From NCBI GenBank assembly GCA_964016885.1, contig OZ024743.1:362700001-362764000 (forward strand): a stretch of DNA of 64,000 nucleotides. Reading direction: 5' to 3'. Below are positions 1 through 64,000 of this stretch, one piece after another. Made by a program: the position numbers and the translations under genes. Position 1 is the first letter of the stretch. Every line of letters begins with the position of its first letter. Source of the stretch: Eledone cirrhosa. Lineage: Eukaryota. Under the pieces are notes generated by a model, which saw only the letters and a list, made by a program, of their open reading frames with translations, was not told the origin of the DNA and searched no databases.

Positions 1-75
1 CACACCCACCCACCCATATATATATATATGTTTATTTTTAATATTTTATTCTCTATCACTTTTCATTTGTTGCAG

Positions 76-273
76 TTGACATACGGCAACAACATCGCCA
101 GCCAGATTAACTTCTTACATCTCCATAGTAATCGTGCTCGTCAGAACATCACATACAACTGCTTCAATTCAAACAGTTATGGAATTAAACTGTTAGCACA
201 GAATGGTGAAGAAATCTATAGTGCTCATGATTTACGTAAACTTACATACAACGTTAGATTAGATAGTTGTCAA
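76..273 (+). CDS. Fibrillar collagen C-propeptide (COLFI) penultimate coding exon
   Basis: Acceptor ttgcag|, donor |gtaagt, 198 bp phase 0; translates LTYGNNIASQINFLHLHSNRARQNITYNC...YNVRLDSCQ, matching the COLFI motif QLTFLRLLS..A.QNITYHC. Confidence 0.92.
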
Positions 274-1119
274 GTAAGTATATTGTAGCTTCTTTCTTTT
301 TTTCTTCTATTCTTTCATACTTTCTAGTCCGTCTTTCTACTTACCCCCCCCCCTCTCTCTCTTATAAAATAAATTTTACCCGAGTGGCTAAATATTATCA
401 CCTTTTATATCGGGTTAAATAACGTTACCATTCCTATGTCCTTTACAAAGCATTAATTAGATGATGCCTCAAAGTCCTCCTGGACAGAATGGCGAATGTG
501 TTACCATGGATAATAGCGAGGGAGATGTGCTGAAAGAACCACTCTACTCGACATTTTTACTCCCAGGTGGCTGCATCCGTTCCGATTTGCATTCTAAAAA
601 TATGTTTGACAACAATTTCTCCCAGTTCAAATTTGGTGAAATATTCTCTAGTCAACAAATGAGAATAATTTTTTAAAACCGATTCACAGGCCACAGCAAC
701 CTAAAAGGGATTAGGTATATGAGAATGATACTGTCAAAATACTGAGCCAGCTCCGTTATTTTGCCGAAATATCACGTGGTCTTTCTAATATGAATATCTA
801 TTTTGTAAGAAATAGAAACTGCCAGGGTTCTACTTCAGTTTACTCAAACAATCTGAATATAAATTTCTTTCAGCTATAATTTAGTGATAAGCCTTCATAA
901 ATATTACATATTTCAAACCAGTTGAATTTTACTTTTGTTGCATTTTTAACACGGGGAACCCCAATAATTCCTTCAACCTCACTGTATATAGGTACGTTAA
1001 GGTAGGAATATATTCCCAGTGTAAGCAACAACAGCACAGTACGGGAGTTTTATTCTCTTTCATTATATACGTAGCATATTTACTTAAATGAAACATTTCT
1101 TTTTTTCATTTCTTTATAG

Positions 1120-1266
1120 CAAAAGAACAACCAATGGGGAAAGACTGTTTTTGAAGTAGATACCAGACAACCAAAGATGTTACCAGTAAAAGATATAGCT
1201 CTTCAAGATATTGGAGAAGAGAACCAGAAATTCGGTTTTGAAATCGGAGAAGTTTGCTTCAGTTAG
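1120..1266 (+). CDS. Fibrillar collagen COLFI terminal exon
   Basis: Polypyrimidine tract + atag| acceptor; QKNNQWGKTVFEVDTRQPKMLPVKDIALQDIGEENQKFGFEIGEVCFS*, the canonical collagen C-terminus; in frame with the previous exon; absent from the ORF track. Confidence 0.93.
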   Translation, partial: QKNNQWGKTVFEVDTRQPKMLPVKDIALQDIGEENQKFGFEIGEVCFS

Positions 1267-1810
1267 ATGTAACCAATGTCATCTACATTACCATCCGCCA
1301 TCTCCAATTCAGATAATAACAAGCAAACAAGTAAAAATCAAGTGATGGTTGTTAAAAAAAAAGCAAAGAATAAAAAAAACTCTGTGACAGAAAGATGTAG
1401 ACAGTCCAAAGACAAAAACTAAAGAAAGAAAACATATCAGCTATAACAACACACTGATATATACGATTTTATTTTTGTTGCTTTCTAAATCAAATTGCGT
1501 TCTTCTAGACCCACTCTAAGATCTTTTCGGCATCACTGCAGACATTTTGGCTCAGCGTGGATCCAGAACAAATAGGCAATATACAACCATACATGCCAGT
1601 GTACAGATATGAAATATATAGAAATGAATGAAATGTCATTTTTCTGAACGCTAAATATTGATATTTTTAGCTGCAACACTTCTGCAATAAAATTATTTTT
1701 ATTGCTTAAATATTTCAGCCCCATCTGTCTAGACTGTCTGCATCCTGATCGAATTTCAGCTGGAGAGGGAATCAAAGTTTTAAAATAAAATTGTAAAAAA
1801 TATCTCAAAA
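1267..1810 (+). other. Probable collagen 3' UTR with candidate polyadenylation signals
   Basis: AATAAA at 1369, 1686 and 1784 downstream of the stop; true 3' end unknown. Confidence 0.4.
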
Positions 1811-1924
1811 AATGTCTTCCTTGCTTTCATTATTTTTCTCTTTAAGGGTGGTGGTTTGGCAGCATTCTCATGGCGTTGTACGACGTGCTTTGTATTATTT
1901 CTTCTGGTTTTATACGTTCTGTGT

Positions 1925-2060
1925 TAAAATCCCACTGAATTCAACTTTGCCTTTTATCCTTCTAGGGTCGATAAGATCAATTTCCTATTCAGTGGGTGAT
2001 TAGACAGACCTCCCTCATCTCTCCAAATTGCTGATTTTGTGCTTATATTGGAAACCATTG
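1925..2060 (+). mobile_element. Degenerate SINE fragment
   Basis: caactttgccttttatccttctagggtcgataa resembles the SINE core found elsewhere in the window. Confidence 0.5.
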
Positions 2061-2144
2061 TTTCATTTCGTTGCACTCCGAGGAAAATATTACTTGTTTT
2101 TAGGACGACGTAGGCTAGGACCCACCAGATATAAACCATTCAAT

Positions 2145-2755
2145 AAGAGAGTGGGACTCCGCCAAGGGTGCGTGCTGTAACCTCCCCTGTTCATTATTTA
2201 CATGAACATGATTAACATGCGCAGCTGGGTTGGAAGTGGTATCATGACTGGCGAGTGTAAAATCAGTCGGCTGAAATTTGCAGACGATATGGTGTTACTT
2301 AACTCAACAGGAAAGTGATCTCTTACTTGCACTCGATAGGTTTGATGCCGAGCGCTGCATGGCTAAAATGAAATCAGTGCTGCAAAAACTGAGGCACTTG
2401 TCCTCTCAAGGAAGCCTGCACAGTGCACTCTACATGTGAATGGAGTTCCACTGAAGCAGATAGAGAGATTGAAGTATTTCGTAGCCATGTTCTTGAGTGA
2501 TGGAATGCAGGAGGCTGAATTAAGTGTAAGAATTGCAGGAGCTAGTGCTATAATGCACCAGCTTCAGCATTCAGTAATCAGAAGAAGGGATGTAGGCGTA
2601 AAAGCCAAACTCGCTATCATCAATTCGGTATTCCTGCCAACCCTTAACTATGGTCATGAATCTTGGGTAATTACCGAAAGAATATGATCGTGAATAAAAG
2701 CGGCTAAAAGGGGGTTCCTCCGAAGGGTCCTTTGTGTAACTTTACTCGATAGTGT
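2145..2755 (+). pseudogene. RTE-like LINE reverse transcriptase fragment
   Basis: GLRQGCVL..PLFIIYMN, LKFADDMVLL, LKQIERLKYF, LPTLNYGHESW with stops and frameshifts. Confidence 0.8.
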
Positions 2756-2824
2756 ATGAATATTATGTACATCTATATATATATGTGTGTATGTGTGTGT
2801 GTATTATATATATGTGTGTGTGTG

Positions 2825-2855
<31 letters not shown>

Positions 2856-2882
2856 GATATAGATATATATACATACATATAA

Positions 2883-2953
<71 letters not shown>

Positions 2954-2954
2954 C

Positions 2955-3399
2955 ATAGTGAAATAAAATAACAAGGACGATTGCTTACTCCTTCATTACC
3001 TTTATTGGTTGGTGACGCGCATTTCGCCACTGAACAGCTCAAGGTTCGATCTGTATCGATCTGACCCGACTCTCTAACCCGCGGTTCGTCAGACCCCTTG
3101 TAATGGTAATAGAAACATGAATATACATGCCGTATGATAAAGTCTGATGTTCCTATAGTGGTCAGTGAAGTTTGTTTTGATTGGTGGATTAATTCATAGG
3201 GATGTTTTTTGCCTGTAGTGTATATGTGTGTGTGTGTGTGGGGGGGGGGGGGGGGATAAGTTGGTAGTGCCGGTCATAGGTTGTTATTTTATTTCACTAT
3301 AATTCACTCTGTACAGCTCTACACCTCGACACTGACCTGAATCTAAACATCAAGTGCTCACCCGGGTGAACCTACAGTAACTCCAAGTTACACGCCCGG

Positions 3400-3400
<1 letters not shown>
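2955..3400 (-). mobile_element. Short TA-flanked HHR-bearing element (PLE-type, non-coding)
   Basis: Between (TA)n tracts; 20-bp inverted repeat 2955-2974 / 3281-3300; HHR inside. Confidence 0.55.
3011..3096 (-). ncRNA. Hammerhead ribozyme (type I, long loop II)
   Basis: ggt-CTGACGA-accgc...gtggc-GAAA-tgcgcg-TC-acc on the minus strand. Confidence 0.55.
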
Positions 3401-3784
<384 letters not shown>

Positions 3785-4210
3785 TCTATATATATAAAAC
3801 AGAGGTTGTCTGTCTGTCTGTGTAAATCCCTAAAACTCGAGAAGTACCCGACCGATTTTTTTCAAACTTTACACATGCGTTACTTACATTTCTTGAAGGG
3901 CAATGGGCTAAAATTCTAACTTGTTCTGCCCTAGGGTCCGCATTAGGCGAAAAACGCATTTTTTAGGCATTTTTAGGCTTTTTTGAGGCGTAACTTAAAG
4001 ATAATCCAGCCGATTTCCTCGAAATTTGCAGCACACATTAGGTAGTCCCCTCGCATTGCTGTGAACAAGAGAAATTCTGATTCCATTAATGGTTTCTAGG
4101 AAATTTGCGAATTAGCATTGGGCGTTATATGCCATTTTCATTTTCAATATAAACCATACTTAAACATCGTAAGTAGCGTATAATATTTCGTAAAAAAATT
4201 GGTTTATTTA
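3785..4210 (+). mobile_element. Non-autonomous Helitron-like element, 5' part (possible 3' end CTAG at 7137-7140)
   Basis: A|TCtatatatataaaacagaggttgtctgtctgtc... start, homologous to the 5' end of the minus-strand element ending at 61372; hairpin + ctgCTAG|T at 7115-7141. Confidence 0.6.
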
Positions 4211-4989
4211 ACAGAGCACACAACACTTATTTTTAAGCAGGACCATTTTCGGGGGATTGAGGAAATGAGGAGGACCTTAAAATTTTTGTCGGCGTCCTGT
4301 TGACGTTTCGTGCTTTCATCACGCGCAAATCCAGGTCCTGTGTACATTGCCGTGTGATTGACACCGTAAAAATCACGTCTGTGCTACTTCTACTAAGACC
4401 CCTTTTGTTGCACCTACACCGCAGTATGAACGCCCTGTGCAAGTACGCCGAACAGCGGTTGTGTTAATTCCGCGGTGACCCCCTTTGTCGCACCTTTGTT
4501 GCTGTGTAAACTCAGTGCAACTAGAGCCGCCCAGCGTTTGTGCTAATTGCACTATGACCCCTTCTGCAGCAGCTGCGTTCCCACGCTGATTTCATCATCT
4601 CAATATCCCTACTTAAACGTACATCCCTACTTGGTTTTCACACAAATGACTACGTCGCTCCTTCAGACTGACGTGTGTTTCCCATCCATGACGTAATTTG
4701 TGCACAGACTTACGACATACATCGTCACACAACACTTACTTAGTTCTTTCGCATACAGTATTTCCGCAATCAGCCCACTGACACTGCTACTACTGGTATC
4801 CCTCCACTCATTCCACAGAAAGTTGATACGTACACTATACTTTTTTCACCAGTTTTAAGCAATTGCATTGACTACGACGCCTTTTAATGGCCTAGCACTT
4901 CATTTACGCCCACTTTTAGTTTTCGTGGCGTTGTATACGTTGTGGGGCATTAATTCTACCTACTTTGCCAGTTACAGCAGTAGTAAAAG

Positions 4990-5520
4990 TACTAGAATTT
5001 ACGAAGGGGCTATGGCTTCCTGTGGGGAAGGCCCAACATGCTGTGCGGTTGCATGACATGTCTTACTCAAGCATTGTAGGCTTTACTCTGCACAGTTTGC
5101 ATGCAGGTGCAATAGACATAACAGATGATGTCTGTCCGGATGACTGGGTCCGAATCTATAAAACTCGAAAAGTACCTAACCGATGTTTGCGCATCATTAT
5201 CCACGGCATGCCCAAACCTTCGCGTAGAGGGTGCTAGCAGCAGATGGACCGCCTCGCCAACGGAACTTGTCCGCTTCATAAGAAGTTGAAGAGGAGCTGC
5301 AAGCCCACCGACTTTTCCGGGTTAAGTTTTGCTCCCGTCTACTTTTTATATTCCTCCAAAAAGGTGTCGACCACCTCCATTTTCGTGGTGTCCGACACCA
5401 TCACGGTCATCTCATCCTCATAAGTCGACACAACCTTTCCGCGTCTCGGTTCGAGCGGTATGCCCTGCAACAGCTCCAGCTTTGGCAGTAAAGGCTCGAG
5501 ATCCAATACATAACCAATAG
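4990..5520 (-). pseudogene. L1/Tx1-like RT fragment
   Basis: LDLEPLLPKLELLQGIP...STYEDEMTV...GAKLNPEKSVGL and RSICC*HPLREGLGMPW, aligning with the element at 23810-27200. Confidence 0.75.
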
Positions 5521-5673
5521 ATACAAATGCATAACGAAAACCCCAGGACTTACTAATATATAGAGCATACAAAAGATAACACTAGTAGGCACTACTATCA
5601 ATACAATAGAAACAACATCAGCAAAAACTACACTGCTCATACCCAAGGCGCACAGAACAGTGCTCGGTAAAGC

Positions 5674-5857
5674 AATAATTGTTTCTACTTTTGGCACAAG
5701 GCCAGCAATAACCCAGTACATTACTGGTACTTTATCTTATCGACCCCGTAAGGATGAAAGGCAAAGTTAACCTTGGAGGGATTTGAACTCAGTCCGTAAA
5801 GGGACGTAACTCTATGCTAGAAAGCATGGCGTCCGACCCTCTACTGATACTGCCAAT
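5674..5857 (-). mobile_element. tRNA-derived SINE
   Basis: A box TGGCAGTATCAG, B box GAGTTCAAATCC, shared core and ...agtagaaacaatta tail. Confidence 0.85.
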
Positions 5858-6747
5858 TAAAGCAATAATGATGCGCAATAAAATTAATAACTGAAATGAT
5901 GATAATAATAATAAACCAATTTCGTGAAATTGTAACTACGCTGCAACTTATGCAATTTCTAATAACATCATCATCGTTATCTTTGTCGATCGACTGAAGT
6001 AGTAGACGGCCCAAATCCTCCATCACTCATTGCAGCTTTCATAATCAGTTGTAGTACTGTGGTCGGGTAATTAACCCAGGTCATCAATGGGAATTGAATC
6101 CCTATTTAGAAGTTGAACTCATAGCACAGTGCCGAAGTAGCTACCACAAGGCATTTAGCCCGACGCTCTAACAATGCTCTCAATACAAAAGAATGGAAAG
6201 CAAATTTGATCTCAGCGGGATTTGAACTAAGTGCATATAAAACAAATAACGCAAGACATTCTATCGGACGTTCTAACGCCTCTACCATTTCAACAACTCG
6301 AGTAGAAACAACTTTGTCTTAACGTCTATGAAGCTTATAAAATATATTTTAACAGGGTGAAATTCAACCATAGTGGAAACGGTAGAATTAGATCTATTTC
6401 ATTCTGGGTGCATATTGAAGTGTATAGATGATGATACGCAAAGAACATATCTATCTACATACTACTAAAATTCTGTGATTGCTTGCCTGCTTGCTTTTCC
6501 GTAATGTAATACAGTCAAAAAAGCGCATAATGGGAACATACTTTGAAAAGAAGATGACCCTGAAATGGGAATACAAATGGAATAAAACAAGTTCCCGCGA
6601 TATGGGGTTTTTCCGGGTACCTTCATAAACAGAGAGAGAGAGAGAAAGAGAGAGAAGGAGAATGGAAGAGAGAGAGAGCTGGTGGTGTTGTGTGTGAGTG
6701 TGCGTGTATATATATATATGTGTGTGTGTGTCTATGACACCCACATG

Positions 6748-6790
<43 letters not shown>

Positions 6791-6858
6791 GTATACAAAC
6801 ACACACATTTATATATATACATACACACACATATATATATATGGACCTTCCAGTTTCA

Positions 6859-7043
6859 TGGATTGGCAGTATCAGTAGAGGGTCGGACGCCATGCTTTGA
6901 CGCATAGAGTTACGGCCCTTGCCATTCTGAGTTCAAATCCCGCCGAGGTTAACTATGCCTTTCATCCTTACGGGGTCGATAAAAAAAAGTACCAGTAATA
7001 CACTGGGTAATTGCTGGCCTTGTGCCAAAAGTAGAAACAATTA
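6859..7043 (+). mobile_element. tRNA-derived SINE
   Basis: Full-length copy with A and B boxes and tail. Confidence 0.88.
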
Positions 7044-7319
7044 TATACATGTCTGTGTATATTTTAATTATTTTTTGGTAAACATGATTTAAAAAATATA
7101 TTTTGAAGTGTGACCCACCGAATGGTGGTTTTTCTGCTAGTCATATTAAATCATAATCCATTCAATGTAATTAATATAAATTTCTTCATTCGTCACATTT
7201 ATTAATTCCTTTATTGCATGATGGAAGAATTTGATTTCAGGGCTTTGATCTACCCAGTTAGTTATATATATTAGAGATTCTCTCTCTATATATCTATTAT
7301 CTAGCTTTCACTTTTCTTC

Positions 7320-7620
7320 TCTTTACCATGTTCTCTCTTTCACCCCTTCCTTTCTTTACCATGCTCCCTCTCTCTCCGTCTTTCTTTCTTCCTTTTCTCT
7401 CTCCCTTATTACTATCTCCATCCCCATCTCTCCCTCACTTTCTTTCTCCCCTCTCCTTTCTCCTATTTTCTCCCACCTCTTCTTTCTTTTTTTCTCTCAC
7501 TTTTTTTCTTCCTACTTCCTCTCCTCCCTTCTCTCTTTATTTCTTCCTTCCTTTCTTTCTTACTTTCTCCCATGAACCCTTCCCCCTTAATCATATTATC
7601 TCCCTCGCTATTTTTTCTCA

Positions 7621-7660
<40 letters not shown>

Positions 7661-8060
7661 GTTTTCAATACACCATTCCCTTTAACTTTCTTTTTTTTTC
7701 CTTCTTCCATTTCACTTCCACTCTTCTTTCTTTCTTTCTTTCTCCCCACTTACTCCCCTCTCTCTTCCCCTCTCTCTCTCCCTCGTCTCTACTTTTGTTT
7801 TCAATCTTCCCTGCCCCCTCTCTCTCTTCTCTACCTTTGTTTTCAATCTTTCCTCCCTTCTCTTTTCTCCTTTCCTTCTTCCCCTTCACTTCCATTCTCT
7901 CTTTTTTCTTTCTTTCTCTCCACTTTCTCCCCCCCCCCCCTCTCTCTGTATATATATATATATATATCTTTCACTTTTTCTTTTCCCGTTTTTTCTTGCT
8001 CTCTCCCACTCTCCCTCCCTCTTCATTCTCTCTTTATCTATCTCTGTCTCTCGGTGATTT
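7320..8060. repeat. Polypyrimidine (CT-rich) low-complexity tract
   Basis: Almost purely C/T on the + strand. Confidence 0.9.
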
Positions 8061-8394
8061 TTTTTTGGGGGGGGGGGGGGGGTCATGCTATATTGTTTTT
8101 GTTTTTTTTCTTTATTGGTTATATTTTTCCTTGCTTGCTTTCTTGCAACGTAGGTGAGTCGATTTCAATGTTTTATACCGAACATACTACTGCGGCACCA
8201 AAATACCAGAACTGCTAATATCACGGGAAACTTCTGACCAGAGATTACACTACATCAACACAAAAAAGGAAAGGGCCTTTAACTTCTAATGGTGTCATGA
8301 CACACGGTGAGCTTCGGTCACTTTAAATTTGGTTGGATCGGAAAACAAAGCACCTGATCTCTTGAGAGAGAGGTGGAAGCCGAGCGCAGTGCCA

Positions 8395-8535
8395 TACAGG
8401 TACTTTATCGACCTCGAAAGGATGAAAAGCAGCGTTGACCTCGATGGGATTTGAACTCAGAGCACAGTGAGACGGAACAAATATCGAGTCATTTTTAACC
8501 CGACATCTCTAACAACTTTGCCATTTTGCCACCTT
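8395..8535 (-). mobile_element. Degenerate SINE
   Basis: tttatcgacctcgaaaggatgaaa...gggatttgaactcag core. Confidence 0.65.
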
Positions 8536-9401
8536 AAACCTTCATCTCGCAACCGTAAAACTACACAACTAGATTTTTAGTAAGTCGTTTAATAAAGGGC
8601 CATAACTCTGGTGGACAGATGAAAATGATACATTTTCATTTTCCTTCAAATATATTTTTACTGCTATATTTATTGTCATCGCACTCGTTGGAACATCAAC
8701 AGATGTTTTACCTGAATGTTATTTCTAACATTACTTACCAAATTCTAAAATGTGAAAGCAACATTTTCCAACCATTTTACAAATACAAGAAGAGTATCGT
8801 ACCCTACCTTAAGACACGCCATAAATGCGATAAGCCAATGTAGACAGCGTGTACGTGGCCGATTGATCGACCTGCTAGAAATAGCTGCTAAATCTCCCTC
8901 AAATAACACCCCACTATCTCAAAAAGAGTGCATACCCATCAAATAGTGTAATGTTAGATACCTCTTGAAAGAGGAACTGAACGGCAATGACAATAGGAAT
9001 ATTCGATGAATGTTGATTTGGCATTAGACAACAATAACACTGCGAGTGAATGACATTAGCCTGTATATGGTCGGTCCACGTGTTGGAAATAGCAACTAAT
9101 TATAATATAATTTAGTCCGGAATACACACACTCCTGGGGAAAAAAACCACTTTGTTGGTCCCGACTAGAAAACGTAGGTTTGGTTAACCTAGGATCCACC
9201 ATCACAATGTCTTATATTATCTGAGATATTTAGCCACTAGAAAACCTCATTTCAGTCGTTTGACAGACTGAGTCGACCATATCCATCCTAGTACTTAGTT
9301 TTCGATTCTCGTATATATTACTTATTCTCTCTCTCTCTCTCCCTCTCTCCCCACCTCTCTCTCTCTATCTATCTATCTATCTATCTATCTATATATACAT
9401 A

Positions 9402-9432
<31 letters not shown>

Positions 9433-9612
9433 ATGTATGTATATATACACACATACATATATATATATATATGTATATTGTATGTATATATGTGTGTGTA
9501 TGTATGTGCGTATATATATTTACATACATACAGTGGTGGACTGGGTCTAAAAATATTGGTTGCCAGGAGATACCCACATATAGAATGATATCATTTAATT
9601 TTTATAATGAAT

Positions 9613-9800
9613 AAATAACTGTTTCTACTTTAGGCACAAGGCCAGCAATTATCCACTGCATTACTGGTACTTTATTTTATCGACCCTGTAAGGATGAAAG
9701 GCAAAGTCAACCTCGGCGGGATTTCAACTCAGATCGTAAAGGGACGTAACTCTATGCGCCAAAGCATGGCATCCGACACTCTACCGATACTGCCAATCCA
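9613..9800 (-). mobile_element. tRNA-derived SINE
   Basis: Same family as 6859-7043. Confidence 0.85.
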
Positions 9801-10384
9801 ATGAATAAATAACATTTTCAAAAAATACATAAGTGTAAACAAAACAGTGCAATCAAATTTTAGCGGGGGAAAAATGTGTATTTTTTCAACTAATTATTGT
9901 ATAGATATATATATACTGTACATATTACTGGCAGCATACAGTAATACTAAATGTTAATACAGAATGTTATAATTGAATTTTTAAATAATTGTGAATGTAT
10001 AGTATACTGTTATTTAGAGTAGAATATGCAAGTAACTGTTCTTATCTTCTCCAATGAGAAATATAAAATAACTTGCGAAATATAGACATCCAGAGACTTC
10101 AATAATGACCTTTGGTCTTTCACACTCACTCAATATATATATCTGAGAGTGTGTGTATGTGTGTACATGTACATGTGTATATATAGATTTATATATGTGT
10201 GTATACATACATGTATACATACATCAACTTGTACAATCATTATTTGGCGACTCATTCACCCTAGGGACTTTAGACTGAAGAACTGACCACTAATTGATCT
10301 TACATATGTCTTCAACCCGTTGATATCAAAAAATATTTGGCCAACGCTCGTGTGTATGTGTAAGTATATATATATATTATATAC

Positions 10385-10634
10385 CATCTTCTCACCGGTC
10401 TATTTTTCACTCCCACCCTAGTACCTTCAACATGCCCAATCTCAAATCTTTTATCTAAAGACATTTTTTCCAATTCCAACCCACCCGTCCCCCCAATCTA
10501 TCTTATTTCTCATTATTTCTTCTGATGAAGGACTATCGTCCGAAACGTTAAGACCCTCTTCCTGCTATATCAAGCGTTAACCTAATATATCCCTTCCATA
10601 TACTGTACCGATTGTGTTGTTATTTCTGTTTACC

Positions 10635-10640
<6 letters not shown>
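10385..10640 (+). mobile_element. HHR mini-element family A, copy 1
   Basis: Homologous to 18192-18415, 20236-20462 and 45857-46084; ends in (CA)n(TA)n. Confidence 0.75.
10518..10553 (+). ncRNA. Minimal hammerhead ribozyme (family A)
   Basis: tctt-CTGATGA-a-ggac tatc gtcc-GAAA-cg-TT-aaga; palindromic ACGT stem III. Confidence 0.75.
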
Positions 10641-10717
<77 letters not shown>

Positions 10718-10920
10718 GTTAGTCCTTCATCAGTGATCTTCCAACCATCATTGGTATTTCATCGCTTTAAAGACCATATACCTCCGGTTGGTGCGAGCAA
10801 CGGCTAAAACAAGTCATTGGGACACGTAAATAAAAGGGACACGAGAGTGTAAACAAACAAAGATGGTGAAGCAACGAAAGGTGAGGAAGAAGGAGTCAAG
10901 TCCCAAATTTCCATGAATAT

Positions 10921-11150
10921 AAGTTCGGTGAAATCGTGAACGAGAGAGAATAAAGACCATCAAACCTGGTTGGAATGTGAGCAAGGAAGGAATTCCGTAC
11001 AGGTCTAACGGGAGGAAGAAGGGATCTAGTCTGTGAATTCGGTGAACGTAAGTTCTGTGAAATCGTAGACGAGAGAGAGAAAAAAAGCGACCTGCCTGAC
11101 CAAGGGTGCGAAAGAAAAGAATTACGCACAGGTCAAACGGGAAGAAGGAG
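10921..11150 (+). repeat. Diverged ~130-bp tandem duplication
   Basis: aagttc.gtgaaatcgt..acgagagaga...gaatt.cg.acaggtc.aacggga at 10921 and 11050. Confidence 0.6.
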
Positions 11151-11446
11151 GAGGAGAGGTAGTAACAGAGAGTGAGTGAGTGAAGGGTGAGGAAGAGGCT
11201 AACAGAGAGAGTGACTGTTAGAGAGGGTAAAGATACAGAGAAAGAGGAAGCAGTAAGAACGAAATAGACGGGTCACAGCGGGGGATATATATATATGTGT
11301 GTGTGTGTGTGTGTAGAGGTTATATTTAATTTGTTGGGATACAACAAGCTAAAATATTTTTATAACTGATATAGAGCACTCAACAAATTATTGGAGTAAA
11401 TATACAATATATTAACAAATGGAAACTATATTTATAAAACCATATT

Positions 11447-11512
11447 TATTTCATTATACATATTTCAAGGGCTACCAAGATAGATTATGGTGCGCTTTCA
11501 TCAGATAAAATA
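11447..11512 (-). ncRNA. Hammerhead ribozyme (same family as 21948-22012)
   Basis: tattttat-CTGATGA-aagcgcacca...tggtagccctt-GAAA-tatgta-TA-atgaaata. Confidence 0.65.
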
Positions 11513-11590
11513 TAATACAGATTAATTTTATAAATAAATATTGACATACCCTGAAAAAATGCGACCTTACAGGTTGGAGCTTCCTGGATA

Positions 11591-12210
11591 GTGTCTAAAA
11601 TTACGAGGGTAGAGAATACCACATTTGTTTTACATATTTAACCTGAATCATACGTAAGATATAAAAAAAGTTCATAAGATATAAAAAAAATGTTCATATA
11701 CAGACCGTATCAATAACTATTTCATCTCTCGGACAGATTAGTATTTATACTTTGAGCTTGTTAATTGAAGGGTATCAATATGAGTTAGTAACTCTGAATG
11801 TTATTTGTATTTTGGCTCCCTAATTAGGTGAGCTTATAAGTTGAGTGTAATAAGGCTATTATTTCTAGCATATCCACTCACACCACGTATAACGTCCAAC
11901 GCACGAGGTCTGATATTCATTCCTGTGAATTGTAGTTACATGTGTTTTGTTTCATTTGATCCTATCTCTCGCTGAGGAAAGCCTACGGATTATCTGTTAC
12001 AAACACAATTTTCATGGCGAAACAGATTAAATCTCTAATCTGTCCGAGAGATGAAATAGTTATTGATACGGTCTGTATATGAACATTTTTTTATATCTTA
12101 TGAAAATGTTTTTATATCTTACGTATGATTCAGGTTAAATATATAAAACAAATGTGGTATTCTCTACGCTCGTAATTTTAGACACAGAATTCACTATGTT
12201 TATTTCTACA
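11591..12210 (+). mobile_element. HHR mini-element with ~150-bp inverted arms
   Basis: 11591-11741 is the reverse complement of 12034-12186; followed by a short tail and (TA)n. Confidence 0.75.
11964..12052 (+). ncRNA. Hammerhead ribozyme (full type I)
   Basis: atctctcg-CTGAGGA-aa-gcc...ggc-GAAA-cagatta aatctc taatctg-TC-cgagagat; 8-bp stem I, long stem III, GUC cleavage triplet. Confidence 0.85.
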
Positions 12211-12299
12211 TATATATACATATATACATATATATATATATATATTAATCAAAGGAATTCCAACGTTGTCTGATTTACTCGTTTTATTTACAATCCTTT

Positions 12300-13790
12300 A
12301 GGATTGGTGGTGATAGTGCTGCTGGTGGTAGTGGTGGATTTGATGATAGTGTTTGTGTTGTGCATCCTATGTTTGTCATGCGTTTTGTGGTGTTTTCAAT
12401 TTTTGTGGCGGATTATTATAGTTTTTTTTCTTTCTTTTTTTATTAACATTTTGCCACTCCTCCATATTGTTACAATCCATTCCCTGTGTGCTAAGTCGAG
12501 GAGTAGGCATGTCTCCCACCTGCAGTCTTGTTGCGTGTGTTGGTGTCGGTACTGGCGTGGAAGATGGTGGTGGAGATTCTCTTACTGTTGTTGACGTTGG
12601 TGAATTTTTGTTCATATTATGGCCGCTGATTGTTGATTTACTGTCAGTATGTGATTTGGCGTAGGGAGGAAAGGGGCTCTCGTTTGCTTTGTGGTTCGTT
12701 GGGGGTAGAAAGCCTTCAGGCGCTTTTTGCATCGCACGTTTGGGATTTTGGCCTTCTGGCCTCTACAGTCACAGAGAGGTTGGTGTCGTCAACATAGTCT
12801 ATTAAGTTTGGGATGGCTAGTTCTTTCCCTGATCCTGACCAGATTTTTCAGTTTATTTTCTTCATGTCTAGAATGTGTGTGTTATCCTCAACGTCTATGA
12901 GGAGAGCTGTTACTAGCCTGGGAATAGTTATGGTGGATGACACCTGAGTCACTCTTATCTTTACTGATATCTGGCCACAATACATCGGCAGCAGAGTTAG
13001 CTCTTTGTTGTTCAGGGGTGTAAAGGAGTTTCATCTGGTTTACTCTTGAGTTTTGAAAAATAAGTCATCTGTCCCAAGATCACTGCCCCGTGCGATATGA
13101 GTTTCACGTTCCCATACGCAACCCAAAGCCTTTTAGGATCTGGTACTTGGTGACTTCACTCCAAATGTACGGTATGTTAACGTCGTGCGTTTTCCAGCAT
13201 GTTGGGTGGTGATGTGAGACTAACTCTTTGACATCTTTAGCATCTACTTAGCCTCCCTTTTCCATTTTCGATGACAGTTATTGTTTCCGTATTTTTCGAA
13301 ACAGCTGATTTTGAGGGATCGTTCTGTGTTAAGTTGGGAGGGGTCACACTCTTCTTTGTTACTGGGTCGGTATACGTGGTTGAGAGGTCTGCGTTTATTT
13401 TGTTCTTGCTGTTGTTACTCTTACTGTTGTTTTTGTTGTTGCTGCTTCTGTCATTGTTGTCACTGTTGTTGCTGTTCATATTCATATTTGTGTCAGTGCT
13501 TTTTGTTGTGATTGTGGTGGTGGTAGAAGTGGTAGAAGTGGTAATGGTGGTGGTGGTATGAGTGTTGATGCTGTTTTTTATTTATTTTTTTTGTTTTTAT
13601 TTTTGTTTAGATGCTCTGGGTATGATGGAGGTGGTGGCAGTGTTGGATTCGCGTAATGTGGGATATTCATTTTCCTATATTTTTATTGTATGAATTTTGC
13701 CGTCGCTGTAAGCTTTACTGATATTGTTGCTGTTGTTGTGGTAGTTGGTGATGGTAGAGATGGTGGCGTTACTATTGACCTTTAGACAAG
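12300..13790 (-). pseudogene. Possible degraded LINE ORF1 (Asn/Thr/Lys-rich low complexity)
   Basis: Composition and layout resemble the ORF1 region at 26200-27120; no clear motif. Confidence 0.35.
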
Positions 13791-14247
13791 AATGCTAGTC
13801 GCTACCACGTGACAGTCGACTGGAAGAGAAAGGACGAGTCGCCTCCATTATTTTAAAACGCCTATAGGCGTGAAAATGAGTAAATGGTTCAAATATTTTG
13901 GCCAAAAGCCTAAATATTATGGAGTCGCCTTTTCTGTGGATATTGTATGACGCCCAATTAGCAGTATGTAACACAAATTATAACAATGAACCTTATGCAA
14001 ACAAGAGAAAATCAACGTAACTTATGGAGCAAAATTATATGTATGCATATATATATATATATATGAATATATTTATAGTGTATTTGGTAATACACTGTAT
14101 GCTTAATTAAAAGCATTTTGAAGACCTTGCGCTAATGTTTTAAAGTAGTGATTATGTCACTTACTTCTTTTTTCAACAGTGTAGTGCTAATATATATCGC
14201 TATTTCAATAGTGTAGTGCTATATACATCGCTATTTCAGAGCACCAA

Positions 14248-14302
<55 letters not shown>

Positions 14303-14307
<5 letters not shown>

Positions 14308-14985
14308 GTATGAATTCCTACGTGTAAAATATACATATAGGGAAACAAGTATTATCCAACCGTATGCCAATGTGGTTCTATGGCGGGTTAATAAATTAAT
14401 AAACGATTTTCCGTTTATTCTGGAGCTTGAAACCGCGGTAAAGGCACATATAGTAAGTACAGTGAATTTTTTTAAATTTATTTAAAAACTTTTTCTCTAT
14501 TTGCTAGACCTTGATTTTATATGTTCTGGCTTGTTAATTTATTAACCCGCCATAGAACCACATTGGCATACGGTTGGATAATACTTGTTTCCCTATATAT
14601 ATTTTTTACACGTAGGAATTCATACTTTATTATTATTGATCTCCCCCCTAAGAGCTTGGCCGTTTGGACTGCTGCTATTTCTAGTGGCAGGACATTGACC
14701 TGTCCACCCTGCCTTTTGTCTTTGCACACGGCACCAGGCAGAATTATTTCTTTCATCATTCGCTCTCATTTGGGAATGGTTTTGTATGGCGTCAGTTTGT
14801 GATTTGAACTCGGGAATTTTATATTCTCCGAGGGAGAAGAGCCTTCTGAAGATAGCTCCCTTCTCAATGGAAGTCCGCTTGGATTTTCCGAGCTTGAAAC
14901 CGCGGTAAAAGCACATATACTAAGTACAGCGAATTTTTTTTTATTTATTTTAAAACTTTTTCTCTATTTGCTAGACCTTGATTAT
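14303..14985 (+). mobile_element. HHR mini-element, inverted 5' arm + partial tandem (467-nt period)
   Basis: Arms 14304-14399 / 14534-14629; direct repeat 14423-14517 / 14890-14983; TA-flanked. Confidence 0.8.
14841..14912 (+). ncRNA. Hammerhead ribozyme
   Basis: gcctt-CTGAAGA-t-agctc...gagct-t-GAAA-ccgcgg-TA-aa(a/g)gc; the upstream half copy at 14423-14445 restores the aaggc pairing. Confidence 0.75.
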
Positions 14986-14999
14986 ATATATATATCTAT

Positions 15000-15170
15000 C
15001 TAAGGCGGGTAAAATTCCCGAGATCCATGGACGAGTTCTCTCCAGCGGTCTCTGTCCCTCATTATCGCTGCCATATCCTGCATCTCCAACAGACCAGTGT
15101 CTGTCCTTAGGGCATCAACATATGTTAACCTTGGTCTTCCTCTTCTAGTGTGTCCATGTAGGGGCTCCCA
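15000..15170 (-). mobile_element. RTE-like LINE 3' end
   Basis: [19 protein letters not shown]...MRDRDRWR...PP*; also at 52145-52503 and 63490-63647. Confidence 0.8.
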
Positions 15171-15222
15171 AATATATATATATACACACACATTTATATA
15201 TATATATTTATATATATATATT

Positions 15223-15253
<31 letters not shown>

Positions 15254-15255
15254 AT

Positions 15256-15914
15256 ATAAGTTGTTGACAGAAATGATTAGCCCATGGTTCATCAGCGTGT
15301 AAGGCTATGCATTTCAGACAACTCTAAGAGAATCTAAAGCGACCGTCCAGCCACACGTGGGAGAGAGAATTCACAGCGTGCCTAGGGCAGTAACCAGTGG
15401 CCTCTGACGGACGAGCTGCTAGAAAGGGCAGCCCAAACCACTCAGTGTTTTCAACCAAACAGAGAGAGAGGAAAGACTGTTATAAGGAGCGAAATATCAC
15501 GATAAATTAACGGAGCCATAGACTCTCGCTATTCCCTGTCAGTAATGTGCTCAAAGGAGGAGGAATCCTGAGCTCTTTATAATACAATATGTTGAAAAGA
15601 TAACAGACTAGAGAGAGAGATAGTGCGCCATCAGTCAAACAGGGAAAAACCACCAGTGTATGGAATCTATATCCCTCAGAGGCCACTGGTTACTGCCCTA
15701 GTCACGCTGTGAATTCTCTCGCCCACGTCTGGCTGGACGTTCGCTTTAGATTCTCTTAGAGTTGTCTGAAATGTATAGCCTTACACACGCTGATGAACCA
15801 TGGGCTAATCATTTCCGTCAACAACTTATTTGGCGAAACAAATCTTTTTGGATTTGTACGTGTGTGTTAGATAGTTATCGAGGTATGTATTTACACTTTA
15901 ATTTATACTTTTAA
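15256..15914 (+). mobile_element. HHR mini-element with ~150-bp inverted arms
   Basis: 15256-15407 is the reverse complement of 15676-15829; TA-flanked. Confidence 0.78.
15783..15865 (+). ncRNA. Hammerhead ribozyme (full type I)
   Basis: acacacg-CTGATGA-a-cca...tgg-c-GAAA-caaatc tttttg gatttg-TA-cgtgtgt. Confidence 0.8.
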
Positions 15915-15968
15915 ATATATATATATATATATAATATAAGATCAAAAGATGGTTAAAAGAGTTCCAAG

Positions 15969-16039
15969 TATTTTATTATGCGCATTTCAAAAACAAATAT
16001 CATCATGAGATGATATCTGCATTTTCATCAGATAAAATA
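15969..16039 (-). ncRNA. Hammerhead ribozyme
   Basis: tattttat-CTGATGA-aaatgcagatatcatc tcat gatgatatttgttttt-GAAA-tgcgca-TA-ataaaata; same family as the hairpin at 40312-40460. Confidence 0.8.
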
Positions 16040-16356
16040 GGGATACATGATATGAAGGTTAAAAAACATTTGTGAATAGTGAAGTTTTAAATCAACATAT
16101 GAAAAATAATTTAAGATTGATGTGTGATATTGGGAAAAAGTGAGGGGGGTGGAAAGGGAGAGAAAGAGGAGATGAGAGTAAGAATGGTGGGGGAGGAGTA
16201 TAAGAAGGAAGGATGAGAGAGGAGGAGAGATGGGTGATAGCGAGAGAGAGATAGCCTTTACAAGTGAGAAAAATATATATTGTCTCACAGAGAGAAGTTA
16301 AAAAGCCGTTGGAAGATAATAGATAATTTAAAAAAATTTGAAATTTATATATATAT

Positions 16357-16389
<33 letters not shown>

Positions 16390-16681
16390 AAAACAAATAA
16401 CGAAACGAAATTAAATTTCGTTTCGTTTGTAACTCACTTTTGTATGACTGACGCTTAAACAATTAAGTTAAAAATGTACATCCATATATGTATACTGAAA
16501 TACTAGTATGCATATGAATACACACACGTATACATATATAGATGTACCAAGTCTTTCACTGGTTACTTTACTGTGAGTATCCAGCTATTCTGTATGTAAA
16601 CACACAGACAAACCGGTTTTTAGAGTCATACTGGTTTTTGAGGAAACACCTTTCCTCTATTCTCCAGAAAGCCAGACAAGG

Positions 16682-16726
16682 AATATTGAACTAGTTTCGT
16701 TGTTGTTACAACTCATCAGCAATATT
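16682..16726 (-). ncRNA. Minimal hammerhead ribozyme (inverted copy)
   Basis: Reverse complement of 17142-17186. Confidence 0.8.
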
Positions 16727-17141
16727 TACCTATCTACCGGCCTTTCTGGAGAATCGTAAAAGCACATATCGTTATATGCTTTTTCTATGAAAATTAGTAG
16801 TGGGCAGACTAATTTGCATAGAGTGTGAGTACGTACCGGTTCAACGGAGACGATAAAAACAAATAACGAAACGAAATTAAATTTCGTTTCGTTTGTAACT
16901 CACTTTTGTATGACTGACGCTTAAACAATTAAGTTAAAAATGTACAAGCGTCAGTCATACAAAAGTGAGTTACAAACGAAACGAAATTTAATTTCGTTTC
17001 GTTATTTGTTTTTATCGTCTCCGTTGAACCGGTACGTACTCACACTCTATGCAAATTAGTCTGCCCACTACTAATTTTCATAGAAAAAGCATATAACGAT
17101 ATGTGCTTTTACGATTCTCCAGAAAGGCCGGTAGATAGGTA

Positions 17142-17186
17142 AATATTGCTGATGAGTTGTAACAACAACGAAACTAGTTCAATATT
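17142..17186 (+). ncRNA. Minimal hammerhead ribozyme
   Basis: aatattg-CTGATGA-gttg taacaa caac-GAAA-ctag-TT-caatatt; palindromic ACTAGT stem III. Confidence 0.82.
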
Positions 17187-17407
17187 CCTTGTCTGGCTTT
17201 CTGGAGAATAGAGGAAAGGTGTTTCCTCAAAAACCAGTATGACTCTAAAAACCGGTTTGTCTGTGTGTTTACATACAGAATAGCTGGATACTCACAGTAA
17301 AGTAACCAGTGAAAGACTTGGTACATCTATATATGTATACGTGTGTGTATTCATATGCATACTAGTATTTCAGTATACATATATGGATGTACATTTTTAA
17401 CTTAATT

Positions 17408-18166
<759 letters not shown>

Positions 18167-18191
18167 TATATATATATATATATATATATAT

Positions 18192-18415
18192 GTAAAAGGT
18201 AATCAGAAATAACAACACAATCGGTACAGTATATGGAAGGGATATATTAGGCTAACGCTTGGCATAGCGGGAAGAGGGTCTTAACGTTTCGAACGCTAGT
18301 CCTTCATCAGAAGAAAGAATGAGAAATAAGATAGATCGTGAGGACGGGCGGGATGAAATTGGAAAAAATGTCTTTAGATAAAAATAACAGGTCCATTCAT
18401 GTTGACATCTCTTGC
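18192..18415 (-). mobile_element. HHR mini-element family A, copy 2 (HHR 18279-18314)
   Basis: Reverse complement of family A with intact CTGATGA/GAAAC core. Confidence 0.78.
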
Positions 18416-18466
18416 AAAAAAATATATATATGTATATATGTATATATGTATATATATATATATTAT

Positions 18467-18670
18467 AATTAGAAATAAAAGCTGTCGTCGCATTTTATGA
18501 TTAAAGAAAATTTAGCCTGATAGTGGGGCTTAGACCCCTCTAAGAAATGGAAAAAGATGAGTATTGACGTCAATACTCATCTTTTTCCATTTCTTTGAGG
18601 GTTCTAAACTCCACTATCAGGCTAAAATGTCTTTAGTCATAAAATACGGCGAAAGCTTTTATTTCTAATT
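18467..18670. repeat. Spacer-less ~200-bp imperfect palindrome
   Basis: Centre ...gagtattgac|gtcaatactc... at 18568/18569; arms end aattagaaataaaagct / agcttttatttctaatt. Confidence 0.85.
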
Positions 18671-18716
18671 TCAAACTCGCTCGCTGTTTCAAAAAAACAA
18701 GCTGGCCTTTTATGAT

Positions 18717-18833
18717 CTGAGTATAAACCCCACCGAGGTTAACTTTGCCTTTCATCCTTACGGGGTCGATAAAATAAAGTACCAGTAATGCACTAGGATA
18801 ATTGACGGGCTTGTGCCAAAAGTAGAAACAATC
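18717..18833 (+). mobile_element. 5'-truncated SINE
   Basis: SINE core and tail. Confidence 0.8.
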
Positions 18834-20235
18834 ATATTATATTATATTATATTATATGCACATATGTCTGTGAGTATGTCTGAGTGTGTCAGTGTGTGTC
18901 TGTTTTTTACTCTGTTAGACTGGTTAAGAGCTGATGGGCTGAATTCTGTTTGTTTGTTTTAATTTCTCGTCACCATATTTCCTCACATCGGTCAGATTTA
19001 ACGTTTGGGACGTCATTGTTCTTATAAGTCTGAGACTGCTACACTTAGTGATGCAGCGACTGGTCTTGGTCTTCTTCTTTAGACAATCTTTTCCGTTTGA
19101 GATGGGTGATAAACCGCCGATGACGTACCACAGTGCCCAGTTGTGTAATGTCTGCAGATATTGCATAACTACTGTGAATGGCAGTTGCAGTTGTAACTGT
19201 TAAGAGCCGAATATAGTATAGAAACTCTCGATAGTCCGGGTTTATGATATAAACTATCATTATCCACGCGCTGCCTATTACATATAACTTGTATTTCTTG
19301 CATACAAATCTTATAATACCATTGAACGAGTAAGTAGCAGCCGGAGGTGCACGGATTCTCTTCAGCAAGCTTCGTAGACGCACACACACGTGTAGCTGAT
19401 ACTATAGTTATTCGCAGTGGTCACATCGCACCGAGCTGTCGGTATACAGAACTAAATGCCTGTTGAAAAAGTGAATCTGCGTCCGATCTTTGACACAGTA
19501 CTGATTTGCATATTGCGCAAATTGGATTGTTGACTTAAGATTCAGAGAAAACAATCGAAAATATCTTATAATATGCATCGATCAGGTCCAGGTTCGTATT
19601 TGTATTTTTGTTGTTGTAGTGGCTGTCGAGGCATTCTTTACCTAGTCACAATTTTCAATTTGTCACACCTTTAACGTATGTTTATTTCTCTGAGATTTAA
19701 CTTATCGATTTATCGATATCATCTTATCGAGTGCTCGTGCAATCTTCTGGGGATTGTTCTTCCGAGAGATACTAGCCGTAGCTGCAACTTGGACTTTACT
19801 CACTAGGCCTCGCGCACCAGAGTCAGATTTACCGCCTTGGGTCCTGTTTCCCTCATGGACTCAACTCCCCTCCCAAATTTCTTGAATACCCCGTCACACA
19901 CGTGCTTGTACATTCACCCTTAGATTCCCATGGCTCTCTTATAGTGAGAAACATATACACTTACAGCTGATACAGACTAACAAAATACGCACACACTACT
20001 TTTCCCTTCACAGCTCTGTATACACAGACACACACACACACTTTTACTTACATATACACACACATATCCTCTTAGCTTCGTACGGACGTATAACACACGC
20101 ACACAGACACACATTGGCACACGCACACGCATAGCTGTATATTCAAAACGTACTTTTTTTTCCATTTCAGATAGACGCGCTCCATCATCCACTTTTCTAA
20201 AAAAGTATATCATACACAAAACGCCAGCATCAACA

Positions 20236-20457
20236 GTTTTCCAAGAGATGGCAACATGAATGGACCTGTTATTTTTCTCTAACAACATTTTTCAGATTAT
20301 GGTTCGCCCGTCCCTTCAATCTTTCTAATTTCTCATTCTTTCTTATGATGAAGGACTAGCGTCCGAAACGTTAAGACAATCTTCCTGCTATTTCAAGCGT
20401 TAACTTAACATATTCCTCCCATATACTGTACTGATTGTATTGTTATTTCTGTTTACC

Positions 20458-20462
<5 letters not shown>
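20236..20462 (+). mobile_element. HHR mini-element family A, copy 3 (core mutated to ATGATGA)
   Basis: Homology to the other family A copies. Confidence 0.75.
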
Positions 20463-20515
<53 letters not shown>

Positions 20516-20517
<2 letters not shown>

Positions 20518-21410
20518 CATCATCGTCATCCTCATCATTTTACGTCCGCTTTTCCCTGCATGGAAGGGTGGCACGGGTCCTATTCAGCACACCATCTCTC
20601 CACTTGTCACGGTCCTTCGTCATCTCCTCCGTGAGTTTCAGCGATCTGAGATCAGCTCTCACCACCTCCGCCCATGTTTTTCGTGGTCTTCCTCTACTGC
20701 GTCTTCCTTCTACTGGGATTTCTTGGCACTTCTTTACCCACCAGTCACCCTCCATGCACATCACATGTCCATACCAACGCAGTCTTCTCTCCCGCACACT
20801 ACAACTTATCCCTCTTATACACAGTTTCTCTCTCAACTCATCTATGCTTGGTCGTTCACGCACATTGACATTGCACATCCAACGCAGCATGCTTGCTTCA
20901 ATTCTCTCCAGCCGTCGCATATCCTTCGCAGTTGCTGCCCATGTCTCACTACCATGCAGCATCGCGCATCTCACACAGGCTTCATATAACCGACCTTTCG
21001 TTCGCAGGGAGAAACCCTTCTTTGTCAACAGAGGAAGCAGCTCCCTAAACTTCTTCCAACTCGTCCTTATTCTAGATACTATGGCCTCGGAGCACCATCC
21101 TCCCTTGCTAATCTGATCACCTAGGTATCGGAAGCTATCAACCACTTCTATAGATCCTACCTGCATTTGAAAAATATGTCTATCACTGCGACTTCTACTG
21201 TCAAATTTCCCTAAACATCTACTGCATATGCAGTTTTCCCTCTTGTGTACCCAAGATCTGCATTGTGTACATTTTATAGAATTTATGCCAACTCCTTGCC
21301 TACATATCGAACATAGTCATTTCCTCTTTTCTACTTATCAACACTTTTGTCTTAGTTAGGTTCACACTCAGTCCTCTTGATTCCAACTACTGTTTCCATA
21401 GTCAGAATTT
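20516..21410 (-). mobile_element. RTE-clade LINE 3' fragment (RT C-terminal region) with (GAT)n-like tail
   Basis: VDSFRYLGDQIS..., AMLHGSETWA, RRLRWYGHV, RGRPRKTW; 208-aa ORF at 20540-21166. Confidence 0.88.
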
Positions 21411-21701
21411 ATTCCCTATTTATTACAGAGCGAAGATAAGTGAAATTTTCAATTTCCTGATTTCTTTCAATGTTCTTATATATAAATATACTGTATATAT
21501 GTGTATTGATGCTTATGATTATATATATAGCTGTGTATATGGGTGTTGAGTGTGTGTGTGTATATATATATATCATACGGCCTACCGCATACGGACGCTT
21601 TATAGATCGAACACCAATTTTATATATATATATATAATTATGCTAATTGGGAGAGGAAATTGTATATATTTTATCTAATAATTCTAAGGACATAATTTAT
21701 G

Positions 21702-21766
<65 letters not shown>

Positions 21767-21947
21767 AAAGTTCTATTTAAAATTGTTGGGATACAACAAG
21801 TAAATATTTTTATAACTAATATAAAGCACTTAACACTATGACTTATTAAAGTAATATAAACAAATCACTATCCGGATGACTTCCAAAAACAATGGTTGCA
21901 TTTTAATAGGGTACGTCAAAGCTTATTTGTAAAACTGTTATATATTG

Positions 21948-22012
21948 TATTTTGTCTGATGAAGGCATACCATAATTTAATTTGGTATCCTTGAAATATG
22001 TATAATGAAATA
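21948..22012 (+). ncRNA. Hammerhead ribozyme in TA-flanked element 21762-22052
   Basis: tattttgt-CTGATGA-aggcatacca...tggtatcctt-GAAA-tatgta-TA-atgaaata. Confidence 0.7.
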
Positions 22013-22051
22013 AATATGGTTTTATAAATATAGTTTCTATTTATTAATATC

Positions 22052-22098
<47 letters not shown>

Positions 22099-22560
22099 TC
22101 CTGGGGGGTGTTGTGTGGGTGTAACCACAGTTAAAGTTGGTAACGTATAGGTATCTTTATTATATATAGAAATGACTTGTACATGACTAGAACTGTTTCA
22201 TTCGTATGAAATCATCAGGAATGTCAGATAAAGTTGGTCAATTCTGGTTATTAATAGATGTCTGTCGTGTGGTAGTTGAAGTGGGCAAAAGGCCCTTTCT
22301 AATGATATAGGTATCTGGTGGTGGTGAATGGGAAGAAAGAAAGGTGGAAGGGGTGGGAGGAGAGGGGAGATGGGAGGAAGTGGATGAAATAGAAGTGGAA
22401 GAGCCAAAGGAGATGAAGCGGGGAAAAAGGTAGAGAAGAGAAGGAAGAAGGGAGGAGGAGAAGACTAGTGATATATGAGAATGGAAAGGAGGGAGTAAGG
22501 GTTTATTTGACTAGGCAGGAGGACGGGGTGTAATTCTAAAGAAAATCTTTTTTGTGTATG

Positions 22561-23486
22561 ATAATAATTGTTTCTACTTTTGGCACAAGGCCAGCAATTA
22601 CCCAGTGTATTACTGGTACTTTATTTTATCGACCTCGAAGGATGAAAGGCAAAGTTAACCTCGGCGGGATTTGAACTCAGAATGGAAAGGGCCGTAACTC
22701 TTTGCGTCAAAGCATGGCGTCAGACCCTCTACCGATACTGCCAATTCACCGCTGTGTATGATAATAATGATTTCTACTTTTGGCACAAGACCAGTAATTT
22801 GGGGAGAGGGGAAAGTCGATTAAATCGACCCCAGTACATTACTGGTGCTTTATTTTATCGACCACGTAAGGATATAAGGCAAAGTTAACTTCGGCGAGAT
22901 TTGAACTCAAACCGTAAAGGACCGTAACTCTATGCTGCAAAGCATGGCGTCCGACCCTCTACCGATACTGCCAAACTACAGAATATAATGCAGTAGAACA
23001 ATTGTTGCAATAATATTAATAATAATTGTTTCTACTTTAGGCACAAGGCCAGCAATTATCCAGTACATTACTGGTACTTTATTTTATCGACCCCGTAAGG
23101 ATGAAAGGCAAAGTTAACCTCGGCGGGATTTGAACTCAGACTGTAAAGGGACGTAACTATGCTAGAAAGCATGGCGTCCGACTCTCTACCGATACTGCCA
23201 ATATAATAATGGTTATGAAGCTGGTTTATAATTATGGTGAAGTTAATGAAGAAAAATGATATTAATAATAATGGTTTCTTATATAAGCACAAGGCCAGTA
23301 ATTTTGGGGGAGGGTAAAGTCGATTAAATCGACCCAGTGCGTGACTGGTACTTTATTTTATCGACCCCTTAGGGATGAAAGGCAAAGTTAACCTCGGCGG
23401 GATTTGAACCCAGATAATAAAAGGCCGTAACTCTATGCTGCAAAGCATGGCGTCCGACCCTCTACTGATACTGCCAATACACCGCC
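22561..23486 (-). mobile_element. Cluster of four co-oriented SINEs
   Basis: Copies at ~22561-22753, 22765-22975, 23021-23201 and 23265-23486. Confidence 0.88.
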
Positions 23487-23619
23487 CTCCAATGATATTA
23501 AAATGAAAGTCGAATGACGTCCATGAGACGTACTAAAACAATGGATGTGGGGTGGTAAACAATCTACGAAAATCTACGGTGAAAGAAAATCAAAGAGCGC
23601 TGCAACGTTTGGAAAGGAG

Positions 23620-23815
23620 AGGGAGAGGGGGGTTATAATATATTTAAAGAGGGGGGGGGGTATAATATAGAGAAAGAGATACGTTATTATATATAGAGAG
23701 AGACAGGGGGTTATAATATATATAGAGAGGGGGGTTTATACTATATTTAAAGAGAGGGGTTTATAATATAGAGAAAGGGATGGGTGATAATATAGAAAAA
23801 GGAGGGTTAAAATAT
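23620..23815. repeat. Degenerate ~30-bp minisatellite (gagagggggttataatatatata)
   Basis: About six diverged units. Confidence 0.65.
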
Positions 23816-26800
23816 ATGTCTGCGCATCATCGGCCACGGCATACCCAGTCCTTCATGCAGCGGGTGTTGACAGCAGATGGACCGCTTGACCACCAGAACG
23901 CGTCCTTTCTGCAAGAAGCGAAAGAGCAAATGCTCTTGTGCAGTCATATGGGGTTTAGGACAAGACACGACAGTCAGGCGGTAATAATGGTCGGACGGGA
24001 TGTACGCGTTCACCACCTCTACCCTACCTTTCATGGACAGCTTTCTCTCGGCTCTTTTCTGGGTGTGTTTGACCACTCAGTACGTCACCTCATCCCAGGT
24101 TTTGTCCATCTGAAGTTCTGGTCCAAACCAGACCCCTAGCAATTTAATCGGGCTGTCTGACGACGCTGTTGGCCGGCATGGAACTGCCTCTCCAGGTGCC
24201 GAGTTACAGGCCCACCTACTTTTCCTTGTTAATTTTCGCTCGTGTCAGCGCTTCGTATTCCTTCAGATCAGTGCTGATCACCTCGATATGTTTGGTGCTT
24301 GACGTTAGAACGGTGACATCGTCAACATAAGTTGATACAGATCTCCCATGTTCTAGTTTGTATTGGATATCCCTCAACATCTCTAATTTGTGAAGTAGTG
24401 GCTCGAGAGTCAATAGATATAAGGATGAGTAGGGACAGCCATGGCGTACCGAGTGCATGATGTTGAACGGTAGCAGATGTAGATGTGCATAGCAGATGTC
24501 TATCCTCTGAAAACGGGCCCAAAGCCTGCTGCTTTGAGGACCGTCACCAGGTACCGATGGTCGATGTAAGTTGATCAGAGCCTCACCTGTGTCAGGTTCC
24601 TTAGCCACCCTCTCTATGATGTATCACATAAGGTGGAGGTTGTAATGGATGGATCTCTTGGGAATGGCACATTTCTGCGCCTCCTCTACCAGACCACGAC
24701 TAGCGCCAAGCTTGTCGGTAACATCATGGCCAAAATTTTGAACTCTGGATTTAGTAAAGTTATTGGCCTAAAATTATCGATAAAATCCCCTTTCTTCGGG
24801 TCCTTTCTTAGCAGTTCCACTGTTTATTGACTCAGAGAACTGGGAATTCTCCCGTTCTCCTGAAAGTTGCAGTAGACCTCTGCCAAGATATCGCCTAAAA
24901 AGTCTGGCACTTGAATGTAAAGCTCGTAGGCAGACCAACCAAACCGGGCGATCTACCCCTTTTGGAGCCGGTCATTGTCTCTTCTATTTCAGCGGCTGTT
25001 ATTGGCTTTTCGCAACACTCGGAGTCCGTTGAGATAGGCCGCGAAGTCCATTTCACGATTCGGCCCGCCGCTACTTCCGAACATTTGGGCGAAGTGTTGC
25101 TGAAAGGCCGCACACATCTTCCCGGGATCGAGTAAAATGCACCCGTCCGATTGTGGCTTTGTTGCCACTCGCACCTCTGCCATTCGAGCCCATTGAACAG
25201 CCTTCGTCTCCTTGTCTCTAAGAGCACTACCTTAGCTCTAATCACGCAGCCTTCATTCTTAGCATTGAAGAATTGGTCCAGGGCCAATCTCGCCACAAGA
25301 ATGTCGGTTGCAATGGCTTTGCTAATTGCCTCTTGTAGTTTTTTATCTAGTTCTCCCTCTATTGCTACGGCTTTGCTAAACCTTATCAGTTCTACTCTCA
25401 TCGCCCTTTTCAAAACCACTTGTTGACGATCGCTCCCGGCAACGCCCGCTTAACTAACTCACAAATCCAGTCTCTGTAGGCTTTGCGCGTTGGGAATGAG
25501 GCATTCCGCTTTCAGTAACAGGGTCCTTGCCTATGGAGCCTTTCTAGATCTACTACACATATCACAAATGGGTGGTCTGTGTATTCGACTATTTTAAAAT
25601 GTGGACAACTTATGCTATTCTTGTCTACTTGCCTACAGTATACCCTATCTAGGTACGATCTGGATGACCTGATGTGGTTAGTTCATGTCCACAATAGCGC
25701 ATTCGGGAAATCCTGTCTGTACCTATCAGACAGTTGGATACGTCTGAGCAGGTTTGTGAGGCTTTTACACCCTCCTCCACTATCCGCTGGTCTCACACAG
25801 TTCCAGCGTGCATCTAAGATACCGTTCCAGTATCCAGTATCCAGAGCGAGATGTTCCTAGAAAGTTTTCCAGGCGTTGGAAGAAATCAGTTCGTCCTGTC
25901 ATTGCTAGTCACGTCCAGTACACTCGACTTACCTTCTGGTTCCAGGATTACGAGATCCAGGCTTTTTTGTAACAACACGCTTCCATATTGCTTGACGGCT
26001 CGGAGATGCGTACAACTCGTAGCCACCGAAAATGGATACGAGGGTTCGTACGTCAGAAACTCTTGTCTCTCTACTGGCCACCACATCTATGTCCAGTGAA
26101 CTGAGACCGTTGTGCAGGTGATCCTGCTTCCCAGACGACCCCAAGCCATGCATTCACACTGCCTATCTTGAGTGAGTCCATGGTCGATTAAGAGAAGGAG
26201 AAAGTGGGAAAGGCCTCTTACATTAGATGTTTTGGGGGAAAGACGGCTGTTCCGTCCTTACGGTTGGTTGTGGGTTTTTGTTTTGGGTGTTGTTAATCTG
26301 TGTTGTGACTGTTGTGGTAGTGAGATTGGAGTGTAGGAGCTTGTGATGGTAGTGGTAGTTGGTATGTAGGTGTAAGTATTTCTAATATTTTTTTTTGTCT
26401 CTTTCACCCTCTTTTTTGAGGGCGAAGACGGTGATTTTTTTTTCTCTTTCTCTTTTTGCCATTAGTCGGCCTCGTCAGAATTTAACGGTGACAGTGTGAC
26501 GTCGCGGAGTGGTATGTCCTCGATGACGTTTGTGTTGTTGTTGCTGATGGTGTTGGTTCTGTTGGTGCTATGTTTGATGGTGTAGGTCTTGCCGGTGCTG
26601 GTGTTGCGGTTTTGTTTGATTTTATGGCTATTCTTGGTGATGTCTGGGTTTTCATGGTAGTTGTTGGTAGTGAGGTATTTGGTGTTGGCTGAAGCGGAGT
26701 TTTTTTCCTTTCCTTTTAATGACATTTGGATTTCCTCACTTCAACTCGGACTGGAAAATGATACCACCTGGAAGATGTGTTTGACCGGGTGTGGCTTTTA

Positions 26801-27200
26801 CATTCTTTTGCGTTGTTAGCATAAAGATTACGAACTCCATTCCCGACCAATTCTCTTTGTTAATCAGGTAGCCCTCGAGGATTTTCGAATTTTCCTCAAT
26901 GCCTACCGTGACTGCTGCTATTAGCCACGGAATGGCTATTTCCGGTGGAATTTGCGAAATTCTGATCCCTACTAGTCCCATTCCGTAACAGGATGGAACG
27001 AGCAGGATCTTGTCACTCTGTAGAGGCTGTATGGAGTGAGATCTTGCTTCTTCCTCTGTAGCAAATCTTACCTCAACCGTGCCCAAACCCTGCCTCTTTG
27101 AATGAGAGTTTTTTGGTTCCATACCGAAATAAAGCCGTCTGAATTTAAGCCTATGTGGCTCCCTCTACTCTCCTCTTTTCAACCCAATAATACGATATGA
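23810..27200 (-). mobile_element. Degraded L1/Tx1-like non-LTR retrotransposon (ORF1, APE endonuclease, RT)
   Basis: ORF1-like 26736-27122; APE motifs DIDVVASRETR, YLDRVY, TDH near 25550-26180; RT motifs DNFRPITLLN, SVRHGCP, TYVDDVT, KINKEK. Confidence 0.8.
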
Positions 27201-27289
27201 CACTGTGAGACGTATCGTATTTTGGATTGTTTCGAGGGGGGGGGGGGGTCTTAAGGCTGACAATAGGGCTTGTCTTCTCTACAAGGCTC

Positions 27290-27985
27290 TTGTCTTTTTG
27301 TATTTCATTTTCAAAAAAACCTTATTTCTGAAAGATGACTCAATAGCACTAGCAAAAGAACGGCATTGGACCATTTCTTCGATACAAAACACGAAGGTTA
27401 CATTGTCAGAACTAAGGTGCGTGCTCTAAGAAACGAAATCTGTTCGATAGGGCCACGTGGCAGATGCGCAGAATGGTAACAAAACCACAATTCCGTCTTT
27501 AACGTACCGAGACGGACATGAGCTGAGCGATTCCAGGTAGTTGTGTGAGGCTTTTCACCAGCACTTTGTTCGGCTGTTCGGAGAGAGTGGGGAGACGGAG
27601 ACAGATTCCCTAGTCGGCTACACGAGATGCAAGTCACCCGGTTTGGATGGTCTACCCTACAAGACATGCTAGACTTGTTCTCCGATCTTCTCGAAGCGTT
27701 CTACTGCAACTGGCAGCAGAACAGGAGTTTTTCCAGATCTGTAAGCCGGGGCATAGTGACGCTGATGAGGAAAGACGAAAACAAGAGGGACTCGTTAGAC
27801 AACTTCAGGCCCATAACTCTGCTGATACAGAGTAAAGATTTTGGCTAAGGTGTTAGCAAGGTGTGCACTTGTCGTAGAGGATTTGGTAGGGGAGGCGCAA
27901 ACTTGCGTAATCCCGATCAGGTCCATATACGACTACCTCCACCCCATGCTATACATCATAGAGAGGGTAGGGTCTCAACCTGTCT
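27290..27985 (+). pseudogene. Second, oppositely oriented fragment of the L1/Tx1-like family
   Basis: KSPGLDGLPY, SRGIVTLMRK, DNFRPITLL, QTCVIPIRSIYDYLH. Confidence 0.8.
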
Positions 27986-29462
27986 TCGGTGACCTTCCCC
28001 TAGAAAGATGTCTTAATGAAGACTAGAAGTCTCTCGCGTCACAAAAGAGGAAAATGCATACATACATTCATACATACACACAGGCGCATACAGACTGACA
28101 CACAGACATGCATAAAGATTCCTGTAAAGTGTAGACAAAAAGACCTGTCTTAGACAAATTTCTCATCCTTATTCAGCTACACACGCGCACAAAAGACTTT
28201 CGCAGAACACCCACGTAAACTTAAATGAAGGCCAACACAAATTCAGGGAATTCAAGCAAGTGAAAAGAAAGTTGGCATGAACATTCCATAGGAACAGAGA
28301 ATGATGACATTTTTATAAACTTGTGCAAACAATCAAACGACACGTTTGACAACAGCTACAATAGCCCCCCACCCCTCACACACACATACACACAAATGCA
28401 TAAATTTTGCCAGACGATAATAAATCTAATGTCAGCAGCAATACAAATGGAAATCGGTCTTTTGTAAATGTTTGAAACATTGATATAAATGATTTATTGG
28501 ATTGGACAACTGTTTGACAATATTATATAACCAAATAAAGCACGTCTTTGCCTGAAGCTATCAACCAAGTGCAAGAATGAAAGTAACCTGTAAACTGTAG
28601 ATTCCAAAATTACAGGGAGTTTATATGTATCCCCCCAAAAAAAGAATTAGAAGAGTTGGGTTTTGACGTGGCCGATACGTTAAACGAGATTTCCTTTATC
28701 AGGCTAGATAGGCTACATTCTCGTGTTTAAAACTAAGGATGAGACAAAAGGGCAATCGACATAATGCGACACACACCTTCCCAAAAGATATTACCGCAGT
28801 GCTATTCCATGTGCCCCGTAGTGTTATGTGTCATTTGTGTATAACAAATGAAGAAACTAAAAGCAAAACAAAGAATACAACAGCACAAATATCAACAGCT
28901 ACAGCAGGGTCCAGGGGTTGCTGTTCTCCAGACATCACCGCTACAGGAGAGCATAGGGGTTGCTCTTCTCCAGACATTTCAACTACAATCGGGTGTAGAT
29001 GGAAATGAGCAAGTATGGGAGCTTGCCAAAGACTCTGAGAAGAAAGACCCCCTCCCCCAACACTCAAAGAGAAGGCAAGCTAAGTGTGTGAGAAGGAGTC
29101 GACCCTTCTTCATACGCATAACGAAGGAAGTACTGATGGATAACCCAAAACAAGTACATGATTATTTCAGTGCAGATTGGCGTGGAAATGATTGCTGGTT
29201 ATGTGGTCCATATGAAATACAAGATACAAATACAAACAAACAAAACACACATTTTACGAAGAATACTGCGTAAACGATCACCTGGTCCTTTCTTGCCCGT
29301 CCGACACAAAGACTACCCACGAACTCTTCTGGAATGAAAAGAAATATTGGAAGAGGTTGATCAGATATGTTGGAAGCCCTGAACTCACACGGATGAATGT
29401 TTCGCACTCGTGTGTGGGTGGGTTACAATGTTTGTTTCTTTTTACTTTTAATTCTATCTTCA

Positions 29463-30125
29463 TCTATATTTATATATAATATAAAAGAAAGATGTTTATT
29501 GGTTGGCTGGTTGGTCGAATCTCACGAAAACTACACACACACACATACACACACAGTCACACAAATACATACACACATATCTAAAGAGAGAGACACACAG
29601 AGGGAGAGGCAGAAATAGAGAAATAGGCCGTTATACAGAGAGAAATACGATTAAATTCGATATTCAGAGAGAGCGAGAGAGACGTCCCACAAAAGTATCA
29701 AAAGGTTTTGATACTTTTGATATTGTGTTAGCTTTTATAATATCGTTTTACAGTCTTTGATTTTACAGAACAAAGAAAAATAGATACTATTTGAAATCAA
29801 TCTACTCTCCAGCTTTTATCCATATACTACTTACAGACCGTACTAACGAAGCAACACTTCAGAAGCAATGTTATGCGGTATATTGCTGAAAAAGATCATA
29901 CTGACTATGTTTACTTCACAACATTAAAAATCCAAGACCAATGCTACCATTTAATCGGCAGTTTACTCCCCCAGCCTAATAAGAAGGTTTTATGATTGTT
30001 TTTTTTTTATGTCTTTCTCACACACACGCATTATGATACACCAAACAACACATTCAATAGTCTTTTTCTCTTTTATCCGTCTTCATTTAACTGCTCTCCT
30101 GGGCGAAGCCGGGTACCTCAGCTAG
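29463..30125 (+). mobile_element. Non-autonomous Helitron-like element
   Basis: A|TCtata... start; end cctgggcgaagccggg-tacctcag-CTAG|T (hairpin + CTAG, AT target). Confidence 0.7.
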
Positions 30126-30317
30126 TTTTTTTTTTAATAAATGATTGTGTAATTTTAAAACTCTTAACTTGTCCTAAAATATTGTAAAGTATACTTTCAC
30201 CGACCATGGGTCTTTTAAAATATAATTTTGTTTACATCTCTGTGCATTTTTCTAATCGTTTTACAACTCATGTATTGTATGAATGACCCCAGGTTCCAAA
30301 ATGAAGGAAATTATTAT

Positions 30318-30510
30318 TGGTGGATTGGCAGTATCGATAGAGGGTCGGACGCCATGCTTTCCAGCATAGTTACGTCCCTTTACGATCTGAGTTCAAATCC
30401 CGCCGAGGTTGACTTTGCCTTTCATCCTTACGGGGTCGATAAAATAAAGTACCAGTAATGCACTGGGTAATTGCTGGCCTTGTGCCTAAAGTAGAAACAA
30501 TTATTATTAT
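30318..30510 (+). mobile_element. tRNA-derived SINE
   Basis: Full-length copy. Confidence 0.88.
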
Positions 30511-31857
30511 AAATATGTAAGAAATTATAATTGTTAACTACTTATTATGACATTTTGGCTCAGACGTTTTTCGAACCACCATCCTTCTAATTTGAAATTA
30601 GACTCGCTAGCCAAGTGTTACTAATAATATAATTTTTTTTTATTTCTTTTTTTTTTTTTTTACATTGTAGTTTATCAAGGTTGAAATGAATAATTCCATT
30701 CAGTTTGCGATCTATGACTCACTTTCCACCCAGCTACAACCTGACACAAAAAAACTTTTGACATTTACCGACTTATCTTATCTAGTACTTATACGTGACA
30801 GTCATTATCATTATCTTCTATATTGTTATCTGAAGGTATAAATGGCCAGATGACACAATCACCTATTTGTAACCCACTTGTGTAAACGAATATATGTGAC
30901 TCAACGAGAAAGGTAGTGGTAGGGCTAGGAAGTGACAGCGTGAGAGAATTGGTGAGAAATGAAGAGAAAGTGTGAGACATGGGGAAGGAGAAGGAAAGCG
31001 AATGATAGAGAGTAAAAGGAATAAATAAACCAGGCGAGAGAGATATAGAGAGTGAGTAGGTAGGGAATGTACGAGAGAAGTAACCTGTTAGAACAAGTGT
31101 TGTAGAACTAGAGATGATCATGTATTGAAATGTATATCATGTATCAGGTAAACCATGGCTAAATGTTTAAGATGTTTGCGTTACGGTCATTGGGCTACAT
31201 ATTTGATTCTACAATAGCCTTAGTTCGATCCAAACCTTGTGAGTGAAATTGGATAGGTAGAAACTGAGTAGAAGCTAGACGGATTGATTGTATACGTAAT
31301 TTAAAGGTTCAACCTTGTCACGCGTTACATTGTTTCGGCTTGGGAATTATGTGAAAAGTATATGTTTCTGAGTAATACTCAATCATTTACACGTTGATTC
31401 ACGAGTATTACGTTCTATTTATCGAACAACTGGATGTGCATGGTCGAAATCGATGAAGAATCTATTATTAATACCAATTCACCCTACTTAGAGTATACAT
31501 CTATTTTACTAAAATTTACTTAAATGTTGAGATTTTTTCACTAGTAAAAAGAACAAAACAATACTCGTTGTTCAAATCCCAAGCTGATCAACTTTGTTCT
31601 CCGTCCTTCTTCGGTCGATAAAGCAAAGAATTGGGGAAGCACTGGAGTTAATCTGATAGACTACGCACTCTGTTGTTTTGCGAATTAGCAGCTTCGTTAG
31701 AAGATTGCAATAAATGACTTATGAGATTTGATCTAGTTTTCTGTCCTCTGATGCTCAAATTCCGCCGTCAACTTTATATTTCAACCTTTTGTGGTGATAA
31801 ATGAAGTACCAGTCCATGAGAGTTGAATGGTGGAATTGGTAGAGCGTTGGACCAGAT

Positions 31858-34800
31858 CAGTGGCGAAGAGTAACCTGGAAAGCAGGGTATGCAGTCCAAT
31901 CGCCATGACGGAAAGTGGGGGTGTGCAGCCTTACCCCCCCCCCCCCCCCCAATTCCCTCTAAATGACTCTCCCGGTCAAAACCGCATGTAGTGTTATCTA
32001 GTGTGTGTGTGTGTGTTATCTTTATTTGTGTCTACGATTTAGTAAGCAGTCAAAATTCTGCTTGCTCCAAAGCTGTCGTGTGTGTGTGTGTATGTGTGTT
32101 TGTGTGTATGTGTGTGTGTTATCTTTTTATATGTCTACGATTTAGTAAGCAGTCAAAATTCTGCTTGCTCCAAAGCTGTCGTGTGTTTGTGTGAGTGTGT
32201 GTTTATGTGTATGTGTGCGTGTGTGTGTGTTATCTTTTTATGTGTCTACGATTTAGTAAGCAGTCAAAATTCTGCTTGTTCCAAAGCTGTCGTGTGTGTG
32301 TGTGTATGTGTGTTTGTGTGTATGTGTGTGTGTGTGTGTTATCTTTTTATATGTCTACGATTTAGTAAGCAGTCAAAATTCTGCTTGCTCCAAAGCTGTC
32401 GTGTGTGTGTGTGTATGTGTGTTTGTGTGTATGTGTGTGTGTGTGTGTTATCTTTTTATGTCTACGATTTAGTAAGCAGTCAAAATTCTGCTTGTTCCAA
32501 AGCTGTCGTGTGTGTGTGTGTATGTGTGTTTGTGTGTATGTGTGTGTGTGTGTGTTATCTTTTTATATGTCTACGATTTAGTAAGCAGTCAAAATTCTGC
32601 TTGCTCCAAAGCTGTCGTGTGTGTGTGTGTATGTGTGTTTGTGTGTATGTGTGTGTGTGTGTGTTATCTTTTTATACGTCTACGATTTAGTAAGCAGTCA
32701 AAATTCTGCTTGCTCCAAAGCTGTCGTGTGTTTGTGTGTGTTTGTGTGTATGTGTGTATGTGTGAGTGTGTGTGTGTTATATTTTTATGTGTCTACGATT
32801 TAGTAAGCAGTCAAAATTCTGCTTGCCCCAAAGCTGTCGTGTGTTTGTGTATGTGTATGTGTGTCTGTGTGTGTTATCTTTTTATATGTCTACGATTTAG
32901 TAAGCAGTCAAAATTCTGCTTGCTCCAAAGCTGTCGTGTGTGTGTGTGTGTATGTGTGTTTGTGTGTATGTGTGTATGTGTGTGTGTTATATTTTTATGT
33001 GTCTACGATTTAGTAAGCAGTCAAAATTCTGCTTGCCCCAAAGCTGTCGTGTGTATGTGTGTGTGTGTGTGTCTGTGTGTGTTATCTTTTTATATGTCTA
33101 CGATTTAGTAAGCAGTCAAAATTCTGCTTGCTCCAAAGCTGTCGTGTGTGTGTGTGTGTATGTGTGTTTGTGTGTATGTGTGTGTGTGTGTGTGTTATAT
33201 TTTTATGTGTCTACGATTTAGTAAGCAGTCAAAATTCTGCTTGCTCCAAAGCTGTCGTGTGTTTGTGTGTGTGTGTGTGTTATCTTTTTATGTGTCTACG
33301 ATTTAGTAAGCAGTCAAAATTCTGCTTGCTCCAAAGCTGTCGTGTGAGTGTGTGTGTGTTTGTGTGTATGTGTGTGTGTGTGTGTTATCTTTTTATATGT
33401 CTATGATTTAGTAAGCAGTCAAAATTCTACTTGCTCCAAAGCTGTCGTGTGTTTGTGTGAGTGTGTGTTTATGTGTATGTGTGCGTGTGTGTGTGTTATC
33501 TTTTTATGTGTCTACGATTTAGTAAGCAGTCAAAATTCTGCTTGCCCCAAAGCTGTCGTGTGTGTGTGTGTATGTGTGTGTGTGTCTGTGTGTGTTATCT
33601 TTTTATATGTCTACGATTTAGTAAGCAGTCAAAATTCTGCTTGCTCCAAAGCTGTCGTGTGTGTGTGTGTATGTGTGTTTGTGTGTATGTGTGTGTGTGT
33701 GTGTGTTATATTTTTATGTGTCTACGATTTAGTAAGCAGTCAAAATTCTGCTTGCCCCAAAGCTGTCGTGTGTTTGTGTATGTGTGTGTGTGTCTGTGTG
33801 TGTTATCTTTTTATATGTCTACGATTTAGTAAGCAGTCAAAATTCTGCTTGCTCCAAAGCTGTCGTGTGTTTGTGTGAGTGTGTGTGTGTGTGTGTTATC
33901 TTTTTATGTGTCTACGATTTAGTAAGCAGTCAAAATTCTGCTTGCTCCAAAGCTGTCGTGTGTGTGTGTGTGTGTTTGTGTGTATGTGTGTGTGTGTGTG
34001 TTATCTTTTTATATGTCTATGATTTAGTAAGCAGTCAAAATTCTACTTGCTCCAAAGCTGTTGTGTGTTTGTGTGAGTGTGTGTTTATGTGTATGTGTGC
34101 GTGTGTGTGTGTTATCTTTTTATGTGTCTACGATTTAGTAAGCAGTCAAAATTCTGCTTGCTCCAAAGCTGTCGTGTGTTTGTGTGAGTGTGTGTGTGTG
34201 TGTGTTATCTTTTTATGTGTCTACGATTTAGTAAGCAGTCAAAATTCTGCTTGCTCCAAAGCTGTCGTGTGTGTGTGTGTATGTGTGTTTGTGTGTATGT
34301 GTGTGTGTTATCTTTTTATATGTCTACGATTTAGTAAGCAGTCAAAATTCTGCTTGCTCCAAAGCTGTCGTGTGTTTGTGTGAGTGTGTGTTTATGTGTA
34401 TGTGTGCGTGTGTGTGTGTTATCTTTTTATGTGTCTACGATTTAGTAAGCAGTCAAAATTCTGCTTGTTCCAAAGCTGTCGTGTGTGTGTGTGTATGTGT
34501 GTTTGTGTGTATGTGTGTGTGTGTGTGTTATCTTTTTATATGTCTACGATTTAGTAAGCAGTCAAAATTCTGCTTGCTCCAAAGCTGTCGTGTGTGTGTG
34601 TGTATGTGTGTTTGTGTGTATGTGTGTGTGTGTGTGTTATCTTTTTATGTCTACGATTTAGTAAGCAGTCAAAATTCTGCTTGTTCCAAAGCTGTCGTGT
34701 GTGTGTGTGTATGTGTGTTTGTGTGTATGTGTGTGTGTGTGTGTTATCTTTTTATATGTCTACGATTTAGTAAGCAGTCAAAATTCTGCTTGCTCCAAAG

Positions 34801-36470
34801 CTGTCGTGTGTGTGTGTGTATGTGTGTTTGTGTGTATGTGTGTGTGTGTGTGTTATCTTTTTATACGTCTACGATTTAGTAAGCAGTCAAAATTCTGCTT
34901 GCTCCAAAGCTGTCGTGTGTTTGTGTGTGTTTGTGTGTATGTGTGTATGTGTGAGTGTGTGTGTGTTATATTTTTATGTGTCTACGATTTAGTAAGCAGT
35001 CAAAATTCTGCTTGCCCCAAAGCTGTCGTGTGTTTTTGTATGTGTATGTGTGTCTGTGTGTGTTATCTTTTTATATGTCTACGATTTAGTAAGCAGTCAA
35101 AATTCTGCTTGCTCCAAAGCTGTCGTGTGTGTGTGTGTGTATGTGTGTTTGTGTGTATGTGTGTATGTGTGTGTGTTATATTTTTATGTGTCTACGATTT
35201 AGTAAGCAGTCAAAATTCTGCTTGCCCCAAAGCTGTCGTGTGTATGTGTGTGTGTGTGTGTCTGTGTGTGTTATCTTTTTATATGTCTACGATTTAGTAA
35301 GCAGTCAAAATTCTGCTTGCTCCAAAGCTGTCGTGTGTGTGTGTGTGTATGTGTGTTTGTGTGTATGTGTGTGTGTGTGTGTGTTATATTTTTATGTGTC
35401 TACGATTTAGTAAGCAGTCAAAATTCTGCTTGCTCCAAAGCTGTCGTGTGTTTGTGTGTGTGTGTGTGTTATCTTTTTATGTGTCTACGATTTAGTAAGC
35501 AGTCAAAATTCTGCTTGCTCCAAAGCTGTCGTGTGTGTGTGTGTGTGTTTGTGTGTATGTGTGTGTGTGTGTGTTATCTTTTTATATGTCTATGATTTAG
35601 TAAGCAGTCAAAATTCTACTTGCTCCAAAGCTGTCGTGTGTTTGTGTGAGTGTGTGTTTATGTGTATGTGTGCGTGTGTGTGTGTTATCTTTTTATGTGT
35701 CTACGATTTAGTAAGCAGTCAAAATTCTGCTTGCCCCAAAGCTGTCGTGTGTGTGTGTGTATGTGTGTGTGTGTCTGTGTGTGTTATCTTTTTATATGTC
35801 TACGATTTAGTAAGCAGTCAAAATTCTGCTTGCTCCAAAGCTGTCGTGTGTGTGTGTGTATGTGTGTTTGTGTGTATGTGTGTGTGTGTGTGTGTTATAT
35901 TTTTATGTGTCTACGATTTAGTAAGCAGTCAAAATTCTGCTTGCCCCAAAGCTGTCGTGTGTTTGTGTATGTGTGTGTGTGTCTGTGTGTGTTATCTTTT
36001 TATATGTCTACGATTTAGTAAGCAGTCAAAATTCTGCTTGCTCCAAAGCTGTCGTGTGTTTGTGTGAGTGTGTGTGTGTGTGTGTTATCTTTTTATGTGT
36101 CTACGATTTAGTAAGCAGTCAAAATTCTGCTTGCTCCAAAGCTGTCGTGTGTGTGTGTGTGTGTTTGTGTGTATGTGTGTGTGTGTGTGTTATCTTTTTA
36201 TATGTCTATGATTTAGTAAGCAGTCAAAATTCTACTTGCTCCAAAGCTGTTGTGTGTTTGTGTGAGTGTGTGTTTATGTGTATGTGTGCGTGTGTGTGTG
36301 TTATCTTTTTATGTGTCTACGATTTAGTAAGCAGTCAAAATTCTGCTTGCTCCAAAGCTGTCGTGTGTTTGTGTGAGTGTGTGTTTGTGTGTATGTGTGA
36401 GTGTGTGTGTGTTATCTTTTTATGTGTCTACGATTTAGTAAGCAGTCAAAATTCTGCTTGCTCCAAAGCT

Positions 36471-36504
<34 letters not shown>

Positions 36505-36810
36505 TGTGTATGTGTGTGTGTGTGTGTTATCTTTTTATATGTCTATGATTTAGTAAGCAGTCAAAATTCTGCTTGCTCCAAAGCTGTCATGTGTTTGTGT
36601 GAGTGTGTGTTTGTGTGTATGTGTGAGTGTGTGTGTGTTATCTTTTTATATGTCTACGATTTAGTAAGCAGTCAAAATTCTGCTTGCTCCAAAGCTGTCG
36701 TGTGTTTGTGTGAGTGTGTGTTTGTGTGTATGTGTGAGTGTGTGTGTGTTATCTTTTTATGTGTCTACGATTTAGTAAGCAGTCAAAATTCTGCTTGCTC
36801 CAAAGCTGTC

Positions 36811-36891
<81 letters not shown>

Positions 36892-37019
36892 CCTTTTTTT
36901 TGTCTATACGTTTTAGGTAGCAGCCAAAATTCTGCTTGCTTCAACCGACGCAATTGATCAACTCAAGGTTCTATAACGCATGCACTGCATGCGTTGCATG
37001 CACGGACTCTTCGCCCCTG
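31858..37019. mobile_element. hAT-type MITE with internally expanded satellite
   Basis: TIRs CAGtggcgaagagt / actcttcgcccCTG; 8-bp TSD gaccagat at 31850-31857 and 37020-37027; interrupts a SINE-like head. Confidence 0.88.
32001..36942 (+). repeat. Tandem array: ~47 x (62-bp constant unit + variable (GT)n spacer)
   Basis: Unit ttatctttttat(a/g)tgtctacgatttagtaagcagtcaaaattctgcttgctccaaagctgtc; higher-order period 2189 bp. Confidence 0.97.
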
Positions 37020-37413
37020 GACCAGATGCCATGCGGTATCATACGGTGTCTCATTGTCTTACGACTTTAAGTCCCTATAGTTGCAGTCTGATATTTCAGT
37101 CAAACGTTCTTGTTTTTATTGCCGTTATCGTTGTGGTTGTCGTTGTTATTGGTGATGGTAATGGCAGCTGGGGTGGTGGTAGTAGTGGCTGGAATGGTGG
37201 TGGTGGTGGTCGCGCTGTTGTGCTGCTGCTGCTGATAATGATGATGAAACCATAAAAAAAATGCTTAGATTACAGCCTTTTTTAGGAGGAAAATTAATTG
37301 TCTTATTGATGTATTCTGGTTATGAAATTAATTAGAATGATCTAAAAATAGAATGCAGAGGGAAGTAAATCAGATATATCACGGGACGATTCAAAAATGT
37401 TTCTGTCTCACAC

Positions 37414-37459
<46 letters not shown>

Positions 37460-37849
37460 ATCTGATTAATGCTTTTTTGCTATTTGCGCCGACTATTCGT
37501 GCTTTTATTTCAAATTCTGTGAATTACAGCTTCAACTTTAATCATTTCGAATTATTAAATAAGGTACTAATTCAGTGGATTGGCGGAATTGTTAAAACCT
37601 TGCGGTATCTGTTCCGGCTCTCTGTGTTCTTAGTTCAAATTCCAGTTTCTGTCTTTAGGAAAATTGTAGCGCTTCTAGCAAATGTTACGACCAACGGATA
37701 GTATTAGCAACGAAAAGATCAGTGGGAATAGTTTCTTTGGTCCGATCCAGAAAACCGGTTCCTTATATACACGTGGTTTGTAGAACACTACTCTGAATTA
37801 CTAAGTAGGTCTTCAACAGTTGGCATACGTGTTATTAACGAATTACCCA

Positions 37850-38165
37850 AACTTTTGGTTATAACAGAATTAGATAGCATTCCTCAAAGAGAAGTAATAT
37901 CTTTACAAAAACAGATCTCTATTAAATCGCCTCGAATAGATGAGTTTACTACAGAAAATCTTAATGCTGGGGAAAATAATATGATCATTATGTTTAAGAT
38001 GATTAGACATTTTGGTCTACAGAAACAGTTTCTCTAGATTGGATCGATTCAACCCGTGTATCCCTCGTTAAGAGTGGTACTTGCTGTAATGCTGTAATCT
38101 GTGGAATTTTTCTGCTGTCTATAGTTGGGAACGTCTTAGAATATACCATTTTGGGTCGTCTTTTT
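37850..38165 (+). pseudogene. Old RTE-like RT remnant
   Basis: KSPRIDEFTTENLNAG...GIFLLSIVGNVL..ILGRL resembles the KSPG.D / RGISLLS..GK motifs. Confidence 0.55.
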
Positions 38166-38564
38166 TGTGATTTACTTTGCACCTATACATCAAACTGCTT
38201 TTCAAAACATTGAAAATTAGATATACATACAATACAATTGAGGGTCACATAAAAAAATGTTTGTCCCTAGTAAAACACCTACTTTACGCAGACGATGCAC
38301 ACTGATGTTCAAACACTTATTTCATCCTCTGATGCCAGAGTTGGTGTATTAGGTCTTTATATCAGATAGCACATGGGAAGCCATACATTCCACCAGTCAT
38401 AACTGTAAAGAGCAAAACACTGAGTGTTAGATATGCTGAACATGAACAGGTTGCGTGAAAACAGGATATATGCTCCCTTTCTGAAAATAATGATCATACA
38501 CTTTTCCTTTGTTCACATTGTAATAAGCTATGCATAACAAATGTAGATCTGAAATTCCACTTCA

Positions 38565-39770
38565 GGTCACGAGTTGTTGGTAGCCAAGAGTGGGGTCGGA
38601 GGATAAAGGGCGGTAAAATAGGGTATCACGAAGTTGGCGGAGGGCCTCAGCCTTGTAGAGGTCTACGCTCTATACGACCAAAACGCCACCTTTGTCAACG
38701 GGTTTGATGACAATGTCATCGCGTCGCCGTAGGTTGCGAAGAGTGGAAACCTCAGCCCGTGTAATGCTAGAGCGATGAGAATGCTGGTGAAAACGGAACC
38801 GGTTCACAGTATGTGAGAAAATATCGACAAAAGAGTCGAGGGTGCTGAACTGGCCAGAGCTCGGCGTCCAATGTGATTGTCGATGACTAAGACGAGTGAA
38901 ATCATCCGTCTGTAACGATGATGGCGTATCGTGGAAAAAAGCTTTGAACTTTAGTCGATGGAAGAACCCTTCAATCTCAGCATGTGTGCGGAACCCGTTG
39001 CAGGTTGATGTGGTTGGTATAAAACGCAAACCCCGGGAGAGGAGTGAGCGTTCAGCTTCGGAGAGTGGTAGGTCTTGGGGTATGGTGACAACCGTGGAGG
39101 GATGTGAGGGAGTGGAATTAGCGGAGGGGGAGGGGCTGAGGTGGTTAGGCAAAGCATGTGCAGATTCAGTGGTGGGGAGAGGAAAGGGGGTGGTAGGTGA
39201 CGGGATAGTAAGGTTAGGGTTGGAGGTGAAATGATTATGGGTGGTGATGGCAAGTGGGGAGCGGAGTAAGTGAAGTTTGTTGTTTTTGATGGAAGTGAGG
39301 AAATTGATGAAGAGACGATTGGATAAGGGATTGTGCGAGGAGGGGGTGGCAAGTGGAGGAAACCTCGGGGAATGTGGCGGTGGTGGAGACAGCGACTTAA
39401 AAAATGTGATGTGACTGTTATATTTTGTTTAGGTGAAGATGAAGTTGGAGAGATGCACAGAGGATTGAATGCAAATAGGGCGGATGGAGGAAGCGTTTGA
39501 GAGTGGAATGGAGCTGGCGGAGAAAAAATTTGAGATTGAGCATTTTGAAGGTACTGGGGTGAGAAGAAGAAGGTGGAAGTAAGAAGGGTATAGTGGAGGA
39601 AAGGTGATAGAGAGTCGGGGTATATTTAAATAATGCAAGAAGCAAAGAAAATAGCAGTGATACGAAAAGATTTCCTGATGGAAGTTCTGGTAAACTCTGG
39701 GTGTAGATGCCGTTTCAGAGTGAAAATCCAATTTGACAATCCAACAAATTTTAAAGGTCCATGTAAGGGT

Positions 39771-39849
<79 letters not shown>

Positions 39850-39910
39850 AAAGATAAAGAGAAATAACAACACAAATAACAACACAATCGGTACGGTACA
39901 TGGAAGGAAA
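38565..39910 (-). mobile_element. Penelope-like element 5' fragment (Neptune/Poseidon-type N-terminus)
   Basis: LSEAERSLLSRGLRFIPT, FFHRLKFKAFF, LRRRDDIVIKPVDKGGVLVV; terminal sequence shared with family A. Confidence 0.8.
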
Positions 39911-39953
39911 CACACACATGCACGCGCACACACGCACGCACACACAGACACAA

Positions 39954-40460
<507 letters not shown>

Positions 40461-40547
40461 TTATACTCCAGTCCTATAAACTGTTGAGTGCTACTTATCC
40501 GATATTTGCATTGCTTTATTGTGCCACAATAAAACTCACCTCCTACG

Positions 40548-40625
<78 letters not shown>

Positions 40626-40629
40626 CAAT

Positions 40630-40706
<77 letters not shown>

Positions 40707-40849
40707 AAAATTATATATATATATATACAATAACATTAAAATACTACAACGATTGCATTGCATAAACGTGGATACGCGCGTTTCATTCAATTCGCATGTG
40801 TATGATGAATTAACTTCCGGAGAGTCTCATTACATATAAGAGTTCTAAG

Positions 40850-41420
40850 GGAAGGTAATTAGTAAATCTATAAGTTAGGTGTTAGGGTGTGTAAAGAATC
40901 CCATATGTAATGAGAAACTGCGGAAGTTAATCCATCAAAAACATTACGAATGGAGAACTCTGTGTTCCCTAACACGCTCCTGTGGTTTTAAAGAGAACTG
41001 CCCTCACCAACAGAAATATAATATCAAATCTATTGAGTATACGGAAGAGATTACACAGCAGCACATAACATTCTGAGGTTAGCAAAAGATATGTCGGTGT
41101 AGTGCAAGATCGTTTTAAACAAGGTTTTTACTCGCACCTCAACTTTTTCAGGAATCATGATATAAGTACCAGCACGGCCCTGGCAAAAAGAGCCTGGTAA
41201 TTAAAGAAGAAAGGAGTCCTGCATAAGATTCTTTGGAAGGTACTTGAAATGTCAAGAAATTATACCGATGATACTAAGAGATATTGTCTCTGCCTCAGTG
41301 AAAAATTTAGAATATTACAAGGTTTGTCAACTTCGAACAATATTTTTTTTTAATTCAAAGAAGGACATTTTTAGAGGATGTCTCCATCTCATAGGCCAAC
41401 TCCTTTTCAACTGATTTTAA
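40850..41420 (+). pseudogene. PLE GIY-YIG endonuclease remnant
   Basis: CGFKENCP, KRYVGVVQDRFKQ, STALAK..W, ILWKVL, CLCLSEKFRIL. Confidence 0.7.
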
Positions 41421-41744
41421 ACCACCTTAATATAGATTTATATACTTTCTTAAATTTCTTTTCTTTTTCCACATATACATAAGTACACCTTCTATACTAC
41501 TCAACGACATTCCTTAATAAATATCTCACTACATAATACTATACATCTGCTATATTGCACACACACACAGACTAACACGAGTACACCTACTTTGCAATTT
41601 TAAATTTGAGTTTATGAGTTATTTCCCTTTGTTATACCACGTTTTTTTAAACAAGCGCTCAACATCAAAGTGACGCATGAATAAAAAAAAAAATGTATTC
41701 TATTAGTTTACACAAAGCTAACAAATAGAGAAATTTTTAAAGAA

Positions 41745-44700
41745 ATAGAGAGACAGTGACGTCCGAAGGAGTATCTTCCACCTCTAACTAACTTACCTCT
41801 GGGTCCCGGCCGACAGAATGGAGAATACATTGGAGAACTGTGATGGAGACGCGCTGGAACAGCCACTCCACCTCGCAGGGCTCGGACCTGCGGGCGGCTA
41901 ACTCTGCTCCGATAGCAGCGAGCAGCGACGTAGTCCGAAGGCCCGGAACGCCGTGGAGACACTGCTACAGGCTCTATCACAAACCTATCAGAGAGGGACC
42001 GATACTTGGACAGTTTACGCTCTTCGACCTGGTGGGCAGCAAAGCCTGGGCTGGTAGCCGAACGCACCAGGTTTACACTAGAGAAGGTGTCGCAGTATGT
42101 AACATCCCTGAAGAGGAGCCTAACCCCACAGAACTGGAAAAGTGTCATGTCGTCTGTCAATTTGTCATCCTTAACGTCCAGCCCCGCTGGCTCGAGTTGA
42201 GAAGGGAAGCCTGCGCTGTTCAGGCCATGCTTTATGATTTCGTTGAGAGCAGCATGGCGTCGGAGGTGGTCAGTACTGGAACTGCATAACGGGGTGGAGA
42301 CCGAAAGGATCCATTGTGGTACCGCAGAAGTATTTTTGAGGCTCACAGAAGCAGAGGCCGAGCCTCAGGTAAACACCAATGCGCAAGCAGTCACTGTCCA
42401 GCTAAGTGCCAGTTGCAAATGATGGAACTGCGTTGAGCCAGACAACACAGTGTGGTTGGGAGGCCTAGCAGAAATATACCAGACGGTGCTTGTCAAGTCG
42501 GCGCAACAGTTCGTCTGTAATCATGCTGCAAAAGATGATGTCCTATTTGTGTGTGTGTGGGGTGGGGGGGGGGGTACTGGACGTTCAAGGAAGGGAGATG
42601 AGAATAAACGTTCACAGAACGGAGGTTAGCTGGTTCCATGACTTGTAGGCCGCTTCGTGCTTCTCAATCCCACAAAGATCAGTTATGTTATGGAGAACCC
42701 TGTTGATGGGCACATGGCAAGAGGTCACCGACGAAAGGAAAACAGGCGAGGCCAGTGACACAACAGACCGGAAACTGAGGTCGGCATATTGGAAGGGTAA
42801 GGTGACCTACTGCCATCTGGTGTCATCAAACCAGGCGTTGCATATCTCCTCAGCAGCCCGTCGGATGCAGACATTGAGATCTGGGAGGAGAGATGCTTGA
42901 TTGTTTGCAGGGGTTACTGTGGAAGTTGTATAACAGTTTCGGCATGGTGAGGAGTGCCGAGTGGACATCAATCAGGCTCAATCTATTCATCAGGGTTTCT
43001 AGCTAGCGTTGTCTGAATCTGAGGATAGAGGTAATAGCACGCGAGAGGATCGACGAACCGACGATAAAGACGTCTTTCTTAGGGCTCACCTACAACTGAT
43101 GGAGTGATGATACGAGACGGAGGCTGCGAAGCCCTCTGCATCGTAATTGACGTTCACGGCTTCCGACTTGAACGAGTTGATATTGATACCGAACCTGGCC
43201 AGAGCGAGAACTACTGATTGGAGATCCCGATAGACACTCTCTGTGGGTACGCCTATCGTCGCATCGTCCAGGTATCAGAGGTTAAGAGGAGTGATGATGC
43301 TCCGTGCAACGCTGTCGATCCCGAGAGCGAAGAGAAGGGACCCAATGAATATCCCTGTTGGATGGCGGTTTAGAATGGTATTATCTTGTCCGCAGTGAGG
43401 AGCATACTCGGAGACCCGTATAACAGGTAGGTCTGTAGGTAGGATAACGGAGCACGTCTTAGGCAAGCCGCGAGATTGTGGTCGTGGTGAAGACAGTTGA
43501 AGGCGTTTCTCATGTCGAGCTTGACGATGAGATGCCTGGGATCACTCGGCACTGACTCGGGAGGAAAATTGTTTAGCGGCTAGGGCAGTCCCTCGCACGC
43601 TGGCCACGCCAACCTCCAGCTGCATTGGGCTGTGTCTTTCGCCTAGCTCATATACAACAATCATGCAAATGATCTTGGCAGCGAACCCCCGGAATATGTT
43701 TCCTACCGTGATGGAGCGTATTCCACCGTCTTTCTTCCTGAGAGCAGTGAAGCGGACCGAAAAGATGAGGCCTCGGGAACAAGTGTCTAGGGTGCTGTGA
43801 ATTAACCTGTTGGCGAGAGCCACAATGGTATTAAGCAGCGGAGACCGGCTTCGGCAGTGAGCGGGCAGACTGCATATGAGGTAACCGGGTCGGAGATCGT
43901 CGGTGCCTCCGCTGCTGCAGGCTGGGAAAGACCTGAAAGCAAAGATGATGTTCCTCTCGGAAGCCACGCAAAGTGGTTGAGGGTCAGGTGGGTGTATGTA
44001 TCTTAGGTCGGTGGGTAGAGGACGGTGTTATCAAAGGCAACTACTCTGACGGCAGCCGAGATATTACCCTCGATAAGTTTGGTGTTTACGATGTCGCTTA
44101 AAAGCTTTGAGCTAGCATGAAGGGTGGGGGACTGCGGGCACCCTAATGAGTGAATGTGGCCTGTTCAGGCACACTGCGAATGGGCATCTGCCTGAAAGTC
44201 GAAATGTTGGCCTTGACCAGAGCTGCTGTCGAGAAGCCGCCACGTTCGGCACCAGAGTTAACAAGGTTGAGGGTGAGTGGAGCGAAATAAAACAATCATT
44301 CCCAATCGCTGTGCCGATCGGAGACCAAATTTTTGCAGACTGAGGCCGAGCTGTGTTCGGGATCATGAGTGGGATGTTGCGAAGTCGTCTGAGCCGAGCG
44401 ATGTTGACTAGTGAAAATTGGGCGTCAGACAGACATGCAGTGTCATCTGGGAGTGTGATGTGGGACTGCATCTTCTGTATCTTCGAATTGAGAGTCCAAG
44501 GCTTGACGTGTCAGGCCAAAACAAGATAGATGATGGAAACTATCACATGCTGAATAATTCCGGCCTCTCTTCCACGTGTTGATTGTGGTGCATGGGCTGC
44601 AGATAGCTCCCTGTGAGGGTGAATGTGGTGGCAGGCAATCGGGTATTGGAGCGCTGTTCAGCAGCGTTCGAGATGGGATACTGATTGGCATTTTGAAAGT

Positions 44701-44900
44701 GGGTGGGGGATGGGTTTGCAATGCGGATGTGGTGACGGCTGCGGGTTTGCGAAGGGAAGAGTTTTTGATCAGTGTAGGAAAGGACTTCGTTTGCGCGCGC
44801 GCGCGCGTGTCTATGTATGTATGTGTGTGTGTGAAGAAGAAGAAGAAGACCAAGAAGAACAAGAACAAGAACAAGAAGAAGAAGGAGGGGGAGGAGGAGG
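41745..44900 (-). mobile_element. Degraded CRE-like non-LTR retrotransposon (RT + restriction-like endonuclease)
   Basis: SSGGTDDLRPG, ALRKKDGGIRSITVG, VKLDMRNAFN, YLDDATIG, RHAALNEII...LEPAGLD..D.K..D..TL...DVT..DT; Cys/His cluster upstream. Confidence 0.8.
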
Positions 44901-45856
44901 AAAGTGTGCAAAAATGTAATTCAAAGGATCAGCTTGTTCCAATTTGACGCACTGATTCTGCCTGAGATTACGATAAAGGTGCGAGTATACGTATGTATGG
45001 AATGCCCAGTCATTTACCTGTCACTTTCATGAGGAGATAAATCACCTCCATCCTTTTAAGAAAATGAGTCTTAAAATCCTGGAAAACTGTAAGTCCGGTA
45101 TTGAAAAAAAACAAGGAGTTGACGCTTCAAATTCACTTTACTCTCTTTTCACTTTACTCCATTTTTCAAATCAAACGGTTCGACGGCTGCATACAATATT
45201 TGAATTATATTTAAACATTGTATGCAATACCATTGAACATGTAACGATATATGCGAAAATGTAAACAAATATTTATATTCCAGACAGAAATGTTAATTTT
45301 TTATTTCTATATACACTTTTATATAAATGTCTTCTGGTAGATTTTGTATTTCGCTCAATATCTTATATGAACTTTCTGTTTTATCGCCGCAATGAAATTC
45401 AGTTTCTACAATTTCATATAGAGTTATGCTGCTATAATTTCAGGCTATTTCGTACTATTCCATTCTGATTTCAAGTATTTCTCGACATTATATTTTCATC
45501 TGTAAAGCCTAACCTTCACAAAAATTATTTCGTTCCGAAGTTATATCTAAATATATACAAATGATGTGGGAATGAGAAGTTCATATATAGCTGTCAAAGT
45601 GGCAAACAAGTCAAGTCTGGTAGCAAGATTTGCGAAAAATAGAACAATCTGTCAACTGTTAAGAATTAGCACAGATTAAAAGTTTAAGCATATAATTTTT
45701 GCTTTCACACTAAGTGGGATTATCTAAAAACATTATACAAAACAGTGAAACATAAAATCGCAAAATGCCTTTCGTGACAAAGCTAAAACACTCTTTCGTC
45801 TCTAACCTATATCCAATTTAAACCAAAAATATTATTAAATGTCCTTCCTTTTACTT

Positions 45857-46079
45857 GTCTTTCCAAGAGATGGCAACATGAATGGACCTATTATTTTTAT
45901 CTACAGACATTTTTTTTGCAATTCCACCCCACCCTTCCCTTCAATCTATCTAATTTCTTATTCTTTCTTCTGATGAAGGACTAGCGTCCGAAACGTTAAG
46001 ACCCTCTTCCTGCTATTTCAAGCGTTAACCTAATATATTCCTCCCATATACTGTACCGATTGTGTTGTTATTTCTGTTT

Positions 46080-46084
<5 letters not shown>
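45857..46084 (+). mobile_element. HHR mini-element family A, copy 4 (HHR 45966-46001)
   Basis: Intact tcttCTGATGAaggactagcgtccGAAAcgTTaaga; ends at (TA)n. Confidence 0.8.
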
Positions 46085-46153
<69 letters not shown>

Positions 46154-46305
46154 TAACAGATTAAAGTTTAAGCAAAGAATCGCTGCTTTCACCCTTAACG
46201 GGATCTTCTGAAACTGAAAAAGTCAATCTGTAAACGCAGAAGTGGATATTTCAAAAAACGTTGCAACCGGAGGAAGACAGGAAGACGATACTTTGGTTCG
46301 TGGAA

Positions 46306-46540
46306 ACGTTCCCTGGCAAAGAACGGGAAAAAAACGAATATAATACGTCATTAATAGGAGCGGTGAAAAACAATTACACGCAAAGACAGAACCACGTTTA
46401 TGGTATAAAAGAAGTCGTAGACTAATGTTCTCTGGCAATGAACGGAAAAAACGAAGATAATACGTCATATGTAGAGCGTGGAGAACAATTGCACGCAAAG
46501 ACAAAACCACGTAAATGGTATAACTGAAGTCGTAGACTAA
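46306..46540. repeat. ~119-bp tandem duplication
   Basis: gttc.ctggcaa.gaacgg...gaagtcgtagactaa twice. Confidence 0.7.
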
Positions 46541-47104
46541 AATTCTAACTAGGAAACCGAATGATTCTCCGCTTCAGAGTTAAGAATAAAGTAAATAAAA
46601 TACAGAGGTAATTGAAATTAAATAAATACATACACGCATCCAAATACGTACATACACAAGCATACGCAACAACACTCGCCACAGGTATACAAATACACGC
46701 ACATATAAATATGTGTGTGTGTGCGTGTATACAAATAATTAAATAAACGTATATAAATAAATAAATACGTATATAACAAGCGCACACACATACCTACATG
46801 TAAATACACAAATGTTCGGAGACGTACGTCAACCAAAACACGAAGTACACATATACACACACCCTACATACGTACGAACCCGCATACTCGCAAAGACGCA
46901 AAACTCACGTATACACATAACCAAAAGCATATGTACCAGAATATATAAAATATACGCCATAACACATATACGTACGAGAAAGTATACGTACCTTAACAAA
47001 ACATACAGGTAATATATACTTACCTATGTAAATAAGTAATGGTATAAACATAACATATACTTAACTACCACATCAAGACGTAAAATATCCGCGTATAGAT
47101 CGTA

Positions 47105-48080
47105 CTATCCGTTAGGGTATAATGTGGGGCTGTAATACAGGAAGGTTTTGTGAAATTTATGTTTACAAGCCGAAATTGCCTCAGATTTTGTGTTTAAGAT
47201 GTGGTCTGTGGCGTAGAGTATTTCCAGGGCCTCAGCGGCGCAGAGGTCACATGGTCTTTTATTTCCGTTATACGATCTAGCCCTAGCTAGGATCTCCCAG
47301 TGTAACTTATATTGGGTGTGGTTGTCTTTTAGACTCCAGATATAAGCTGAAAGTGACGTCATATTTCTTCTTAGAGGGTAACGAAAAGAATGGGTATGCA
47401 TGTAAAGACGCTGCTTGAATCTATTGGCGGTTAACCCTATGTAGGCCCTACGGGACGTGGGTGTTTAAACCTTACATTTGTAGACAATGTTACTAGAGAG
47501 GCATTTCCCAGATAGGGGGCAATCAACCCGATTCCTACAATTACAGTTAGTACTAACTACAGGGTTGCACGTGTTCCTACGGCTAGGTAGTTTAGCTAAA
47601 TTTGAAGCTGTGATGTTATGTGCAAGGTTAGGAGTCGTAGAGTAAGAAATTTTAATAGTATTTCTATTAAACACTTTACTATATTTATGTGTAGGGGGAA
47701 AATGCTTCGTAATAAGGGATAGAAAGATCTTAGCTAATGGTGTTGCCACCTTCATATTATATGGTGCGTTATACCATATAATGCGACGGGATCTATTACT
47801 TCTAGGTCTATTCTCGTACTCTGTATATGCTACCTTATCGACAAATCCACTCCGAGCAAGAGTTCATTGTAATATGTGGAATGGTCGTTGAAAATATGCT
47901 CGTTAGTAGATAGGCGGGAAAGCCTCAACGAAACGTTTCTTACCAGGTTCTTGATTATGCTGGCAGGATGGTTGGAATGCTTACTTATGTAATTAAGCGT
48001 ATCATTCGGCTTTCTATACGGGTAATACAAGCCATTCGATAAATTGAGGGTAACGTCGAGGTAATTAACGACCAAGAGGT
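47105..48080 (-). pseudogene. 5'-truncated PLE (RT thumb + GIY-YIG), related to 56848-59016
   Basis: NYLDVTLNL, SNHP, WYNAPY, CNCRNRVDCPLSGKC, YIGLTA, CDLCAAE, LNTKSEAISACKH; begins at (TA)n. Confidence 0.88.
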
Positions 48081-48329
48081 TGGCCTATTACTATATATAT
48101 ATATATATTTAAACAAAATTACAATTGAATTTCTCGCTCTAGCATAGCAAATTACATAAATGTAAGTATGGGTTGTATCGAATAATAATAATATTCGATT
48201 CGTTTGCAAGCAAACAGCCTTACTAAGCTCCATCCGTTTGTTCCATAGTAGCATTGAGGAACAATTAACATGTTTCTGGGTCATTACCCTTGATCAGGAC
48301 TGTATACATCTCTGCTACTCGATTGAACT

Positions 48330-48700
48330 GTTGAAAATATATAGTATTTTCTAAAGTATGCATCGGCTGGCTAACCTCATTTGCATACAGAGCGATTTTA
48401 GTTTTTGTGTTGACTCGTAACGGGCTCTTCTCAGCGTTCAGCTGCAAGGAGGTTGTTAGCTCCTTCAGGTTCGTAGTCCTTTGAGGCCTGTGTTGATTAT
48501 CGCAGGCACATTAAATTCCTCGAACAGTTTCACTAGCGTTGTCTACGTGACATTCTCGGAGTTCACTGTAATACACACACAGCAGACATTGAAATATTAC
48601 AAAATGCAGGTGCAGTCAGCATTGAAACTCACATCCAAAAGACCGACACCGATGGGTAGGCCATATTGTTAGATCTAACGACAGCAGAATCCCAAAGCAA
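48330..48700 (-). pseudogene. Possible very old LINE RT remnant
   Basis: NLKELTTSLQLNAEKSPLRVNTKTK resembles the RT GL.IN..KTK region. Confidence 0.3.
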
Positions 48701-49203
48701 GTCCTTTATGGTGAGTTAATTCTTCGTGTAAGAACATAGCACAAACCAAAACTGCGTTTCAAGCATTGCGTCAAACATTCCTTAACGTAATGCAAAATTT
48801 CCCCATCCCGCTGGAAGGGCATGGAATGAGATAGAAACAATGGTGCACCAGTATATCTAATGGTGTAAAACATTTTCAAGATATCTGCTACAAAATGTGC
48901 TAGCATGAGCGTGCAGCTAATAAAGGCCAGCATGTGGTGACCTCTCTACCTCAGTTTTTATGCAAAATATGTAGCCGAATATACCTGTCAAAAGCTGGCT
49001 ATACAAGTCACGTACGTAAGCATGCAGAGATGTCATATACATTTTCCATCCAAAGTTAACAAAGTTATAAAATTGTGACATCATGAACCAATCGACCAAG
49101 TGTATGTGGCCATAGTTTATAGCCACAACATCGATAAATACGAAGTTGTACGAGACTATATATATTTGTTATAGATCCATCTTACTGTCTCTCGCTCTCT
49201 CTC

Positions 49204-49236
<33 letters not shown>

Positions 49237-49582
49237 ACAAACAAGTTTATCATTGGAAAAATCAACTTTTTTCATTAAGAAACCCATAGATGTGGCAATT
49301 ACATATCATTATAATTCTCTTCCTTCGAGTATTGTTTGTAAAGTTCTACCTTTGTTATATATATATATATATAGTTGTATAGTTGCATGAAAAATGCGTC
49401 CGTAGGCGGTATGCCGGTTGAGCACTCGATGCTCGCACAGAGCAGAGTATAATACTATAAGGATAAGGAACAAGGATTCAGCGTTGCATCATGACATATT
49501 TAATAACCTATTACATATGTTTCACTATCGATCAGCTCGAGGTAAAACCTATTATAGATCGAACCTGACTCTGTGACCCAAA

Positions 49583-49638
<56 letters not shown>

Positions 49639-49641
<3 letters not shown>

Positions 49642-49911
49642 GTTTAAATAGCTTGACAAATCGAACATTGTGGTAGGCGAAACCAACACACAATACATAC
49701 CAAAGCAACGATAGAACTAATCAGGTTGAGAAAAGTACACCTGTGTACGCAGGTGTACTTTCGCTTACCACAATGTTCGATTTGTCAAGCTATTTAAACG
49801 TATGTTATTACTCTGAGGTCCTATCTTATCGAGTGCTTTGCTAACTCATCATTTCATATAAGTAGGCCGAATTTACTTGCAAACCGCCAGAGATTCGATT
49901 TTACTGATTTC

Positions 49912-49915
<4 letters not shown>
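49639..49915. mobile_element. TA-flanked fold-back mini-element
   Basis: 49639-49682 is the reverse complement of 49758-49802; minus-strand GAAA-gtacacctg..caggtgtac-TT half HHR. Confidence 0.55.
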
Positions 49916-50409
<494 letters not shown>

Positions 50410-50411
50410 AC

Positions 50412-50679
50412 CAGTGGCGAAAGGTAACCTGGAAAGCAGGGCATTCAGTCCAATCGCCATGGCGGAAGGTGGGGCTGTGCAGCCTTACCCCCCACCCCCG
50501 GTCAAAGCCGCATGCAGTGTTATCTAGTGTGTCTGTGTGTGTGTGTGTGTTATCTTTTTATGTGTCTACGGTTTAGTAAGCCGCCAAAATTCTGCTTGCT
50601 TCAACCGACGCAATTGATCAACTCAAGATTCTATAACGCATGCACTGCATGCGTTGCATGGACGTACCCTTCGCCTCTG
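50412..50679. mobile_element. Unexpanded copy of the hAT-type MITE
   Basis: CAGtggcgaaaggta...tacccttcgcctCTG; one copy of the satellite unit; no clean TSD. Confidence 0.85.
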
Positions 50680-50928
50680 TGAACCTCTCAAAATTCGTTG
50701 GATTTTCTGATTGGACTTTCAGCTCGAAACTGGATACCAGCCCGGAGTACACCGGAACATCCACCAGGAAATCTTTCGTATCTTTGAAATTTTGTTTGCT
50801 TCTTATATATATATATATATATATATATATAATCATAAGATTACGAGCTTAGGATCCGCTAAGGTGAAACAATTGTTCTCGGTATGGTGAACTAACTGTT
50901 GTGTAACCACTTCTATATATATATATAT

Positions 50929-51304
50929 AAGAAAAGAATCCCAGTCACTGTCCTACGCGATCTTGTTTTTGTGTGTGAACACACACAAAAACAAGATGGC
51001 GTAGGACAGAACAAAGGAGAGGCGCAAAACAAAGAAAAGAATCCCCAGTCACTGAAGAGGTCACAGAATGTGTGACGAAAGAACTTTGACAATATATAAA
51101 CAACCGTCCGGTTGTGGAACCAACCAACCAACCGGAAATTTATAAATTTTTTTGAAAAAACTTTTTAATTTATAATAAATTGGAGTGAAAGCAACTGGTG
51201 CGTGTGTTTCTTATTGGCAACATTTACCCTCCCAAAGTCTAACAATATCGGCTTCAACACACGTTTTCAGATAAAGAATCTTGCTAAACACATTCAGAAG
51301 AAAC

Positions 51305-51308
<4 letters not shown>
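50929..51308 (+). mobile_element. HHR mini-element family B (HHR 51048-51090)
   Basis: gtca-CTGAAGA-g-gtcac agaatgt gtgac-GAAA-gaac-TT-tgac; 5' fold-back 50949-51009; also at 62572-62915 and 63142-63488. Confidence 0.75.
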
Positions 51309-51357
<49 letters not shown>

Positions 51358-51896
51358 GTATCTATTATGTAATAGATGCCATATATCATCAACCGTTAAG
51401 TAGTGTCATATAACAGATGGTTTTCATTCCATCATATTGGTTGATTTTCGTTCATCCTCTTGACCATTCTATTTTTGGTTAAAGGTTAATTCGACCGTAT
51501 ACAGTTTTAGAGATGGTGTATATTGGAGTATGATGCCGGCAGTTCAAAGAACCGTCAGTACTTTAGGTATCTGCATAAAAAAAGAAGACAGTCTGATCGA
51601 ACCTAAATATGAGGTCTGATAGTATACAGTTATATAACTGCTATAAATCAGACAATATGTCAATATGATCAACCCTCCGAAACGATCGTAAAACAATGAT
51701 ATGAATAGGTAAAAATAACACGACTTTGTTGTTATTATTTTAATTGTTAAATTAACACCTAATATCTGACTCTGTATCTAAAGAATTAACTCAGCGAAAC
51801 ACGGAACCTTTCGATGGATTTCACTGGATTACGCGCCATCAGATTATATTCAGTTTTATCTACGGTACGGACCCTAGCACCAAGGGTTGACCACAA

Positions 51897-52544
<648 letters not shown>

Positions 52545-53444
52545 CATTTCATTAATAAATATAATTATATATACGTAATTATAAATAAGTATACTTGAAT
52601 AAAAATAGAACAGTTACTTATCTTAAGTGGGAAGAGGCGCTTCCATCCCACCCTCAAACAAAAGGCGTTACAGATAAGATATGAAATACTTGTAACATGA
52701 AACGATCACTTGTACGTTGTGCTTTGTAACACGAGTGAATATCTCTGAACACAGTTCGTATTTGACCTTGATCTAGCAGCAAGTCACGCTGTGTGCTAGC
52801 TATCCACGGTACTTTTCCATCCTTTGTCTTCCTATTACTTTGTAACCTAAAATTCATGATAGCTATCTATGGTAAAGTGATAAAATTGAAATACAACATT
52901 AACACTTTGTAACATAATCTATTACTAGTGAGTAACCTAGTGCCACAGTTTTCTCTTTTCGTTACAGAATTTTACAGACAGCAATGAATAGAAATAAATG
53001 TGTTTGCTTTCTTTTTCCTTATTTATTTATTTATTTACTTATTTATTCACTTATTTATTTTGCTTTTATTGTTTGAGTTCATTGCTTTTGTAATGTTAAG
53101 GAAAAATACAAAGGATTCAACGGCACATAATTTCATGTATATATATATTTGTGTGTGTGTGCGCGCGCGCGCTCACGAGTGTATATAAGTGACCCTACAG
53201 GAAAAGAAGAAAAGTGCATGAGTACTATACAATGCAATGATGGTATGATAGCATGAGGCTTAATAGAGCTGAGAAAAAAACCTTAGTGTTTCGGAAGAAC
53301 GAAATAGGGAGAAAAAAGGATGTTTGGGTTTGGGAGAGAGAGAAAAAGAAAAAAGGGGGCAAAAGAGAGTAAAAACAAAATAACATAACAAGGAAAATGA
53401 GTTACATTTTCGTATGAGTTACAGCATTTGTTACACATATATAT

Positions 53445-53507
<63 letters not shown>

Positions 53508-53509
53508 CA

Positions 53510-54140
53510 ACAGCTAATCTAGCCGACACCATAGTATACACTAATAGGTCCAAAATACGCAAACACAAGCAAGCACCCCAAGCAACAACTAGCACAGTCC
53601 AAACAACACCGCATAGATAACACATAACAACGCTCAACTACATGCTAACTCCAACCGAAATCTGACCAACCGGCAACATAACCCCCAGGTGCAACTGCAA
53701 AAAGCCGGAGGAATGCCCACTGAGCGGGGAGTGCCTCATTAAGAACATTATGTACCAGTGCGATGTCACGGCCGGCCGAAATGAATACACCTATATAGGC
53801 ACGACCTCGACACTCTTTAAGGAGCGACTTTACAACCACAAAAGCTCCTTCAACCACAGACATAAACGCTCCCAAACCAGACTGGCAGATTTGATCTGGG
53901 ACCTCAAAAGATAAGAACCTGAAATACCAGATCAAATGGTCCGTTAGGAGACGCGTGGCCCCACCGGGGGAAGCCACGGCAGGTTGTGCCTAGCCGAACT
54001 GGCCGAGATCATTAAATCGGCCATAAATTTGAGATTGAAAATCCTAATAAACTGTAGACACACCAGGAAGAATACATTCTCCGCCTTGATATTCGGGCAG
54101 GGGCCACAGACTAAACATAACAACATAAACATAACATCGG
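53510..54140 (+). pseudogene. PLE GIY-YIG endonuclease remnant
   Basis: CNCKKPEECPLSGECLIKNIMYQC...TYIGTTSTLFKERLYNHKSSF...LIWDLK...LCLAE...NCRH. Confidence 0.8.
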
Positions 54141-55009
54141 AATAACTACCACTGTTTTCTCATATCTCATTTCTCATTTCATTGTCACTGTTATCCTTGT
54201 TAGTTTTTAATTTTTAATCTTTATTTTTATTTTTACTCCTGTAAAAGTTAGATTGCATCATTTATCATATCCCCCACCACTAAACATATCACCATGCATC
54301 CACTACTCTCAACCACACCAACACATACCACACACCCTTAAGGCACACACAAACCACCAGCACCATACACTTCACCACAGTCGATCCATCACCTCATTTT
54401 GTATCACTAATTTCACCACTGTTATTCAACATCACTTTGTAATCCTTAGCATACTTTCACCCTTCTCATATGTTTACTACCACCATTTAACCCCACACGA
54501 TATCATGTGCATGCAATGCCAACGCACGTACATCTACACCTGTTTCGTGTGTGCACACACGTGCCTATATGCATATATGTATGTACGTGTATGTACGTGT
54601 ATGTACGTGTATGTACGTGCATGTACGTGTATGTACGTAAGTATGGGTGCGTGAGTGTGTTTGTATGTATGTGCATATGTGTTCGCATGGACCTCTGCAC
54701 AGCCTTATGGTAGTACGGAGCCCCGGACTATGAGTACGCTTATCTCGTTAGCGTGTACACATGCGGAGACGCAGGCATATGTACGATACGTGCATGGGAC
54801 GCTGTGTCCGAAAATACATATAACTCGTATGATGTGTACGTGAGCCTGTGGTGCCTGGGTGGGAGTGCAAGATGAGCAGTAGGGAAACTTCACATCCCCT
54901 GCCACGCGCAGATGCATATAGTAATGTATGCCCGTCTGGCTCTATGTACCTTCCGCGTGTGCCTATGTTGGGAGAAATATAAGTATATATATATATATAT
55001 ATATATATA

Positions 55010-55365
55010 CATGGAAAAGAATGAAACGAAATTTCATTTCTCACTCTTAGTACGGCTGATACTTAAATATAAGTATGTATACGTACATACATATATGTAT
55101 ACAGACGTACAGTAGTATGTATATATATTCGTACATTCACACATATATATATATGTCAGTGTTGAACAAAAGGGCAACGAGGGTTGCCAAACACTGTACG
55201 GCTTAATTCGGGCTGTTTGTTTACAAACAAACCGAACATTATAATAAATGTTCGGTAAACCCATACGTACATATATATATGTGTGCATGTATGTATATAT
55301 ATATACATACTACTGTACGTCTGTATACATATATGTAAGTACGTATACATACTTAAATTTATATA
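55010..55365. repeat. TA-flanked element with ~65-bp inverted arms
   Basis: 55061-55127 is approximately the reverse complement of 55300-55361. Confidence 0.55.
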
Positions 55366-55369
55366 TATA

Positions 55370-55489
<120 letters not shown>

Positions 55490-56847
55490 CGATGGAAATG
55501 TGGTAAGGAACCAGGTGGACCATAACGCACCAAAGTACTCAATACTTAGGGTAGGAGAGTGGGTAATAGGAACGAGTAGGACTCCGACGGCTGAGCTCAA
55601 GCCGTTTCGACGGCTAATTCTGGACTAAACGAACATTTTTATCCTGGTATATGAATAGCCGAGCTTCTTAGGGGGTAATTCCATATATGGTAAAAGTGAT
55701 TGTCACAAGGATTGGTCAAAAGTTTGTTGTTGAGACACATAATTCTATCATGGCAATTTGTGGAAGGAAGGGGTAGCTGAACCTACCAGTAGAAGAAAGA
55801 GGGAGAGGGGGTGGAGGAAACCCAGTCGTGTGTTGATAGTGCCAACTACAGCAGGGCAGGAGGTCAAGGAAGTATACTAGGGAGGAGAAGGGGGAGGAAG
55901 TCGAAACAATAAGTAAAACAATATGGGGTAAATATATAGAAGAATACCGAGAATGTTAAAAAAACCAATTAAATATAAAAAAAACAAAAAAACAATTTCT
56001 AGTTACTATTCCCTAACGACAGCCATCAAGTCTCACACTGGTACTGCTAGACTATAGAAAAGTTTACTAGGTGGGACGGAATTATAATGAGACCCTTTTA
56101 AGAGGTAGTAGTAATCAACCGAGTATATCTTACGGTGACGGGTCAACAAGTGGGGGGCCAAAATACTAAAGAAACTACCACGAAATAATAATTCAGAGTC
56201 CCGAGACTAATACGAAATAATTGTTTCTACCCTAGGCACAAGGCCAGCAACTACCCAGTGCAAAAAGTAAACTAATACGAAATAATAATTCAGAATCCCG
56301 AAAAGGAATACTAATACTATCTCTAAGGGTGCCGCTACGATACAAAAATTCTAGTGCAAACTACATAAATGCTCCTACGAAGTATATGAAAACTTTGATA
56401 CGGAAAATTAATTCAGAATCCCCCCTCCCCTCCTCCCCTACCCCCCTACCCCCCAAAAATAAATACTGATATCCGAGAAATTAAAGCAAAGATACCACTA
56501 AGAAATGTAGAAAGCACGGAAAAGGGGCAGCCATCGGATAAGAAAGCAAATATCCGGGGTCTATCACATCTGCTATAAAAAGCAGAGTCGGCCAATTCTA
56601 TCATAGAATAGGGGAAGGGGTGGGGGTACTGAGGCTACAAAGGACCGAGGGGCTGCCTCGGGTGGGCGAGAAAGTGAAAAGGATGACGATAAAGAAAGAG
56701 GACTGGGGTGGAAGGACTAGGAAGGGATGGGGGAAGAAGGAAAAATAGAGGAAGTGATAAAAAGATATAAAAGAAGATCTTACGTCTACCTTTGCAAGCA
56801 GGGCTTACCCAATACAAAGTCGGCAAGTAGGGTGTTACAGCCCTTGT

Positions 56848-59016
56848 CTACCCCCCCCCCCCCCCCACTCGGGTCATTATGGGGTTTGAGGGCGAGGTAA
56901 GTCCTACGCAATCTGTGTTTGCATGCGCAGTTACCAGTTCGTCTTTCTTGTTTAGGAGTTGGTCCGTCGAAAACAACATTTGTAAAATTTCCTTCGAGCA
57001 TAAATTGCACGGACGGCGTCCTCCCGTGTAAGAGTTGGCTCTGGACAGTAAGCTCCAAGTGAGATCATAGGTAATATTGTTATCCTTGAGGTCCCAGATG
57101 TGGCCCGAAAGTGTGGTGGCGTGACGCCGGGCCGGGTTCCAGAAGGTATGTCTGTTTTGGTATAGCCGGGTCTTGAAGTCACATGCGGTTAATCCTATAT
57201 AAGCTTTGTTGGAGGTGTCCGTCCTCACGTTGCACTGGTAGATCACATTACGATCTCTGCATCTGTTGTCGAGGGGGAAAATGGATCCATCAGGACAGTT
57301 GCACCTCCTGGTCGGCTCTCCACTTCTATTTAGGTTATTTCTTCCATAGGGATTGAGTTTTTTGTTGTTAGAGGAAACGATGTTTTGTGCAAAGTTAGGT
57401 GTGGTGCTGTAGGGGAGTTTGATGGTATTTTTGGTAATTATGTTGTGGTAGCGGTGTTGTAGTGGGAAGTGTTTTTCGATGAGCCTAAAGAAGATTTTCC
57501 CGATAGGAGTTGTCACCTCGGCGTTGTGGGGAGGATTGAACCATGTTACATTGCGTGAGCGGCGGTGTCGCCTGCTAGTTCCGCTAATGGAAGCTGGACA
57601 GTAGGATATTTCCTCCCGGAAACCACTCCGCTTGAAGGCCTGGTTGTAATAAGGCGCATGTTCCTCGAATATCTGCTTATTAGCGAACAAACGAGATATG
57701 CGGAGGGAGATGTTTTTAACCAGTTTATTAGTGATGTTCCTATGATGGTTTGACCGGCGGTGGATGTAATGCAGGTTGTCGTTGAGTTTCCTGTATGGGT
57801 AGTACAGATCATTATCGAGGTCAAGGGTAACGTCCAGGAACTTTACTCGGGTCAGGGACGTTTTTAGGGTTATTTTAAATCCCCAGTCGCGGAAGAAGCT
57901 GATTAATTGTTTACGGACCCGGTCTGTACTACTGGGGTTGTACCCTTTAAGGGTAAGGAGCCCATCATCACGGTACAATCCACCGCCGAATGCAGGAAAC
58001 ATATCGATGAGTTTAACTAGTAGGAATAATCCTATAAGATCTGTGACCTCAGCCGAATCCGTCGCGCCCATGCTGACGTCGAAGGGTGAGTCGGGAGCTC
58101 TCTTTATCCATTTGGAGTTGTCGAAGAGTAGGACTGTCTTCCTGGCGTGGAGGATAATGTTTCTTTCCTGGTCGGTGATGGGCGCAAGTGTTTCGGCAAA
58201 GTCTAAGGCAGCCGTAAGTACCGGTAAGGTGATTGAAGCATAGTAACTCTCTATGTCAAACTGGATGAATTTTGTGTCTCGTTTGTCCTCCATATTGCTG
58301 AACCATGAGATTACTTCCTGGGTGTTGATCCATAGGCTAAGTCTGACGTGTTGCTTAACTTTTGGTATAACGCGGTCTAGGATTTTTTTGCTGATTCTCC
58401 CTATGTCGGACTTCGTTGGGTTTATAAGCCTGACAGAAGGTTTACGGTCGAAATCGGATTTGTCGTCCTTCAGTGTGAAGTAGGGTGTCCGTGGGTCTAG
58501 GGGTTCCGTGCGGGTGGCGACCCCGAGGCTGGAGGTAATTTGTTGTCCATCTCGATTTATGTCCTCGATGCAGGAGTGGTTAGCCTTTTTATAGGTGGAG
58601 TTTAGGCTGCTCCTGATCAGTGTGTGGTATCTGTCGGGGTTGACGAAGTAGAGGTTACCAGTTTTATCCGAGTGCACCATGATGTCATTAGTGTTATCAT
58701 ACTCTGTTAAGTTGCTACGGAGTTTTTGTAGGAATCGGTTGTGTCTGGGTTTGAATTTAATGTTCTTGACAAGTTGGAAAAGGTCATTCTTGAAGGGTGA
58801 GAGCATAGGGTTCGGAGGGGGAGATTTGTAGGTATTAAATCCGAATCTCTCCTTGGTACCGAAGTCCTGATTGTCGCAATATATGTCGTAGAAAAAAGTT
58901 CTCCATCTAAGTCTTTTCGCAAAGAGGTTGATTTTTTGCGTGAGCATTCGAAGGTAAAGTTTTTTCGGTGGAACTGGGATGTTCTTGGTGGAGAAGTTGA
59001 TGTTGTGTTTTCGCAT
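56848..59016 (-). CDS. PLE reverse transcriptase + C-terminal GIY-YIG endonuclease (likely defective; Hydra-clade-like)
   Basis: ATG at 59016 (MRKHNINFSTKNIP); SDKTGN, FDIESYYASI, MGATDSAE, LYRDDGL, FLDVTL, WFNPP, CNC, VIY...YIG, CNLC; the upstream ORF-track extension lies in the inverted arm. Confidence 0.9.
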   Translation of the reverse strand: MRKHNINFSTKNIPVPPKKLYLRMLTQKINLFAKRLRWRTFFYDIYCDNQDFGTKERFGFNTYKSPPPNPMLSPFKNDLFQLVKNIKFKPRHNRFLQKLRSNLTEYDNTNDIMVHSDKTGNLYFVNPDRYHTLIRSSLNSTYKKANHSCIEDINRDGQQITSSLGVATRTEPLDPRTPYFTLKDDKSDFDRKPSVRLINPTKSDIGRISKKILDRVIPKVKQHVRLSLWINTQEVISWFSNMEDKRDTKFIQFDIESYYASITLPVLTAALDFAETLAPITDQERNIILHARKTVLLFDNSKWIKRAPDSPFDVSMGATDSAEVTDLIGLFLLVKLIDMFPAFGGGLYRDDGLLTLKGYNPSSTDRVRKQLISFFRDWGFKITLKTSLTRVKFLDVTLDLDNDLYYPYRKLNDNLHYIHRRSNHHRNITNKLVKNISLRISRLFANKQIFEEHAPYYNQAFKRSGFREEISYCPASISGTSRRHRRSRNVTWFNPPHNAEVTTPIGKIFFRLIEKHFPLQHRYHNIITKNTIKLPYSTTPNFAQNIVSSNNKKLNPYGRNNLNRSGEPTRRCNCPDGSIFPLDNRCRDRNVIYQCNVRTDTSNKAYIGLTACDFKTRLYQNRHTFWNPARRHATTLSGHIWDLKDNNITYDLTWSLLSRANSYTGGRRPCNLCSKEILQMLFSTDQLLNKKDELVTAHANTDCVGLTSPSNPIMTRVGGGGG

Positions 59017-60441
59017 GGTGCGGGTGAAAGCCACCACACTTTCGGGCCACATCTGGAACCTCAAGGATAACAATATTACCTATGATTTCACTTGGAGCTT
59101 ACTGTCCAGAGCCAACTCTTACACGGGAGGACGCCGTCCGTCCAATTTATGCTCGGAGGAAACTTTACAAATGCTGTTTTCGACGGACCAACTCCTAAAC
59201 AAGAAAGACGAACTGGTAACTGCGCATGCAAACACAGATTGCGTAGGACTTACCTCGCCCTCAAACCCCATAATGACCCGAGGGGGGGGGGGGTAGACAA
59301 GGGCTGTAACACCCTACTTGCCGACTTTGTATTGGGTAAGCCCTGCTTGCAAAGGTAGACGTAAGATCTTCTTTTATATCTTTTTATCGCTTCCTCTATT
59401 TTTCCTTCTTCCCCCATCCCTTCCTAGTCCTTCCACCCAGTCCTCTTTCTTTGTCGTCGTCCTTTTCACTTTCTCACCCACCCGAGGCAGCTCCTCGGTC
59501 CTTTGTAGCCTCAGTACCCCCACCCCTTCCCCTATTCTATGATAGAATTGGCCGACTCTGCTTTTTATAGCAGATGTGATAGACCCCAGATACTTGCTTT
59601 CTTATCCGATGGCTGCCCCTTTTCCGTGCTTTCTATATTTCTTAGTGGTATCTTTGCTTTAATTTCTCGTATATCAGTATTTACTTGGGGGGGGGGGGGG
59701 GTTCTGAATTAATTTTCCGTATCAAATTTTTCATATATTTCGTAGGAGCATTTATGTAGTTTGCACTAGAATTTTTGTATCGTAGCGGCACCTTTAGAGA
59801 TAGTATTAGTATTCTTTTTCGGGATTTTGAATTATTATTTCGTATTAGTTTACTTTTTGCACTGGGTAGTTGCTGGCCTTGTGCCTAGGGTAGAAACAAT
59901 TATTTCGTATTAGTCTCGGGACTCTGAATTATTATTTCGTGGTAGTTTCTTTAGTATTTTGGCCCCCCCACTCGTTGACCCGTCACCGTAAGATATACTC
60001 GGTTGATTACTACTACCTCTTAAAAGGGTCTCATTATAATTCCGTCCCACCTAGTAAACTTTTCTATAGTCTAGCAGTACCAGTGTGAGACTTGATGGCT
60101 GTCGTTAGGGAATAGTAACCAGAAATTGTGTTTTTTTTTTTAATATTTAATTGTTTTTTTTAACATTCTCGGTATTCTTCTATATATTTACCCATATTGT
60201 TTTACTTATTGTTTCGACTTCCTCCCCCTCCTCCTCCCTAGTATACTTCATTGACCTCCTGCCCTGCTGTAGTTGGCACTATCAACGCACGACTGGGTTT
60301 CCTCCACCCCCACTCCCTCTTTCTTCTACTGGCAGGTTCAGCTACCCCTTCCTTCCACAAATTGCCATGATAGAATTATGTGTCTCAACAACAAACTTTT
60401 GACCAATTCTTGTGACAATCACTTTTACCATATATGGAATT

Positions 60442-60537
60442 ACCCCCTGAGAAGCTCGGCTATTCATATACCAGGATAAACATTTTCATTTAGTCCAGAA
60501 TTAGCCGTCGAAACGGCTTGAGCTCAGCCGTCGGGGT
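60442..60537 (+). ncRNA. Hammerhead-like motif at PLE 3' end (mirror 55581-55676 on minus)
   Basis: acccc-CTGAGAA-g..cggcta...tagccg.c-GAAA-cggct..agccg-TC-ggggt; core deviates from CTGANGA. Confidence 0.6.
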
Positions 60538-60547
60538 CCTACTCGTT

Positions 60548-60588
<41 letters not shown>

Positions 60589-60637
60589 GATATGAATAAA
60601 TGTAAACTATATTTATAAAACCATATTTATTCTATTA

Positions 60638-61372
60638 CTAGCAGTGGTACCCGGCGTTGCACGGGATAAGATATTTTGGAACGTGGGCCGCCAACAGACC
60701 TAATCGTGGAAAAACTGCATGCCTGTACAATAGGTAAAGAAAATAAACCGAATACTCTGATGGCTGGATAATCTTTAAGATTTTCCTCGATGAAGCAGGA
60801 AAAATGCAAGTTTAAACCTAAGCCATAAAAAAGTTGGATTTTCTTTGCTCACGGTATGAAAAAGAGACTGACTCGTTACAATCTCAAGGAAATGAGTCTG
60901 ACGAAACGCCTAAAAAAAAAAAACCTAAAAAGCTTTAAAAGCGCAGTTTTTCATCTAATGCGGGCCCAAGGGGATCAAAAAGTTGAGTACACATGTAAAG
61001 TTTGAAAAAAATCGGTTGGGTACTTCTTGAGTTTTAGGGATTCAAACTCACAGACACACACTCACACACACACACACACACACACAGACAGACATCCTCA
61101 GGCAAGTGACGTAATGCAGACAGATATTGTAAGGGCGCGACGTTATATGTATGTATCTATCTAAAAATAGAAAGACTAAGAATGATAGAGAGAGATCGCT
61201 AAATCGCCTAATGCGGTCCCTAGGGCATTGAAAATTTCAAATTCTTTTCCATAAAACATAAGTATTGCATGTGTAAAGTTTGAAAACAGTCGGTTGGGTG
61301 CTTCTCGAGTTTTAGGGATTCAAACTCACACACACACAGACAGACATCCTCAGTTTTATATATATATATAGA
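60638..61372 (-). mobile_element. Non-autonomous Helitron-like element
   Basis: Minus strand starts TCtatatatataaaactgaggatgtctgtc, ends cccgtgcaacgccggg-taccactg-CTAG|T; internal duplication 60990-61100 / 61268-61352. Confidence 0.75.
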
Positions 61373-61477
61373 CTAGCAGAAAACCACTCGGTGGGCGGTT
61401 TTCTGCTAGCAAATCTAGTGTATATACTGATATTGTTGAGATTTGCTATTAGATAGTATAACCTACCTCGCCCTGGC

Positions 61478-61636
<159 letters not shown>

Positions 61637-61885
61637 ATAAATATTTATATATATATATATATTTTTATAAATATTATATATTTTTACCCATTCGTTATTA
61701 AGTGCTCTTTCGTAGTTACCTGAAATCTGAATATGTCGCAACATCCTGGACCTTGCCTACTTATCCTGCTTTTATATTACCTGCATATTATATCTTATAA
61801 TGCAACTTTTAAATTTCTATTTTTCTATTTCTCTATTCTTCTGAATTTTGGCTTGTTCTAGCCGTTGATATTTTTTGTCTTTTCC

Positions 61886-61930
61886 TTGCTCTGAAGAGAC
61901 CTAATTACTGGGACGAAACATTGTCAGCGA
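61886..61930 (+). ncRNA. Hammerhead ribozyme
   Basis: ttgct-CTGAAGA-gacc...ggac-GAAA-cattg-TC-agcga, in a TA-flanked segment 61680-62078. Confidence 0.65.
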
Positions 61931-62075
61931 ATAAGGATTTTTAATATATTAAAGGCTTCTTTGTTGATTTATATAATTTTTTCGGCTCTGTTTGATAACA
62001 TTGAGCTATCTCTTGTTCTGTCATTTCTCTAATGCGATGAGTGTGTTTGAGTCTAATGCACTCAAGTGTTTTTAT

Positions 62076-62134
<59 letters not shown>

Positions 62135-62179
62135 TGACGAAAACATAAGTCAATTGCATGAACTCATAATCCTTTATTT

Positions 62180-62235
62180 ACTGCTATATATATTTCGATG
62201 ATAGCCATTGAATGGCTATGGCCTCATCAGGCAGT
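62180..62235 (-). ncRNA. Hammerhead ribozyme (degenerate copy at 63906-63961)
   Basis: actgc-CTGATGA-ggccatagcca ttcaa tggctatcatc-GAAA-tatata-TA-gcagt. Confidence 0.7.
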
Positions 62236-62484
62236 TAGTCAGTTCTTAGATATGCCACCTCTGTGTTTATAGTGTTGATGGTATCGGAGCCTTAGGACAT
62301 ATAAGCTTGTTAGGAATAACTTAATGTTGTCAGCAGGAATAGTCTTAATTCTCATTGGTCAGTTTGTAGGTGCTAGTAGGGTTAGTATTTGATCTCAAAG
62401 AGGCAGGTGGTGTTGTAAACCGTCAGGCAAGATGACAATAGTTCCATATGAATGATTTTCATATGTATATATATATATATATGC

Positions 62485-62565
<81 letters not shown>

Positions 62566-62571
62566 TATATA

Positions 62572-63488
<917 letters not shown>

Positions 63489-63489
63489 A

Positions 63490-63644
63490 TGGACACACTA
63501 GAAGAGGAAGACCAAGGTTAACATATTTTGATGCCCTAAGGACAGACACTGGTCTGTTGGAGATGCAGGATATGGCAGCGATAATGAGGGACAGAGACCG
63601 CTGGAGAGAACTCGTCCATGGATCTCGGGAATTTTACCCGCCTT

Positions 63645-63647
<3 letters not shown>
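63490..63647 (+). mobile_element. RTE-like LINE 3' end
   Basis: Same family as 15000-15170; ends ccgccttag then (TA)n. Confidence 0.8.
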
Positions 63648-63697
<50 letters not shown>

Positions 63698-63746
63698 TGT
63701 ATATATACATATATATATATATGCATATATATATATATATATATGC

Positions 63747-63782
<36 letters not shown>

Positions 63783-63784
63783 GC

Positions 63785-63816
<32 letters not shown>

Positions 63817-64000
63817 GCATATATATATACACACACACATATATATATATATATATATTGTGACGAAAACGTAAGTCAATTGCATGAACTCATAATCCTT
63901 TATTTACTGCTATATATATTTCGATGATAGCCATTGAATGACTATGACCTCATAGGGAATTAGTCAGTTCTTAGATATACCAGCTCTGTGTTTATAGCGT

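What the first reader, a model, noticed from the sequence alone, without database searches (positions are those of the whole stretch)
31858..37019. CRISPR-like repeat/spacer array grown inside a hAT-type MITE
About 47 near-invariant 62-bp units, each with a hairpin (gtaagcag-tcaaaatt-ctgcttgc), alternate with (GT)n spacers of differing length and interruption pattern. The array lies between intact CAG...CTG TIRs and a perfect 8-bp TSD. A ~270-bp transposon has expanded ~19-fold while keeping its ends, so this is a satellite with its birthplace visible, and it may still be transposable.
Basis: partly seen in the sequence, partly recalled or inferred. Interest (0 to 1): 0.75.

Follow-up and report, generated by a model that had tools for sequence, protein, structure and literature searches.

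The report
Minisatellite grown inside hAT transposon copy
One copy of a small, common DNA transposon has swollen to 5.2 kb because a ~105-base piece inside it (a 62-base core plus a GT microsatellite) is repeated 47 times, likely by unequal exchange in place after insertion; this is a well-documented new example of a known route from transposon to satellite DNA, not a CRISPR-like system.

Summary
Observation confirmed: 47 cores alternate with GT tracts between 14-bp TIRs and a perfect 8-bp TSD. The element belongs to a family with about 1,000 first-look candidates. 56 of 76 sampled complete copies hold 1-3 units. The family derives by internal deletion from a 3.1-kb hAT transposon with the same ends, which already carries two units upstream of its transposase. 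A second, independent 45-unit array lies on another contig. The window's marker word has 30 of its 39 genome copies in this array; the other 9 are singletons, so the expanded copy has not visibly moved. Read-contig depth supports a large array but does not settle the youngest 21-unit duplication. 'CRISPR-like' fails: the spacers are recurring GT tracts (20 types in 46). The hairpin arms are not specially conserved. No intact autonomous partner was found. Published parallels: miDNA4 and Xstir (Xenopus), DTC84 (clam). This scan already noted the same phenomenon, with much larger arrays, in other MITE families of this genome. New member of a known kind.

The parts
31850..31857 (.). left 8-bp target-site duplication
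   Evidence: identical to 37020-37027
31858..31871 (+). left terminal inverted repeat, 14 nt
   Evidence: same end in the family and in parent elements L092, L159, L160, L162
31858..31941 (+). left arm = first ~84 nt of the parent element (the end downstream of the transposase ORF); a 17-C run at 31934-31950 marks the internal deletion junction
   Evidence: blastn 90-94% to parent positions 1-84; C run read from sequence
31957..32015 (+). parent-derived segment upstream of the transposase ORF, leading into the first GT tract
   Evidence: 92% to L160 positions 2224-2342 together with the first unit
32016..36887 (+). tandem array: 46 internal-type cores (60-62 bp), each followed by an interrupted GT tract (23-77 bp); period about 105 bp
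32027..34195 (+). first copy of a 21-unit (2,189-bp period) block
   Evidence: 2 mismatches against the second copy; 17 of 24 unit+spacer pairs identical at lag 21
34216..36384 (+). second copy of the 21-unit block
36888..36946 (+). terminal-type core (59 bp), matching the parent's second unit
   Evidence: 94% to L092 positions 2943-3074 together with the right end
36947..37019 (+). right end with a subterminal inverted repeat and the right TIR (37006-37019)
37020..37027 (.). right 8-bp target-site duplication

Best explanation
This is one copy of a non-autonomous hAT MITE, an internal-deletion derivative of a 3.1-kb hAT transposon in the same genome, whose internal unit (62-bp core plus GT tract) is repeated 47 times, likely through repeated unequal exchange or slippage between misaligned units in place, long after the copy was inserted. 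Shown: the parent carries two units separated by a GT tract upstream of its transposase ORF; MITE copies carry 0-13 units between the same ends; two copies carry 45 and 47 units, each with its own marker variant, its own insertion site and its own block duplication (14 and 21 units). Inferred: the transposase spread short copies when the family was active (ends now about 3-5% from the family majority). Any copy with two or more units is then a latent VNTR, because both the core and the GT tracts give homology. Small duplications came first, and a single recent 21-unit duplication (0.09% diverged) nearly doubled this array. GT slippage changes spacer length in 2-base steps. No host function is proposed; it is likely neutral.
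For: Parent: L092, 3,074 bp, same TIRs, perfect TSD, 748-aa open frame with DUF4371 (E 1e-21) and Dimer_Tnp_hAT (E 4e-6), two units at its end. L160 and L162 also have both ends, perfect TSDs and two units. The MITE arms map to the parent's two ends. Family: 65 of 76 complete copies have TSDs matching at 7 or 8 of 8; unit counts 0:3, 1:22, 2:21, 3:13, 4:7, 5:5, 7:2, 9:1, 10:1, 13:1 in a sample enriched for multi-unit copies. Independent 45-unit array at G000:C2:391.77 Mb with a different marker and a 14-unit periodicity. Growth in place: 30 of 39 exact copies of the marker 31-mer lie in the window, the other 9 are single hits at 9 places; a longer window-type 31-mer has 8 of 8 hits here. Exchange inside cores: all four combinations of two core variants occur (34, 6, 2, 2). 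Timing: window ends differ at 6 of 155 sites from the majority, the two blocks at 2 of 2,169. Reads: the marker contig's depth corresponds to 30-36 copies when calibrated on a 337-copy word and 27-44 when calibrated on the flank, against about 10 expected if the array were collapsed.
Against: The exchange mechanism is inferred from end products in one assembly; no pedigree, population or long-read data were seen. The four-combination result could also come from recurrent mutation (only 1 of 5 column pairs tested showed it). The depth estimate (pooled 33) falls between the assembled state (about 37-39) and the state without the second block (about 24-26), and the tool states that depth is no copy number; X1-X3 are one sample, possibly the assembly's own. 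The read contig crosses the left junction by only 28 letters, short of the tool's 31-letter criterion. Only the best 40 of about 1,000 candidates were scored per DNA search, so diverged long arrays may be missed.
Confidence: 0.8

Rival explanations
1. The array is real but about 26 units long; the 21-unit block duplication is an assembly artefact or is present on one haplotype only.
For: The blocks are 99.9% identical and all their spacer lengths match, whereas the 14-unit blocks of the C2 array differ in most spacer lengths. The depth estimate of 30-36 lies below the assembled 37-39.
Against: The window's GT runs are short and interrupted (median 7 repeats against 22 in the C2 array), so they would be expected to slip far less. 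Two fixed differences separate the blocks. The depth lies above the 24-26 expected without the block.
Confidence: 0.15
2. Expansion was driven by the transposase: excision followed by gap repair from the sister chromatid with template slippage, or transposition of progressively longer copies.
For: Short multi-unit copies are scattered with their own TSDs, so 2-5-unit forms may have moved as such. Both ends of the window copy are intact.
Against: The last doubling is about 40-fold less diverged than the ends are from the family majority. No parent with both ends and all motifs was found: L092 has K where L091, L159 and L160 have E in the last acidic motif, and L159 lacks the end upstream of its ORF. 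There is no sister of either long array. The C2 array grew although its right TIR has a one-base deletion.
Confidence: 0.1
3. Rolling-circle amplification of an excised circle of units, followed by reinsertion.
For: Multi-unit blocks recur in register in both long arrays.
Against: Each block occurs only twice, and the array is a nested mosaic of small duplications rather than many copies of one block.
Confidence: 0.05
4. A functional repeat-spacer array, CRISPR-like or a source of processed hairpin RNAs.
For: Near-invariant cores with a stem-loop alternate with variable spacers; + strand RNA z -2.5.
Against: Spacers are recurring GT tracts with no foreign sequence. Hairpin arms are no better conserved than the rest of the core. 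No Rfam match at E <= 1 in 31500-32600. The unit is inherited from the transposon's end.
Confidence: 0.02

Closest known systems
miDNA4 of Xenopus tropicalis (Scalvenzi and Pollet 2014; seen only through passages of the reviews PMC12628747 and PMC9659126)
   Same: A MITE carrying an internal monomer as a single copy or as an array of variable length; proposed to grow through flanking microhomology and to give rise to satellite arrays.
   Different: miDNA4 is Tc1/mariner and is proposed to have captured its repeat. Here the element is hAT, the unit is traceable to the autonomous parent's end, each unit contains its own GT microsatellite, and no free arrays without TIRs were found.
DTC84 and pearl elements of bivalves (PMC3879986, passages)
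   Same: Molluscan MITE-like elements with core repeats, a palindrome in the core, a microsatellite, and a distinct variant fixed at the last position of the array.
   Different: DTC84 has up to five cores, one microsatellite at the array end and a putative AA TSD. Here the microsatellite lies in every unit, the TSD is 8 bp and arrays reach 45-47 units.
Xstir/Xmix of Xenopus (Hikosaka and Kawahara 2004; seen only through PMC12628747 passages)
   Same: Tandem repeat derived from the inside of a MITE, with composite MITE-plus-array forms.
   Different: The proposed mechanism needs two neighbouring elements; here one element with one pair of TIRs and one TSD holds the array.
hAT superfamily, BuT2 (Tip group) and its MITEs (PMC3942097, passages)
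   Same: 2.5-5 kb parent, 10-25-bp TIRs, 8-bp TSD, DUF4371 plus hATC domains, MITEs formed by internal deletion.
   Different: No internal tandem arrays appear for BuT2 MITEs in the passages read. The group (Ac, Buster or Tip) of this transposase was not tested by a tree; its target sites resemble the Ac-type nTnnnnAn pattern.
Subtelomeric minisatellite expansion from SINE/tRNA-V in frogs (PMC10794172, passages)
   Same: A piece of a dispersed element expands into a minisatellite in only some copies; unequal crossing over is proposed.
   Different: A retroelement, with a shown link to subtelomeric recombination. Here only two long arrays are known, both in the distal 6% of their contigs, which is a hint and not a test.

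Membership tests
hAT superfamily (non-autonomous derivative) | 8-bp target-site duplication | tested here: met
   Perfect in the window; 65 of 76 complete copies match at 7-8 of 8, of which 18 are not simple purine-pyrimidine tracts.
hAT superfamily (non-autonomous derivative) | short TIRs of 10-25 bp (PMC3942097) | tested here: met
   14 nt, 93% complementary.
hAT superfamily (non-autonomous derivative) | shares both ends with a 2.5-5-kb element encoding a transposase with the hAT dimerisation domain | tested here: met
   L092 (3,074 bp), L162 (3,076 bp), L160 (2,579 bp); Pfam PF05699 above cut-off and PF14291 in L092 and L159.
hAT superfamily (non-autonomous derivative) | acidic catalytic triad in the family's transposase | tested here: met
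   All five motifs read in L159's 740-aa frame. The assignment of these motifs as the triad is recalled, not from a call; the PDB sequence search gave no transposase hit.
hAT group (Ac, Buster or Tip) | position in a transposase tree; target-site pattern | tested here: inconclusive
   No tree built. In 18 non-microsatellite TSDs position 2 is T in 14 and position 7 is A in 12, like Ac-type nTnnnnAn (bioRxiv 10.1101/2022.09.16.508221 passage). DUF4371 plus hATC is as in Tip-group BuT2.
MITE | short, non-coding, high copy number, uniform ends | tested here: met
   One-unit copies mostly 262-300 bp; 1,055 and 996 first-look candidates for the two ends. This copy itself is no longer miniature.
currently mobile element | intact autonomous partner or young sister insertions of the expanded copy | tested here: not met
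   Two long open frames among 147 matches (131 of 737 candidates scored); neither is complete. No sister array. Unscored candidates and other individuals were not examined.
CRISPR array | unique spacers of foreign origin | tested here: not met
   20 types among 46 spacers, 14 recurring, all GT tracts with few interruptions.
CRISPR array | associated cas genes | tested here: inconclusive
   8 of the 20 window ORFs of 150 aa or more outside the array were scanned against Pfam; none matched any family.
classical satellite DNA | very long arrays and high genomic abundance, free of the source element's ends | tested here: not met
   337 exact copies of a core 31-mer genome-wide, 41 here and 39 in the C2 array; both arrays under 7 kb and still inside element ends.

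The most novel reading that the evidence does not exclude
This hAT family planted about a thousand pre-built VNTR seeds, each unit carrying its own GT recombination handle, and chromosome position decides which seeds run away: the only two arrays above 13 units both lie in the distal 6% of their chromosome-scale contigs. The family would then be a natural replicate experiment on why satellites are born where they are, with parent, seed, intermediates and products all in one genome.
Probability: 0.25. Interest if true: 0.55.

Novelty: new member of a known kind. Interest (0 to 1): 0.3.

Why it matters
Most published MITE-to-satellite cases lack a full pedigree. Here the transposase-coding parent, the deletion derivative, a graded series of unit numbers and two independent long expansions are all present, and the last doubling can be dated relative to the insertion. 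That makes it a clean teaching and test case for neutral tandem-repeat birth, and a likely hypervariable marker locus. It does not reveal a new biological system, and larger examples from other families of the same genome are already in this scan's notes (unchecked by me).

Tried and rejected
CRISPR-like reading: rejected. Conserved functional hairpin: no support; arms vary at 0.035 per column against 0.026 elsewhere in 66 family units, and the z-scores are for a feature picked after seeing it. Rfam: no match. PDB sequence search with the transposase: 3 weak hits at E 0.17-0.88, none a transposase. Expression: no RNA holder listed, which is no evidence either way. An empty allele in the same sample: no such joint or loose end among those listed at the left junction, but the lists were cut. 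The lay on 31985-32118 skipped 32072-32118, so the most array-specific words could not be measured. Empty-site continuity in paralogous repeats: the left flank resembles a dispersed repeat (up to 19 of 24 letters), but the continuation into the right flank was weak (mean 7.3 of 20 over 59 hits); not used as support. Search for longer arrays of the second unit subfamily: longest 13 units among 25 loci examined. Earlier scan notes by sequence: none. Literature searches listed no paper on this family; repeat databases such as Dfam or Repbase could not be searched, so it may already be catalogued. No supplementary files were read; the primary miDNA4 and Xstir papers were not read.
Full report
Observation. 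The region 31858-37019 is as described. A script split it into 47 cores (14 types) and 46 GT-based spacers (20 types, 23-77 bp), between a 158-bp left arm and a 73-bp right end. The ends are 14-nt inverted repeats, flanked by an identical 8-mer (chance about 1e-5).

The family. The window lies at G000:C4:362.7 Mb in a 3.0-Gb genome; earlier scan notes call it octopus-type, which I did not test. The left and right ends found 1,055 and 996 first-look candidates, of which 40 each were scored. Among 76 distinct complete copies collected from four DNA searches, one pattern search and fetched regions, 65 have TSDs matching at 7 or 8 of 8 positions. Unit counts run 0:3, 1:22, 2:21, 3:13, 4:7, 5:5, 7:2, 9:1, 10:1, 13:1. 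This sample is enriched for multi-unit copies, the core pattern can undercount diverged units, and loci overlapping the two long arrays or fetched for the transposase were left out before counting. Copy ends differ from the majority by 4.6% (left) and 3.3% (right) over 62 copies; the window copy differs at 6 of 155 sites.

The parent. Some right ends had no left end nearby. Extending four of them revealed L092, a 3,074-bp element with the same TIRs, a perfect TSD and a 748-aa open frame on the opposite strand; L091 held a broken copy, and the other two were interrupted by unrelated reading frames. Pfam gives DUF4371 and the hAT dimerisation domain, the same pair as in BuT2 (PMC3942097, passages). 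L160 and L162 also have both ends, perfect TSDs and two units. The MITE's left 84 nt and its right part map to the parent's two ends, so it is an internal-deletion derivative, and the repeated unit comes from the parent's end upstream of the ORF. The parent has an internal-type unit, a GT tract and a terminal-type unit; the window has 46 internal-type units and then the terminal-type unit. A search with the last 300 residues scored 131 of 737 candidates and found only two long open frames. L092 has K where L091, L159 and L160 have E in the last acidic motif (role recalled), and L159 ends about 30 nt upstream of its likely start, without units or TIR. No complete autonomous copy was seen.

Growth in place. 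Position 51 of the core is T in 36 of 44 window units, against C in the family majority. A 31-mer over it occurs 39 times in the genome: 30 in the window and 9 as single hits elsewhere. A 30-mer gave 28 of 35 and a longer window-type word 8 of 8. So the expanded copy has no sister. A search with ten units found a second long array at G000:C2:391.77 Mb. It has 45 units, its own marker, long pure GT runs (median 22 against 7) and a 14-unit periodicity; its right TIR has lost a base. The two arrays are independent expansions. All 45 internal spacer lengths in the window are odd, as 2-base slips predict. One of five tested pairs of core variants shows all four combinations, which suggests exchange inside cores. 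The last block duplication is about 40-fold less diverged than the ends, so at least this step happened long after insertion (inference).

Is the array an artefact? Three read sets from one sample, possibly the assembly's own, hold the flank. A contig carrying the window's marker has depth 199, 179 and 213. Calibrated on a word with 337 copies in the assembly, this gives 36, 30 and 33 copies; calibrated on the flank, 27, 33 and 44. Expected values are about 37-39 as assembled, 24-26 without the second block and about 10 for a collapsed array. A large array is supported; the block duplication is not settled. The tool warns that depth is no copy number.

CRISPR-like? No. Fourteen of 20 spacer types recur and all are GT tracts. 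The stem-loop is modest, and its arms are no better conserved than other columns across 66 family units. Rfam gives nothing. In hAT elements, palindromic subterminal repeats can be transposase-binding sites (Hermes; bioRxiv 10.1101/2022.09.16.508221, passages), so the inverted repeat may be such a relic; this is untested.

Mechanism. Shown: parent, deletion derivative, graded unit numbers, two independent long arrays, nested duplications. Inferred (0.8): transposase-driven spread of short copies, then unequal exchange or slippage between misaligned units in place, with both core and GT tract giving homology. Rivals: artefactual or heterozygous last duplication (0.15, compatible with the main story), transposase-driven gap repair (0.1), rolling circle (0.05), functional RNA array (0.02).

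Comparison and novelty. MITEs that carry monomers or arrays are described for miDNA4 and Xstir in Xenopus (read only through passages of reviews PMC9659126 and PMC12628747; listed again in PMC6947457) and DTC84 in a clam (PMC3879986, passages). Position-dependent minisatellite expansion from a transposon piece is described in frogs (PMC10794172, passages). Three searches listed no paper on this family, but repeat databases were not available. The scan's own notes list six findings of satellites inside hAT or piggyBac MITE copies in this genome, with arrays up to 240 kb (unchecked AI notes); a look-up by sequence found none for this family. What is particular here is the identified parent and the microsatellite inside every unit. 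Both long arrays lie in the distal 6% of their contigs, while the four arrays of 9-13 units do not; with n = 2, noticed after the fact, this is only a lead.

Verdict. Real, explained, a new member of a known kind. Interest 0.3.

Noticed in passing
L125 (G000:C2:391765000-391774900), about 6.7 kb on the - strand: Second, independent 45-unit expansion of the same MITE family, inserted in a GT tract, with a 14-unit periodicity and very homogeneous cores (0.8% pairwise).
   Followed up: yes
L092:4011-7084 and L159:2999-5549: Two hAT transposase copies with 748- and 740-aa open frames, about 96% identical in aligned DNA including gaps, while other copies are broken; one has a changed acidic motif, the other lacks one end. 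Younger copies or retained frames; not resolved.
   Followed up: partly
family-wide (76 copies): 47 of 65 good TSDs are alternating purine-pyrimidine 8-mers, against 3.9% of 8-mers in the window: the family inserts mostly into (AT)n-type microsatellites, which fit an nTnnnnAn target.
   Followed up: partly
window 50412-50679: A one-unit sibling of the same MITE (268 bp) in the same window, without a matching TSD.
   Followed up: partly
window 56848-59079, - strand: 743-aa open frame with no Pfam hit; a YRDD motif and a C-terminal region recall a Penelope-like reverse transcriptase with GIY-YIG nuclease (recalled, not tested).
   Followed up: no
window 22561-23201: 2.8 tandem copies of a 229-bp SINE-like dispersed repeat; related sequence forms the left flank of the MITE insertion.
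   Followed up: partly
L003, L006, L007, L014, L028, L165: A second subfamily with a different junction at the end of the internal unit; it reaches 13 units at G000:C2:297.51 Mb.
   Followed up: partly
window 46308-46540: Two-copy 115-bp direct repeat, 84% matches, of unknown origin.
   Followed up: no
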